Source of the DNA: Chloroflexota bacterium
GTDB taxonomy: Bacteria; Chloroflexota; UBA11872; VXOZ01
Assembly (NCBI GenBank): GCA_965221905.1
Contig: OZ244922.1
Coordinates: forward strand, 2,432,001-2,496,000
Reading direction: 5' to 3'
DNA: 64,000 nt
Below are positions 1 through 64,000 of this stretch, one piece after another. Below the pieces are notes generated by a model. The model worked only from the letters and a program-made list of their open reading frames with translations. It did no database searches and was not told where the DNA came from. Position 1 is the stretch's first letter, and each line of letters opens with the position of its first letter. A program made the translations under genes and the position numbers.

Positions 1-4
1 GAAT

Positions 5-916
5 ATGATGAAGCAACTTGACTGCTTTCGCGGAACACTGGTTGGGCTCGCGATCGGCGAATGTCTCGGTGCAACCACCGAAGACATGACACAGCCGGAA
101 ATTCGCGCTCGTTTTGGCGTCTTGCGCGAACTGCGGGGGCCTGCAACTATCTGTACCGGAGAGATTGCCAATCAGGCCCGCTGTCTTGCGGAAAGCCTTG
201 TCGCGTGCGGCGATTACGAACCCGAGGACGCGCTCCAGCGCTTGGTCGCTTGGTCGTTCAGTTCGCAGGGCGTTCTATCTCAAGACGTTACCAACCGCAC
301 GCTTGCCAAAGTTGCCACCGGGATGATGTGGGAGCACGCATCGTCGCTCACTTTTTGGGAATCGGGCGGCAAGACGACTGGCCTCCACGTAGTTGGCCGC
401 TGCGCGCCGCTGGGTCTGATGTACGCACAGCATCCCGAACAAAACATAGCAGCCACCTACAGCAGCGCCCGGCTTACGCACTATGACCGCATGTGGAGTT
501 GGGCCGCTGTAACCCTCAACCTCATTGTGTCAGCACTCATAGCCGGCAACTCGATCAAAGACTCCCTCAAGCTTATCGTCGATCATTTGGATGACTACGA
601 TGCTCCCGTACCTGTCTTGGAGCGTCTTTCGCAGTTGGAAGCGACCACCTACGTTCATCCATCGGCGATGGCGTTTGATGCCTTAGAAGCCGCCATTGTC
701 TGCCTCTTGCGCACGGAGACCGCCGAGTCCGCGCTCGTCGAAGCAATTAACCTGGGCGGCGCTAGTAGAGCCACCGGTGCGGTTTGCGGCGCGCTGGCGG
801 GCGCTGCCTTTGGGCTTTCTCGCCTGCCGGACCGTTGGTGGCAGCGCCTCGATGACGTGGAGGTTTTCGTAGACTTGGCTGACCGAATCTGCGCGCTCGC
901 CGACACCACCTCTTGA
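5..916 (+). CDS. ADP-ribosylglycohydrolase (DraG/ARH) family protein, catalytic acidic motifs degenerate
   Basis: FRGTLVGLAIGECLG N-terminus, LTH, AINLGG..TGAVCGALAGAAFG...LPDRW C-terminus typical of the family. Confidence 0.85.
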   Translation: MMKQLDCFRGTLVGLAIGECLGATTEDMTQPEIRARFGVLRELRGPATICTGEIANQARCLAESLVACGDYEPEDALQRLVAWSFSSQGVLSQDVTNRTLAKVATGMMWEHASSLTFWESGGKTTGLHVVGRCAPLGLMYAQHPEQNIAATYSSARLTHYDRMWSWAAVTLNLIVSALIAGNSIKDSLKLIVDHLDDYDAPVPVLERLSQLEATTYVHPSAMAFDALEAAIVCLLRTETAESALVEAINLGGASRATGAVCGALAGAAFGLSRLPDRWWQRLDDVEVFVDLADRICALADTTS

Positions 917-1611
917 AGCTTCCCAACCCGCTATTAGAAGCACAATTCCTTGCGCGCCCCAACCGGTTCACGTGTCTCGTGCAGCTTCCGAATCGCAGCG
1001 CTCCGGTGCGAGCACACTTGCCCGATCCCGGACGGCTGCGCGAGTTGCTTCAGCCCGGAGCACGAGTCTGGCTGGAACCCAAGTCAGGGGAAAATCGAAA
1101 GACGCCCTACCAGTTGTGGTTACTGGAAAAAGACCGGACTCTCGTCTCGCTAAACACACAGCTACCGAACGTCCTTGTCCAGGAAGCTCTGGCCCAGGGC
1201 AGCTTACCGGAGTTCATTCGATATACCGCTTGGAAGCAAGAACGCCACGTGGGAAGCAGCCGGCTTGACTTCTACCTAGAGAATGCCGACGAGCGCTGCT
1301 GGATGGAAGTGAAGTCTGTCACGCTCGTAGAAGACGGACTGGGCCTGTTCCCCGATGCGCCAACGGAACGCGGACGCAAGCACATCGCTGAACTCACCAA
1401 GCTCCGACAGGCCGGCGCCCGGGCAGTTGCCTTATTCGTGGTGCAGCGCGCCGATGCGCACAGCGTCACCGCCAACAACCAAACCGACCCCAAGTTTGCC
1501 GAAGCCCTGCGGAACGCCCATCGCTGCGGCGTAGAGCTCTTCGCCTATACCTGCGAAATCACTACTACCCATATAGCGCTCAGCCGATCAATTCCCGTTA
1601 TCGTGGAATGA
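913..1611 (+). CDS. sfsA: DNA/RNA nuclease SfsA (sugar fermentation stimulation protein)
   Basis: RPNRF, HLPDPGRL, SRLDF, EVKSVTL, FPDAPTERGRKH motifs; TTG start overlaps the upstream stop. Confidence 0.95.
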   Translation: MKLPNPLLEAQFLARPNRFTCLVQLPNRSAPVRAHLPDPGRLRELLQPGARVWLEPKSGENRKTPYQLWLLEKDRTLVSLNTQLPNVLVQEALAQGSLPEFIRYTAWKQERHVGSSRLDFYLENADERCWMEVKSVTLVEDGLGLFPDAPTERGRKHIAELTKLRQAGARAVALFVVQRADAHSVTANNQTDPKFAEALRNAHRCGVELFAYTCEITTTHIALSRSIPVIVE

Positions 1612-1873
1612 GCAAACCGACGTGCTCTTTATGTCAACCCTGAAATGCATTGGCCACGCCCGCTCATGACCTGCTTGGGCATGAAGAGCGGTGACCCAAC
1701 GCACACCTCTGCCAACACCAGCAGATCAAGCGGTTTGGCGACCTCTCTTGAGTGCAACCACCAATCCGGCTATTTTCCTGCTAAACAACCGAAACGCCCC
1801 TATGTATAGAGACTTTGATTCGGCTGCTGCAATTCCGTCTGGCAAAGCTAAACGCCCGCCTTTGCTGGCTGGG

Positions 1874-2635
1874 CTAATCCGGCGCCACAATTGGGTTAGC
1901 GAGCGTGCCGATATTATCGATGAGAACCTCCACGCGATCGCCAACCTGCATCGGGCCAATGCCACTCGGCGTGCCCGTGATGATGACGTCGCCCGGCAGT
2001 AGCGTAAACGCTTGCGATACAAAGTGGACGATAAAGTCGGGTTTGAACACCATATCGGCCGTGTTGCTATCCTGTTTGATCTCGCCATTAAGCTTCGTCT
2101 GTATCCGCAAGCCAACCGGATCGATATCGTTTACGAGCACCGGCCCCAGTGGGCAAAACGTGTCCATCCCCTTTGCCCGTGCCCACTGCCCGTCCTGTTT
2201 CTGCAGATCACGCGCGCTGACGTCATTAGCACAGGAGTATCCGGCCACCACGCTCGGAGCGTCCTCTACGGAGACACGATGCGCCGTCTTGCCTATAATC
2301 ATCGCTAGCTCGCACTCATAGTCCAGCCGCGTAGTGAGGTGCGAATAGATTACGCCCTCTTCCGGGCCGATCACGGCTGTAGGCGGTTTCAAGAACAGCA
2401 TTGGTTCCTTCGGAATCTCCATACCGCTCTCTTCGGCGTGCAGCTTATAGTTCAAGCCGACACAGATAATTTTCGTCGGTGTTGCGGGCGGCAGGACGTG
2501 CAAGTCCCACGGCGCGAGAGTTCGAGTAGTCTTTACCCAACCCGTAAATGGATCGCCCAGCACCGGCGTCACACTGTCACCCTCGACAATGCCCCACGCC
2601 GCGCGGGAACCATCTTGATAGCGAACAAACTTCAC
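1874..2635 (-). CDS. fumarylacetoacetate hydrolase family protein
   Basis: KIICVGLNY, FLKP, DYECEL, NDVSARD, AKGMDTFCPLGP, GDVIITGTPSG. Confidence 0.95.
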   Translation of the reverse strand: MKFVRYQDGSRAAWGIVEGDSVTPVLGDPFTGWVKTTRTLAPWDLHVLPPATPTKIICVGLNYKLHAEESGMEIPKEPMLFLKPPTAVIGPEEGVIYSHLTTRLDYECELAMIIGKTAHRVSVEDAPSVVAGYSCANDVSARDLQKQDGQWARAKGMDTFCPLGPVLVNDIDPVGLRIQTKLNGEIKQDSNTADMVFKPDFIVHFVSQAFTLLPGDVIITGTPSGIGPMQVGDRVEVLIDNIGTLANPIVAPD

Positions 2636-2840
2636 GTGCCACTCTCCTTTAGCTATTCATTTCCCCAGATTAGGATAGTCATTCCCGATGATAGATGCAA
2701 TGCGCAGTAAGCCGATCCGCTATGGATGGGCAAGCAGTGGTTGCTGACAGAGTCCAAATACTGAGTTGGCGGGGGCTCTTGAAATGAGTTGCCGCCACTT
2801 GAGTTCGCGCAGCCGGAGCGACCGCACTGTGCAATTACAT

Positions 2841-3821
2841 TCAAGAAAACGGCTGAATTGCGAGTTCTTGTCGGAAATATGCAATCGTCTCTGCCAAACC
2901 TTCTTCCAATGAGATTGCAGGATTCCAGCCCAGCCGATCTTGCGCCTTAGAAATGTCGGGACGGCGGCGCTTCGGATCATCGGCGGGCAGAGGCTTATGC
3001 ACGATGGGCACGTCGGTGCCGGTCAGGCGCACAATGATGTCCGCAAACTCGCGGATGGTGCGTTCATCAGGATTGCCAAGATTGATCACTTCCCCCTGCG
3101 TCTGGGCCGTGAACATGGCCGCTGCCATTCCGCGCACCAGGTCTCTCACGTAGCAGAACGAACGAGTCTGCATGCCATCCCCGTAAATCGTAATTGGCTG
3201 TCCCGACAATGCCTGCGCAACAAAATTCGGTACCACCCGCCCGTCGCCTGGATCATTGCGCGGTCCGTATGTGTTGAAGATGCGAATGATACGAGCATCC
3301 ACGTTGTGCTGGCGCACGTATTCCATGGTTAGGGCTTCACCGAAACGCTTCCCCTCGTCATAGCACGCCCGCGGCCCAACTGGGTTTACATTACCCCAAT
3401 ACGTCTCAGTCTGCGGATGCACTTGGGGATCGCCGTAGACCTCGGAAGTTGACGCAAAGAGGAATTTCGCGCCGTTCTCACGGGCTAGCGCCAGGAGTAC
3501 ATCTGTGCCGACGGAATTGACGCGCAACGTCTCAAAAGGATGACGCAGATAGCCTTCAGGACTGGCGGGGCTGGCGAGGTGAAATACCGCGTCTCCCTGC
3601 CAAGCGAACGCCTCGGTCACATCCCTTTCGAGCAGAGAGAACCTGTTATTCGCCGCTAGATGGGCAACATTCTTAGCGCGTCCGGTAATGCAGTTATCAA
3701 CGGCAGTGACAGAGTGCCCCTGCGCGATAAGGTAATCACAGAGATGGGATCCGATAAAACCCGCCCCACCCGCGACCAATATCCTCACGGAATGCTCTAC
3801 TTTGCTGGTTGTCCACGACAC
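2841..3821 (-). CDS. UDP-glucuronate decarboxylase (UXS-like SDR)
   Basis: GGAGFIGSHL, HLASPASP, STSEVYGDP, YDEGKR, RIFNTYGP, TRSFCYV. Confidence 0.92.
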   Translation of the reverse strand: MSWTTSKVEHSVRILVAGGAGFIGSHLCDYLIAQGHSVTAVDNCITGRAKNVAHLAANNRFSLLERDVTEAFAWQGDAVFHLASPASPEGYLRHPFETLRVNSVGTDVLLALARENGAKFLFASTSEVYGDPQVHPQTETYWGNVNPVGPRACYDEGKRFGEALTMEYVRQHNVDARIIRIFNTYGPRNDPGDGRVVPNFVAQALSGQPITIYGDGMQTRSFCYVRDLVRGMAAAMFTAQTQGEVINLGNPDERTIREFADIIVRLTGTDVPIVHKPLPADDPKRRRPDISKAQDRLGWNPAISLEEGLAETIAYFRQELAIQPFS

Positions 3822-3899
3822 GCGCGCTCATTGTAACATGCGCTCAATCCGGTCGTCCGCATGCACTATCTCTCTGCGTCGCGTACCTCGTTGACCATT

Positions 3900-4025
3900 G
3901 CGATAGGAGAAACGTGCCGTCTCAATGGGTCCCGTGCTTAATGTTGAGCGAACTACCGTATTAGCCGGGAGAGCTAAACAGACCGGGCCCTCAAAGCGTC
4001 ATCTGAAATGTCGGCACGTTCTATG
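3900..4025 (+). ncRNA. ssrS: probable 6S RNA (ends approximate)
   Basis: closing helix AACGTGCCG/CGGCACGTT, large central bubble, inner helix GGGTCCCG/CGGGCCC, apical region GTTGAGC...GGGAGAGCTAAAC resembling the 6S terminal domain. Confidence 0.55.
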
Positions 4026-4053
4026 GCACATGTGGAAATAGTGTAGTGAACAG

Positions 4054-4083
4054 TTGACTAATATGATGAAGGGGTGGTAAGAT
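4054..4083 (+). promoter_or_regulatory. sigma70-type promoter of 16S rRNA
   Basis: TTGACT-18 nt-TAAGAT with extended TG; boxA-like GTTCTTTAACA at about 4110. Confidence 0.7.
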
Positions 4084-4219
4084 GATTTTTGCCTGTTTAT
4101 TAGCAGGTGGTTCTTTAACAGGTGAAGAGTGATGAAGGTAAAGGTGTTTATCGTAGGAGAGCGAGGGCCTAGCTTTTCCGGGATGAGGCGGTTTCAGTTA
4201 TTCTGTTATCCCTTTTGTT

Positions 4220-5748
<1,529 letters not shown>

Positions 5749-6033
5749 TAGGGTTTACTACCCATGACCTCCTGTCCCATCTAAATGCTTTCCCAACCTC
5801 TCCAACTTACACCCCCTTCATCACCCTCCACCTGCTAACCCAGCCACCTTTCACCATTCCAGACACTCTCCTAACCAATCTACCCCTCTCCACATGAGGG
5901 GTTCTTCTTTTCTATCCCCCCAGCCATCTCCCTACGGAAACCTTTGCGATGCCCCTTCCCCCGTCAAGGGGGAAGATGGGGATGAGGATGAAAAGGGCCT
6001 CACTCCAAGTTTCCAAACACTTTCCGCCTCCCC

Positions 6034-6060
6034 CTGGTTTCCGGCTTTCGCCGGAAAGAC
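6034..6060 (+). repeat. small palindromic repeat, family A (CTGGATTCCGGCTTTCGCCGGAATGAC)
   Basis: similar copies at 26492-26520 (-), 43116-43144 and 51868-51896. Confidence 0.75.
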
Positions 6061-6440
6061 AGAGCTATGCATCGGGCTGCAAGTCCGCGCATGCCCCGTA
6101 CCCCGGATACGGGGGTCTCCAACAAGCAAGCATACAGACCCCGCAAGTGTGATCATCTCTTCCCCATCCAAGTAGCTGTCCATTGCCCGCTCCTATCTTC
6201 GTTCCCACCTTTCCTCTCCACCCTATCCACGTACTTCGGTGGGTGAGACACAGTTGTGCAAGCACCTCCATGGCATCGAACTACCCACCATGCAGCGGCT
6301 TGGCAGAGTTGCATACCGGCGTTTGCTGCGCTATATTCCTCCTGTGAGAAATGCGCTTTGCCTGCCACTAAATTGGCGACGTGCAGGCCAAGCCAAGGGT
6401 GGTACAATAAACAATAGACTGGCTTTACAGCGTATTCTGC

Positions 6441-6517
6441 GGGCCACTAGCTCAGTTGGTTAGAGCGCGCCCCTGATAAGGGCGAGGTCTGTGGTTCAAA
6501 TCCACAGTGGCCCACCA
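6441..6517 (+). tRNA. tRNA-Ile(GAT)
   Basis: cloverleaf GGGCCAC...GTGGCCC-ACCA, anticodon loop CTGATAA, GGTTCAAATCC T arm. Confidence 0.97.
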
Positions 6518-6734
6518 CGACGGCAGCGACACAACAGCCTCTCAGCATGTGCGGCACGGGCCGGTTCGGGTAGCAGAGAGATAGTTTTCACCGAGACGCC
6601 ATAGTGATTTCCGCCCTTAATGCACTAGAGATTTTCGGCTGACACGAACCAATGCGCCCATCGCGTCGCGAGTGCTCTGGGCCTGTTGTGAGTGTTTTGA
6701 TGCGCCTTAAGCGCACTGCGCGGCTGCCGGTCAC

Positions 6735-6810
6735 GGGGATGTAGCTCAGTTGGGAGAGCACCTCCTTTGCAAGGAGGGGGTCAGGAGTTCGAGTCTCCTC
6801 ATCTCCACCA
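6735..6810 (+). tRNA. tRNA-Ala(TGC), intact
   Basis: cloverleaf with G3:U70, anticodon loop TTTGCAA, encoded CCA. Confidence 0.97.
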
Positions 6811-7150
6811 GCGAATTTCAAAACGAAAGACTCTACGCCGGCATGGGTGAGAGGTGGCATGTAGTGGAACAAGACTATCTAGCTCAAACCTGTCGTGAGC
6901 AAGTGCAATTCGACGACATGCCCTTCCTTAATTCTGCAAATTCGGGGCCAATTGGCGTCATTCCCTTCACCACGAACAGATGTGGGGCGATTACTGCTCT
7001 GCAGATTGAACCCGAGCCAATTGAGTGCTCCAGCAACTAGACCGAAGCCAAATCTTGTCGAGACAGAACCAATTTGCTTTTGACTTGCTAAAGAGAGCCA
7101 ACTTGCATCTAATCTCTCAGAAGGCAGTCATCTTGGAATAATCGCTTATC

Positions 7151-8677
7151 GTGAGGATTGAGATGGTCACAGTTTCGGCGAAAGACTTCGGACCTATCAT
7201 TAGAGGAACCGTAGACCTAAAGCCGCTGACGATATTCATGGGCCGGAGCAACACGGGAAAGTCATTCATGGCTACAGCCATCTATGCCCTGATGACTGCC
7301 CTTTTCGAAGATGAGCCGGCCCTATACTCGTACGGTATGGGGATAACAGGGCGACACTTTTGGTCACTTCGAAGGTCGTTTGCATTTAGGGCACTGAAAT
7401 ACAAGCAGGAAGCTATTTCTCTTGCGATGCGAGATCTCCTCGAGTGGGCAGGGTCGCAGAGCGTGGATGACTTGGACACTGATGAATTCTCGGTTTCCGA
7501 CCTACCCGAGAGAGTACAGGAACTGCTAGAGTCTTCGATCGGTGAATACCTTGATTCACTGGGGGACAATGTAATCCAGCGACTGGTTCAAACCTACGGG
7601 GAATCTTCTGGATTTGTTAGAAGGGGAGAAGAGCCAAGAGATCCTCGGTTGTCTATTGAGCGGGACAATCCAAGTTTACATCTTGACATCGATTTGTCTG
7701 CTGCAGACGGAGTTTTTCATGAGTATGATATTTCTGATTTGAAATTACGTACTTCCCTCTTGGATGACTTCCCCGTCGATGCACATTTAGGTGATGAGAA
7801 TGAGACCATCCTCTTCCAAAACGTATTCAATGTGTTTGTGTCTACACTGATAGAACAGACTCTAATTGGACTACCACAAAAGAGCTTTTACTTGCCAGCA
7901 GCACGATCTGGAATAGCCCAAGGACACAAAGTCTTAGCGGCTTCCCTAGTTCGGCAATCAAGAAGAATAGGACTTGAGCCAGTAAACATTCCAACACTGC
8001 CAGGTATCGCCACGGAATTTCTTAGCCACATTATTGGGCTTGATAGACGCTCGAGGGCCCGGCCAAAGCAAGAAGGACTGCGTGGAGCAATTGACTTCAT
8101 TGAAAGAGAAGTCCTGCAAGGAAAGGTTTCCTTGGACGATTCCGGCGGTCTGCCCTATCCCGAGATCGTATACGAACAGACAGGGGTCCAACCATCGCCC
8201 GGAACTTTCACACTTGATCACACCTCGTCCATGGTTTCAGAACTTGCGCCACTGGTCTTATTCCTCAAGTACTTGGTGGCAGAAGGGAGCTTATTGATTC
8301 TTGAAGAGCCCGAATCCCATCTACATCCAGGTGCTCAGCGACAAATGGCCCGTGGAATCGCTCGATTGGTCAATGCTGGAATACGAGTAATTATAACCAC
8401 CCACAGTGACATGCTTGTCGCACAGATAAACAACCTCTTGCGCCTCAGCAATGCTAACAGTCGTTGGATTAGGGAGCACGGATTTCAGACTCAAGATTGC
8501 TTGCGGCAAGACCAAATCGGAGCATTCTTGTTTAAATATGACTCACAATTAGGAGGCAGCGTAATAAGTCCATTAGAGGTTGACCCTGAAACAGGTATAA
8601 ACGAAGAGGAGTTCGTTCGCGAAATTGAGCTCGTATACGATCAGACGATTGAGTTGCAGCGGACACACGAAGAGTGA
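7151..8677 (+). CDS. ABC-type/AAA ATPase (AAA_15/AAA_21, OLD/AbiL-like), candidate defence sensor
   Basis: Walker A GRSNTGKS, YLPAARSG, signature-like SSMVSEL, Walker B/D-loop LILEEPESHLHP, H-loop TTHS. Confidence 0.85.
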   Translation: MRIEMVTVSAKDFGPIIRGTVDLKPLTIFMGRSNTGKSFMATAIYALMTALFEDEPALYSYGMGITGRHFWSLRRSFAFRALKYKQEAISLAMRDLLEWAGSQSVDDLDTDEFSVSDLPERVQELLESSIGEYLDSLGDNVIQRLVQTYGESSGFVRRGEEPRDPRLSIERDNPSLHLDIDLSAADGVFHEYDISDLKLRTSLLDDFPVDAHLGDENETILFQNVFNVFVSTLIEQTLIGLPQKSFYLPAARSGIAQGHKVLAASLVRQSRRIGLEPVNIPTLPGIATEFLSHIIGLDRRSRARPKQEGLRGAIDFIEREVLQGKVSLDDSGGLPYPEIVYEQTGVQPSPGTFTLDHTSSMVSELAPLVLFLKYLVAEGSLLILEEPESHLHPGAQRQMARGIARLVNAGIRVIITTHSDMLVAQINNLLRLSNANSRWIREHGFQTQDCLRQDQIGAFLFKYDSQLGGSVISPLEVDPETGINEEEFVREIELVYDQTIELQRTHEE

Positions 8678-9147
8678 CCCCAGTAAGAGTCCTAAAGAGA
8701 ATTCGCGAAATTCACGGTGACTGTTGCATCACAGACTCCTATGAAGACCGTGGTTGCAAAATCGATATACGTAGTTTAGGCAAGTCAGCACTTACAACGA
8801 TTCATGGAGATAAGCATCAAGAACTCCACGGTTTGGAAACAAAGCTCTGTGATCGTCTAGTATTTGGACAACGCGGCAAGATCTTCGTTTGCTCTGTCGA
8901 ACTGAAGGGCGGAAAAAACGTGGATGTCTCGAAGGCGATAACACAAGTCCAAGGTGGCTTGGATCTTGCAAGAGACCTGCTAAGCGCTCAGACTGAATGT
9001 GATTGGTACCCAATTCTGGCATACAGCGGTAGCTTGAGTGGCAAAGGGTTACAATTGTTGCGTGCTAAGACTGTGTCATTCCGCGGCAAGAAGAAGGTAG
9101 TGGTTCGCAAAGAGTGTGGGTTCAATCTACATAGTTACCTCTCTTAG
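8674..9147 (+). CDS. small putative PD-(D/E)XK nuclease coupled to the ATPase
   Basis: GTGA overlap with the ATPase stop; CD...VELKGG motif followed by KAITQV helix. Confidence 0.6.
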   Translation: MTPVRVLKRIREIHGDCCITDSYEDRGCKIDIRSLGKSALTTIHGDKHQELHGLETKLCDRLVFGQRGKIFVCSVELKGGKNVDVSKAITQVQGGLDLARDLLSAQTECDWYPILAYSGSLSGKGLQLLRAKTVSFRGKKKVVVRKECGFNLHSYLS

Positions 9148-9422
9148 ACTGACGCTATGGATTATTCCTAGATTGATTCAATGCGATCATTTACACGTCT
9201 TGGGGGAGAAACTGCGAGGAAGATTTGTTCCTCCGATTGGACAGAACTTTCGCGCTGGGGTGGCAGCTCTTATCCGGTAGCTGCTGTCAGTCTTGCCGCA
9301 GGCGAGCCCCAGAGTTGGATGGAGCGCCGCGTTGTCGCTGCCCAGATAGTCTTGAATATCCACCGACTCGGCAGACCCGACGTGTCTGTCCCAAACCGCC
9401 AAGATATGCGGGGCTATTCGCC

Positions 9423-10535
9423 ATGCTGAATCTCCCTCATGCCGATGTCGTTGGGAGCCTGATTAGACCACCGGAGCTACTCGCCGCGCGCGAGGAATTT
9501 GCGGCCGGGCGAATTTCGCCTTCGGAATTCAAGCGCGCCGAGGACGCCGCTGTCGATAGCGCCGTAGCTGCCCAGGAGGAGGCCGGACTTGAGATCCTCA
9601 CCGATGGCGAAATGCGCAGGCTCTCGTTCCAGAGTCAGATGCCCGAGGCAGTCGCAGGCTTTGGCGAGTTCGATATCGACGCGTTCCTCTGGGGCGATTG
9701 GCAGGGCGGCGAACGGGTAGGAAACTTGCGCAAGGAACGTCCTGCGACTCTGGGTGTCGTCGGTCCCCTCCAGCGGAAGCGCCACCTGTCGGCGGAGGAG
9801 TTCACCTACCTGCGCGGCCGCACCGCGCGCATAGCAAAGGTGACACTGCCGAGCCCCAGCCTGTTCGCCAACTTCTGGTCACCGGTGAAGTCTGCCGCAG
9901 CCTACCCCACGTTGGATGCGTTCTTGGCCGATGTCGCGCGGATAGTCCGTGGGGAGATCGAAGAGCTAATCAGGCTTGGGGCGACCTACATCCAACTCGA
10001 CGGTCCGCACTACCCACTCGTGCTGGATCCGGTGTGGGCGGCCTTCTACGAGGCCCAGGGTAGGTCTGCGGAGGACTGGATCGCCCAGGGCGTCGAGCTG
10101 GACAACGCCGTGATGGACGGTTTCTCGGAAGTAGTGTTCGCATTCCACCTCTGACGAGGGAACCAGGGCGGCCGTTGGCTGGTCGCAGGCAGTTACGACC
10201 GGATTGTTGAGCCGGTTCTCAAGCGCGTGAACGCGCAGCGGCTGATGCTGGAGTACGACGACCCACGCTCAGGCTCGTTCGAGCCTCTGCGCGGCGTGCC
10301 CAACGACAAGCTAGTGGCGCTTGGGCTGGTCACGACCAAGTCACCGCGCGCGGAGACCCCATCCGAGCTTGAGTCTAGGATCGCCGAGGCTGCCCGCCAC
10401 TTCCCTCTCGAGCAACTCGCCATCAGTCCTCAGTGCGGGTTCGGCTCATCCATCGTCGGCAATCCGCTTTCGATCGAGCAGCAAAACGCAAAACTCCGCA
10501 TCGTCGCCGAGACCGCCCGCAACGTTTGGGCGTAA
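9423..10535 (+). CDS. cobalamin-independent methionine synthase II family protein with in-frame UGA (candidate selenocysteine) at 10152-10154
   Basis: HADVVGSLIRP, TDGEMRR, YIQLDGP, HL*RGN, LEYD, GLVTTK, SPQCGF all in one frame; joins ORFs 9225-10154 and 10227-10535. Confidence 0.85.
10179..10202 (+). promoter_or_regulatory. candidate bacterial SECIS hairpin
   Basis: CTGGTCG-CAGGCAGTTA-CGACCGG stem-loop starting 24 nt after the UGA, G-containing apical loop. Confidence 0.5.
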
Positions 10536-10813
10536 ACTTTCCCGTCATGTTTACCATCGACTCACAGAGGGTCCCTTCCTCGGTGCCGTATAGCGGCCTT
10601 GGTAACGACCACCCACACCGTGACCCATAGTTTCTTGAACTGCCTATCGGAGCGGAGCAATGACATATACTCGTTCGGTATACCCCGCCTTCTATTCTTC
10701 CCTTTCTGGTATTGCATTGTTTCATGCATCGCCGGCCCAATTTCCCAGTGGCCCACCACCAAAAGCAGTGCCGGCATTCAGTAACCATTACCCTGTTATT
10801 CCAGCCGCCGCAC

Positions 10814-10889
10814 GGGAATGTAGCTCGGTTGGGAGAGCACCTCGTTTGCAAGGAGGGGGTCAGGAGTTCGAGTTTCCTCATCTCCACCA
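10814..10889 (+). pseudogene. degenerate second copy of tRNA-Ala(TGC)
   Basis: 72/76 identical to 6735-6810; A4:C69 and G:G anticodon-stem mismatches, A14G. Confidence 0.8.
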
Positions 10890-11168
10890 AACTGGACAAG
10901 ATTGCGAGCTTCCGTGTTGAGTTCGTTCTGGACCTCTAAGCCGCTGTTCTGCCCCGATAGGTTCCAATGAGCGTGGCAGTAAACTCCGAGAGGAAGTGGT
11001 CGCGCAGGAAGAAGCGAGCGGCAATGAACTTTGGAACGTCTCCCACAGGGAGGAGATTATTGGCAACCCTCCGCCAGCTCTCGGCTTGGCGAAGGTCGCA
11101 CCGCTAGTTCAGCGACAAGGAATAGCTATTGCTACTGTATAACGTGCAGGATCACAGGTTGTGGGTGT

Positions 11169-11858
11169 ATGACTGAACGCGAGCCGATTGAGGCTGTCAA
11201 GAACAAAGCCTATTGGCTAATCGAGCGCGTCGATGCAGCCCTAGAGGCTGGTGAGATTGACGAGTCCGAGTGGCACCGGCGTATCAGCGAATTCATCACG
11301 CACGCATATCTCTCTGCGGATACTCCCTGGAGTCAGTCCGGCAAGAGCGGGGACGTGCGGTCATGGGACTACGCACGGAGCCTCGTCTGCGACGCTATCC
11401 ACAAGGACGGCTCGTTCCTGGACGTCGGCTGCGCCAACGGATTCCTGATGGAGTGCGTCAAGAGGTGGGCGGCATTGAGGGGCCGCATAGTCGACCCGTA
11501 CGGTCTCGACATCTCGGTGGAGTTGGCCGACTTCGCCCGTAGTCGGCTGCCCGCTTGGGCCACAAGAATTCATACGGGAAACGTCCTGACGTGGCAACCC
11601 CCTCGGAGGTTCGACTTTGTGCGGACGGGATTAGAGTACGTACTGCCCCAACGGCGGCGCGAACTCCTGCAACGGCTCCTCGGCAAGTTTCTCGTTGAAG
11701 ACGGACGTCTCATTGTCGGAACCTACTACGGAGAGAGCCATGGGCCTGACTTGCTTGAAAAGGAACTCTCGGATTGGGGATTCACAGTGGCCGGGTCTAC
11801 GAGCCGCCCTCATCGCGACGATCGCCTCGTCTACCGCGTCCTGTGGATCGACAACTAA
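11169..11858 (+). CDS. class I SAM-dependent methyltransferase
   Basis: FLDVGCANG, YGLDIS, RFDFV motifs. Confidence 0.88.
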   Translation: MTEREPIEAVKNKAYWLIERVDAALEAGEIDESEWHRRISEFITHAYLSADTPWSQSGKSGDVRSWDYARSLVCDAIHKDGSFLDVGCANGFLMECVKRWAALRGRIVDPYGLDISVELADFARSRLPAWATRIHTGNVLTWQPPRRFDFVRTGLEYVLPQRRRELLQRLLGKFLVEDGRLIVGTYYGESHGPDLLEKELSDWGFTVAGSTSRPHRDDRLVYRVLWIDN

Positions 11859-12070
11859 TCTCCTCCTATTTGGGGACCAGCCCGGCGGTCCTCGCTTCTT
11901 GACCTCAACGCGCTAGTCGCCGCCCGGCCCATGAGGACCGTCGGTGGCCTCGCAGTCCCATCCTCATCTCAAACATAATTCTGCCTACAGTCAACTCTAG
12001 CCCACCAATTCAGCACACCGACTCTCGTGGGTCGACAGGCCAGAGAAACAGGCCGGTTGGATATCCAACT

Positions 12071-12664
12071 ATGAGAATCAAAATTACCTCAGGCCTGCGC
12101 AATCAGCCACCTGCGTTTTGGGTCAATCTTGGCGTAAAGGTCGTCTTGATCACCTTGCTAGCGTTCGGCGCCTTCTCAGGACTGCAGCAATTCGAAGGTA
12201 AGGCTTTTGTCTGGCGGCTAGCCACCTACCCAAATGCAGCCTTTGTGGTCCCCGTCATTTGGGTAATACGAGCGCGAGGATCGCATTACCCGTACGCCGC
12301 GGACATCCTGCTCGCCCTGCCATTCCTCATCGACGCTATCGGCAATGCCGTGGATTTCTATGACTCCATCTGGTGGTGGGATGACGTGAACCACCTCGCA
12401 ATCTGGGCGCTGCTCTCCGGGGCTGTCGGCGCTTTGGCCTGGAGAAGCAACGTCCGCCCATGGCAGACCCTGGCGTTTGTCGTGGGATTCGGTGCGGTAA
12501 CCGCAATCCTGTGGTAAATCGAAGGGTACTTTGCCTTCATCCGCTTCTCATCAGAACTTGAAACAGCCTACGTCGACACACTGGGCGACATGTCTTTGGG
12601 CCTGACCGGCGCGGTCTAGGCCGGACTGTTTGCCGCCCTGGCTCCTCACCGCAAGCAGTCATGA
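12071..12664 (+). pseudogene. integral membrane protein (DUF2238/VanZ-like) pseudogene
   Basis: WWDDVNH, AILW*IE and DTLGDM motifs continue in frame past TAA 12515 and TAG 12617. Confidence 0.7.
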
Positions 12665-12938
12665 TTGCCATGCGCTTGAGAAAGCTCTACAGGTTTTAGC
12701 GTCTTGCTGAGGAAGCTCCCGCAACCATCACACCGTTAGCCTTAAACGCTCAGGTGTCCTATGGTCGACAAGGCGTGGACCTATCTGTTGCCTGGGTAAC
12801 GATTGCACATCGTAGAAGGATGGAATTACACTATGGTTGCGGATTTCTAGACTTACTTGGGGCCTTGCCGTAGGCTAGATATAGACCCGAGGCACGAGCC
12901 GAAAACAGCAATCACGAGATGATTACCCGGAGAGTAGA

Positions 12939-13949
12939 GTGGCGAAGTACAAGATCATGGCACGGGGCCGACCCAATGTGCCTGGCGACTACACATTTGA
13001 GTTGGAGTCACTGAAGGGCGTGGATGCCCAGCTTGAGGAAGTCATCGCAGCGTCAGACGATGAGTTCGTGCATGGAGCGCAGGACGCTGACGCTCTCATA
13101 GTGAGGGGTGGGCCCGTTACAGAGAAAGTCATCAACGGGCTACAAAAGTGCAAGATCATCGCACTGGATAGTGTGGGCACTAATCACGTAGATATCTCGG
13201 CAGCTACGGCCAAGGGCATCCCGGTAACCAACTGCCCCGATATCAACATCCAGGAGGTTGCGGAACACACGGCGACGCTAATCCTGGCCGCTCACCGCCG
13301 GCTGCTGCTCATGGACAAAGTGGTCCGAGAAGGTGGCTGGTGGGAGGGACATCCACCTTTACGTCAGTTGCCCCGATTGTACGGTCAGACCCTTGGGTTT
13401 ATCTCCTTTGGAAATGTCCCCAGGGCCGTTGTGCCATTGATGAAGCCGTTTGGCCTCCGCCTCCTCGCCTACGATCCCTTCGTCATGGAGACCACAGTGA
13501 TTCAGCACGGGGTGGAGCCGGTCGGCTTGGAAGACCTGTTACAGCGGTCGGATATCGTCTCGAACCATCTGCCCGGATCCGGTGGCACGACCAAGATGAT
13601 TGGGGAAGAGCAATTCAGGCTGATGAAGCCCCAGGCGATATTCGTGAACACCGGCAGAGGCACCACCGTGGACGAGGCTGCTATGATACGGGCCTTGGAC
13701 GAAGGCTGGATAGCTCACGCAGCGCTGGACGTGCTGGAAAAGGAACCGCCTGATCCCAGCAATGCCCTGTTCAACATGGATAACGTCACTCTGACGCCCC
13801 ACGTGGCCTCTGCATCATCCAGGGTCTTCGAAGTGAGCAGACGTCGCGTGGGAATGGAGATCGCGCTGGTGCTGGGAGGCCGCTGGCCTATGTCTTGCGT
13901 TAATCCGTCGGTACTAAGCAACTCCGGCCTTCTGAAGTGGCAGTCCTAG
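12939..13949 (+). CDS. D-isomer-specific 2-hydroxyacid dehydrogenase
   Basis: VTNCPD, EVAEH, NTGRG, ALDVLEKEP, TPHVA. Confidence 0.92.
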   Translation: MAKYKIMARGRPNVPGDYTFELESLKGVDAQLEEVIAASDDEFVHGAQDADALIVRGGPVTEKVINGLQKCKIIALDSVGTNHVDISAATAKGIPVTNCPDINIQEVAEHTATLILAAHRRLLLMDKVVREGGWWEGHPPLRQLPRLYGQTLGFISFGNVPRAVVPLMKPFGLRLLAYDPFVMETTVIQHGVEPVGLEDLLQRSDIVSNHLPGSGGTTKMIGEEQFRLMKPQAIFVNTGRGTTVDEAAMIRALDEGWIAHAALDVLEKEPPDPSNALFNMDNVTLTPHVASASSRVFEVSRRRVGMEIALVLGGRWPMSCVNPSVLSNSGLLKWQS

Positions 13950-14042
13950 CCTTAGAACGGCCACACGAGTAGCCAAATAGTAGGCCCCGTCCATGCCTAT
14001 CTCGTACCGAGAGGGCTCAAGAGGCCGATAAGGAGAAAGTTC

Positions 14043-15680
14043 ATGAATGTCTTGGAGACGGTCGCCAGAATCCTGAAGTTGGAAGGCGTGGAGTGGGTCT
14101 CATGTTTTCCCTCCAACGAGCTTATCGAGGCCGTTGCCAGTGAAGGTATCCGCACCATCATGTTCAGGCAGGAACGTGGCGCAATCATGGCCGCCGACGG
14201 ATTCAGCCGTGTCAGTAACCGGAACAGATTCGGAGTGATCATTACCCAGGGAGGCCCCGGTGCGGAGAATTCCATGGGCGGTATCGCTCAGGCATTCGCT
14301 GATAGCGTTCCCATCCTGTACCTTACTGCGGGCCCAGCCCTGGACCGATACGCCGTTCGACCGGATTTTTCGCCTGTGCGCACCTATCAGAGCGTCTCCA
14401 AACGCGGCGAAGTCATCATGCAATCCAGTCAGGTTGCCAGCGCGATGCGCCGCGCGTTTCATGCCCTCCGTAACGGCACTCCCGGGCCGGTGATAATCGA
14501 GGTCCCCATAGATATGGATGATCAAGAGGTCCCGGAGGCGGCGGACTATCAGCCGCCCCGCCGGTCGCCACAACGTCCGTCAATCAACGATGTTAAGGAT
14601 GCTGCCAGATTGCTCTTGAACGCCAAGAAGCCGGTGATTTGGTCGGGAAAGGGAGTACTGTTTTCGGATGCAACCGGAGAACTGAAAGAGCTGGCCGAGC
14701 TTACCCAGATACCGGTGTTTAGCACCATGCCCGGCAAATCCTCCTTTGATGAGCGCCATCCCCTTTCTCTCGGCTCAGGCGGCGTAACAACAACCTTGCC
14801 TGCCCGGCGCTGGCTAGATGAATCCGATGTCCTTTTTGCCGTCGGTTCAAGTATGACCAGATCACCGTATGGACAGCCCATTCCCGATGGCAAGACCATC
14901 ATCCAAAACGTGGAGGGCATTGAAGACATCAACAAGGACTACTCGGTTTCCGTTGGACTGCCGGGGGACGCGAAACTCACCCTGCAGTTGATTATCGAAG
15001 AAGTGAAGGGGTTGATTGGCGAGACCGGACGGAAGGGACAGAGCCAGGTCTCAGCCGATATAGGTGATCTAAAAGCGCAGTGGCTGGACGAGTGGAAGCC
15101 GCTCCTAGAATCCGACGAAGTGCCCATCAACACCTACAGGGTAATCGGCGAGATGGACAAGACCCTTGACCGGGAAAACAGCATCGTTACCCATGATGCG
15201 GGCGCTCCCCGGGACACGATTTTGCCCTTTTACACCGCAACGGTCCCCCACAGCTACATAGGCTGGGGCAAGACTACCCACCTCGGCTTCGGCATCCCGT
15301 TGATGATTGGCGCCAAACTGGCGAATCCCGACAAATTCTGTATCAACTTTATGGGAGACGGTGCGTTCGGTATGTCGGGCCTCGACATCGAGACCTCTGT
15401 GCGGGCTAATGCCCCAATCACGACGGTTGTCCTAAACAACGGCGGCATGGCTACCTATCCGGGAGGGTATCCAACGTCGCGGAAACGGTTCGGCACCACC
15501 GAGATGACCGGTGACTACGCCAAAATTGCCGAGGGACTGGGTGCAGAGGGCATTACCGTCACAGACCCCTCCGAAATTGCTCCCGCTCTCATGAAGGCCC
15601 GACAACTAAACGCGGACGGCGCCACCGTGTTGCTGGACATTCACACCAACTTGGAAGGCCGCAGGTCGCGCTTCGACTAG
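14043..15680 (+). CDS. thiamine pyrophosphate-requiring enzyme (acetolactate synthase-like)
   Basis: RQERGAIMAADG, GPG, GDGAF...LNN TPP motif. Confidence 0.92.
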   Translation: MNVLETVARILKLEGVEWVSCFPSNELIEAVASEGIRTIMFRQERGAIMAADGFSRVSNRNRFGVIITQGGPGAENSMGGIAQAFADSVPILYLTAGPALDRYAVRPDFSPVRTYQSVSKRGEVIMQSSQVASAMRRAFHALRNGTPGPVIIEVPIDMDDQEVPEAADYQPPRRSPQRPSINDVKDAARLLLNAKKPVIWSGKGVLFSDATGELKELAELTQIPVFSTMPGKSSFDERHPLSLGSGGVTTTLPARRWLDESDVLFAVGSSMTRSPYGQPIPDGKTIIQNVEGIEDINKDYSVSVGLPGDAKLTLQLIIEEVKGLIGETGRKGQSQVSADIGDLKAQWLDEWKPLLESDEVPINTYRVIGEMDKTLDRENSIVTHDAGAPRDTILPFYTATVPHSYIGWGKTTHLGFGIPLMIGAKLANPDKFCINFMGDGAFGMSGLDIETSVRANAPITTVVLNNGGMATYPGGYPTSRKRFGTTEMTGDYAKIAEGLGAEGITVTDPSEIAPALMKARQLNADGATVLLDIHTNLEGRRSRFD

Positions 15681-15820
15681 CCAACTCAGGACCGGTAAAC
15701 TCTAGACTGGAATATTGGGCAATCACCCTTAAGCAGATTGACTCTTGCACGCGATACAAATTGCAGTGAGTGTCCTAACGCTCCCATCGCTATGCTGCTC
15801 GTTCGGCGTTACGATGACTT

Positions 15821-16477
15821 GTGGAGGAAAGTACTTTGAAATTTGATGCTGAAAGCCATCTGAATGCAATGGAGCGCTCCGTGTCGTTTCTGGACCGCGA
15901 CGGACGACCCGCTAGCGCGGTCACGCTTTCCCGCAGCTACGCAACGGCGGTTGAAAACCTGTGGGACGCTGTAACGAACAGCGAGCGTATTCCGCGTTGG
16001 TTCACGGGTATCAGCGGCGAGCTTGCACTCGGGGGGCGCTATCAGTTGGAAGGCAATGCAGGCGGGGTGATCACGGCGTGTGAGGCACTATCGCACTACG
16101 AGCTTACGTGGGAATTCGCTGGAGACGTCAGTTGGGTGGCGGTACGTCTCACCGGCGTTGGAGCCGACGGCATACGGCTCGCGCTCACGCACACCGCGCT
16201 CCTGTCGCCACACTGGGACGCATACGGGCCGGGCGCGGTCGGCGTCGGTTGGGAGATGGGTTTCCTTGGCCTCGCGTTCCACGTCGCGCGGCCGCATGAG
16301 CCAAAGCCGGACGAAATGGCGTTTGCTACTTCACCGGACGGCAAGGCGTTCATCACCGGCAGCAGCGAAGGGTGGGCGCACGCTGCAATTGCAGCCGGCA
16401 CGAACCCCGAAATCGCAGGTGCTGCGGCGAAGCGCACGACCGCGTTTTACACCGGCGAATCTGCGGATCCCGAATGA
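15821..16477 (+). CDS. SRPBCC/AHSA1 family protein
   Basis: LWDAVT..ERIPRWF, GGRYQLEGNAGG, GPGAVGVGWE. Confidence 0.88.
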   Translation: MEESTLKFDAESHLNAMERSVSFLDRDGRPASAVTLSRSYATAVENLWDAVTNSERIPRWFTGISGELALGGRYQLEGNAGGVITACEALSHYELTWEFAGDVSWVAVRLTGVGADGIRLALTHTALLSPHWDAYGPGAVGVGWEMGFLGLAFHVARPHEPKPDEMAFATSPDGKAFITGSSEGWAHAAIAAGTNPEIAGAAAKRTTAFYTGESADPE

Positions 16478-16581
16478 CACATGGGCGCTCTTGCGTCACA
16501 GCAAACCGGACAATATAGTGAGAATAACTACTGAATCCTTTGCAGTTTGTTCAGCAAATTGCCGTAGCAAAGGAGTACGTC

Positions 16582-17220
16582 ATGACGAAAGTAACTGCAG
16601 AACATAGAAGAGTCGGGTCTTCGTTCGCGATTGCAGCGATAGCCATCCTCGCGCTCGTGTTGGCATTCCTTTGGATGCTTGTAACCGTTGGACAAGTTTA
16701 CGCGTGTAAGTGTGTGACACCTGGAACTCCTACAGAAGAACTTGACAAATCTGAAGCGGTATTTGCAGGGAAAGTCTTTTCGGTTGTCCATTCCTATGAC
16801 CCAGAAGCAAAATCTGCCTCCCCTGAAGATCGCTCGACGATCGGCATGAATGTCAGCACCGTTTGGAAGGGAACCGTCCATGAGGTGATGTACATCACCA
16901 CACCGCCAACGGGTGGGAGTTGCGGGTTCACATTCGTCGAAGGAGAGGAGTACGTCGTGTACGCCTCCGACAGCCACTATGGTGACGACAGTTACACGGC
17001 TGGTATTTGCAGTCGAACTGCCCTCCTTGCGGAAGCGCAAACCGACATCGACGAGCTGGGAGAGGGTCAGGCTCCTCAAGCTGGCACGAGAGGCCCCGCG
17101 CCTGAGGAATCGGAAACCCCTGTAAGTGTTGGTTGGGCTTTTGCCTTGGTGCTTGCCGCAGCAATTCTCTTGGTGGGCTTGGGCGGATTCGTGGCTTATG
17201 CAAGAATAGGGCGTCGATAG
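16582..17220 (+). CDS. membrane-anchored TIMP/NTR-like protein
   Basis: signal/TM then ACKC, VFAGKV, WKG, SCG.F..GEEYVVYA, CSRT, C-terminal TM; AGGAG RBS. Confidence 0.7.
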   Translation: MTKVTAEHRRVGSSFAIAAIAILALVLAFLWMLVTVGQVYACKCVTPGTPTEELDKSEAVFAGKVFSVVHSYDPEAKSASPEDRSTIGMNVSTVWKGTVHEVMYITTPPTGGSCGFTFVEGEEYVVYASDSHYGDDSYTAGICSRTALLAEAQTDIDELGEGQAPQAGTRGPAPEESETPVSVGWAFALVLAAAILLVGLGGFVAYARIGRR

Positions 17221-17532
17221 GCCCCAGGCCGCACTTCCGGCATCTTCCACGCTCGGCCTGTCACAAACCATTTGGACCCGGCGCTGGGTCGCCGAATATG
17301 CCATGAATGACAGCCTTCCAACGGAGACTGTTGCCGAACTTCGGTCTTCCCTAACACGGCCCGCCACACATGAGTTGGCATCGATCTGACGAACAGGAAA
17401 CGTAGCAAGTCAAGTGGTTTCACCAAAAGTCGACCAGTCCGGGCTAGACAAAAAGCCGCGCCAGTGCTTTTGCTCAAGATTGAGAGCTTGCAAGATATTC
17501 TGCGGGTCTAATTCATAGCTTGGAGTCACATC

Positions 17533-18636
17533 ATGAGAATTCGCTCGAGTGAACCGGAGTGGGAAGGACCGCGGGCGCACGAAGTCGTGGCCGCAACAGC
17601 GCCGAAGGGTAACTATCGCGCTGCCGTGGTGGGCTGCGGGCGCATGGGCAGTACCATCGACGATGAGCACGTCGGCAAGCCCCACTATCCGTGGCCGTGG
17701 GCCCACGCCCCGGGGATCATCGAGGCGCGCAACGTGGAGCTTGTGGCCGGCGTGGACGTTGATCCCAAGCGACTCGCGTATTTTGGCGAACGCTGGGGCG
17801 TAAAGACCCTCTACGCCGACCTGCGAGAGATGGTGGCTAAAGAGCAACCTGACATCGTGTGCGTCACCACCGGGCCCGCAGAGCGCGCCGAGGTTGTCGA
17901 AGCTTTAGCGGAATCCGGCGTAAAGGCGATCTACGCCACTAAGCCCATGGCACGTACCCTCGCCGAAGCCGACTCGATGATTGAAACCTGCCGTCGCACC
18001 GGGACCATTCTCGCCATTGCCGCCCATCTCAATTGGTATGCGCCCTACACCAATGCGAAAGCCCTCATCGACAGCGGCGAAATTGGGGCGCTGCGCTCGA
18101 TGGTCTGCCATAGCCCGCTGCCCCTTTCCAACATTCACAGCCACACCCTATGTCTCTTTAGCCTATTTGCCGGAGCTCCGGCGCGGTGGGTCCAGGGACA
18201 CATGGACGACCCGGAAGCGGCTAAGACCAATGAAGACCAGCGCGGCTCCGGCATGATTGGATACGAAAACGGCGTATTGGGGTTCCTAAACTCCCACGCG
18301 GCCTGGCGGAGTTGGACCATGGAGTTTCACTGCGAGCGCGGCCGCGTCCTGACCCGCAACCACCACGCCTGGTTCGAGCTATGGGGTCGTGGTGAAGAAG
18401 AGCTGGATGGTGAGTTCCAACGCCAATTCCCGTTTCCATGGCATTCGCGTAGCTCGATGGTTGACGCCATCGAAGGCGTCGCTCGCTCAATCGAAGCAGG
18501 CGTCGAAACAACCTGCCCGGGCGAATTCGGCCGCGAGGCGCTAGAAATCGGCATCGCCATACGAGAATCCTACCGTCACGGTGTCCGCATGGAATTGCCG
18601 CTGCAAGACCGCAGCCTCCGCCTCGGCGGCAGCTAA
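17533..18636 (+). CDS. Gfo/Idh/MocA family oxidoreductase
   Basis: VGCGRMG, PDIVCVTT, TKPMA. Confidence 0.9.
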   Translation: MRIRSSEPEWEGPRAHEVVAATAPKGNYRAAVVGCGRMGSTIDDEHVGKPHYPWPWAHAPGIIEARNVELVAGVDVDPKRLAYFGERWGVKTLYADLREMVAKEQPDIVCVTTGPAERAEVVEALAESGVKAIYATKPMARTLAEADSMIETCRRTGTILAIAAHLNWYAPYTNAKALIDSGEIGALRSMVCHSPLPLSNIHSHTLCLFSLFAGAPARWVQGHMDDPEAAKTNEDQRGSGMIGYENGVLGFLNSHAAWRSWTMEFHCERGRVLTRNHHAWFELWGRGEEELDGEFQRQFPFPWHSRSSMVDAIEGVARSIEAGVETTCPGEFGREALEIGIAIRESYRHGVRMELPLQDRSLRLGGS

Positions 18637-19076
18637 TCAGAATCGCATTGCCCTATAGCAGCGTCTGGGGCAAATCACTATGCTACAATGAACTAGGGAA
18701 AGGTTCGATATCAACGCAGGCAATACCCAACCAAATTGGGCGGCCATCGGCTAGAGATTGATGGAGATACGACCCGTTTGGTGTCGTTTCGCAAGTCAAC
18801 GATAACCGCTTTATGTTCCTCTCGTGTCTCCATCGCTACTAATCCAAGGGCAAGCTTGGGCAGATCAAATGGTTGTTTTAGCCAAACCTCGCCACACTTG
18901 TAGTGAGATTCTCCGGCGCGGGGTTACCCCAGTAGGCGGCTAACACGTCACCACGCTTGGCCGAGGGCAATTCTGCGGATTAGATCAACAGGATACGCGG
19001 TTACGGTACGACGGAGTACCGGTAAGCCGCCCAGACAGCAGTGCCGCTTTAGAACGGAATCAGCAAGGAGATCACG

Positions 19077-22040
19077 GTGCCCAGGTATTTGAAATTCAGT
19101 CTACTTACTCTCTTAATTGCGTTGCTAGCGGTGGTGCTGGCGGCGTGTAGCGTGCAGCCTCCGCCTGCGCCAGTGCCGGAACCCACGGCAACGACCGCGC
19201 CGGCTCCCACAGAAGTGCCCGCGCCTGCGCCTACGGCTGAGCCTGTTGCACCCACGCCCATTCCGGTTAAGTCACTTGCGCCTGACTCTCTGTTGCCGCT
19301 CGACCCGGTAGTGGTGCGAGGTACGCTAAGCAACGGACTCACCTACTACATTCGGCACAATGAAGAACCAAAGAACCGGGTGCAACTGATGATGGTAGTG
19401 CGCGCCGGTTCTGTGCTTGAGGAAGAAAGTGAGCGAGGTCTAGCCCATTTCGCCGAACATATGGCTTTCAATGGCACCGATCGTTTCGAGAAGCAGCAAA
19501 TCGTCGAGTATCTCGAATCAATCGGCACCCAATTCGGCCCGGACCTCAATGCTTCAACCGGTTTTGACACCACAACGTACGAGCTTGAAGTACCCACCGA
19601 TGATCCCGAAATCTTAGAAACCGCGTTCCAGATTCTGAGTGACTGGGCCTATGGCATCTCCTTCGAGCCGGAAGAAGTGGATAAGGAACGCTTGGTGGTC
19701 ATCGAGGAGTGGCGCGCACGGCTCGGGTACGGCGATCGCTTCTTTAACCATTGGGTTCCCTTAGTATTCGGCTCCTCGCGCTATACCGAACGCCTGCCTA
19801 TCGGCCTCCTTGAGGTTTTAGAGACTGCTCAGTCTGAAGACCTGCGGGCATTCTACGAGCGCTGGTATCGACCCAACCTGATGGCCGTGGTCATAGTGGG
19901 CGATGTCGACGTAGCCGAAGTGGAAGCTGCGATTAGCCGCCACTTTGCGCCGCCACCTGAAGGGGAGGCCACGCAAGAACGCGCCGCCGTGCAACCGCCT
20001 ACGGATCGGCCCCGCTACGAGGTACCGAGCCATGAAGAGGCGCGTGTGACGGTGTTTACCGATCCCGAGGCTACGGGCACGAGTGCGTTCTTAGTACGCA
20101 CGATTCCTTCCGGTTACGGCGAAACGTTGGCAGCCTATCGCGAGATTCTGGTAGAACGCTTGTCTTTCATGATGTTCAATGCGCGGCTGTTCGAGCTTAG
20201 CCGTACCCCGAACCCACCGTACCTTGGCGCGAATGGGGGACGCGGGGGTCTTGCAGATCCCGCGGATATACTCGTATTCTCGCTCGCGATTGATAAGGAC
20301 GGCGTGGAAGTCGGACTCAACGCTATGCTCGAAGAGCTCCAACGTGTGCGACAGCATGGCTTCACCACTTCCGAACTGGATCGTGAGAAAGTCAATTTGC
20401 TCAGCTTCATGGAAAGCTACTACGAGAGGCGCGGCCAACTGGATTCCAGATCGCTCGCCGAGGAGTATATCGAGCACTTCTTGAACGGCACGGTCGCACC
20501 GGGCGTCGAGATGGAATGGGAATTGGTCCAGGCCCTCTTACCGCAGATCACCCTGGATGAGGTTGACGCATTGGCGGGCTCTTGGAGCGAACCTGGCAAT
20601 ACAGTCCTGCTCGTGACCGGACCCGAAGATATTGGGCCGGGTACAAAGGACGAGCTGGCAGCGGCCGTAACGCAGCAGCTTGCAACTGCGCACACGCTGG
20701 AAGTGGCAGGCTACGAAGATGAAGCTGGCGACAAAGCTCTCTTGGAGGAAATTCCAACCGCCGGATTCATCACTGAGGAAGAAGCGATCGAATCTATCGA
20801 CGCCGTGCAATGGACGCTCTCCAACGGCATTACCGTTTTCGCCAAGCAGACCGACTTCAACAACGATCAGATTCTGTTCCGGTCCTTCAGCCCGGGAGGC
20901 AACTCCCTGGTGTCGGATGAGGACTACGTTTCTGCCGTGCATGCCGCCGCCCTGGTTGCTGGGAGCGGTGCGGGCGAACATGACCTAGTGACCTTGGACA
21001 AGCTGCTCGCAGGCAAGCGGGTCTCGTTATCACCGTACATTGGCACTCTATATGAAGGCTTCTCCGGCAGTTCTTCTCCCCAAGACCTAGAAACCTTATT
21101 CCAGTTGGTCACCCTGTATGCAACCGATCCGCGCATTGATCCGGTTTACTTTGATACGTACACGGCGAGAATGCGCGATATCGCGGAGACGCGCCTCACA
21201 GATCCGGACGAAGTGTTCTTTGACAAAGTGCGCGATGTCCTCAGCCAGGGGCACTTCCGAAGACGGCCGCTCACCCTTGAACTCGTGAATGAGATCAACA
21301 TGGAGCGCGCCTTGGCCGTATACAGCGACCGGTTTGCGGACATTGCCGACTCTACCTTTGTGATCGTGGGCGCCTTCGATTGGGATGCTCTCCGTTCGTT
21401 CACTGCTACCTACCTCGCCAGTTTGCCGAACTCCGGGCGCGTTGAGGAGTGGCGCGACCCCGAGATCGATCCGCCGTCAGGTCTGGTAGAACACACAGTC
21501 CGCCACGGCATTGAGCCCCGTAGCACTCAGGTCTTGGTATTTGCCGGCGATTTTGAGTGGAGCCGCGGGGAAGCACTGACCCTTGCCCTAATGGGTGATA
21601 TACTCCAGATCCGTTTGCGAGAAGCTGTGCGGGAGGAGGAAGGCGGCACCTACAGTATTGGCGTCAATGCCTCGAGTTCCTCTGCCCCTGACACTGAGTA
21701 CCAGGTTTATGCGCTGTTCGATAGTGACCCCGACCGCGTCGAAGAGCTCTTTGGAGTAGTCCTGGAGGAGATGGAGTGGTTGATCGATGGGGGTGAACAG
21801 AAATATCTCGACACCGCCAAAGAGCTTCTGCGCTCATCCAGAGAGGAGCGGCTACGCGAGAATTCGTTCTGGCTGAGCCAAATTGGCGCTATTGTCCAGC
21901 TTGACGATTCCTTTGATCTGATGAACACGTATGAAGACCGTTTGGATACGGTGACTCTCGACCAGATTGTGGCAGCAGCCGAGCGGTACCTTACGTTCGA
22001 CCGCTACATACGCATCGTACTCCACCCGGCAGAGGAATAA
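19077..22040 (+). CDS. M16 family zinc peptidase lipoprotein (PqqL-like)
   Basis: lipobox LAAC, Pro/Thr linker, GLAHFAEHMAFNG (HxxEH), LREAVREEEGGTY. Confidence 0.93.
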   Translation: MPRYLKFSLLTLLIALLAVVLAACSVQPPPAPVPEPTATTAPAPTEVPAPAPTAEPVAPTPIPVKSLAPDSLLPLDPVVVRGTLSNGLTYYIRHNEEPKNRVQLMMVVRAGSVLEEESERGLAHFAEHMAFNGTDRFEKQQIVEYLESIGTQFGPDLNASTGFDTTTYELEVPTDDPEILETAFQILSDWAYGISFEPEEVDKERLVVIEEWRARLGYGDRFFNHWVPLVFGSSRYTERLPIGLLEVLETAQSEDLRAFYERWYRPNLMAVVIVGDVDVAEVEAAISRHFAPPPEGEATQERAAVQPPTDRPRYEVPSHEEARVTVFTDPEATGTSAFLVRTIPSGYGETLAAYREILVERLSFMMFNARLFELSRTPNPPYLGANGGRGGLADPADILVFSLAIDKDGVEVGLNAMLEELQRVRQHGFTTSELDREKVNLLSFMESYYERRGQLDSRSLAEEYIEHFLNGTVAPGVEMEWELVQALLPQITLDEVDALAGSWSEPGNTVLLVTGPEDIGPGTKDELAAAVTQQLATAHTLEVAGYEDEAGDKALLEEIPTAGFITEEEAIESIDAVQWTLSNGITVFAKQTDFNNDQILFRSFSPGGNSLVSDEDYVSAVHAAALVAGSGAGEHDLVTLDKLLAGKRVSLSPYIGTLYEGFSGSSSPQDLETLFQLVTLYATDPRIDPVYFDTYTARMRDIAETRLTDPDEVFFDKVRDVLSQGHFRRRPLTLELVNEINMERALAVYSDRFADIADSTFVIVGAFDWDALRSFTATYLASLPNSGRVEEWRDPEIDPPSGLVEHTVRHGIEPRSTQVLVFAGDFEWSRGEALTLALMGDILQIRLREAVREEEGGTYSIGVNASSSSAPDTEYQVYALFDSDPDRVEELFGVVLEEMEWLIDGGEQKYLDTAKELLRSSREERLRENSFWLSQIGAIVQLDDSFDLMNTYEDRLDTVTLDQIVAAAERYLTFDRYIRIVLHPAEE

Positions 22041-22412
22041 ACCAAAAGCAACCATGCTGGCATGACTGAGCCACCGCGATGCCGTGCCGGCATGGATTTT
22101 GGTTGTGATCGCCCCAGCGACCACACCTCGACGAACACGTGAAGCACCGTTTTTGCATGTGATGTCTCTCGCGGCTAATGGGACAATCTTTCTTTCGGTC
22201 TGCGACTCAGTAGGCCCCAAGCATTCATAGCAAGTCTCGGCATTTTTCCCTTTAGAAGCTTCAGCGCTTCTTCCTTGCAAGTCAACGATTGTCGACCGGG
22301 TGCTTTCTAGGCACATCGAGGCAATTGCTCTTCCCATGCTGCTCCGATTCGGCACATCGGAGCGTAAATCTCTTCTACGAATTCCTAAGAAGACCTCCCC
22401 TAGGAGATCCGC

Positions 22413-23363
22413 ATGAACGCCCGCGACTCATCTCCCCTCTGGCAAGATTGCAGACAGTTCCTCGACTATTGCGGGTACCTCAATCGTTCGCCGCAAACCG
22501 TTCGCACCTACGAACAGGTGCTCTCCGACTTTGCTGCCTACTGTACCAAGACTAATCGCCCGGTAACGTGCGTTGAAGACCTTACATTGCCCATAATCAC
22601 GGCGTTTCTTGCCTGGAAGCGCACGCACACAAGTGCATCGACCTTGGCAAAATATGCCTCGTGCCTGCGTAGTATGCTTCGTTACTTCAGCTTGCACGAG
22701 GACCGTGCCGTACTTGTCTACGACAAGATACAGCTCCCTAAGCTGCAACGCCACGCTCCTCGCAACGTGCCCACTGCCGAAGACATCGTGCATCTCTTCC
22801 GCTCTATCCCGCAGGACACGCCTCAAGGTCGGCGCGATCGTGCGCTCGTCATGCTCTTCTTCTCAACCGGAATGCGCCTGGCGGAACTCTGTGCGCTCGA
22901 CCACGCCGATCTGCCTTTGGAACGTCTCGGCACCGACCAACTGCTGCAGATCATCATAAGGGGCAAGGGCGACAAAGACCGGCCGGTCTTCCTCCAACAG
23001 GGCGCTCAACTGGCCGTTCGCGAGTACTTGGAGACCCGCGAGGATGAGTTTCCACCGCTTTTCATCCGCTACCGTCCCGGCATGACGGCGGAGGAAGACG
23101 CCCAAGATAACGAAAAGAGACTATCGCCGCGTATGGTACGCAAGATCATCACGCAACATGCCCGGCGGTCGGGAGTGGGGCATCTGGCGCCCCACGCGCT
23201 GCGGCATGGATTTGCCGTGGACTTATTGCGCAACGACGTGAATCTGCGTGTGATCCAAGAGCTCCTCGGCCATTCCAGCCTGTCTACGACGCAAATCTAC
23301 ACCCACTTGGTGAACCGCGCCCTGGCGGACGCAGTCCGTCATCGGGCCGATCCCGCGGTGTAG
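22413..23363 (+). CDS. tyrosine recombinase, XerC/XerD family
   Basis: TGMRLAEL, GKGDK, HALRH, LLGH, TQIYT; complete catalytic set. Confidence 0.93.
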   Translation: MNARDSSPLWQDCRQFLDYCGYLNRSPQTVRTYEQVLSDFAAYCTKTNRPVTCVEDLTLPIITAFLAWKRTHTSASTLAKYASCLRSMLRYFSLHEDRAVLVYDKIQLPKLQRHAPRNVPTAEDIVHLFRSIPQDTPQGRRDRALVMLFFSTGMRLAELCALDHADLPLERLGTDQLLQIIIRGKGDKDRPVFLQQGAQLAVREYLETREDEFPPLFIRYRPGMTAEEDAQDNEKRLSPRMVRKIITQHARRSGVGHLAPHALRHGFAVDLLRNDVNLRVIQELLGHSSLSTTQIYTHLVNRALADAVRHRADPAV

Positions 23364-23480
23364 TCCGCCCTAGCGCAAAAGCGACGAACGTCAATTGAGG
23401 CTCGTGCACTCAGGCTGCTCTTAGGCAAAAGCGGTAGGTTGTCTAGCAATAATCGGTCTTCTAATGCCTGGAGGTTTGCA

Positions 23481-24488
23481 GTGAACGTACATGAATTGGC
23501 GAATGCAGGGAAGAATGGCGCCGGCCAGGATACCAGCCTGCGTGATTACATTCTCGAAGAGTTCATAGAAGACTATCAAGAAGGTGAGATCAATCGGCGG
23601 GAAGCGCTCCAGCGCATCGCCGCGATCACGGGCAGCGTTGCCATTGCTAGTGCCATCTTGGCCGCATGCGCCACGCCGGACGAACAAGCAGCCTCGCCGG
23701 AGACCGCCGGCGAATCCTCCGCTCAACCGGCTTCGCCCACTGCCGAAGTGCAGTCCGCCACAGAAAGCGCGCCGGGGATGACCGTTTCTCCAGATGACCC
23801 TGACATCGAGGCGAACGAAGTAGAAGTGCCCGGAGATGGCGTGGCGCTGATGGGCTACGTAGCCAAGCCAAGCGGGGACGGGCCGTTCCCCGCCGTGTTG
23901 ATCTGCCACGAGAATCGCGGCTTGAATGAACATATCCGGGACGTTGCGCGACGCTTTGCGAGGGCGGGCTACGTGGGGTTGGCGCTCGACATGCTATCCC
24001 GGCAAGGCGGCAGGGATGCAGCAGGCGGGCCATCCCAAGCGCCGGGACTGCTCAGCAACATTCCGCCGCAGCAGTTCGTGGATGACTTCAAGGCCGGACT
24101 GCTCTTCCTTCAATCTCAGGCATTTGTGGCCCCGGGCCGCTTCGGCATGACAGGCTTCTGCTTTGGCGGCGGCGTGACCTGGCGCTGCGCTACGCAAATC
24201 TCAGAACTGAGAGCGGCCGTGCCTTTCTACGGGCCAAACCCGCCCTTAGCGGACGTGCCAAACATTCAGGCCGCCGTCCTCGCCATCTACGCGGAGCAAG
24301 ACCAACGCATCAATGCGGGCATTTCGGCAATCGAGACAGCCATGCAAGAAAACAATAAGACGTTCGAGAAGATCATCTATCCCAATGCCAACCACGCGTT
24401 CCACAACGACACCGGGTCACGGTATGTCGAAGAAGCCGCGAAGGACGCATGGCAACAGACCTTGGCCTGGTTTGCAGAGCATCTTTAG
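23481..24488 (+). CDS. dienelactone hydrolase family lipoprotein (Tat)
   Basis: NRREAL Tat motif, LAAC, HENRGL, GFCFGG, HAFHND; GGAGG before GTG. Confidence 0.92.
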   Translation: MNVHELANAGKNGAGQDTSLRDYILEEFIEDYQEGEINRREALQRIAAITGSVAIASAILAACATPDEQAASPETAGESSAQPASPTAEVQSATESAPGMTVSPDDPDIEANEVEVPGDGVALMGYVAKPSGDGPFPAVLICHENRGLNEHIRDVARRFARAGYVGLALDMLSRQGGRDAAGGPSQAPGLLSNIPPQQFVDDFKAGLLFLQSQAFVAPGRFGMTGFCFGGGVTWRCATQISELRAAVPFYGPNPPLADVPNIQAAVLAIYAEQDQRINAGISAIETAMQENNKTFEKIIYPNANHAFHNDTGSRYVEEAAKDAWQQTLAWFAEHL

Positions 24489-24562
24489 CTCTAGCCGCCC
24501 GACGGTCAACACATGAGAATCTCTTGCCACAGACGCTGACCTGGAGTTGCCGTCAAAACAAG

Positions 24563-24590
24563 AGGAGCCGCCCCAATTGGGGCGGCTCCT
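24563..24590. terminator. intrinsic terminator between convergent genes
   Basis: AGGAGCCGCCCC-AATT-GGGGCGGCTCCT perfect inverted repeat, T-rich tail on - strand. Confidence 0.75.
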
Positions 24591-24641
24591 TCATGATCAG
24601 CCACTTGCGATATGCAAGACCGGATTGGGAATAAACTGCGG

Positions 24642-26075
24642 CTACTTCGCCGATTCTTCCGCCAAAATGGCCTCCAGAATGGGCTTGACGTTCTTCAAGC
24701 CGTCGGCAGGCGCCACTTTACCGGTAATCATCTCGCCCCACAGCGGTCTGACCGCTTCCTCCATCATGCGCGGCCACGCCGAGGTGACGAGCGCGGGATC
24801 GCCGCCGTTGCCACCGAGCGGGAGCGAGTTGACAAAGGCGTCAACGCGCACACCCGGGCGTTCTTGATACAGATCACGCAGGAACTTCTCAGCGCCCTCG
24901 AGCCGTGCCGGGATATTGCTGGTAAGCAGCGCCCACCGGTCCTCGGGAATATGGAACTTGACAAACTCCCAGGCCAGATCGGTTGCCTTCGACTGCGTGC
25001 CAACCCCATAGCCCCAAATCTTGAACTCAGGCAAAGAGACTGCGGCATTCGGGAAAGGCGTAAACGCCCAGTCGATATCCGTCGTGTCACGGTACTTGCC
25101 AAGCTGCCAGGACCCCATCTTGATCACGCCGGTCTTACCGAGCGTAAAGTGGGTGAAACCGCGCTGCGGCTCCCCAAGGTTCTCATTGGCCTCATCCCGC
25201 GAGGGCCAGACCCTGTCCTGGAGTTGGAGAGCAATATAGGACTCGTACGCCTCAATCACTTCCGGCGAATCGCAGGTGATTGACTGGAAGTCATCCGAAA
25301 TCCAGGCGCCCTCCCAGAGCATGGGGGTATTGGGATAGTAATTGATGCCGACGCGGTCCAGGCCGTACTGGGTGTACTTGCCACCGGACTCCTTGGTCAG
25401 CTTCTGCATAGTGTCGCGGAACTCGTCCCACGTCCACGAATTGTTCCAATCCTCCGAGGGTTCATCGACGCCGGCATCGGTAAACAGCGTGCGGTTATAG
25501 AGCAGCGCGATCGCCTCACCGTGATGGTACGTGGTCAGGCCGTAGATATTGCCCTCGAATGAGGAAAATGTCGTGCGGCCGTCCCTGGCAAACTGCGTCA
25601 TGTCGTAATTGTCGCGCTTGATAAGATCATCAAGCGGCGTAACGAGGCCGTTGCGCACGTACAACGGCGGCGCAAGGGTCATGAAAACGTCAGCCAAGAC
25701 ACCTCCGGCCAACATCGTTGTAAGTTCAAGGCCCTGCGAGACCAGACCACCCGGAGCGACCAGAAGCTCCACGGTAGCGCCCGGATTGGCCTCGGCAAAC
25801 GGCTCGAACATCACGCTTTCCACGTTCCCCTGGTCTCGATCCGAGAACCAGGAGTAGTAACGCAGCGTAACCTCCTCAGCCACGGGGGCCGCTTCCGCCT
25901 GCTTTTCCTCCTTCATCTCCTCTTTGGCTTCGGGTTCCGCCATTGTCGTTGTGGTCCCCGTGCCGCAGGCCGCTAAGATAGTGACGCCCAAGCCACCAAT
26001 TCCAACACTCGCCAGCAAACGCCGACGCGACAATCCAGTCACGCCACGTTCTTCTTGCTCAATCTTCATTGCCAC
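24642..26075 (-). CDS. sugar-family ABC transporter substrate-binding lipoprotein
   Basis: SRRRLL Tat motif, LAAC, LLYNRTLF..AGV, WTWDEF. Confidence 0.9.
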   Translation of the reverse strand: MAMKIEQEERGVTGLSRRRLLASVGIGGLGVTILAACGTGTTTTMAEPEAKEEMKEEKQAEAAPVAEEVTLRYYSWFSDRDQGNVESVMFEPFAEANPGATVELLVAPGGLVSQGLELTTMLAGGVLADVFMTLAPPLYVRNGLVTPLDDLIKRDNYDMTQFARDGRTTFSSFEGNIYGLTTYHHGEAIALLYNRTLFTDAGVDEPSEDWNNSWTWDEFRDTMQKLTKESGGKYTQYGLDRVGINYYPNTPMLWEGAWISDDFQSITCDSPEVIEAYESYIALQLQDRVWPSRDEANENLGEPQRGFTHFTLGKTGVIKMGSWQLGKYRDTTDIDWAFTPFPNAAVSLPEFKIWGYGVGTQSKATDLAWEFVKFHIPEDRWALLTSNIPARLEGAEKFLRDLYQERPGVRVDAFVNSLPLGGNGGDPALVTSAWPRMMEEAVRPLWGEMITGKVAPADGLKNVKPILEAILAEESAK

Positions 26076-26367
26076 TGTCTCCTTGAAAGCAAATGCCTAC
26101 TACACAACAATCTTGAGCTACACTAGTAGCCCTAGTGTCCTTATATTACTTCCTCTGCCCGGCACCGTCAAGTAGACTCCGTACGGCTGATCCCCTCTTG
26201 CTGCACGCACATTTTCTGATTGACAGTCTGGAGGATTAAAGTCTTAACCCCTGTCGTGCAGAGTGAGCCAAAGCAGCGTTCGTGTTGCGCTCTTTGTACG
26301 GTTTTCGCTGTGTCTCTTTATGCGCCTTTACAGAACCAGACATACCATCTGAGCCGAGCCCTTTGTA

Positions 26368-26439
26368 CCATTCGCGCTGAGCCCGTCTTGCCGTTCGCCC
26401 TGAGCCTGTCTTGCCGTTCGCGCTGAGCCTGTCGAAGCG
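26368..26439 (+). repeat. three tandem 23-bp units of repeat family B (CCGTTCGCGCTGAGCCTGTC...)
   Basis: direct repeats without spacers; same core CTGAGCCTGTCGAAG at 51385-51558. Confidence 0.75.
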
Positions 26440-26491
26440 CAGAGAGCAGATTTCGTCCGCAAAGTAACCGGGAGAAGCGCCGGCTTTCAGC

Positions 26492-26520
26492 CCGTCAATC
26501 CGGCAAAAGCCGGAATCCAG
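26492..26520 (-). repeat. palindromic repeat family A
   Basis: reverse complement CTGGATTCCGGCTTTTGCCGGATTGACGG. Confidence 0.75.
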
Positions 26521-26632
26521 ATACTGGAGGCTCCACATTTCTGCTAAGAGGAGTGCCTAGTCCATACCGCTGAAGACGGCGGCAATGCAAGTAAGCCTAT
26601 CGCAAGTGGGTCCGCAGCGCGAATGAATCGCC

Positions 26633-27439
26633 CTAATCGCCACCTTCTCGCGAGGATTCCGCCGCATGCTCGTGCATTGCGATCATAAGACCGGCGAGAG
26701 AGATTATGTCGAGCACATTGTGGTGAAACACGGCCTCGAGGGACGCGATCTCTCCGGAATCCAGATAATCCAAATAGAGGCCCGGCACTTCGCTAGAGGG
26801 TACATCGCCCTGCCGCTTCACGTCGAGAATGTATCTTTCGAGCGTCTGGAGGCGGCAATTGGGAAGCTGCCGTTGCCAGAGGCGCCGCGCGCCGTATATC
26901 AAATCGCAATGCAGAATATTCCGTAGGTCTACCTGGATGTCGTGGGCTTTCATGCGTGCGCGCAGCAACGGCAGATCAAAGCTAACGCCGTTAAAGGTGG
27001 TCATTGTCGGCCACTGGGGGAGAGTCTCCGCAATTGCCTGCAACATGGCAGCTTCTTCATCCGGGCTACGAATGAAGTGCTGCTCTACAACGAAGGCATC
27101 ATCCTCTAGGTACCCCACTCCCACCAGAAAGACGTACGTCCCCGGCCCGCCCAAGCCGGTAGTCTCCGTATCCAGATAGAGCATGCGCCGCACGTCCGGC
27201 GGGCTGCTGTCTCCGGTCTCGCCGCTAGCACTTTGGCTCTTCGGCGCCCCGTCGTCAGGAGACTTCGTTTCTCCACGACGATACGAACGGATCTTGCGCG
27301 CACCTGCCGTACGCACCACCTGCGCCGCATCAACGTCCAACACCTGCTGCAGCACGTGCCTGCCATGCTGATGCATAAGAGGATAAACCACGCGACGAAC
27401 CAAATGGGCGCCATGCGAAATATCGTGTACTTGCCACAT
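26633..27439 (-). CDS. YprB-like RNase_H_2 (DEDD) exonuclease domain protein
   Basis: YLDTETTGL, TFNGVSFDLP, CRLQTLE, HHNVLDI. Confidence 0.9.
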   Translation of the reverse strand: MWQVHDISHGAHLVRRVVYPLMHQHGRHVLQQVLDVDAAQVVRTAGARKIRSYRRGETKSPDDGAPKSQSASGETGDSSPPDVRRMLYLDTETTGLGGPGTYVFLVGVGYLEDDAFVVEQHFIRSPDEEAAMLQAIAETLPQWPTMTTFNGVSFDLPLLRARMKAHDIQVDLRNILHCDLIYGARRLWQRQLPNCRLQTLERYILDVKRQGDVPSSEVPGLYLDYLDSGEIASLEAVFHHNVLDIISLAGLMIAMHEHAAESSREGGD

Positions 27440-27598
27440 CTTATCCGGTGTCCCTAATCCAATTGAGGGCCGTGCAAGACCTTAAGCCACGTTTGGAAGT
27501 GCAATTCTGTGGAGGCCGATGTTTCGTGAAAGGCATGCCTGGCACGGAATAGAGAATTTCAATCTGTCTGCAATTGGCGTCACTTTGCTTACGTGCAT

Positions 27599-27805
27599 TT
27601 AAACCTCGACCAAGACGGTTGACGCCTGCGGTTCTGGTATTGATATTCCTTCCTCCCGCATGCCTTCCAGGTGGAAGGCGATCGCCCCCTGAATGTTTTG
27701 GATGACTTGCTCTAGTGTATCGCCGGTAGCCACGCAGCCAGGCAGATCCGGCACATACGCAGAATAGTTCTGCGGTGTCTTTTCAATTACCACAGCATAC
27801 TTCAT
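27599..27805 (-). CDS. hicB: HicB family antitoxin (no adjacent hicA)
   Basis: YAVVIEK...YSAYVPDLPGCVATGDT...AIAFHLEG...IPEP. Confidence 0.92.
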   Translation of the reverse strand: MKYAVVIEKTPQNYSAYVPDLPGCVATGDTLEQVIQNIQGAIAFHLEGMREEGISIPEPQASTVLVEV

Positions 27806-27880
27806 CGCTTATCCTATCTGCCCGTTGTCCCAGCCGCCGCGTCAGCAGTGCGGTTAGTTTGCCTTGTAGTAGTCAATACA

Positions 27881-28372
27881 CTAGATTGCTTCGTACGCTT
27901 TGCGACTGCCTTTGCCATTCGAACGAAGACGCCGCTGTTTGACCAGAGAGTCAATGGCTGCTTTGACCGTGGGCTCGCCGTGGCGGCGAAACTTACCGCA
28001 GACTTTACTTAGCGAGCGGGGGCGCTCACAGTAGGCCAACACCTCTTCCGCCAGCAACTCGTGCGTGACTGGGAGCGGTGCGATCGGCCGCACCACAGTG
28101 TGGCCGAGATTGGAGTCTACATACTCGCCCGGAGTGAACTCCAAGCGCCCCTGGCCCGCCTGTTCTGCCAAGAAGCTTTGCAGACGCTTCCGCAACACGC
28201 CGCCGGTTCCAGCCGAACCGTAGCCGTGGATCACGTCCACCGCGGCGGCTGCACCGCCGCCGGCGCCTTGAAGCCAATCGTTATAGAATTCGATGAAGTT
28301 ATGCAGGGCTTCCTGCCAGGTTTGTTCGTGAAGGTCCAACTCATGAGCAGACCGAACGTCATGGATAGTCAT
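27881..28372 (-). CDS. stand-alone Smr/MutS2 domain protein
   Basis: ELDLH, VIHGYGS..GGVL, NLGHTVV; short helical C-terminal extension. Confidence 0.85.
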   Translation of the reverse strand: MTIHDVRSAHELDLHEQTWQEALHNFIEFYNDWLQGAGGGAAAAVDVIHGYGSAGTGGVLRKRLQSFLAEQAGQGRLEFTPGEYVDSNLGHTVVRPIAPLPVTHELLAEEVLAYCERPRSLSKVCGKFRRHGEPTVKAAIDSLVKQRRLRSNGKGSRKAYEAI

Positions 28373-28438
28373 TGGAGATCGTGTATTCACATAAGAATGC
28401 AAGTTGCGCCGGTGTCATCTATGCGGAGATTCAAAAAT

Positions 28439-28557
28439 CCTTGGGCAACGGCCTATTTTCCCACACAGTCGCCCGTGCAGTATCGTCGGTGCTGAGGGGC
28501 TTAACTACCGTGTTCGGGATGGGAACGGGTGTACCCCCCTCGCCTTGTCACCCAAGG
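28439..28557 (-). rRNA. rrf: 5S ribosomal RNA
   Basis: reverse complement has ACACCCGTTCCCATCCCGAACACGGTAGTTAAG; terminal helix CCTTGG/CCAAGG. Confidence 0.96.
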
Positions 28558-28937
28558 AATTCTTGACAGAGTTATTAGAAACGTGCCGTGCGTGTGATGC
28601 CACCCAACGAAAGATGGCAGCCGCACGTCAAGAGACGACGCGTTATGTCAATGTGCAGTAGTGAACGATGCGCAATACTTTAATGGGAACGTCTGGCGAA
28701 CAAACCCGCCATGACTATCCCGACCGGAGTGATAGAATTCTCGCGCTTGGAGAATACATCACAGATTACAGAACTCCAAATTTGCCAATTAGAAGCGCGG
28801 TTAAGTCCTCGACCATTAGTACCGCTCGGCTGAACGCGTTACCGCGCTTACACCTGCGGCCTATCAACCAGATAATCTCTCTGGGGTCTTACCTCTCGCC
28901 GCAATGCAGCGAGAGTGGGGAACCTAATCTTAAGGCT

Positions 28938-28970
<33 letters not shown>

Positions 28971-29028
28971 ATTCCGAACGTAGCTACCCAGCGATGCCTC
29001 TGGCGAGACAACTGGTACACCAGCGGTT

Positions 29029-29060
<32 letters not shown>

Positions 29061-29088
29061 CTCCTCTCAAGTTCCCTGCGCCTGCGGA

Positions 29089-29135
<47 letters not shown>

Positions 29136-29138
29136 GCG

Positions 29139-29173
<35 letters not shown>

Positions 29174-29249
29174 GCTCCAGCCCCAGGATGCGCTGAGCCG
29201 ACATCGAGGTGCCAAGCCTCCCCGTCGCTATGAACGCTTGGGGGAGATA

Positions 29250-29280
<31 letters not shown>

Positions 29281-29442
29281 ATAATCCACGGCCCTTCCAC
29301 TCGGAACCGTAGGGTCACTAAGCCCGACTTTCGTCCCTGCTCGACGTGTATGTCTCGCAGTCAAGCTCCCTTGTGCCTTTACACGCTGAGGCTGATTTCC
29401 ATCCAGCCTGAGGGAACCTTTGGGCGCCTCCGTTATCTTTTG

Positions 29443-29478
<36 letters not shown>

Positions 29479-29736
29479 CTGTCCCCCCCCCGGATTACGG
29501 CAGGGGGTTAGAATAAGGATCGTAGAAGGGTGGTATTTCACGATTGCCTCCCCAATCCCCAAAAGGAAAGGTTCATAGGCTCCCACCTATACTACGCATC
29601 GACGGCCCCGATCCAATGCCAAGTTGCAGTAAAGCTCCACGGGGTCTTTTTGTCCTTCCGCAGGTAACCAGCATCTTCACTGGTACTTCAATTTCGCCGG
29701 GTCCCCTGCTGAGACAGTGCCCAACTCGTTACGCCA

Positions 29737-29775
<39 letters not shown>

Positions 29776-30413
29776 CGGTTCATCCCACTCTGTTTCCAGA
29801 GGGGCCGGACTTTCTCTTCACTCATCCTATGTTCCTTTGTTCGGTGATGGCGCGGATCTCTGCAATGCCCTCCGTCGTGAGGTGTAACCCTCGCTCCATG
29901 AGCAACAATATGCGTCGAAACTTGATGAAGTCCACACGCTTCTTGGAACGCAGTTCGTGCTTCTCGAAGAACGGTAGGACCCGTTCCATGAGGTGCTCTA
30001 CACTGCGCACCCGATAGCACATGTGGTCTCCATGGTCTTGCCGTACAACCCCGCACCTGAAGAATTTCTTCAGTGCATAGAGTAGTTGCACGTCACGCTC
30101 ATGCTGCACCACAGTGAATTCAGGCAATACCTGAAATCCAGAGATCATCTCTTGATGCGGATTGATATCGACGAGGAAGTTACCTTCTCCATCCACAAAT
30201 CCGCAGATCCATTGCGCCGTCAACCGTTGGGACGAGGCCGGACGTAAAGTCTCTGAGGGTTCTCTCGAGTCTATCATGTGAGAGTCTTCCCTGCGGATTG
30301 TCCCCATGTCCATGCGGCTTTTTACTGCTTGCACGAGTGCAAACGAGTACCGAATGGCTGTGCGAGGAGTTTCCCGCATATGGTCCAGTTTTACTAAGGC
30401 TCGCGAATTTTGA
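29776..30413 (-). mobile_element. group I intron in 23S rRNA at E. coli position 1931
   Basis: interrupts CCTAAGGT^AGCGAAAT, ends in omega-G; P1, P3, P4, P7, P8 and P9 pairings visible. Confidence 0.95.
29822..30277 (-). CDS. single-motif LAGLIDADG homing endonuclease (start uncertain)
   Basis: WICGFVDGEGNF motif, F.VVQ, LKKFFRCG.V, LPFFEKHEL.SKK..DF. Confidence 0.92.
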   Translation of the reverse strand: MIDSREPSETLRPASSQRLTAQWICGFVDGEGNFLVDINPHQEMISGFQVLPEFTVVQHERDVQLLYALKKFFRCGVVRQDHGDHMCYRVRSVEHLMERVLPFFEKHELRSKKRVDFIKFRRILLLMERGLHLTTEGIAEIRAITEQRNIG

Positions 30414-31960
30414 ACCTTAGGACGGTTATAGTTACCGCCGCCGTTCACCGGGGCTTCCCGTCGGGGCGTGAACCCCTCTAGTTAACCTTCCGGCACCGGG
30501 CAGGCGTCAGCCCCCATACATCAGCTTTCGCTTTCGCGGAGACCTGTGTTTTTGTTAAACAGTCGGTTGGGCCGATTTAGTGTCACCGCAACTCGCTTCC
30601 CAGCGCAAGGCTGGTGCACGCGTCGCGGTACCCCTTCTCCCGAAGTTACGGGGTTAATTTGCCGAGTTCCTTAGCAGAGGGTCTCCCGCTCACCTTGGGA
30701 CTATTACCCCCGCCCACCAGTGTCGGTTTGCGGTACGGGCGCCCATATTCTAGCTAGAGGCTTTTCTTGCAGGCTGGGCTCAAAAGAATTGCCGTTGACT
30801 TGCGTCGCGGACTCTCCATCGCTTCTCGGCGTTTGGAATAGAGCAACGGATTTACCTGTCGCTCCCGCCTACCAGCTTGGACGTGTATAGCCAAGAACAC
30901 GCTCTTCCTACCCTGCCCGGTCCCCCCTTCGCTCATAACGAACCTGGGCGGTTCCGGAATATCAACCGGATGTCCATCGCCTACGCCATAATGGCCTCGG
31001 CTTAGGCCCGACTAACCCTCAGAGGACGAACCTTCCTGAGGAAACCTTGGGCTTACGGTGAGCCGGATTCTCACCGGCTAACGCTACTCATGCCGACATT
31101 CGCACTTCCCTGCGCTCCACCCGTCCTTTCGGTCGAGCTTCACGGCCCAGGGAACGCTCCCCTACCCAGCGGTGGCTCCCGAAGGAGCACCACTGCCCTA
31201 GCTTCGGTACCAGACTTGAGCCCCGTTAAATTTTCGGCGCCAGACGGCTTGACCAGTGAGCTGTTACGCACTCTTTAAAGGATGGCTGCTTCCAAGCCAA
31301 CCTCCTGGCTGTCCGGGCTATCCGACATCCTTTCCCACTTAGTCTGAATTTAGGGACCTTAGCTGAGGGTCTGGGTTGTTTCCCTCTTGACGATGAAGAT
31401 TATCCCCCACCGTCCCACTCCCAGGTAACATGTATACGGCATTCGGAGTTTGGTTGGGTTTGGTAACCGTTTTGGCCCCTAGCCCATCCAGTGCTCTACC
31501 TCCGCAACACTCTAACCTGAGGCTGCACCGCAATGCATTTCGGGGAGAACCAGCTATATCTGAGTTCGATTGGCATTTCACCTCTAACCACAGCTCATCC
31601 CCCAGTTTTGTAACACTGGTGGGTTCGGGCTTCCACGAGATATTACTCTCTCTTCACCCTGGCCATGGCTAGCTCACTCAGTTTCGGGTCTACTCCACGC
31701 GACTAAATCGCCCTGTTAGGACTCGCTTTCGCTACGGCTCCGGCCCTCCGACCTTAGCCTTGCCACGCATAGTAACTCGTCGGCTCATTCTCCAAAAGGC
31801 ACGCCATCAGGCATTCCGTCCTATAATGCGGGCATAGCGTCCCCGTGCGCCGCACCTTCCGAAGAAAATGCATTGCGCGGGCACGCCGTCCCAGCAAGAC
31901 GGCATAGCCCTCTGACTGCTTGTAAGCGTACGATTTCAGGTTCTATTTCACTCCCCTCCC

Positions 31961-31991
<31 letters not shown>

Positions 31992-32607
31992 CGTTCACTA
32001 TCGGTTGCCAAAGGTGTTTAGCCTTGGGAAGTGGGCTTCCCAGATTCCCACAGGGTTACACGTGTCCCGTGGTACTCAGGCACAGCAACGAGAGAGCTGT
32101 GATTTTCGTGTACGGGGCTTTCACCCTCTCTGGCGGGCCATTCCAGACCCTTCTACTAACCACAGCTTTTCTCCAACTCTCCGAGCTCCTTGCAGAAAGC
32201 TCTGTTGCGGCCTACAACCCTCATACTGCAACGGCTGCAACCTATCACACAGTATGAGTTTGGGCTGTTCCCCTTTCGCTCGCCACTACTCAGGGAATAA
32301 TCTCTTTTCCTCGCCTTACTAAGATGATTCAGTTCAGACGGTTCCCTCCACATACCTATGAATTCAGTATGCGGTGACGAGGCATCACCCTCGCCGGGTT
32401 TCCCCATTCGGGTACCTGCGGATCAAAATCTGCTGACGACTCCCCGCAGCTTTTCGCAGTCAACCGCGCCCTTCATCGGCCTTTGGCACCAAGGCATCCA
32501 TCGTACGCCCTTAGTAACTTAGCCTGCTTCTAATCGGCAAAATTGAAGTTCTGCTTTGCGCATATTCACTTGTTAAGGTACCGCCCCATCTCTAGGGCGC
32601 AACAACT

Positions 32608-32637
32608 AATGTACCAAACACCGTACCACGGTGTCAA
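32608..32637 (-). promoter_or_regulatory. dedicated promoter of the 23S-5S unit
   Basis: TTGACA-18 nt-TACATT with extended TG; boxA-like GTACCTTAACAA at about 32570-32581. Confidence 0.7.
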
Positions 32638-32746
32638 GGAACCCCGTTCCAAACATCTGGGTCTTCCTTGCATCGAGAGCCGATGAGAAATCCGGTCGTG
32701 CTGAATTCAAAGACGCAAGAATGAAATGGCTCATGGAGACCTCATC

Positions 32747-34552
32747 CTACTCGCTGGGAGGCGATGCCTGGCCGAAATCAATCAGGCTCCAGCAAACTGC
32801 GGTGCCGTCCGCACGGAGACCGCACGCATGGCCTGTGCCGATGCTTATGGCCGTGAAGCGTTCACCTGCTGGCGGTCGTCCAACGTCTTGGCCCCAGCAA
32901 TCGAGCGTACCGTCCGCCCGCAACCCGCAGATATGTCCCAAACCGCTCACGATGTCGGTGAACTCTTGGCCTGCCGGCGTTGGCGTTCCCGCCAGCAAGC
33001 CCCAGCAGAGCGGTGTTCCATCTTCGCGAAGCCCGCAGGTATGCGTGAACCCGGCACTGATTATCGTGAACTGCTCGCCTGCCGGCGGCGGCGTTCCCTC
33101 CAGCAAGCCCCAGCAGAGCGGCGTTCCATCTTCGCGAAGCCCGCAGACGTGGAAGAAACCGGCGCTTACGGCCGTGAAGCGCTCGCCCTCCGGCGGCGGT
33201 CCCAAGTCATCGGCATCGCTGCCCCAGCAGATAGGCGTCCCGTCCAAACGGAGTCCGCAAATCTGTAACCATCCGCTGCTAATGGCCGAGAAACGCTCGC
33301 CCACCGGCGGCGCCACGCCGCTAAGATCTCCCCAGCAGGCGACTGTCCCATCCGCTCGCAGCCCGCAGGCTTGCAGCCAGTTGCTTGCGATTGCTGTGAA
33401 TCGCTTGTCTTCCGGCGGTGATGCCTGACCGAACTCGTCGTTGCCCCAGCACACGGGAGTGCCGTCCTCACGCAGCGCGCACGTGTATTCCCAACCGCTG
33501 CTAATGGCGTTAAAGCGCTCACCCTCCGGTGGCGACATGTCTAAGCCCCAGCAGACAAGTGTCCCATCCACACGGAGTGCGCAGGTATGATAGTGGCCGC
33601 TGCTTATAGCAGTGAAATGCTCGCCCCCTGGCGGCGATGCTTGACCTTCGGCATTTGTGCCCCAACAAACGGATGTCCCATCCGCGCGCAGCGCGCAGGT
33701 GTGTAGAGTGCCGCTGCTGACGGCGTTGAAAGTCTCGCCCAATGGCGGTGATGCCATACCATCGGTATTCCCGCCCCAGCAAACGGGTGTCCCATCTGCG
33801 CGCAGCGCGCAAACATGACTGAGACCGCTGCTAATTGCGCTGAAGTTCTCTCCCTCTGGCGGGGACACCTTACCATCGGCATTCCATCCCCAGCAAACGG
33901 GTGTTCCATCTGCACGGAGTGCGCAGGAACGAGAGTTTCCGCTGCTGATGACAGAAAACCGCTCACCCTCCGGTGGCGATGCCTGATCGAAGTCGTCATT
34001 TCCCCAGCAGACGGGTGTTCCATCCTCACGAAGCGCGCAGGTATGAAAACCACCACTACTGATGGTGATGAGGCGCTCGCCGTCCGGTGGAGAGGATTGG
34101 CCTTCCTCATTTCTCCCCCAACAGACAGGCGTTCCGTCCGCCCGCAGCGCGCACGTGTGATAGTAGCCGCTGCTGATGGCAGTGAACCGCTCGCCCTCCG
34201 GCGGCGATGCCTGGCCCTCCTCGTCGCTGCCCCAGCACACGGCAGTGCCGTCCATCCGAATCGCGCACGTGTGGAGATCGCCGCTGCTGATAGCAACGAA
34301 CCTTGCATCGGCTGACTCAATCCGTGTAGGCGTGGGATTCACCGTACCAGTCGGGTGCGGAGTGACTGTCGCCGTAACTAAGTGCTCGACACTAGGAGTC
34401 GGCGCGACCGTAAGCAGCGCAGCCGGCGAAACCGTTTGCTCGCCTGCACATGCTGCCAGCAAGGCCGCCGCCAGTAGGCACGATAGGACGATCCCCTCAA
34501 TCCGATGCAGGACTTCTTGCCAACTAGGAACCGTACTGCTCCTGGTCTTCAC
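32747..34552 (-). CDS. RCC1/BLIP-II-like repeat lipoprotein (14 repeats)
   Basis: LLAAC lipobox, Pro/Thr linker, 14 x ISSGxxHTCALRxDGTPVCWG. Confidence 0.9.
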   Translation of the reverse strand: MKTRSSTVPSWQEVLHRIEGIVLSCLLAAALLAACAGEQTVSPAALLTVAPTPSVEHLVTATVTPHPTGTVNPTPTRIESADARFVAISSGDLHTCAIRMDGTAVCWGSDEEGQASPPEGERFTAISSGYYHTCALRADGTPVCWGRNEEGQSSPPDGERLITISSGGFHTCALREDGTPVCWGNDDFDQASPPEGERFSVISSGNSRSCALRADGTPVCWGWNADGKVSPPEGENFSAISSGLSHVCALRADGTPVCWGGNTDGMASPPLGETFNAVSSGTLHTCALRADGTSVCWGTNAEGQASPPGGEHFTAISSGHYHTCALRVDGTLVCWGLDMSPPEGERFNAISSGWEYTCALREDGTPVCWGNDEFGQASPPEDKRFTAIASNWLQACGLRADGTVACWGDLSGVAPPVGERFSAISSGWLQICGLRLDGTPICWGSDADDLGPPPEGERFTAVSAGFFHVCGLREDGTPLCWGLLEGTPPPAGEQFTIISAGFTHTCGLREDGTPLCWGLLAGTPTPAGQEFTDIVSGLGHICGLRADGTLDCWGQDVGRPPAGERFTAISIGTGHACGLRADGTAVCWSLIDFGQASPPSE

Positions 34553-34765
34553 GTGATCATCCTTTGCCTTGGGACCGCAAACTCCCTGCCATTGTCTCAA
34601 TTCTACTACGCTGTTGCTCAAGCCAGACTAGCTTGACCCGTTCCCACATTTCGCAAAGCAGAGGACAAGCCAACACCCCCTGGACACTGGCTTTCGCTGG
34701 CATCCAGGGAGTGAAGTATTACCCTCAAACTATGTGCACGTGCCTGAAAGATCCCTCATCCCTAC

Positions 34766-36502
34766 CTAGCGGCTGTAGCCTGAGGACGGCCGCTCTTTTT
34801 GGGCAGTCTGTGTCAGGTAATCCAGCAAGAAGCTGAAGTCTTTGTAGGATGTTAGATCGCCCAATTGCCGGTCGAGCGACCACAACTCATCCAGTAGAAC
34901 CGCCAAGTCGCGGTCCACCGGGGATTCAGAGTAGTCAAGATTGCTGTAGCGATCTGCCGCGAGCGCCACGATGCCGCCAAACCGCAAGAATGCCTCATCC
35001 CGGGCATTCTCGCTCGCTTCGCTGGCGCTGAGCAGCGTGGCGTGCTGGCGATTGGATTCACCGGTCGCAGGCGTTACCCAGCGTATCTCCACCTCACCGA
35101 GCCGGGAGGTGTCTCGCCTGCCCGCATCGGTGAGCTGCAACTCAAAGAAGACCGTGGTAGCGGCACCTGCCGGTATCTCCGCAAACTCCTTGCGAGCCTC
35201 GGTGAAAGACTCATCGGAGGTAGCGCGGTTCTCGTAACCAACGATCCGCCACACCGAGACCATATCCGGGTCCCAGGTCACCTGGGCGCGCGTCTGGTCC
35301 GCAAAGGGTATGGAGAGCGCGAGCCAGTTTTCGCGGCTAAAGGTCGCACGGGCTTGCTCTACTGAGCTGAGATAGCGGTACCAGCCGTTGCCGTGCTGCG
35401 CCAGTTGCTCCAGCAGGTAGTCGTTGAAGTTCTCAATGCCGACGCCAATGGTGATGAGGCGCAGCGGATTGGTTTCGTCACGATCATCCGCCGACCTCAA
35501 GATTGCGAAGGGGTCAGTGGCATCCACGTTCGCCACACCGTCCGACATGAGAATGATGTAGTTGTATGAGTCGGGACGCTCGCGGCGAATGCGGTCGGCA
35601 AGCTGTACACCGAGATCCAGGCCGGCCTGCACGTTCGTGGAGCCATGCGGCGCCAGCAGATCGATGGAGCGCCTTACCGCACGATCATCAGGGTCTCTAT
35701 GATCGACCGTAAGTTCGTCAAGGACGCGGGTAGTAAAGTGGACCACGGCAATGCGGTCCTGGCCGCGCAGGCTCCGCCGAATGCTCTCGGCAGCTTCGCG
35801 GGCAATGGCTACGCGATCGCCCTCTCGCATCGAACCTGAGGCATCGAGCACCAGGGTCACGTTGAGCGGCGTGTCGTCGTAGCTCAGGTCTGCAGCTTGA
35901 AAAGCGATGCGCGCCAGATGCAGTCCGCTATCCAGGGGATGCCGGAAGACGTCGGTGGCGATGGCAAAGCTATCGTCGCGGAGGGGAAACGCGTAGTCAT
36001 AGTTGAACGCGTTAGTCCACTCCTCGGCCCTCACCGAGTCCGGCTCAACCCTGTAGGCAGAGCGCGCCCAATTGAGCGCCAGGTGGAACGACGTGCGGTC
36101 GGTATCCAAACTAAAGGTCGCGACCGCGTCGCGGGCCGTAGTGACGAACGTGGCTCGCGGGTAGTCCTTGAATGTGGTCGCACCTGCGGTCTGCTGCGGC
36201 GGACGGACTGCCGGCTGGCGTGTAGACGGTTGAGTCGACTGGGTACTGGACCGAGGAGCTTCCTTGGCTTCGGCTCTTGCCGCGGGAGCACGCGTGGGTA
36301 CCGCCCGTGCCGGCTCCGCCCTCTTGGCTGCTGGTGCTTCGCTATAGGCTTCTTCAGCGGCTTGGGGTTCCTCCGCCTTCTCGGCCGGTGCATCCATTTC
36401 CGCATCTTCCATGGTTGACATTGCCGGCGCCGCCCCACAAGCCGCAAGCATGAGCGCACCCACAAGCACCAGTATGATCGTCCTAAAATAACTCTTCATC
36501 AC
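34766..36502 (-). CDS. vWA domain lipoprotein (YfbK-like), paralog 2
   Basis: LAAC, TFSLDTD, EEW.N.F.Y, MIDAS DASGS, SDG, GYENR. Confidence 0.9.
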   Translation of the reverse strand: MMKSYFRTIILVLVGALMLAACGAAPAMSTMEDAEMDAPAEKAEEPQAAEEAYSEAPAAKRAEPARAVPTRAPAARAEAKEAPRSSTQSTQPSTRQPAVRPPQQTAGATTFKDYPRATFVTTARDAVATFSLDTDRTSFHLALNWARSAYRVEPDSVRAEEWTNAFNYDYAFPLRDDSFAIATDVFRHPLDSGLHLARIAFQAADLSYDDTPLNVTLVLDASGSMREGDRVAIAREAAESIRRSLRGQDRIAVVHFTTRVLDELTVDHRDPDDRAVRRSIDLLAPHGSTNVQAGLDLGVQLADRIRRERPDSYNYIILMSDGVANVDATDPFAILRSADDRDETNPLRLITIGVGIENFNDYLLEQLAQHGNGWYRYLSSVEQARATFSRENWLALSIPFADQTRAQVTWDPDMVSVWRIVGYENRATSDESFTEARKEFAEIPAGAATTVFFELQLTDAGRRDTSRLGEVEIRWVTPATGESNRQHATLLSASEASENARDEAFLRFGGIVALAADRYSNLDYSESPVDRDLAVLLDELWSLDRQLGDLTSYKDFSFLLDYLTQTAQKERPSSGYSR

Positions 36503-36872
36503 ACTATCCTCCTTATTGTGTTGCCCATCCGGCAGGCCCGATAAGAACCCTATTAGGCTAGATAACTCTATCTCTATATTTGGATCAACTCCCCCTCAAC
36601 TAAGTCGACTACGAAGTTGTCGAGACTCTTCCCTGTGTACTGGCCATCGACATGCAAAGTACTACCACCGAACTCTTGAGACTTTACTGTTGCTGACCGC
36701 CTCGTCCACGCCAGATGGCTGATTAGATTTGCCAAGCACACACGCGACTAGACTCTCCATAGAAGAAACGAGATTTCATTCACCCTCGGGACGCCGGCTT
36801 TCATCGGCGACCCGAGGGTGATGTTCAGCGCACCATCAAAAGTTCTAACGCTGAAATTGTCTCAGCCCCTAC

Positions 36873-38555
36873 CTAGCGGCTGTAGCCTGAAGACGGATTT
36901 TCCTTCTCGGCAATGCCTGCGAGGAAGTCGAGCAGGAAGGAGAAGTCGCGGAACGCCGCGAGTTCTCCCAACTGCCGTTCAAGCGTGCTTAGCTCGCTCT
37001 GCAGCGCAAGCAAGTCGCGGTGCACTGGAGATTCGGAGTATTCGAGATTGCTATAGCGGTCGGCCGCCAGCGCCACGATAGCTCCAAACCGCAGCAGCGC
37101 TTCGTCCCGCACAGTCTCGCTCGCGTCGCTCGTGCTGAGCAATGTTGCGTGCTGCCGGTTTGATTCACCGGTCACAGGCGTTACCCAGCGTATCTCCACC
37201 TCTCCGAGCCGCGAGGTATTGATCCTTCCTTCCGGCGTCAACTGCAACTCATAGAAAACCGTAGTGGCAATCCCTGCCGGAATTTCCGCAAACTCCTTGC
37301 GGGCTTCAGTAAAGGACTCGTCAGACGTGACACGGTTCTCATAGCCGACGATACGCCATACCGCGACCATGTCCGGGTCCCAGGTCACCTGGGCGCGGGT
37401 CTGGTCCGCAAACGGAATGGAAAGCGCGAGCCAATTGTCGCGGCTGAAGGTCGCCCGAGCCCCTTCTACGGTGCTGAGGTAGCGGTACCAGCCGTTGCCG
37501 TTTTGCGCCAATTGCTCCAACAGGTAGTCGTTGAAGTTCTCAATGCCGACACCGATGGTGATCAGGCGCAGCGGGTTGGTGTTGTCCCGGTCCTCCGCCG
37601 ACTCTAAGATCGCGAAGGGATCCGTGGCATCTACATTGGCAACACCATCCGACATGAGAATGACGTAGTTGTAAGAGTCGGGACGCTCGCGGCGGATGCG
37701 TGCGGCAAGTTGCACGCCAAGATCCAGGCCGGCTTGCACATTCGTGGAGTCGTGCGGCGCGAGCTGACTGATAGACCATGTGACATCACTGTCATCCGGG
37801 TCGCGGTGTTCAACCGTGTACTGATTCAAGACGCGGGTGGTGAAATGGATCACTGCGATGCGGTCCTGGCCGCGCAAACTCCGCCGAATGCTCTCAGCCG
37901 CCTCACGAGCGATGGCGACGCGATTGCCGGAACTCATAGAGCCGGAGGCATCGAGCACCAGGGTTACGTTGACCGGTGTGTCATCGTAGGCAAAGTCAGC
38001 CGCCTGGAACGCTATGCGCGCAAGATGCAGATCTCTATCCAGGGGATGATCAATGACGTCGCTGGTAATGGCGAAACTATCTTCCCGCAGTGGGAAAGCG
38101 TAGTTATAGTTGAAAGCGTTGATCCACTCCTCGGCCCGCACGGAATCCGGCTCCACTCTGTAGTTGGATTGGGCCCAATTGAGTGCAAGATGGAACGACG
38201 TGCGGTCGGTGTCCAAGCTAAAAGTGGAGACCGCGTCGCGGGCAGTAGTAATGAATGTCGCGCGCGGATAGTCCTGGAATGTGGTCGCCCCTGCGGTCCG
38301 CGGCTGTTGCACTGCCGGTTGGCTTGTCGATGGCCGCGCAGGAGCGCGTGCAGATTCGGACTTGGCAGCAGGGGCTTTTTGAGCTGCCTTGGGCGCCTCG
38401 GCAGGGGGAGCCCTCTTTGCTTCTGCCTGAGGAGCCTCTCTCATTTCCTCCTTTGCGGGCGCTGATTCGTAGCTTGCTGTTGTCGCCGCCCCGCAGGACG
38501 CAAGCAAAAGCACACCCACAATTAGCAATGTTATCGTCGTAAAGTATCTCTTCAT
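36873..38555 (-). CDS. vWA domain lipoprotein (YfbK-like), paralog 1
   Basis: LASC, same motifs; long stretches identical to 34766-36502. Confidence 0.9.
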   Translation of the reverse strand: MKRYFTTITLLIVGVLLLASCGAATTASYESAPAKEEMREAPQAEAKRAPPAEAPKAAQKAPAAKSESARAPARPSTSQPAVQQPRTAGATTFQDYPRATFITTARDAVSTFSLDTDRTSFHLALNWAQSNYRVEPDSVRAEEWINAFNYNYAFPLREDSFAITSDVIDHPLDRDLHLARIAFQAADFAYDDTPVNVTLVLDASGSMSSGNRVAIAREAAESIRRSLRGQDRIAVIHFTTRVLNQYTVEHRDPDDSDVTWSISQLAPHDSTNVQAGLDLGVQLAARIRRERPDSYNYVILMSDGVANVDATDPFAILESAEDRDNTNPLRLITIGVGIENFNDYLLEQLAQNGNGWYRYLSTVEGARATFSRDNWLALSIPFADQTRAQVTWDPDMVAVWRIVGYENRVTSDESFTEARKEFAEIPAGIATTVFYELQLTPEGRINTSRLGEVEIRWVTPVTGESNRQHATLLSTSDASETVRDEALLRFGAIVALAADRYSNLEYSESPVHRDLLALQSELSTLERQLGELAAFRDFSFLLDFLAGIAEKENPSSGYSR

Positions 38556-39135
38556 CTCAGTTTCTCCTCGTTGTCATTCACCCCACAGCACTGCGCCTAC
38601 AATACGTACACACAGAGGCGTAACTGGGGACGATCTTTGGAGACTAGCATCAACACGATCGGTTCCCGCGAGAGGTGACGAGAGAAGGAGAAAACACCAA
38701 CAAAGCCAGACACAGCCGGCATTCACCGAGCATACCAATCACGCTTGGACGGCAACGCCGCCCAAGACGCGAACTATATTTTGCTTGTCGGCATTCAGAC
38801 GAGAGGGATGGACAACCTTCCATAGAAGTGCGGGATTTCAAACCGTGCTTTAGGTATGTAAAAACGCGCGGTATCGTAATTCGTTCAAGTCGCTAGGCGA
38901 TCCTCCTTCCAAGCGTTGCATGGACACGACACGCGAGCACCACCCATGGCTCACACGCGCCCGCCAATTGGCTTTCCGGTACAACCTAACCCCAAAAAGA
39001 GTCGTTACCGATTGGAGTGTACTGATAGACTGTCCAAGCATTTGGGGGCTCGTACTAACTATGGTAAGCGAATTGCCGAGACTTGTCTAGACTTTTAGGT
39101 ACATTGAATACCTTGGCTCGCCTTGTGAGGGGAGG

Positions 39136-40179
39136 TCAAAAGGCTGCAATGTCGCCGCCAAGCCAGCGGTAAGGGCGAGGGTAAAGTGTTAGCGAACGGT
39201 CTTCCAGCGGTAGCGATAGGGGTACCGAACCCCACAGCGCCGAGTATTTTGCGGCGATCGCGACCTCCAGGGACTGGCGTAAGTCATGTCCTGATACGGC
39301 CATCTCGGTGCCTTTTTCGACGGCCGAGATGAACGACAGGATCGAGCTTGCGAGGTAGCTGTACTGCGGCCACGCGAACGGCGTGAATACCCGGTCGGTT
39401 TTTGCGCGCACGCCCTTGTCGTCGAACCCCTGGTAGATGTCCATCACGTCGCCCCAGTCCCAGCGCAGGAGCGAGTCCTCCGTCCATACGTCAACGCCGC
39501 GGTGAGGGGTCGGCTCACCAAAGACGGTCGTCTCGATTCCGGTACTCATTGTGAACCGGCCGTTAATGATGAGACCGCTGTCCTCACCCGATTCCAAGGC
39601 CTCCTGCGGCTTGCCCCAAGCGATCACCTCGGTGACTTCAGCCTGCGTGAGAAGCCTGAGAATGGCGATGTGCTGGCATCCGCCGCCGGATATCTCGCCG
39701 CCCCAACCATGCACCGTTGCGCCCCGCACCTCGCCAAAGTCGCCGTTTCGGAGCCAGTTAGCGGCCTCCTGCACGTCCGCACGAGCGCGCTGCAGGTTGC
39801 CGCCATGGAAGACAACGCCTCGCTCTCCACAGGTGTCGATCATCTCGTCCACGTCGGAGAGCTTGGCGCCAATGGGCTTATCGGTGGAAACACCGCGCAC
39901 ACCCGCTTGTGCCGAGGCTATCACTGCATCCTTGATGAACTTGCCGGGGAGCACGACAACGGCGAGATCGGGGACTTCGCCCATCCGTTGGTACAGCTCA
40001 TCGGCGTCCTTGTACAGCGCCTTGACGCCGTAACGCTCGCCAACGACCTTCCGCCGCTCGTCATTGTATTCGGCAATAGCAACGATCTCGGTATTCTCAA
40101 ACGTGTTGTAGACCTCAGCATATTGCTGGCCCATGCGACCACAGCCAATGATCGCAACTCGCAATGTCTCGACCGCCAC
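39136..40179 (-). CDS. Gfo/Idh/MocA family oxidoreductase
   Basis: IIGCGRMG, DKPIG. Confidence 0.88.
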   Translation of the reverse strand: MAVETLRVAIIGCGRMGQQYAEVYNTFENTEIVAIAEYNDERRKVVGERYGVKALYKDADELYQRMGEVPDLAVVVLPGKFIKDAVIASAQAGVRGVSTDKPIGAKLSDVDEMIDTCGERGVVFHGGNLQRARADVQEAANWLRNGDFGEVRGATVHGWGGEISGGGCQHIAILRLLTQAEVTEVIAWGKPQEALESGEDSGLIINGRFTMSTGIETTVFGEPTPHRGVDVWTEDSLLRWDWGDVMDIYQGFDDKGVRAKTDRVFTPFAWPQYSYLASSILSFISAVEKGTEMAVSGHDLRQSLEVAIAAKYSALWGSVPLSLPLEDRSLTLYPRPYRWLGGDIAAF

Positions 40180-40185
40180 GGTAGA

Positions 40186-40471
40186 TCACCACCCTCTCGT
40201 CATGTCTGCTATGGTTGCTCTGATCAAGAAACTGCTGGGCTTGTTTCGGCCCCAGATGCATAGGCATCGGGACAGCCCATGCCTTACACGGAGTCGAATT
40301 ACGATGGTCCACAGCCACTCCCGCTCCTCCATGTACTGGCGAATAACCTCGCGTATGAGCAAGCTCATGGTGCGGCCCTCCGCGCATCGCGTTCTGCACC
40401 AGCTCGGCCATCTCTGGCGGCAGGGAGAACGTGATTGTCTTGGTGTTGCTGTTGATGGCCCTATTGGTCAT
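40186..40471 (-). pseudogene. frameshifted ribbon-helix-helix (CopG-like) protein
   Basis: KTITFSLPPEMAELVQNAMR in one frame continues as EGRTMSLLIREVIRQYMEEREW in another; shift near 40380. Confidence 0.7.
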
Positions 40472-40612
40472 ATACTGTCTTACACAATATCATGTGCCAT
40501 CTGGCCGTTCGCTGTCAGGCAATCCTTGAGCAGTGTGAGTTGACACGCGCAACCAGGATAGGGGATATACTGATTTGGGCACACCGAGTCTATAAGTTGG
40601 GAGCTTTGGTCT

Positions 40613-42397
40613 ATGAACGGAAGCCTTGTCAGTCTCAATGGGTTACTTACCGGAAACCAAGTGTTCGATACTCCCGTTTACCAGAGGGGCTATGCCTGGG
40701 AAAGGAAGAATCTGGAGGACCTGTGGGAGGACCTCTATTACTTGGACTCCTCCAAGAAGCACTACTTCGGAACGGTGCTTCTAAAAGATTCGGGGAAGAC
40801 CGCTCGAATCGCGCTAGCTACTTTGAAGCGGCTCGATGTGATAGACGGCCAGCAGCGGCTTACTACTGTCCTGATACTGTTGCGAGAGATCATCTCGCAG
40901 TTGAAAGAGGTAAGCGCCAATGAGTTGCGGGGAGATGTGGATGCTCTGGAGAGGAACTATCTGAAAGACGGTGGTCATTACAAACTGAACCCTTTGGGTG
41001 ATGATGGTGACTTCTTCCACCATGTCGTCATTGAAGGCAATGATTTTGGCGACACTACGACTCACTCCCAGCGTCGTCTGACGGAGGCCAGAGATTTCTT
41101 CAGAGAACGACTCATCGGCGAGAAAGAACAGCATGCTTCCGAATATCAGAACTTTCTGGTGCAACTCAAGCAGAAGATCGACAATCTTCAACTCATACAG
41201 TACCAGGTCAACTCGGATGCGGATGCCATTCGCATCTTCGAGACCGTTAACGACAGAGGCCGCCCTCTGAGCAATCTTGAGAAGACGAAGAGCTTCCTCA
41301 TGCACACTTCGTACCTTGGGATAGAAGACGATGACGCTGTGGCCGGGAGGCTCAGAGAGTTGAACGGCCACTTTTCCGGAATATATCATCACTTCGAAGA
41401 CGTGATCGGAACCAAACATATGGAACGCTTGCGCATGGATGAGAATGACGTTCACCGTTACCACTTCATAAACTACATTTCGCCCGGAGACGCTTCTTCG
41501 CGTCCCACCGACAGCCTCAAGGATCGCATTAGGGACAAGCTGAGGAAAGACCCTGAAGAGTGTGTCGAGTATGCAATCACCTACGCTAGAGATTTGGAGA
41601 TGGCTTTCCTCGCAGTGAAGCAAATTACCGAAGCCTACAAGGAGGATGAAGAAGGTGGGGCCCTTAGCAAGATATTCATGCTGGAGAGGATGGGGAACAT
41701 ATTTCCGCTCTTGATAGCCTCCTGGCTGAGGTTCGGAGACGATGTCCCACGTCTGGAGGAGATCCTGAAACTCCTGGAGACATTCATCGTTCGTGTGTAC
41801 CTGGTGAGTGGATACCGGAGCCATACCGGAGCGTCAGGGTTCAATGGGATGGCTCGCAGAGTGCACCGCAAGAGACTGGACTACGACGGCCTGCTTGGTG
41901 AACTAAGGGGGATGAATCGCTATTATCAGAACGACGAACACTTCATGTGGGCACTTGGTCAAGGCAACCTCTATGACCGCCTAAGCTCAAGAACCATAAG
42001 GTACCTGCTGAGCGAATATGAGATTCATCTCAGAACGAAGGTTGATGTGCCACTGGCTGTCGCGACACAGGAGAAAATCCTGTCGTCCGAATACGAAGTA
42101 GAGCATGTCTGGGCTCAGCATCCGTCTTATGAAATGGGCGCAAAGGAACAGATGGAGCACCAGCAGCATGTCCATCGGCTTGGTAACTTGACCATAGCTT
42201 CACAGTCGTGGAACAAAAGTATGGGAAACAAGACATTCCAGGAGAAGCGGTGGCAACCTGGAGAGATGCCTAGTTACTCAAACTCTATTTTGCTGGTACA
42301 GAAGGAGCTAGCTAAGCTTCCCTCTTGGGATGTCGACGCGATCAACAACCGGGAGGCCGATATAGTGGACTTCGCACTGCAAAGGTGGTCTGTATAG
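40613..42397 (+). CDS. DUF262-DUF1524 GmrSD-type modification-dependent restriction endonuclease
   Basis: YQRGYAW, IDGQQRLTT, FETVNDRG, EHVW, LGNLT..N. Confidence 0.9.
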   Translation: MNGSLVSLNGLLTGNQVFDTPVYQRGYAWERKNLEDLWEDLYYLDSSKKHYFGTVLLKDSGKTARIALATLKRLDVIDGQQRLTTVLILLREIISQLKEVSANELRGDVDALERNYLKDGGHYKLNPLGDDGDFFHHVVIEGNDFGDTTTHSQRRLTEARDFFRERLIGEKEQHASEYQNFLVQLKQKIDNLQLIQYQVNSDADAIRIFETVNDRGRPLSNLEKTKSFLMHTSYLGIEDDDAVAGRLRELNGHFSGIYHHFEDVIGTKHMERLRMDENDVHRYHFINYISPGDASSRPTDSLKDRIRDKLRKDPEECVEYAITYARDLEMAFLAVKQITEAYKEDEEGGALSKIFMLERMGNIFPLLIASWLRFGDDVPRLEEILKLLETFIVRVYLVSGYRSHTGASGFNGMARRVHRKRLDYDGLLGELRGMNRYYQNDEHFMWALGQGNLYDRLSSRTIRYLLSEYEIHLRTKVDVPLAVATQEKILSSEYEVEHVWAQHPSYEMGAKEQMEHQQHVHRLGNLTIASQSWNKSMGNKTFQEKRWQPGEMPSYSNSILLVQKELAKLPSWDVDAINNREADIVDFALQRWSV

Positions 42398-42431
42398 TTT
42401 CACCGCTCGGCACCCTTCCCAAAGTACCCTA

Positions 42432-42806
42432 TCAGGACGGGGGTTGGCTTGGTGGATTCACTGGATAGTCCTCCGGCTTGCCCGTGTCACCGGGCTGGAT
42501 TACAAAGTCTCGACGTTCCCGGTAAAAACGAGCACGGTTCAGCACGTAGTTCTCCCCGGGTTTCAGGTCATCCCAATGGGTCATCAGCCAGTATTTGTGG
42601 TCGCCGATGAACAGATAGGTGTTGTTCATGCGAAAGAAGCGGCAAGCCACGCCCTCTCCAGCGCGGAATCTCTCGCAGACTGCCTCCAGCAACTCCTGCC
42701 GACCGTCCATCTCGGACAGAATGTACTCGTGGGGCCAAGTATCCCGATAGGTAACCGCCTCCCGCCAGGGTGCACGGGCTATCAACTCCGTAAGCGTTGA
42801 TGTCAT
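42432..42806 (-). CDS. hypothetical protein
   Basis: RBS-preceded ORF with globular, aromatic-rich composition (PWREAVTY..TWPHEY, KYWLM, VLNR). Confidence 0.65.
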   Translation of the reverse strand: MTSTLTELIARAPWREAVTYRDTWPHEYILSEMDGRQELLEAVCERFRAGEGVACRFFRMNNTYLFIGDHKYWLMTHWDDLKPGENYVLNRARFYRERRDFVIQPGDTGKPEDYPVNPPSQPPS

Positions 42807-43115
42807 TCCCTATGACTCCCTAATTCTTCATGGAGAAGCCGCGCAGTTGCAGCACAGGAAGCTCCGTTCGCCGGGATTCACCAGTGCAGGTGCAACGCCA
42901 TTGAACGCCACGTACGCAACACCTCTCGTCGTAGCTTGGTGGCACTTTACTCAAATTGGCCTCTATGGACAACCAATACCCCGGCGCGGGAAAGGGGTGT
43001 CCGGAGTCCTTCTCGCCGATGGAGACTTTTGCGCAACTCTTGCCCCTTGATGGAATAAGGCCGGGACAGGGGTGTTAAAAACTGACGTTAAGCAATTGTG
43101 GGTAATGCAGCACCT

Positions 43116-43144
43116 CTGGATTCCGGCTTTCGCCGGAATGACGG
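43116..43144 (+). repeat. palindromic repeat family A
   Basis: CTGGATTCCGGCTTTCGCCGGAATGACGG. Confidence 0.8.
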
Positions 43145-43275
43145 ATTATGCAAGAGTCTCCGTAGGTACTCCTGAGAAAGACGGTCGCGGGCTTTCACCT
43201 GACGGCTTAAGACCAGAGGCCAGCTTATACTGCCAAACAGAACCTCAGCGTGAAGTTTCTCGGCTTTGTCCAGCT

Positions 43276-43351
43276 TGGTGGGCCCAATCGGGGTCGACCC
43301 GACGACCTCGTGAATGCCATTCACGCGCTCTCCCACCTGAGCTACGGGCCC
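43276..43351 (-). pseudogene. degenerate second copy of tRNA-Ala(GGC)
   Basis: near-copy of 45014-45089 but G3:C70 instead of G3:U70 and T loop GTCGA instead of TTCGA. Confidence 0.75.
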
Positions 43352-43492
43352 GCATTCAACTATAATTGTAGGCGATCCGTTTTGCGCCTACTTGATCAAG
43401 ATAGAATGTTGACCACCCTCGCCGGCGGTTCCCATCAGCCCGGCACCAAGGAGCCCACTCTTGCGCGACCATAATGAGAAAATAGCGGCAAT

Positions 43493-44620
43493 CTAGGAAG
43501 TCTGACAGTTCGGATAGCCGCTGCGCAATGGTGTGCCGCTCGACGAATACGGGTCTCCTTCAACGATGCGCTCGAAAAAGGTAGCATCTGCCGCCGTCAC
43601 GTTGCACCAGTAGAAGCCCAGTGCCTGAAACGTCGGATAGTCCGGTATGTGCCGCCATTTCAGTTGGCTCGCGTCGTAGGCAAAGATACGGTCATCAAGG
43701 CCATCGAAGCGTCGCGCTAACTGGTTCGGCTCCGGGAAACGATGGTCCAACGGAATAGACGCCACCACACCCACCGGCACGGAGTACCGTGTGTTCACTA
43801 TCTCCCAGGGGATGGAGTAGACCAATGGGCTTCCCGGCGCCACCCAACGGCGCACTATCTTACCGCTGTCCTCATAGCGCACGATGACATAGGTTTGGCC
43901 TAGGGTTGCGTCGCGAATGATGCCGACGACAACCTGACTTGAACCATCCCTTGCGATCCAGCCAACGCCCAACTCGAAAGTGGCGCCCGCTTCGTCATGA
44001 CGCGTGATGACGAGACGATCTCCAACCACCTCGGTAGCCGTGGCGGAATTCGTTTGCCCAATCACCCGCGGCAGCGTGGAGTCGTCCGATTCATCCGAAT
44101 CAGTAGTGATCGTTCCCGTCTGGATCGCTCCCGGTATTACCCGAATGGAGGTCTCGTCGGAGTATTCTCCCACGCCAATCCGGTTCACCGCGGCTACCCT
44201 CACGGAATACGTGGATTCTGGTTGTAGCCCGCTAAGCCGGATGGGTCGCGCCTGGTCTTCTTCGACAAGCATCGAAATGCTGAAGTCGTCACCCGCCCTG
44301 TAGTATTCAATTGCGTATCGGAGAATGCTCGACCCACCATCACCAGGTGTACTCCAATTGACATCAATGGCGTTGGTGCCAACGACCCGCAGCGAGGGCG
44401 TGCCCGGCTTTTCCGGCACGGTTGGATCGTCTGCAATTGCCGCGCCTGTCCCTACGGTGGCAAAGAGAGCAATCAGCCCCGCCATTGCGACTAGCACGAG
44501 CCCCGCGCGCCGCAACAACGCTATCGTCAATCGTAGCGGTGAAGAAGGTGCACCTTCCGCGCTTATCCAAGGTCGGTTGCTTGCGATCTGCTTACCCATC
44601 ATGATGCCTAACCCTTCCAC
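43493..44620 (-). CDS. secreted fibronectin type III domain protein
   Basis: signal peptide; VNWSTPGDGGSSI..Y, LSGLQPESTYSVRVAAVN.IGVGEYS. Confidence 0.85.
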   Translation of the reverse strand: MEGLGIMMGKQIASNRPWISAEGAPSSPLRLTIALLRRAGLVLVAMAGLIALFATVGTGAAIADDPTVPEKPGTPSLRVVGTNAIDVNWSTPGDGGSSILRYAIEYYRAGDDFSISMLVEEDQARPIRLSGLQPESTYSVRVAAVNRIGVGEYSDETSIRVIPGAIQTGTITTDSDESDDSTLPRVIGQTNSATATEVVGDRLVITRHDEAGATFELGVGWIARDGSSQVVVGIIRDATLGQTYVIVRYEDSGKIVRRWVAPGSPLVYSIPWEIVNTRYSVPVGVVASIPLDHRFPEPNQLARRFDGLDDRIFAYDASQLKWRHIPDYPTFQALGFYWCNVTAADATFFERIVEGDPYSSSGTPLRSGYPNCQTS

Positions 44621-45013
44621 TAAGTCTGGCTATGCGCTACGAACTCAATGAATGCAGTTTGCGCTATCGTGCCGACGCCTCTGTCCTGAGAACTAAGGAA
44701 CAGCAAGGATGACTTGAAGGAAAATTGCGAAAGTGAACCGAGAAGGTTTTGTCTGGAGAGCTTAGCAATGGGCTAAGCTACTTTCGTCGCTCTTGGTAGG
44801 ATAGGGGATCAAATACGAATATGCAGGATTCCACGAGATTGTGCGGCATTCAAGGAAATCTTAGACGCTTCTTACAAGAGAGGACATATCGGAACCAGTG
44901 CGGCGAAACTCACCGGCACAATACAATCCGCGGGCAGTATCTTGAATCACTCGAAAAGCCATGGGGCAATAGTGAATCACCCAAAACTACATGGTGATTC
45001 GCATCTGGAACTC

Positions 45014-45089
45014 TGGTGGACCCGATCGGGCTCGAACCGACGACCTCATGAATGCCATTCACGCGCTCTCCCAACTGAGCTACGGGCCC
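45014..45089 (-). tRNA. tRNA-Ala(GGC), intact
   Basis: cloverleaf, G3:U70, anticodon GGC, GGTTCGA, CCA; upstream TACAAT -10 box. Confidence 0.95.
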
Positions 45090-45178
45090 GCATTCGTCTA
45101 TAATTGTAGCATCGAAACGGGAGTCGCGTAAACGCACCGTCAGCAAGCCAGCAGGCACATGGCAAAAGGAGTCCTAAA

Positions 45179-46231
45179 ATGGCTACTTACCGCGTTGGTA
45201 TCGTCGGCTGCACTGGCATTGCCAGTCAGCCGTCTCAATCGTTGTCGCACCCCATCCTCGGCACTGTTGCGCCGCATTCCCACGCGGCGGGCTATGATTG
45301 CGTTCCTTCGACGGAAGTCGTTGCGGTATGCGACCTGGTGCCGGAGCGCACCCAGGCTTTCGTTGCAACGTGGCAACATCGCTGGTCGAACATCTCGCAG
45401 TATCAAGACTACCGCGAGATGCTGGCTCGAGAGAACTTGGACATCGTGAGCGTGGTGACTTCCGATCACCGCCACGCTGACATTACCATTGCCGCCGCGG
45501 AAGCCGGGGCGCGCGCAATTTTCTGCGAAAAGCCGCTTGCCACTACGGTCGCCGACGCCGATCGCATGATCGAGGCAATTGAAAAGCACGGTGTCTTTCT
45601 CTCCGTCGATCACAGCCGTCGTTGGCAGCCTCAGTGGTATGAGGCGCGTGAAGCAATCCGCAACGGCGCAATCGGCCCGGTGCGTACGATAGTCGGCAAA
45701 CTCGGCGGCGTACGCGCTATGCTCTTTCGCAACGGCACGCACCTGATGGATGCGATTTGCTTCTATGCTGACGGGGAACCGGAGTGGCTGACGGCACGAT
45801 ACGACGACCGCTTTGCGGACTACGGTCCGCGCTACGCCGGCGACGGCGGGCACGATCCCAGCACTGATCCCGGTGTCTGCTCTTTTATTCTCTTCTCGAA
45901 CGGTGTGCGCGCGTTCTATAGCGGCGGGCAGGACGTTTTTCCTCGCTTCGAATTAGAAGTGATGGGGGAGACGGGTCGGATACGCTTGGGTAATTCCAGC
46001 GCTGCCGAAATTGAAACCGACGACGGCGTTCAAGCGCTTTCACCGGCTTCGGCTACGGTCTCAGGCAGCGCCGCCGCCATCGAAGAGCTCATTGCACTGG
46101 TAGAAGGACGGGGTACTTTACCCCAGATTTCAGGACCCTACGACGGTCGGCGCGTGGCGGAAATCCTCGTCGCCACCGTGCAGTCGGCCTCCCAAGGCGG
46201 CGCGCCTTTGACGTTCCCGATTCAAGATTAG
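45179..46231 (+). CDS. Gfo/Idh/MocA family oxidoreductase
   Basis: VGIVGC, CEKPLA, GTHLMD. Confidence 0.92.
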   Translation: MATYRVGIVGCTGIASQPSQSLSHPILGTVAPHSHAAGYDCVPSTEVVAVCDLVPERTQAFVATWQHRWSNISQYQDYREMLARENLDIVSVVTSDHRHADITIAAAEAGARAIFCEKPLATTVADADRMIEAIEKHGVFLSVDHSRRWQPQWYEAREAIRNGAIGPVRTIVGKLGGVRAMLFRNGTHLMDAICFYADGEPEWLTARYDDRFADYGPRYAGDGGHDPSTDPGVCSFILFSNGVRAFYSGGQDVFPRFELEVMGETGRIRLGNSSAAEIETDDGVQALSPASATVSGSAAAIEELIALVEGRGTLPQISGPYDGRRVAEILVATVQSASQGGAPLTFPIQD

Positions 46232-46511
46232 GACCATCGCGCTGAGCCCTCGTCTCCACGGGCGATATGCGAAACGCGGCTTGGGCGAGAGTGCGTGGTT
46301 GATTCTTCGTGGGAATGAGGTGTTTCCCTTTGCCCTGGCCTGGATTTGTAGCGCGGGGGCTTCTCTCCCGCTTTTGACGGTGGACATGAGGTGCGGCGCG
46401 AATTAGTTTCCGCGTGCGCGGGATTGACGGGCCGTCCTGAACACTGCCTGGAAAGCGTAGACTACTCACTTTGCTTGAAGGCAGGCTTGATTCAGCAGTA
46501 ATCAGACCGCC

Positions 46512-48944
46512 CTACGTGTGCATTCTCTGCTTGAGCCAGAAATAGAGGCGGAATGGCAACATGCTGTGGTAGCGCTGCAGCGTGGCCTCCAGCCCATTGA
46601 TTGTTTCGTCCTTGGCCTGTACGAGCTCGCCGATGTACTGGTCCTTCTGCATTACCGTATCCTCGAGGAAACGCAGCCGACCCTCCAACTCTACATGGCG
46701 TTCCACAAGGTCGCTCACCCAGCCGTGCATCCACTCCTCGAATTGGCCGGACACAACCACGTGAGGAGTTGGCTCGGCATCCGACTCCCGCAGCGCGTCC
46801 TCTATTCCTTCCGTAAACGCGTGGCGCAACACTGTTGCATAGTATTTCTCGCGGAGTTGCGGGTTGGCTATCTCGGTGACGCCGATTTCATCCGCCAGGT
46901 GCGGATACTTACCTAACATGCGCACCGCAGACTTCCCAGCAGCGCGCTGACGGGCAAGGAATTGCTCAAAGTCCACCGGCTCGGCATGGTAAGCAACCGC
47001 GCGCTCGTTAAATACCAAACGCACGCCTCGTTGCTGCAGGCGAATGGCGAGGTCTGCATCCTCATAGAAGCGCAGCAATTCGTCGAAACCTTCCAGGGCT
47101 AGAAAGTCCTCACGCCACACCGAGCAGTTCGCCGTATAGAAGCACGAAAAAGGCAGGTTTTCGGGATCGGTTATACGGTTGAACGCAAAGAGCACACCGC
47201 GCAAGGCCATCTCCATGAAGGGCGAAACTTCCAAGTCCGGGTGCCATGGAGTATACCCGGCTACTGCAAATCCTCTGCCCTTAGTCACGTGTGTCTGCAC
47301 GTGCTCTTCGATAAACCGAGGGTGCGGCACACAGTCATCATCCAAGAACACCAAGAGATCGCCGGACGCGGCGCCTACTCCCAGATTACGGGCGGCCGCC
47401 GGGCCGGCGTTCGCTTGGCGGATCATGCGCCAGCCGCTGCGCTCGCTGCATATGTCACCGAGTGTGGACGGAGTATCGTCCACAGAACCGTCATCCACAA
47501 AGAGCACTTCACCGGCAGGGTGACTCTGCGCCGCAAGCGCTTCGGCCAGTCTCGGCAAGAGGCGGGCGCGATTATAGGTGGGAATGATGAGACTCACCGT
47601 AGGTGCGGTCTCGGGCGCGACCGCAGACGGAGTTTCAGAAGTAATGCCTGCCGCCTCTTTCGGTTGAGGCAGCCTGCCAGGGGGAGTACCCGCGCTGCCG
47701 GCTCCACTCATGTGTTCTTTCTCTTCCGTCTGTTCCAACTGTTGTTCCAATCCGAGTGCCCGCACAATGGTCGGGAAAAGATCCTGCATTGCTAGTGTAG
47801 CGTGACCGGGCAGCCATGCCACAGAATGCGCAATGTAACGGCTCCAGTTATCTGTCACATCGGGCAGGTACCCGTGCATGCCTTGGATTGCCTCAGACTG
47901 GAAGAAGTTAGGGCAAATGAGCACCCCCCGCTCGGCAGCGTACATGATACGGCCATAGGGTGCAGGATCGGCATAGGCGACACCAAGTTCTTCGCGTTCA
48001 CTTTCTTGAATCGGGCGGACCCCTTCGATACCGTCGAGTGTCCGATGCAGCACTGACTCTGCCTGTTCGTGTGCCGGCCAGAGTCTAACGCCGGTGGAAT
48101 CTAGGAAGAATACATAGTCGTCGGGCACGCAGAGGCCGGTCTGGGCAAGTGCTGCCTGCACGTCCACGGTGCGCTCCACCGCAACCATGCCATGGTCCCC
48201 AAAGATCAATGCGGCGGCGCTGCCGTGCATTTCGTCAAGCGTGGCAAGCACGCGCTCCACGGCATGGTCGATACCCCTCAATGCCGACAGCACCTGCCGA
48301 CTGCCGGGGCCATGCTCGTGGCCGAGCCAGTCAAGCGCGCCAAAGTGCAGATAGACCAGCGCGTGTTCCGGCCTGACCGCCGCTTCAAATTGAGCCAAGA
48401 GGCGGTCAGTTTGCTGATCGTCGCGGGGGTGACCGAGTGCCAGCCAGGACTTACCTCTCTCGCGCAGCAGATCGTACACGCTCGGCACACCTAATGCGTT
48501 TTGTTCCTGCGAATCACGCTCCCAACCAAACGCGAATTGCGGCAAAAGGGCGGGAGGGATGCGGGCGGTCATGCCATAGCAGGCTGACGCACTATGCCCG
48601 CGCTCGTTTTCTATCAAGCGGGTCTTGCGGTCCCAGAGCGGACGCAACACGCTCTCTAGTTGCGGATGCCTAGCAAGGTCGCCCTCTGTAGGCAGGTCGA
48701 TCTCCTGAAAAGGCGATCTGTCGGGATCGCGGACAAACATTGTATGGCCGACTGTGGTTTGATTGGGCAGGCAGCCGGTGAGAAAACCGGGATGCTCCTG
48801 GAACCCATACGTGGGAATGAGCGGGCCGGACTTCCCCTCTTGCATGAGCCTGTAGAGAAACGGCGCACTCTGCGGCGTCACGTAGTCGTGCCGCAGCGCG
48901 TCAATCAACAAGAGAGCAAGGGGTGGATGCAAAGGTGTCGACAT
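46512..48944 (-). CDS. alkaline-phosphatase-superfamily phosphodiesterase fused to GT2 glycosyltransferase
   Basis: IDALR, LDWLGH.HG, GDHG, GMHGY; then IIPTYNR, VDDGS, NAGPAAARN, FLDDD, EDADL; coiled-coil tail. Confidence 0.88.
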   Translation of the reverse strand: MSTPLHPPLALLLIDALRHDYVTPQSAPFLYRLMQEGKSGPLIPTYGFQEHPGFLTGCLPNQTTVGHTMFVRDPDRSPFQEIDLPTEGDLARHPQLESVLRPLWDRKTRLIENERGHSASACYGMTARIPPALLPQFAFGWERDSQEQNALGVPSVYDLLRERGKSWLALGHPRDDQQTDRLLAQFEAAVRPEHALVYLHFGALDWLGHEHGPGSRQVLSALRGIDHAVERVLATLDEMHGSAAALIFGDHGMVAVERTVDVQAALAQTGLCVPDDYVFFLDSTGVRLWPAHEQAESVLHRTLDGIEGVRPIQESEREELGVAYADPAPYGRIMYAAERGVLICPNFFQSEAIQGMHGYLPDVTDNWSRYIAHSVAWLPGHATLAMQDLFPTIVRALGLEQQLEQTEEKEHMSGAGSAGTPPGRLPQPKEAAGITSETPSAVAPETAPTVSLIIPTYNRARLLPRLAEALAAQSHPAGEVLFVDDGSVDDTPSTLGDICSERSGWRMIRQANAGPAAARNLGVGAASGDLLVFLDDDCVPHPRFIEEHVQTHVTKGRGFAVAGYTPWHPDLEVSPFMEMALRGVLFAFNRITDPENLPFSCFYTANCSVWREDFLALEGFDELLRFYEDADLAIRLQQRGVRLVFNERAVAYHAEPVDFEQFLARQRAAGKSAVRMLGKYPHLADEIGVTEIANPQLREKYYATVLRHAFTEGIEDALRESDAEPTPHVVVSGQFEEWMHGWVSDLVERHVELEGRLRFLEDTVMQKDQYIGELVQAKDETINGLEATLQRYHSMLPFRLYFWLKQRMHT

Positions 48945-48945
48945 A

Positions 48946-50007
48946 TCAGTGACAGTAGCGAAACCAAGCGGCAACAACCGCGCGGCGCACGAGCGGCCAC
49001 GAGTTGCCTGCGCAGGTGATGCCTGCTCTCGACAACAGGTCACGTGCCAGCGAGAGCATGCTCGCGTCCGGTTGCTTTTCGTCCCAAGCGGCAAGTGTTA
49101 CATACTGGGCAGCCTCGATCGCAGCGCGCCGAGGGTCTCCGGCAGCATTGTAGTTTGCCACGAAAAGCGCCAGTTCTTGCGGAGTCTCGAAGGGGCGGTG
49201 ACAAGCGTACATCCAATTCATCAAGTACAAGAATGTGCGGAGCAATTCACCGCGCGTGCGCTGCCAAAAGGATGCAGTCGGTATGTCGAGTTGCGCAGGA
49301 TCCAAATTCTGACGGAGGCGCCAAGCAGCCTCAACAAGCTCAACGCGCTCACATCCAACGGGAAGCAACGACCGCAACAGGTCACGCTTGCCTTCGTAGC
49401 GAATCGCATACATGCCATGGAGCAGCGCCACGGAGTCGGCAAGCGCAAATGCCGCCTTGGCAGTCTGGTAGGCAAGAAAGAGTGCGGCCCGCGGGTCATG
49501 CTCGGATGCATTCGGGCCATCCTCCACGCTCTCCAGCAAACAAATCATGCGGTTGAGCAGCAAGACCTGTGCCTCGATGAGGGGAATGTCCGCCGGTTCC
49601 CAATGCGGCAGAGCGTGCAAGAGACTCGCATCTCCGTGAAACACGTAACCCTCATGACGGAAATCATAATTGAAAATGCTCGGTGGCAACCAAGCAAACC
49701 GATGGAGGCCCACGCCCACGAGGTCCACGCCGCGTAGACCAACCTGCCGCGCCACTTGCGCACCCAGGGACTTGCAAAGCTCTGCTTCCGGCTCCACCTT
49801 GGCCACTACAACCACATCATAGTCGTTGTACGGCTGGGACTCTCCAGCAGACTCCAGGAAGGAACCTTCACCGTGGGCAAAACTGCCGGTAAGAATTATT
49901 GTCTCGACATCCGGCACGCTGCGAATCACTACTTGTCGCAGCCGTTCCAGATCCCGGACAACCCGTGGGTGAATTCTCGTCTGTGTGGGCACTTCCATGC
50001 CCTCCAT
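48946..50007 (-). CDS. pol-beta-family nucleotidyltransferase domain protein
   Basis: ILTGSFAHGEG, NDYDVVVV, VDL; helical C-terminal half. Confidence 0.8.
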   Translation of the reverse strand: MEGMEVPTQTRIHPRVVRDLERLRQVVIRSVPDVETIILTGSFAHGEGSFLESAGESQPYNDYDVVVVAKVEPEAELCKSLGAQVARQVGLRGVDLVGVGLHRFAWLPPSIFNYDFRHEGYVFHGDASLLHALPHWEPADIPLIEAQVLLLNRMICLLESVEDGPNASEHDPRAALFLAYQTAKAAFALADSVALLHGMYAIRYEGKRDLLRSLLPVGCERVELVEAAWRLRQNLDPAQLDIPTASFWQRTRGELLRTFLYLMNWMYACHRPFETPQELALFVANYNAAGDPRRAAIEAAQYVTLAAWDEKQPDASMLSLARDLLSRAGITCAGNSWPLVRRAVVAAWFRYCH

Positions 50008-50150
50008 TATATGAGGACTCCCGGCCGCGTGCGCAGGCAGCTCTTCGCAATCTTTGACCTCGCGGTGATGTCACCGTACAATGCAGAACGTGTAATTGCT
50101 CATCGGCATGCCCTACCCGTATGCTAAGAATCTTAAGAGAGAGGAAAGAC

Positions 50151-50621
50151 ATGACCCCAGAAGAGAAACTCCAAGAGATGGGATTCGAACTTCAGACGCC
50201 GAACGCACCTATTGCAAACTATGTTCCCTGGGTGCGAACCGGAAACCTCGTTTATTTGTCAGGCCAGGGCCCCAACCGCGCAGGCGACACGAGCTCGCCC
50301 ACGTACGACGGCAAGCTGGGAGAGCGCTACGGTATCGAAGAGGGCTACAAAGCGGCACAGCTTACTGCACTTAATCTTCTCTGCGCGCTCAAAGATGCCA
50401 CCGGAGAATTGAGCAAGGTGAAGCGCATTGTCAAAGTGCTGGGAATGGTCAATAGTACGCCGGACTTTGCCGACCAGCCCAAGGTGATTAATGGCTGCTC
50501 CGACCTCTTGGTAGAGGTCTTTGGCGACAAGGGTAAGCACGCCCGCTCCGCGGTCGGCATGGGCGCGCTGCCGAATAACATCCCGGTCGAAATTGAGATA
50601 ATCGTCGAAGTAGAAGCGTAG
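50151..50621 (+). CDS. RidA/YjgF family protein
   Basis: ANYVP, YLSGQGP, INGCSDLL, HARSAVG, VEIE. Confidence 0.93.
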   Translation: MTPEEKLQEMGFELQTPNAPIANYVPWVRTGNLVYLSGQGPNRAGDTSSPTYDGKLGERYGIEEGYKAAQLTALNLLCALKDATGELSKVKRIVKVLGMVNSTPDFADQPKVINGCSDLLVEVFGDKGKHARSAVGMGALPNNIPVEIEIIVEVEA

Positions 50622-50672
50622 TAACGAACACCGTACGTAATAGCGCATCTCTGTGCTAGCAAGGAGATACCT

Positions 50673-60715: not shown

Positions 60716-61552
60716 TCAAGGTTTTCTTCCATATGAAAGCACCGCTGCCATTGGCAAGCGAATACTTCCTGCCTCATCAAACGCCATCACTGCCTCTCGG
60801 ACGGCAATTCGGATTGCGGCGCGTGCTTCCGGCTTCTGCGCTTGCAAGAGCGCGCCGGTGCGCACCGCTCCGTAGAGAAAAGTTTCAAAGAGTACGTCAG
60901 CATCCTGCATTTCCCAATCAACGTGGATTTCCTCCACCGTTGGGCCTTTGAAACCCGCCTCGGTCATTACTCGCTCGCTCTCAGCCGCATCGCTAAATCT
61001 GAAGAAGGGCGGTCCTTCCGGCAGGGGAACGTCCATCGCGCCATGCTCGGCAATTGCGTCGAGTATGATTTTGAATCCCAGACATGTGTTGGGATCGCCC
61101 CATACGGTAAAGGCAACCCGGCCACCGGAGCGTAGTACCCGGTACGCCTCCGCCAGCGCTAATTCGGGTTGAGCGACGTGCAGCAAGCCAAAGTTCATGA
61201 CGACAGCATCGAAGAGCGCAACGGGAAAGGGCAGCTTTTCGGCACTCCCGGTTTGGAAAGTGATGGCAGGATATTGCTTCCGCGCCACTGCCACCGCAGC
61301 CTCTGCAAAGTCAATTCCCTCTACTTCAGCACCGCGACGCGCTGCCGCCGCCGCAACATACCCGGGTCCTGTTGCCACGTCAAGCACACGGGATCCGGCT
61401 CTTACGCCGCCGGCATTGAGCAGTGGATCGATGAAACGCGTGGTAAGGGCCGCAAAATAGCGGTGATAGTCACCGGCAACCCGTTCCCACCCTGCTCTTT
61501 CGAATTCGTAGAATGCGTTGGAATCATCCTGGCCTCGCCCCGGCATGCTCAA
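60716..61552 (-). CDS. class I SAM-dependent methyltransferase (UbiE-like)
   Basis: VLDVATGPG, AEKLPF, FDAV, RVLRSGGR. Confidence 0.9.
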   Translation of the reverse strand: MSMPGRGQDDSNAFYEFERAGWERVAGDYHRYFAALTTRFIDPLLNAGGVRAGSRVLDVATGPGYVAAAAARRGAEVEGIDFAEAAVAVARKQYPAITFQTGSAEKLPFPVALFDAVVMNFGLLHVAQPELALAEAYRVLRSGGRVAFTVWGDPNTCLGFKIILDAIAEHGAMDVPLPEGPPFFRFSDAAESERVMTEAGFKGPTVEEIHVDWEMQDADVLFETFLYGAVRTGALLQAQKPEARAAIRIAVREAVMAFDEAGSIRLPMAAVLSYGRKP

Positions 61553-61945
61553 CTCCTTTACGGGGATTCGCGACTAATGCCATTGTACCCGGCGGGGCAG
61601 AATTAGACCGATTCTATAGTGTGGTCTCCGAAACGTAGCTAAGAGGCTACTAGCGAGAAGCGACCGACGCAATGACAACCAGCAGGCCTAATGTTCAGCG
61701 ACTAAAGGGCATAGAGAAACCATCCGCACTCTCGTTCTCAAACTACGGGAGACCCGCAGTTTCATACTGTGCGGCAAGAAGCAATGAGCGTGTACGCCAT
61801 ATGCCCAAGAATGCTATAGTATTGGATGATCTTCTTTGCGAAAACATATCGATGCGCTGATTTCGCAGTCATCGCAAGAAGGTTCACCTCGAATTCAATG
61901 AGATGTGGGTAATCGCATCGTTAGCAGCTACTAAGGAACTCCGCT

Positions 61946-62857
61946 ATGTGCGGCATTATCGGCTTTCTCGATAAGGCAGGCCAGGGCACAGCGCCGGTCG
62001 GAAACACTGTGCTTACAATGCTCAACGCCTTAGCGTGCCGCGGGCCGGACTCCGCCGGCGTCGCGCTCTATTCCGGCTCAAACAACGGGCACACCGTTCT
62101 CCGTATAAAGCTGGGCGAGAACGGCGACTATGCCGGGCGCCGCGAAAGCATCACCGAGCGAGTCCAAGCTCTGGGCGAAATTCACGACACATCAGCAACT
62201 GAAGAGTACCTTCGTCTTGAACTCGACTTTCAAGGCGACCCACAGGAGCTCGGCGCTCTCATTGAATCTGAAGCAGCCGACGTTGAGGTAGTTAGCATGG
62301 GGAACGCCTTAGAAATCGTCAAACAGGTGGGCTCCCCACAGAATCTCGAACAGACCCACGGCGTTTCGCGCATTACCGGCACACACGGGATTGGGCATAC
62401 TCGCCTCTCCACTGAATCGCGAGTGGACCTGAGCCATTCGCAGCCGTTCTGGGCGCATGGCGTACCCGATCTCGCTGTAGTGCACAACGGCCACATCACG
62501 AATTACCACAAACTGCGCCGACTCTATGAACAGCACGGCATACGGTTCTACACTGATAACGACTCTGAAGTCATCGGCGTATACTTGGCAGACCGCCTTT
62601 CGCAAGGCATGTCACTTAAAGAGGCGCTCACCGCCTCACTGTACGACTTGGACGGCTCCTTTAGCTTTCTGGCTGCAACGCAGAATGAGTTGGGCTTTGC
62701 CAAAGACCGCTTCGCCCTGAAGCCGCTCCTCTTTACCGAGACGGATGACTCGGTTGTGGTCGCTACCGAAGAGATTGCAATTGAGAACGCCTTCCCCGGC
62801 ATTGGCGGCGTGCGCGAGGCGCAAGCGAAGGAAGTACAGGTATGGCAGTTGAACTAG
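61946..62857 (+). CDS. glxB: class II glutamine amidotransferase, N-methylglutamate synthase subunit A (GlxB/MgsA)
   Basis: MCGI, RGPDSAG, GHTRLSTES, VHNGHITN, DSEV; synteny with glxC and glxD. Confidence 0.85.
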   Translation: MCGIIGFLDKAGQGTAPVGNTVLTMLNALACRGPDSAGVALYSGSNNGHTVLRIKLGENGDYAGRRESITERVQALGEIHDTSATEEYLRLELDFQGDPQELGALIESEAADVEVVSMGNALEIVKQVGSPQNLEQTHGVSRITGTHGIGHTRLSTESRVDLSHSQPFWAHGVPDLAVVHNGHITNYHKLRRLYEQHGIRFYTDNDSEVIGVYLADRLSQGMSLKEALTASLYDLDGSFSFLAATQNELGFAKDRFALKPLLFTETDDSVVVATEEIAIENAFPGIGGVREAQAKEVQVWQLN

Positions 62858-63555
62858 ATTGCGCCGGCAAGACTGTCCGGGAGATTAACACCGCAATCAA
62901 GGGGATCATTGCCGGCGGAGAAGATGCCGTCACCGTGCGTAATCCGGGAGCGCGGCACAACCTTGGCGTCGCGCTTCTCCAACCCTCCACGGTAACGTTC
63001 GATGGCAGTGTGGGTTACTTTTGCGGGGGCCTGATGGATGGCGCTACCGTGGAGGTCAACGGAAGCACCGGCTGGGGTCTGGCAGAGTCGATGCTCTCCG
63101 GCACCGTCATCGTCCGCGGCAGTGCCGGTAACGGGGCGGCAGCCACCATTCGCGGAGGCACTGTGGTCATTCATGAACACGCAGCCGCTCGGGCCGGAGT
63201 GGCTATGAAGGGCGGCCTCCTGCTGATTGGCGGGAACTGCGGCTACATGGCCGGCTTCATGGGACAGCGCGGCACGATTGTCGTTTGCGGTGACGTGGGT
63301 GAAGCATTCGCCGATTCTATGTACGAGACTGTCTGCTACGTCGGGGGCAAGATTGGCGACCTGGGAAATGATGCCGTGATTGAAGACCTTACCGCTGACG
63401 ACTTTGCGTATCTCGAAGCGACCTTCGCCGAGCATCTTCCCGATCGTTTGGCTGATCTGAAGCCGCGCCTTGCGGACTTTAAGAAGATAGTCTCCGGTCG
63501 CCGCTTGTGGAACTTCGATAAGACTGATTGGGATGTTTGGCAGCAAGTGGTATAG
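62842..63555 (+). CDS. glxC: GXGXG-domain N-methylglutamate synthase subunit B (GlxC/MgsB)
   Basis: NPGARHNL, GSVGYFCGG, MKGG, DSMYE, SGRRLWNF. Confidence 0.88.
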   Translation: MAVELDCAGKTVREINTAIKGIIAGGEDAVTVRNPGARHNLGVALLQPSTVTFDGSVGYFCGGLMDGATVEVNGSTGWGLAESMLSGTVIVRGSAGNGAAATIRGGTVVIHEHAAARAGVAMKGGLLLIGGNCGYMAGFMGQRGTIVVCGDVGEAFADSMYETVCYVGGKIGDLGNDAVIEDLTADDFAYLEATFAEHLPDRLADLKPRLADFKKIVSGRRLWNFDKTDWDVWQQVV

Positions 63556-63847
63556 GCCTAAAGGACTCAGCAAGAGACGAATGCGATTGCCCGCAGATTG
63601 GAACAAATAAAACCTCAGTTGAATTGGTCGTTGGCGGGAGCAGGACATTCCAATACGATGTCCCGCATGCGTCGTACTCTTTCACTGTGATACTGCGCTA
63701 GTGCTGTGCAACAGTTGCCACCAATTGCGACCAAGACACTTGAGAGTAGACAATCCGCAGACTGCCGTGTCGGATGGGTTTCGATCTTCAGGACGCCAAC
63801 ACTGCTGCAATTGTGATGAAAATGCCCCATAAGAGGAGCAAGGGACT

Positions 63848-64000
63848 ATGACAGACGGCGAGAACGGCCGGCTGCGACCGAGTGCTACGTACACGCCAGA
63901 GGTAATTTCCGAAATCCAGGAAAAGGCGCAACTTGGGCGCTATATCATGCGCGGTTTTGGCACGCTGCGCGAACGGAATTGGACGACATTCGACGATCTC
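63848..64000 (+). CDS. glxD: 5' part of FMN-binding glutamate synthase family subunit (GlxD/MgsC), runs off the window
   Basis: MTDGENGRLRPSATYTPEVISEIQEKAQLGRYIMRGFG...FDDL; not in the ORF track. Confidence 0.8.
   Translation, partial: MTDGENGRLRPSATYTPEVISEIQEKAQLGRYIMRGFGTLRERNWTTFDDL

Follow-up and report, generated by a model that had tools for sequence, protein, structure and literature searches.

The gene at positions 9423-10535 of the window (the whole stretch of 64,000 nucleotides of Chloroflexota DNA that we analysed) is very probably, judging from sequence comparisons, a real selenoprotein gene, in which a TGA codon encodes selenocysteine (Sec) in place of the zinc-binding cysteine of its relatives. 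To the complete interpretation, namely a functional Sec-containing enzyme with the barrel of cobalamin-independent methionine synthase (MetE), SECIS-directed Sec insertion and a zinc site that includes Sec, we assign a probability of about 0.87. Our data show a recoding signature, Sec paired with Cys, selection to either side of the codon, the presence of the machinery and the fold; Sec insertion itself, zinc ligation by Sec, the substrate and the advantage of Sec are inferred.

Reading frame and the in-frame TGA

9423..10535, forward strand: candidate selenoprotein gene for a short MetE-like (Meth_synt_2) protein of 370 aa; ATG at 9423, stop TAA at 10533-10535
10152..10154, forward strand: in-frame TGA, proposed Sec codon for residue 244, in the column of the Cys of the H-x-C zinc motif

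Translation joins the open reading frames 9225-10154 and 10227-10535 into a single frame, in which the TGA at 10152-10154 (context AFHL*RGNQGGRW) is the sole interrupting stop. The original prediction had described just such a frame of 370 aa, broken by the TGA only, and re-translation agrees with it: the read-through product from ATG 9423 contains all of the listed motifs (GSL, TDGEMRR, LEYD and SPQCGF). The same prediction expected annotation pipelines to call the gene a pseudogene, which turned out differently. Databases instead carry the product as a truncated protein of 243 aa, as do 12 of 15 members listed for a cluster of 49.

Read mapping over the TGA had also been proposed as a check. 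At the level of contigs, the TGA is spanned by independent assemblies of DNA (one run) and of RNA libraries (three runs from two studies), and no bridging contig differs at 10152-10154 among the differences listed, 26 further differences not being itemised. The RNA evidence is likewise at contig level, and RNA libraries can contain DNA. Parts of the stretch are without cover in some RNA-library runs, and a joint in one X3 contig skips 9826-10136; we draw nothing from either observation.

Exchange of Sec and Cys in the genus and in wider bacteria

Orthologues with 90-96% identity are present in 13 of the 16 other species of the genus. Altogether 14 of 17 genus genomes have the gene; the codon in question is TGA in 11 of these 14 (the window genome and 10 further species) and TGC or TGT in the other three. 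In the tree, the three Cys forms make up one clade nested among the Sec forms.

The pairing extends far beyond the genus. A scan with a degenerate motif pattern matched at least 120 stretches, and among the matches listed we fetched 80 loci, 74 of which have an in-frame TGA followed by RGNQ..RW and an intact downstream frame (commonest length after the TGA, 126 codons). These 74 Sec-form loci are spread over 13 or more named phyla. With 70 Sec and 55 Cys forms placed in one tree, no fewer than 12 changes between the two residues are required, five of them forced by well-supported branches. In a sample of 400 genomes of the phylum, TGA forms were seen in the window's genus only; since Sec forms turned up among records of Dehalococcoidia and Anaerolineales in the pattern scan, this sample was too thin. 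Selection acts on both sides of the TGA, with low dN/dS of 0.124 upstream and 0.145 downstream (91 pairs of the 14 orthologues). Thus both of the comparative expectations that accompanied the original prediction, TGA aligned to Cys in independent genomes and low dN/dS on either side of it, are borne out within the genus, and the first of them in other phyla too; the possibility that the TGA is unique to this assembly is answered in the negative.

These data bear directly on two rival explanations. A nonsense allele, a decaying pseudogene or an assembly error would fit the truncated product carried by databases. Nonetheless, we regard such an origin as extremely improbable, given that 11 species with proteins of 90-96% identity share the TGA, that it also occurs, followed by an intact frame, in 74 loci of various phyla, that the downstream dN/dS is so low and that independent contigs list no difference at the site. 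Alternatively, the gene might give two products, the N-terminal one of 243 aa and a C-terminal one of 102 aa starting at GTG 10227, which would join into one barrel; split MetE proteins are indeed known in archaea (PMC7857596). This arrangement is scarcely credible, however, because the 24 codons from the TGA to GTG 10227 (RGNQGGRWL..GSYDRIV) are conserved like the rest, a split would drop part of the barrel, and the Cys forms are contiguous genes.

A candidate SECIS element

10166..10184, forward strand: proposed SECIS core hairpin, beginning 11 nt past the UGA; 3-nt apical loop G-U-U
10179..10202, forward strand: hairpin of the original prediction, conserved in this genus only; 7-nt arms, 10-nt loop, -9.7 kcal/mol

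According to PMC13188914, bacterial SECIS elements have a stem of 4-16 bp and an apical loop of 3-9 nt that begins with G followed by G or U, lie with 16-37 nt between UGA and loop, and have an energy of -7.5 kcal/mol or lower. The hairpin at 10166-10184 has five pairs nearest the loop and two outer ones, its loop is separated from the UGA by 19 nt, and its energy is -9.1 kcal/mol; it agrees with these values in loop size, loop sequence, spacing and energy. Over 74 distinct Sec forms, 87.5% of the 592 cells of the corresponding hairpin (+14..+32) are paired; none of 500 shuffles scored as high, and slid controls gave at most 71.5%. Of eight possible pairs, Sec forms make 7.0 on average and Cys forms 6.2.

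Since the stem is largely imposed by conserved codons, support for a SECIS rests mainly on the loop base and on one wobble pair. The apical loop is G-G-U in 56 of 76 Sec forms, including most other lineages, and G-U-U in the remaining 20. In other words, the wobble base of the loop Arg codon is G or U in Sec forms but never C or A, whereas 33 of 45 Cys forms have C there. At the other Arg wobble position (+5), C is used by 46 of the same 76 Sec sequences. The wobble-wobble pair 17-29 is formed in 69 of 76 Sec forms versus 27 of 45 Cys forms. The Fisher test applied to the loop base and the wobble pair ignores the relatedness of the sequences. In the genus, the stem is weaker, with one G.U pair and one G/G mismatch, and is overlapped by a competing hairpin of equal energy. 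On this pattern of bases and pairs, the hairpin at 10166-10184 is likely the family-wide SECIS.

The original prediction had pointed to a different hairpin, starting after 24 nt (10179-10202). It is real and its sequence is kept in the genus, but Cys forms keep it as well, and one-sided breaks occur in two genomes (G001 and G006). It overlaps the 3' arm of the proposed SECIS core, so the two hairpins are mutually exclusive. Comparison across the family did not recover it in other lineages; as it was not recovered outside the genus and has a loop that does not start with G, it was rejected as the family SECIS, a role that we give to the overlapping element. A scan of the window with Rfam at the gathering threshold gave no family over 10150-10220. 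The bacterial SECIS models of Rfam are gene-specific, which makes this null result uninformative.

Selenocysteine machinery

The original prediction named selA, selB, selC and selD as genes to look for, and all four are found in the window genome: tRNA-Sec (67.1 bits, anticodon TCA), selA (565.6 bits), selB (360.7 bits) and selD (380.4 bits), every one above its curated cut-off. The selD gene carries one TGA of its own, while selA and selB are without internal stops. In the genus, selA is present in all 17 genomes, including those of the three Cys-form species and three that lack the gene studied here. It was also found in five of five distant Sec-form genomes tested and in the five nearest genomes of the phylum that have a Cys form (5/5). 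Because selA is common to the genomes of both forms, the presence of the machinery does not separate them, and we rejected it as a discriminator.

It could be argued that the UGA is read by a tRNA other than tRNA-Sec (for example, a near-cognate Trp or Cys tRNA), or that another genetic code is in use, since the proposed SECIS stem is partly forced by codons. We consider this very improbable. Among the genus orthologues and the fetched loci there is a single TGA per gene, always in the Cys column; Sec-form genes of the family often terminate in TGA; selA and selB of the window genome are uninterrupted; each tested genome with a Sec form has the Sec machinery; and the loop base is constrained in Sec forms only. 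Recoding of the UGA as Sec, in the position where a Meth_synt_2 enzyme has a zinc-ligand Cys, is supported by the Sec/Cys pairing, dN/dS, the machinery and the contigs.

Fold and predicted zinc site

10146..10148, forward strand: codon of His242, predicted zinc ligand; invariant in 116 sequences, end of predicted strand 238-243
10251..10253, forward strand: codon of Glu277 (LEYD), predicted fourth zinc ligand; at least 90% conserved, C-terminus of predicted strand 273-277
10434..10436, forward strand: codon of Cys338 (SPQCGF), predicted zinc ligand; at least 90% conserved, loop after predicted strand 332-336

Residues 9-340 match Pfam Meth_synt_2 (PF01717) with an E-value of 3.7e-17 and 63.1 bits against a cut-off of 21, in accordance with the family named originally. 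The narrower label, YxjG/YxjH-type, expresses a resemblance only. The protein resembles NCBIfam PRK06520 and PRK06233 but scores below the cut-offs of both (217.4 versus 313 bits and 200.7 versus 576 bits, respectively), which places it in a sister subfamily. We take these two families and the structure 1ypx to be YxjG/YxjH kin. The model of full-length MetE (TIGR01371) gives 47.4 bits against 929.95 and matches at profile positions 429-601 only, and in the profile search of the protein no NCBIfam selenoprotein model covered the family. The window genome has other Meth_synt_2 paralogues, with 29-32% identity.

The AlphaFold2 model (mean pLDDT 95.4, pTM 0.94) has the TIM-barrel fold of the homocysteine barrel: Foldseek matched 1ypx, 1xpg and 4l5z with probability 1.00 and TM-scores of 0.72-0.76. 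The closest solved structure is 1ypx, both by sequence (E 2.8e-47) and by Foldseek (E 1e-19). In Thermotoga maritima MetE, zinc is bound by His618 at the end of beta5, Cys620, Glu642 at the end of beta6 and Cys704 after beta8 (PMC539065). In the model, His242, residue 244, Glu277 and Cys338 occupy strand-end or loop positions like those of these four ligands. His242 is invariant in our alignments A1 and A3, whereas Glu277 and Cys338, like the Cys of the residue-244 column, show no variation in A1 and a conservation of 90% or more in A3. Ser12, Glu63 and Asp193 are conserved too. Ser and Glu lie 51 residues apart, just as do Ser22 and Glu73 of 3RPD, two residues that bind the substrate at its amino-acid end (PMC7857596).

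We propose that the gene encodes a functional selenoprotein, which is homologous to the catalytic (homocysteine/zinc) barrel of cobalamin-independent methionine synthase but stands alone. The UGA at 10152-10154 would be decoded as Sec by the genome's own SelA, SelB, SelC and SelD, with the hairpin at 10166-10184 and its G-G/U-U apical loop directing the decoding. The selenol would take the place of the first Cys in a His-x-Cys ... Glu ... Cys zinc site, whose ligands, as predicted from sequence and model, would be His242, Sec244, Glu277 and Cys338. Such a centre could bind a thiol, with homocysteine as the most likely candidate, and make it reactive as a methyl acceptor. Since the protein has no N-terminal folate-binding barrel, it probably does not bind 5-methyltetrahydrofolate in the manner of MetE. 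Sec might tune the reactivity of the zinc-bound thiolate, or it might make oxidation of the ligand pair easier to reverse.

Oxidation of this pair is also central to a different possibility, that Sec is an active-site residue but not a simple zinc ligand. It might form a reversible selenenylsulfide with Cys338, serving as a redox switch or as protection against zinc loss, or it might be a transiently methylated carrier. Crystals of zinc-depleted T. maritima MetE have a disulfide between the equivalent zinc-ligand cysteines, so the pair is oxidation-sensitive (PMC539065); known selenoproteins are mostly redox proteins (PMC13188914); and repeated Sec/Cys exchange is typical of redox-type Sec sites. 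On the other hand, the protein keeps the His, Glu and second Cys ligands of zinc-dependent MetE along with its substrate-binding residues, and a selenenylsulfide or carrier role is compatible with plain zinc ligation. We judge a Sec that is not simply a ligand to be quite unlikely and prefer plain zinc ligation.

Locus setting

6735..6810, forward strand: tRNA-Ala(TGC), left border of the bracketed segment; follows 16S and tRNA-Ile; 69.4 bits
7151..9147, forward strand: variable two-gene insert (ATPase and overlapping 157-aa ORF) between tRNA-Ala and the selenoprotein gene
10814..10889, forward strand: diverged second copy of tRNA-Ala(TGC), right border; 47.7 bits

The gene lies in a segment bracketed by tRNA genes, as was noticed originally: two copies of tRNA-Ala(TGC) flank it, the second with five mismatches to the first inside the tRNA and further decayed or missing in congeners. 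The insert (PADLOC PD-T4-4_A, 143.7 bits; Pfam AAA_15) has no aligned sequence in two loci of the genus (L031 of G004 and L037 of G007), where the gene directly follows tRNA-Ala. It is outside the selenoprotein function.

In the search for a universal neighbour, the 1061 ORFs that surround the gene in the 74 Sec-form loci were clustered into families, none of which occurs in more than 13 loci. TauE/SafE, Amidohydro_2, an NMT1-type binding protein, UbiD and Zn-ADH were each lineage-specific and were rejected as general neighbours. Among conserved neighbours we saw no MesX, MtrA, CoFeSP or corrinoid-protein partner. In 18 of the 74 loci the gene adjoins selenoneine-type genes or selD: egtD directly upstream, a senA-like selenoxide synthase directly downstream, together with a betaine-type ABC transporter, or selD a few hundred bases downstream. 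Such neighbours were seen in none of the 45 Cys-form loci, which are shorter (~4-kb vs 8-kb). None are present at the 14 genus loci either, and the profile search of the window genome yielded neither EgtD nor a SenA that passes its cut-off (best score 45.6 bits), so a selenoneine link for the window's own gene is unsupported.

One might go further and suggest that a widespread selenoprotein family has gone unrecognised here, that its catalytic zinc-selenolate site is the first natural one, and that its role lies in selenium or thio/seleno-imidazole metabolism rather than in housekeeping methionine synthesis. We offer this broader view as a speculation that is unlikely to hold in full. The enzyme might methylate a selenol or thione (selenoneine, selenohomocysteine) or take a methyl group from a betaine such as hercynine. 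Its clustering with egtD, senA-like genes and selD connects the protein branch of selenium metabolism with the small-molecule branch in a way that can be tested.

Comparison with known systems

The family is absent from the 2026 inventory of 119 prokaryotic selenoprotein families (PMC13188914, Table 1). A Sec-containing MetE-like protein is not mentioned in the accessible text of PMC13188914, PMC12013277, PMC1976440, PMC2398784, PMC5029168, PMC7857596, bioRxiv 10.1101/2022.07.06.499078 or bioRxiv 10.1101/2022.04.13.486033, whose supplementary tables could list one. A family that pipelines truncate at residue 243 and that is missing from both the inventory and the NCBIfam selenoprotein models implies that selenoproteome counts are too low; this concerns Chloroflexota, Binatota, Poribacteria, Acidobacteriota, Methylomirabilota and others.

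With the catalytic C-terminal barrel of MetE the protein shares the Meth_synt_2 domain, the fold (TM-scores of 0.75-0.76 to 1xpg and 1xdj), the H-x-C ... E ... C pattern and the conserved Ser, Glu and Asp that bind homocysteine in MetE-type barrels. It differs in having 370 instead of ~750 aa, no N-terminal folate barrel (Meth_synt_1) and ~18-20% identity, and in that the equivalent of T. maritima Cys620 is encoded by TGA. Closer in length and architecture are 1ypx (Listeria monocytogenes) and PRK06233/PRK06520, for which we found no characterised function; 1ypx has the same HxCRGN motif, but all of these proteins have Cys where the window gene has TGA.

Core (folate-independent) methionine synthases, or core-MetE, were reportedly described by Deobald et al. 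in 2020. The stand-alone MetE barrels MesA-D/core-MetE methylate homocysteine from donors other than folates, for example methylcobalamin or a corrinoid protein (Price et al. 2021, PMC7857596). By analogy, they may be the best model of how the window protein works. The resemblance to MesD is only distant (match to structure 3rpd with E 2.6e-7, the comparison being limited to that structure). The word 'selenocysteine' has 0 occurrences in PMC7857596, and no Sec form of core methionine synthases is mentioned there.

Methyl transfer is not foreign to selenoproteins: the listed non-classical ones include arsenite methyltransferase, methylated-DNA-protein-cysteine methyltransferase and MduS (Table 1 of PMC13188914). 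Their folds are unrelated to the present one, and they are SAM-dependent or suicide acceptors. Sec in these three proteins binds the substrate or accepts the methyl group and is not known to be a zinc ligand. To our knowledge, the Sec of almost every known selenoprotein either serves redox chemistry or ligates a redox-active metal. A zinc-ligating Sec in an alkyl-transfer enzyme, if true, would widen the use of selenium in proteins, and the 11 Sec and three Cys orthologues of one genus, with more than 90% identity, would be a natural pair for assessing the effect of a selenolate on a zinc-thiolate alkylation site. The nearest precedents for Sec replacing a metal-ligating Cys are formate dehydrogenase (Mo/W) and [NiFeSe] hydrogenase (Ni) (PMC13188914). 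Those enzymes carry out redox reactions at redox-active metals, whereas here the predicted metal is zinc and the predicted reaction is alkyl transfer.

Evidence for a recoded TGA

The gene at 9423-10535 very probably encodes a true selenoprotein. ORFs 9225-10154 and 10227-10535 are halves of one frame, and inspection of the window sequence confirmed the original prediction that they are split solely by a TGA:

9423-10535, plus strand: Sec-MetE-like gene, 370 codons in one frame with the TGA read through

The sole internal stop is TGA 10152-10154, flanked as AFHL*RGNQGGRW. When 16 further species of the genus were searched in six frames, 13 proved to have an orthologue, at 90-96% identity; none was found by this search in G008, G009 and G011, which are 95-99% complete genomes. 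Ten of the 13 orthologues have exactly one internal stop, a TGA, and three (those of G013, G002 and G007) have none. Codon 244 is TGA in 11 of the 14 genus genes, the window gene included, and TGC, TGT and TGC in the other three. Over the 91 pairs of these 14 genes, codons 1-243 have a pairwise dN/dS of 0.124 and codons 245-369 one of 0.145; both halves of the gene are therefore under equal purifying selection. Independent sequencing also covers the site. A contig from a DNA run (X3, 9465-10468), with two differences, spans the TGA. Two studies contribute three metatranscriptomic runs whose contigs span it as well (X15, 9509-10465; X16, 9641-10518; X17, 10036-10360); their origin in RNA libraries is no proof of transcription. 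Among the differences listed for these contigs, which leave out 26 lower-ranked ones, none falls at 10152-10154.

The machinery for Sec decoding is present in G000, the complete 3.52 Mb genome that contains the window (as C1:2432001-2496000), with all four components above curated cut-offs:

tRNA-Sec: 67.1 bits, anticodon TCA by ARAGORN
selA: 565.6 bits
selB: 360.7 bits
selD: C1:1231935-1232864, outside the window, 380.4 bits, one in-frame TGA

Because of this in-frame TGA, selenophosphate synthetase is a selenoprotein too in G000. We found selA in 17 of 17 genus genomes, in all five distant Sec-form genomes tested and likewise in all five Cys-form genomes of the phylum. Thus, the Sec form requires the machinery, yet the machinery does not discriminate between the forms.

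Distribution and Sec/Cys alternation

Thousands of full-length homologues with Cys (65-90% identity) are present in protein databases. The few with source-given names are annotated as 'cobalamin-independent methionine synthase II family protein' or '5-methyltetrahydropteroyltriglutamate--homocysteine methyltransferase'. The truncated database proteins P0123, P0153 and P0272 terminate exactly at H-L or H-V, the P0123 cluster having 243 aa in 12 of the 15 members listed. A scan of one genome per prokaryotic species with the degenerate pattern F-x-x-H-x-TGA-R-G-N-x4-W returned at least 120 stretches. Among the 80 loci listed, 74 are family members and six are chance matches; every one of the 74 has the in-frame TGA followed by RGNQ..RW and then by a downstream frame, most commonly of 126 codons. 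TGA and Cys codons share one column in independent genomes, both within the genus and beyond it.

Sec-form loci by group, assigned by record title, among the 74 listed
Chloroflexota: at least 15
Binatota: at least 13
Poribacteria: at least 11
Acidobacteriota: at least 7
Myxococcota: at least 6
Methylomirabilota: at least 5
Thermodesulfobacteriota: at least 4
'Deltaproteobacteria': at least 4
Latescibacterota: at least 2
Bacteroidota, Verrucomicrobiota, Gemmatimonadota, Tectimicrobiota, Planctomycetota: at least 1 each
Unplaced: 2

A FastTree phylogeny of 70 Sec and 55 Cys forms requires at least 12 Sec/Cys changes, five of which are forced by well-supported branches. In this tree the three Cys forms of the genus make up a single clade nested inside its Sec forms. 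Established selenoprotein families likewise exchange Sec and Cys repeatedly.

The gene very probably belongs to a widespread family, and in the sources below this family was not encountered as a recognised selenoprotein family. The self-described most comprehensive inventory, a 2026 review (PMC13188914), counts 119 selenoprotein families or subfamilies, and its Table 1 has no entry for MetE, methionine synthase or PF01717. In the main texts of the deep-Sep paper, the Haft 2022 preprint and the Olavius symbiont, GOS and ISME 2016 surveys, term searches found no mention of the family. Searching the open full-text literature for selenoprotein terms together with MetE or methionine synthase returned nothing relevant, and no NCBIfam selenoprotein model matches the read-through protein.

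A proposed SECIS element

The hairpin named in the original prediction is present as described, at 10179-10202, but its implied role as the SECIS was not upheld for the family. It is conserved inside the genus only, Cys forms included, and has one-sided breaks in G001 and G006. Conserved across the family is instead another, smaller hairpin, which overlaps it:

10166-10184, plus strand: proposed SECIS core, +14 to +32 from the U of UGA

The two are mutually exclusive and nearly equal in energy, the former having -9.7 kcal/mol in the window, and in this genus either may be the one formed on the ribosome. The proposed core is built from the codons for Q-G-S/G-R-W-L-x and closes a three-base loop. 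Across 74 distinct Sec forms, pairing reaches 87.5% of 592 cells; the innermost four pairs form in all 74 and the fifth in 67. None of 500 shuffles matched the observed pairing or covariation score, and a slid 3' arm reached at most 71.5%. For comparison we took 45 Cys forms from within the subfamily (33 of 75 pattern matches in metagenomes, nine from the phylum sample and three from the genus). Since these still form a mean of 6.2 of the 8 pairs, versus 7.0 in Sec forms, the protein sequence forces much of the stem. Discrimination between the two forms resides at synonymous sites of the hairpin. Of 76 Sec forms, 56 have G and 20 have U as the wobble base of the loop Arg codon (+23), and none has C or A, whereas the 45 Cys forms have C (33), U (6), G (3) or A (3) there (Fisher p 1e-22, uncorrected for relatedness). 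Codon bias is controlled for internally: at +5, the wobble position of the other Arg codon, 46 of the 76 Sec forms have C. Pair 17-29, in which both members are wobble bases, forms in 69 of 76 Sec forms (CG 63, GC 3, AU 2, GU 1) versus 27 of 45 Cys forms. The constraints on bacterial SECIS elements quoted in PMC13188914 are a loop of 3-9 nt opening with G and then G/U, a stem of 4-16 bp, a UGA-to-loop distance of 16-37 nt and an energy of at most -7.5 kcal/mol. The window core fits them, with a 3 nt loop (G-U-U), a stem of 5+2 bp, a distance of 19 nt and -9.1 kcal/mol.

Genomic context

The Sec-MetE-like gene lies between a tRNA gene and its diverged copy:

6735-6810, plus strand: tRNA-Ala(TGC), after 16S rRNA and tRNA-Ile, 69.4 bits
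7151-9147, plus strand: two-gene insert, extra in the window, on the tRNA-Ala side of the selenoprotein gene
10814-10889, plus strand: diverged second tRNA-Ala(TGC) copy, 47.7 bits, five mismatches in the tRNA body

Of the tRNA-bracketed cargo segment originally proposed, the bracketing holds, but the selenoprotein gene itself is a stable resident of the site. In G004 and G007, tRNA-Ala is directly followed by the Sec or Cys MetE-like gene. Other congeners have a decayed downstream copy, which ARAGORN reports as tRNA-Cys, tRNA-Tyr, tRNA-Leu or nothing. This looks like an old integration at a tRNA, before the split of the species examined. The insert is unaligned in most congener loci and partly aligned in those of G005 (L033) and G013 (L035). 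It encodes a 508-aa ATPase (PADLOC PD-T4-4_A, 143.7 bits; Pfam AAA_15) and, with a 4-nt overlap, a 157-aa ORF for which no family match was found; the two are a candidate phage-defence pair. Just beyond the diverged copy, ORF 11169-11855, in a region kept in several congeners, resembles class-I methyltransferases weakly, scoring under the cut-off of 27 bits (Methyltransf_25, 24.4 bits). A second tRNA-bracketed segment, 43276-45089 on the minus strand, comprises tRNA-Ala(GGC) 45014-45089, a diverged copy 43276-43351 with no Rfam call at the gathering threshold and, between them, a 375-aa ORF, 43493-44620 (minus strand), that encodes a fibronectin type III domain. The rRNA genes of the window are not linked to one another: 16S (plus strand), tRNA-Ile and tRNA-Ala occupy 4217-6810, and 23S (28797-32524, with a group I intron, RF00028, at 29786-30446, 52.8 bits) and 5S (28440-28555) are on the minus strand, 22 kb from 16S.

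No universal neighbour was found among the 74 Sec-form loci listed; 18 of them have selenium-related neighbours. A SenA-like selenoxide synthase (NF041186, 515.4 bits, cut-off 420) occurs in nine, directly downstream (28-149 nt) in six; EgtD (TIGR03438, 373-381 bits) in seven, directly upstream (5-68 nt) in five; and selD (TIGR00476, 351 bits) in ten. In the nine listed Poribacteria loci with selD, it lies 430-730 nt downstream in eight and 2175 nt downstream in the ninth. The selD ORF near the Sec-MetE-like gene opens downstream of selD's own Sec codon. Loci L069 and L138 additionally have a betaine-type ABC transporter. The gene belongs to an egtD/transporter/Sec-MetE-like/senA-like cluster, or lies upstream of selD, in Methylomirabilota, Poribacteria and certain further lineages (L069 3867-8000, L138 989-7349, L120 3196-4155). 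Selenium-related neighbours were found at none of 45 Cys-form and 14 genus loci, which are shorter (median ~4.1 kb vs 8 kb), and neither SenA nor EgtD was found in the G000 genome. EgtD consumes three SAM per hercynine. As a lead, the neighbour pattern might have an ordinary explanation, methionine regeneration for EgtD; a bolder one would be a role in methylating selenium or thio/seleno-imidazole compounds.

Predicted active site and comparison with MetE and core methionine synthases

Residues 9-340 of the read-through product match Pfam Meth_synt_2 (E 3.7e-17, 63.1 bits, cut-off 21); the product also matches, at scores below the cut-offs, PRK06520 (217.4 bits, cut-off 313) and PRK06233 (200.7 bits, cut-off 576), both from NCBIfam. 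G000 encodes three further, stop-free Meth_synt_2 paralogues (C1:771313-772203, 2270652-2271164 and 1653110-1653457; 29-32% identity), each a candidate housekeeping core methionine synthase. An AlphaFold2 model from a 116-sequence alignment has a mean pLDDT of 95.4 and pTM of 0.94. Its best Foldseek matches (TM 0.72-0.76) are 1ypx, a Listeria 'putative vitamin-B12 independent methionine synthase', and MetE C-terminal barrels (T. maritima, C. albicans and others); 1ypx is also the nearest solved structure by sequence (E 2.8e-47).

In the MetE zinc site described by Pejchal and Ludwig (PMC539065), His618 ends beta5, Cys620 is in the next loop, Glu642 ends beta6 and Cys704 is in the loop after beta8. 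In our model, His242 ends predicted strand 238-243 with residue 244 next, Glu277 is the last residue of strand 273-277, and Cys338 comes after strand 332-336. Across the 116 homologues, conservation is complete for His242 and at least 90% for Cys244, Glu277 and Cys338; Ser12, Glu63 and Asp193 are conserved as well. Judging from alignment and model, Sec very probably takes the place of a zinc-ligand Cys in a MetE-type alkyltransferase. The original proposal of UGA recoding at this position of a Meth_synt_2 enzyme stands on conservation, Cys pairing, selection and machinery; incorporation of selenium, a Zn-Se bond, the substrates and an advantage of Sec are predictions from comparative sequence analysis and modelling. 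The enzyme would be a zinc-dependent thiol methyltransferase with a selenolate in place of one thiolate zinc ligand, its acceptor most likely being homocysteine. In oxidised MetE crystals the equivalent cysteine pair is joined in a disulfide and zinc is lost (PMC539065), and easier reversal of oxidation is therefore a plausible benefit of Sec; tuning of the zinc-bound nucleophile is also plausible.

Because the folate-binding N-terminal barrel is absent from the 370-aa protein, it resembles the 'core' methionine synthases, described in PMC7857596 as taking the methyl group from methylcobalamin or corrinoid proteins. The kinship is distant (3rpd, the structure of the core enzyme MesD, at E 2.6e-7). 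The 51-residue spacing between Ser12 and Glu63 equals that between Ser22 and Glu73 of 3RPD, two residues that bind the substrate by its amino-acid end (PMC7857596).
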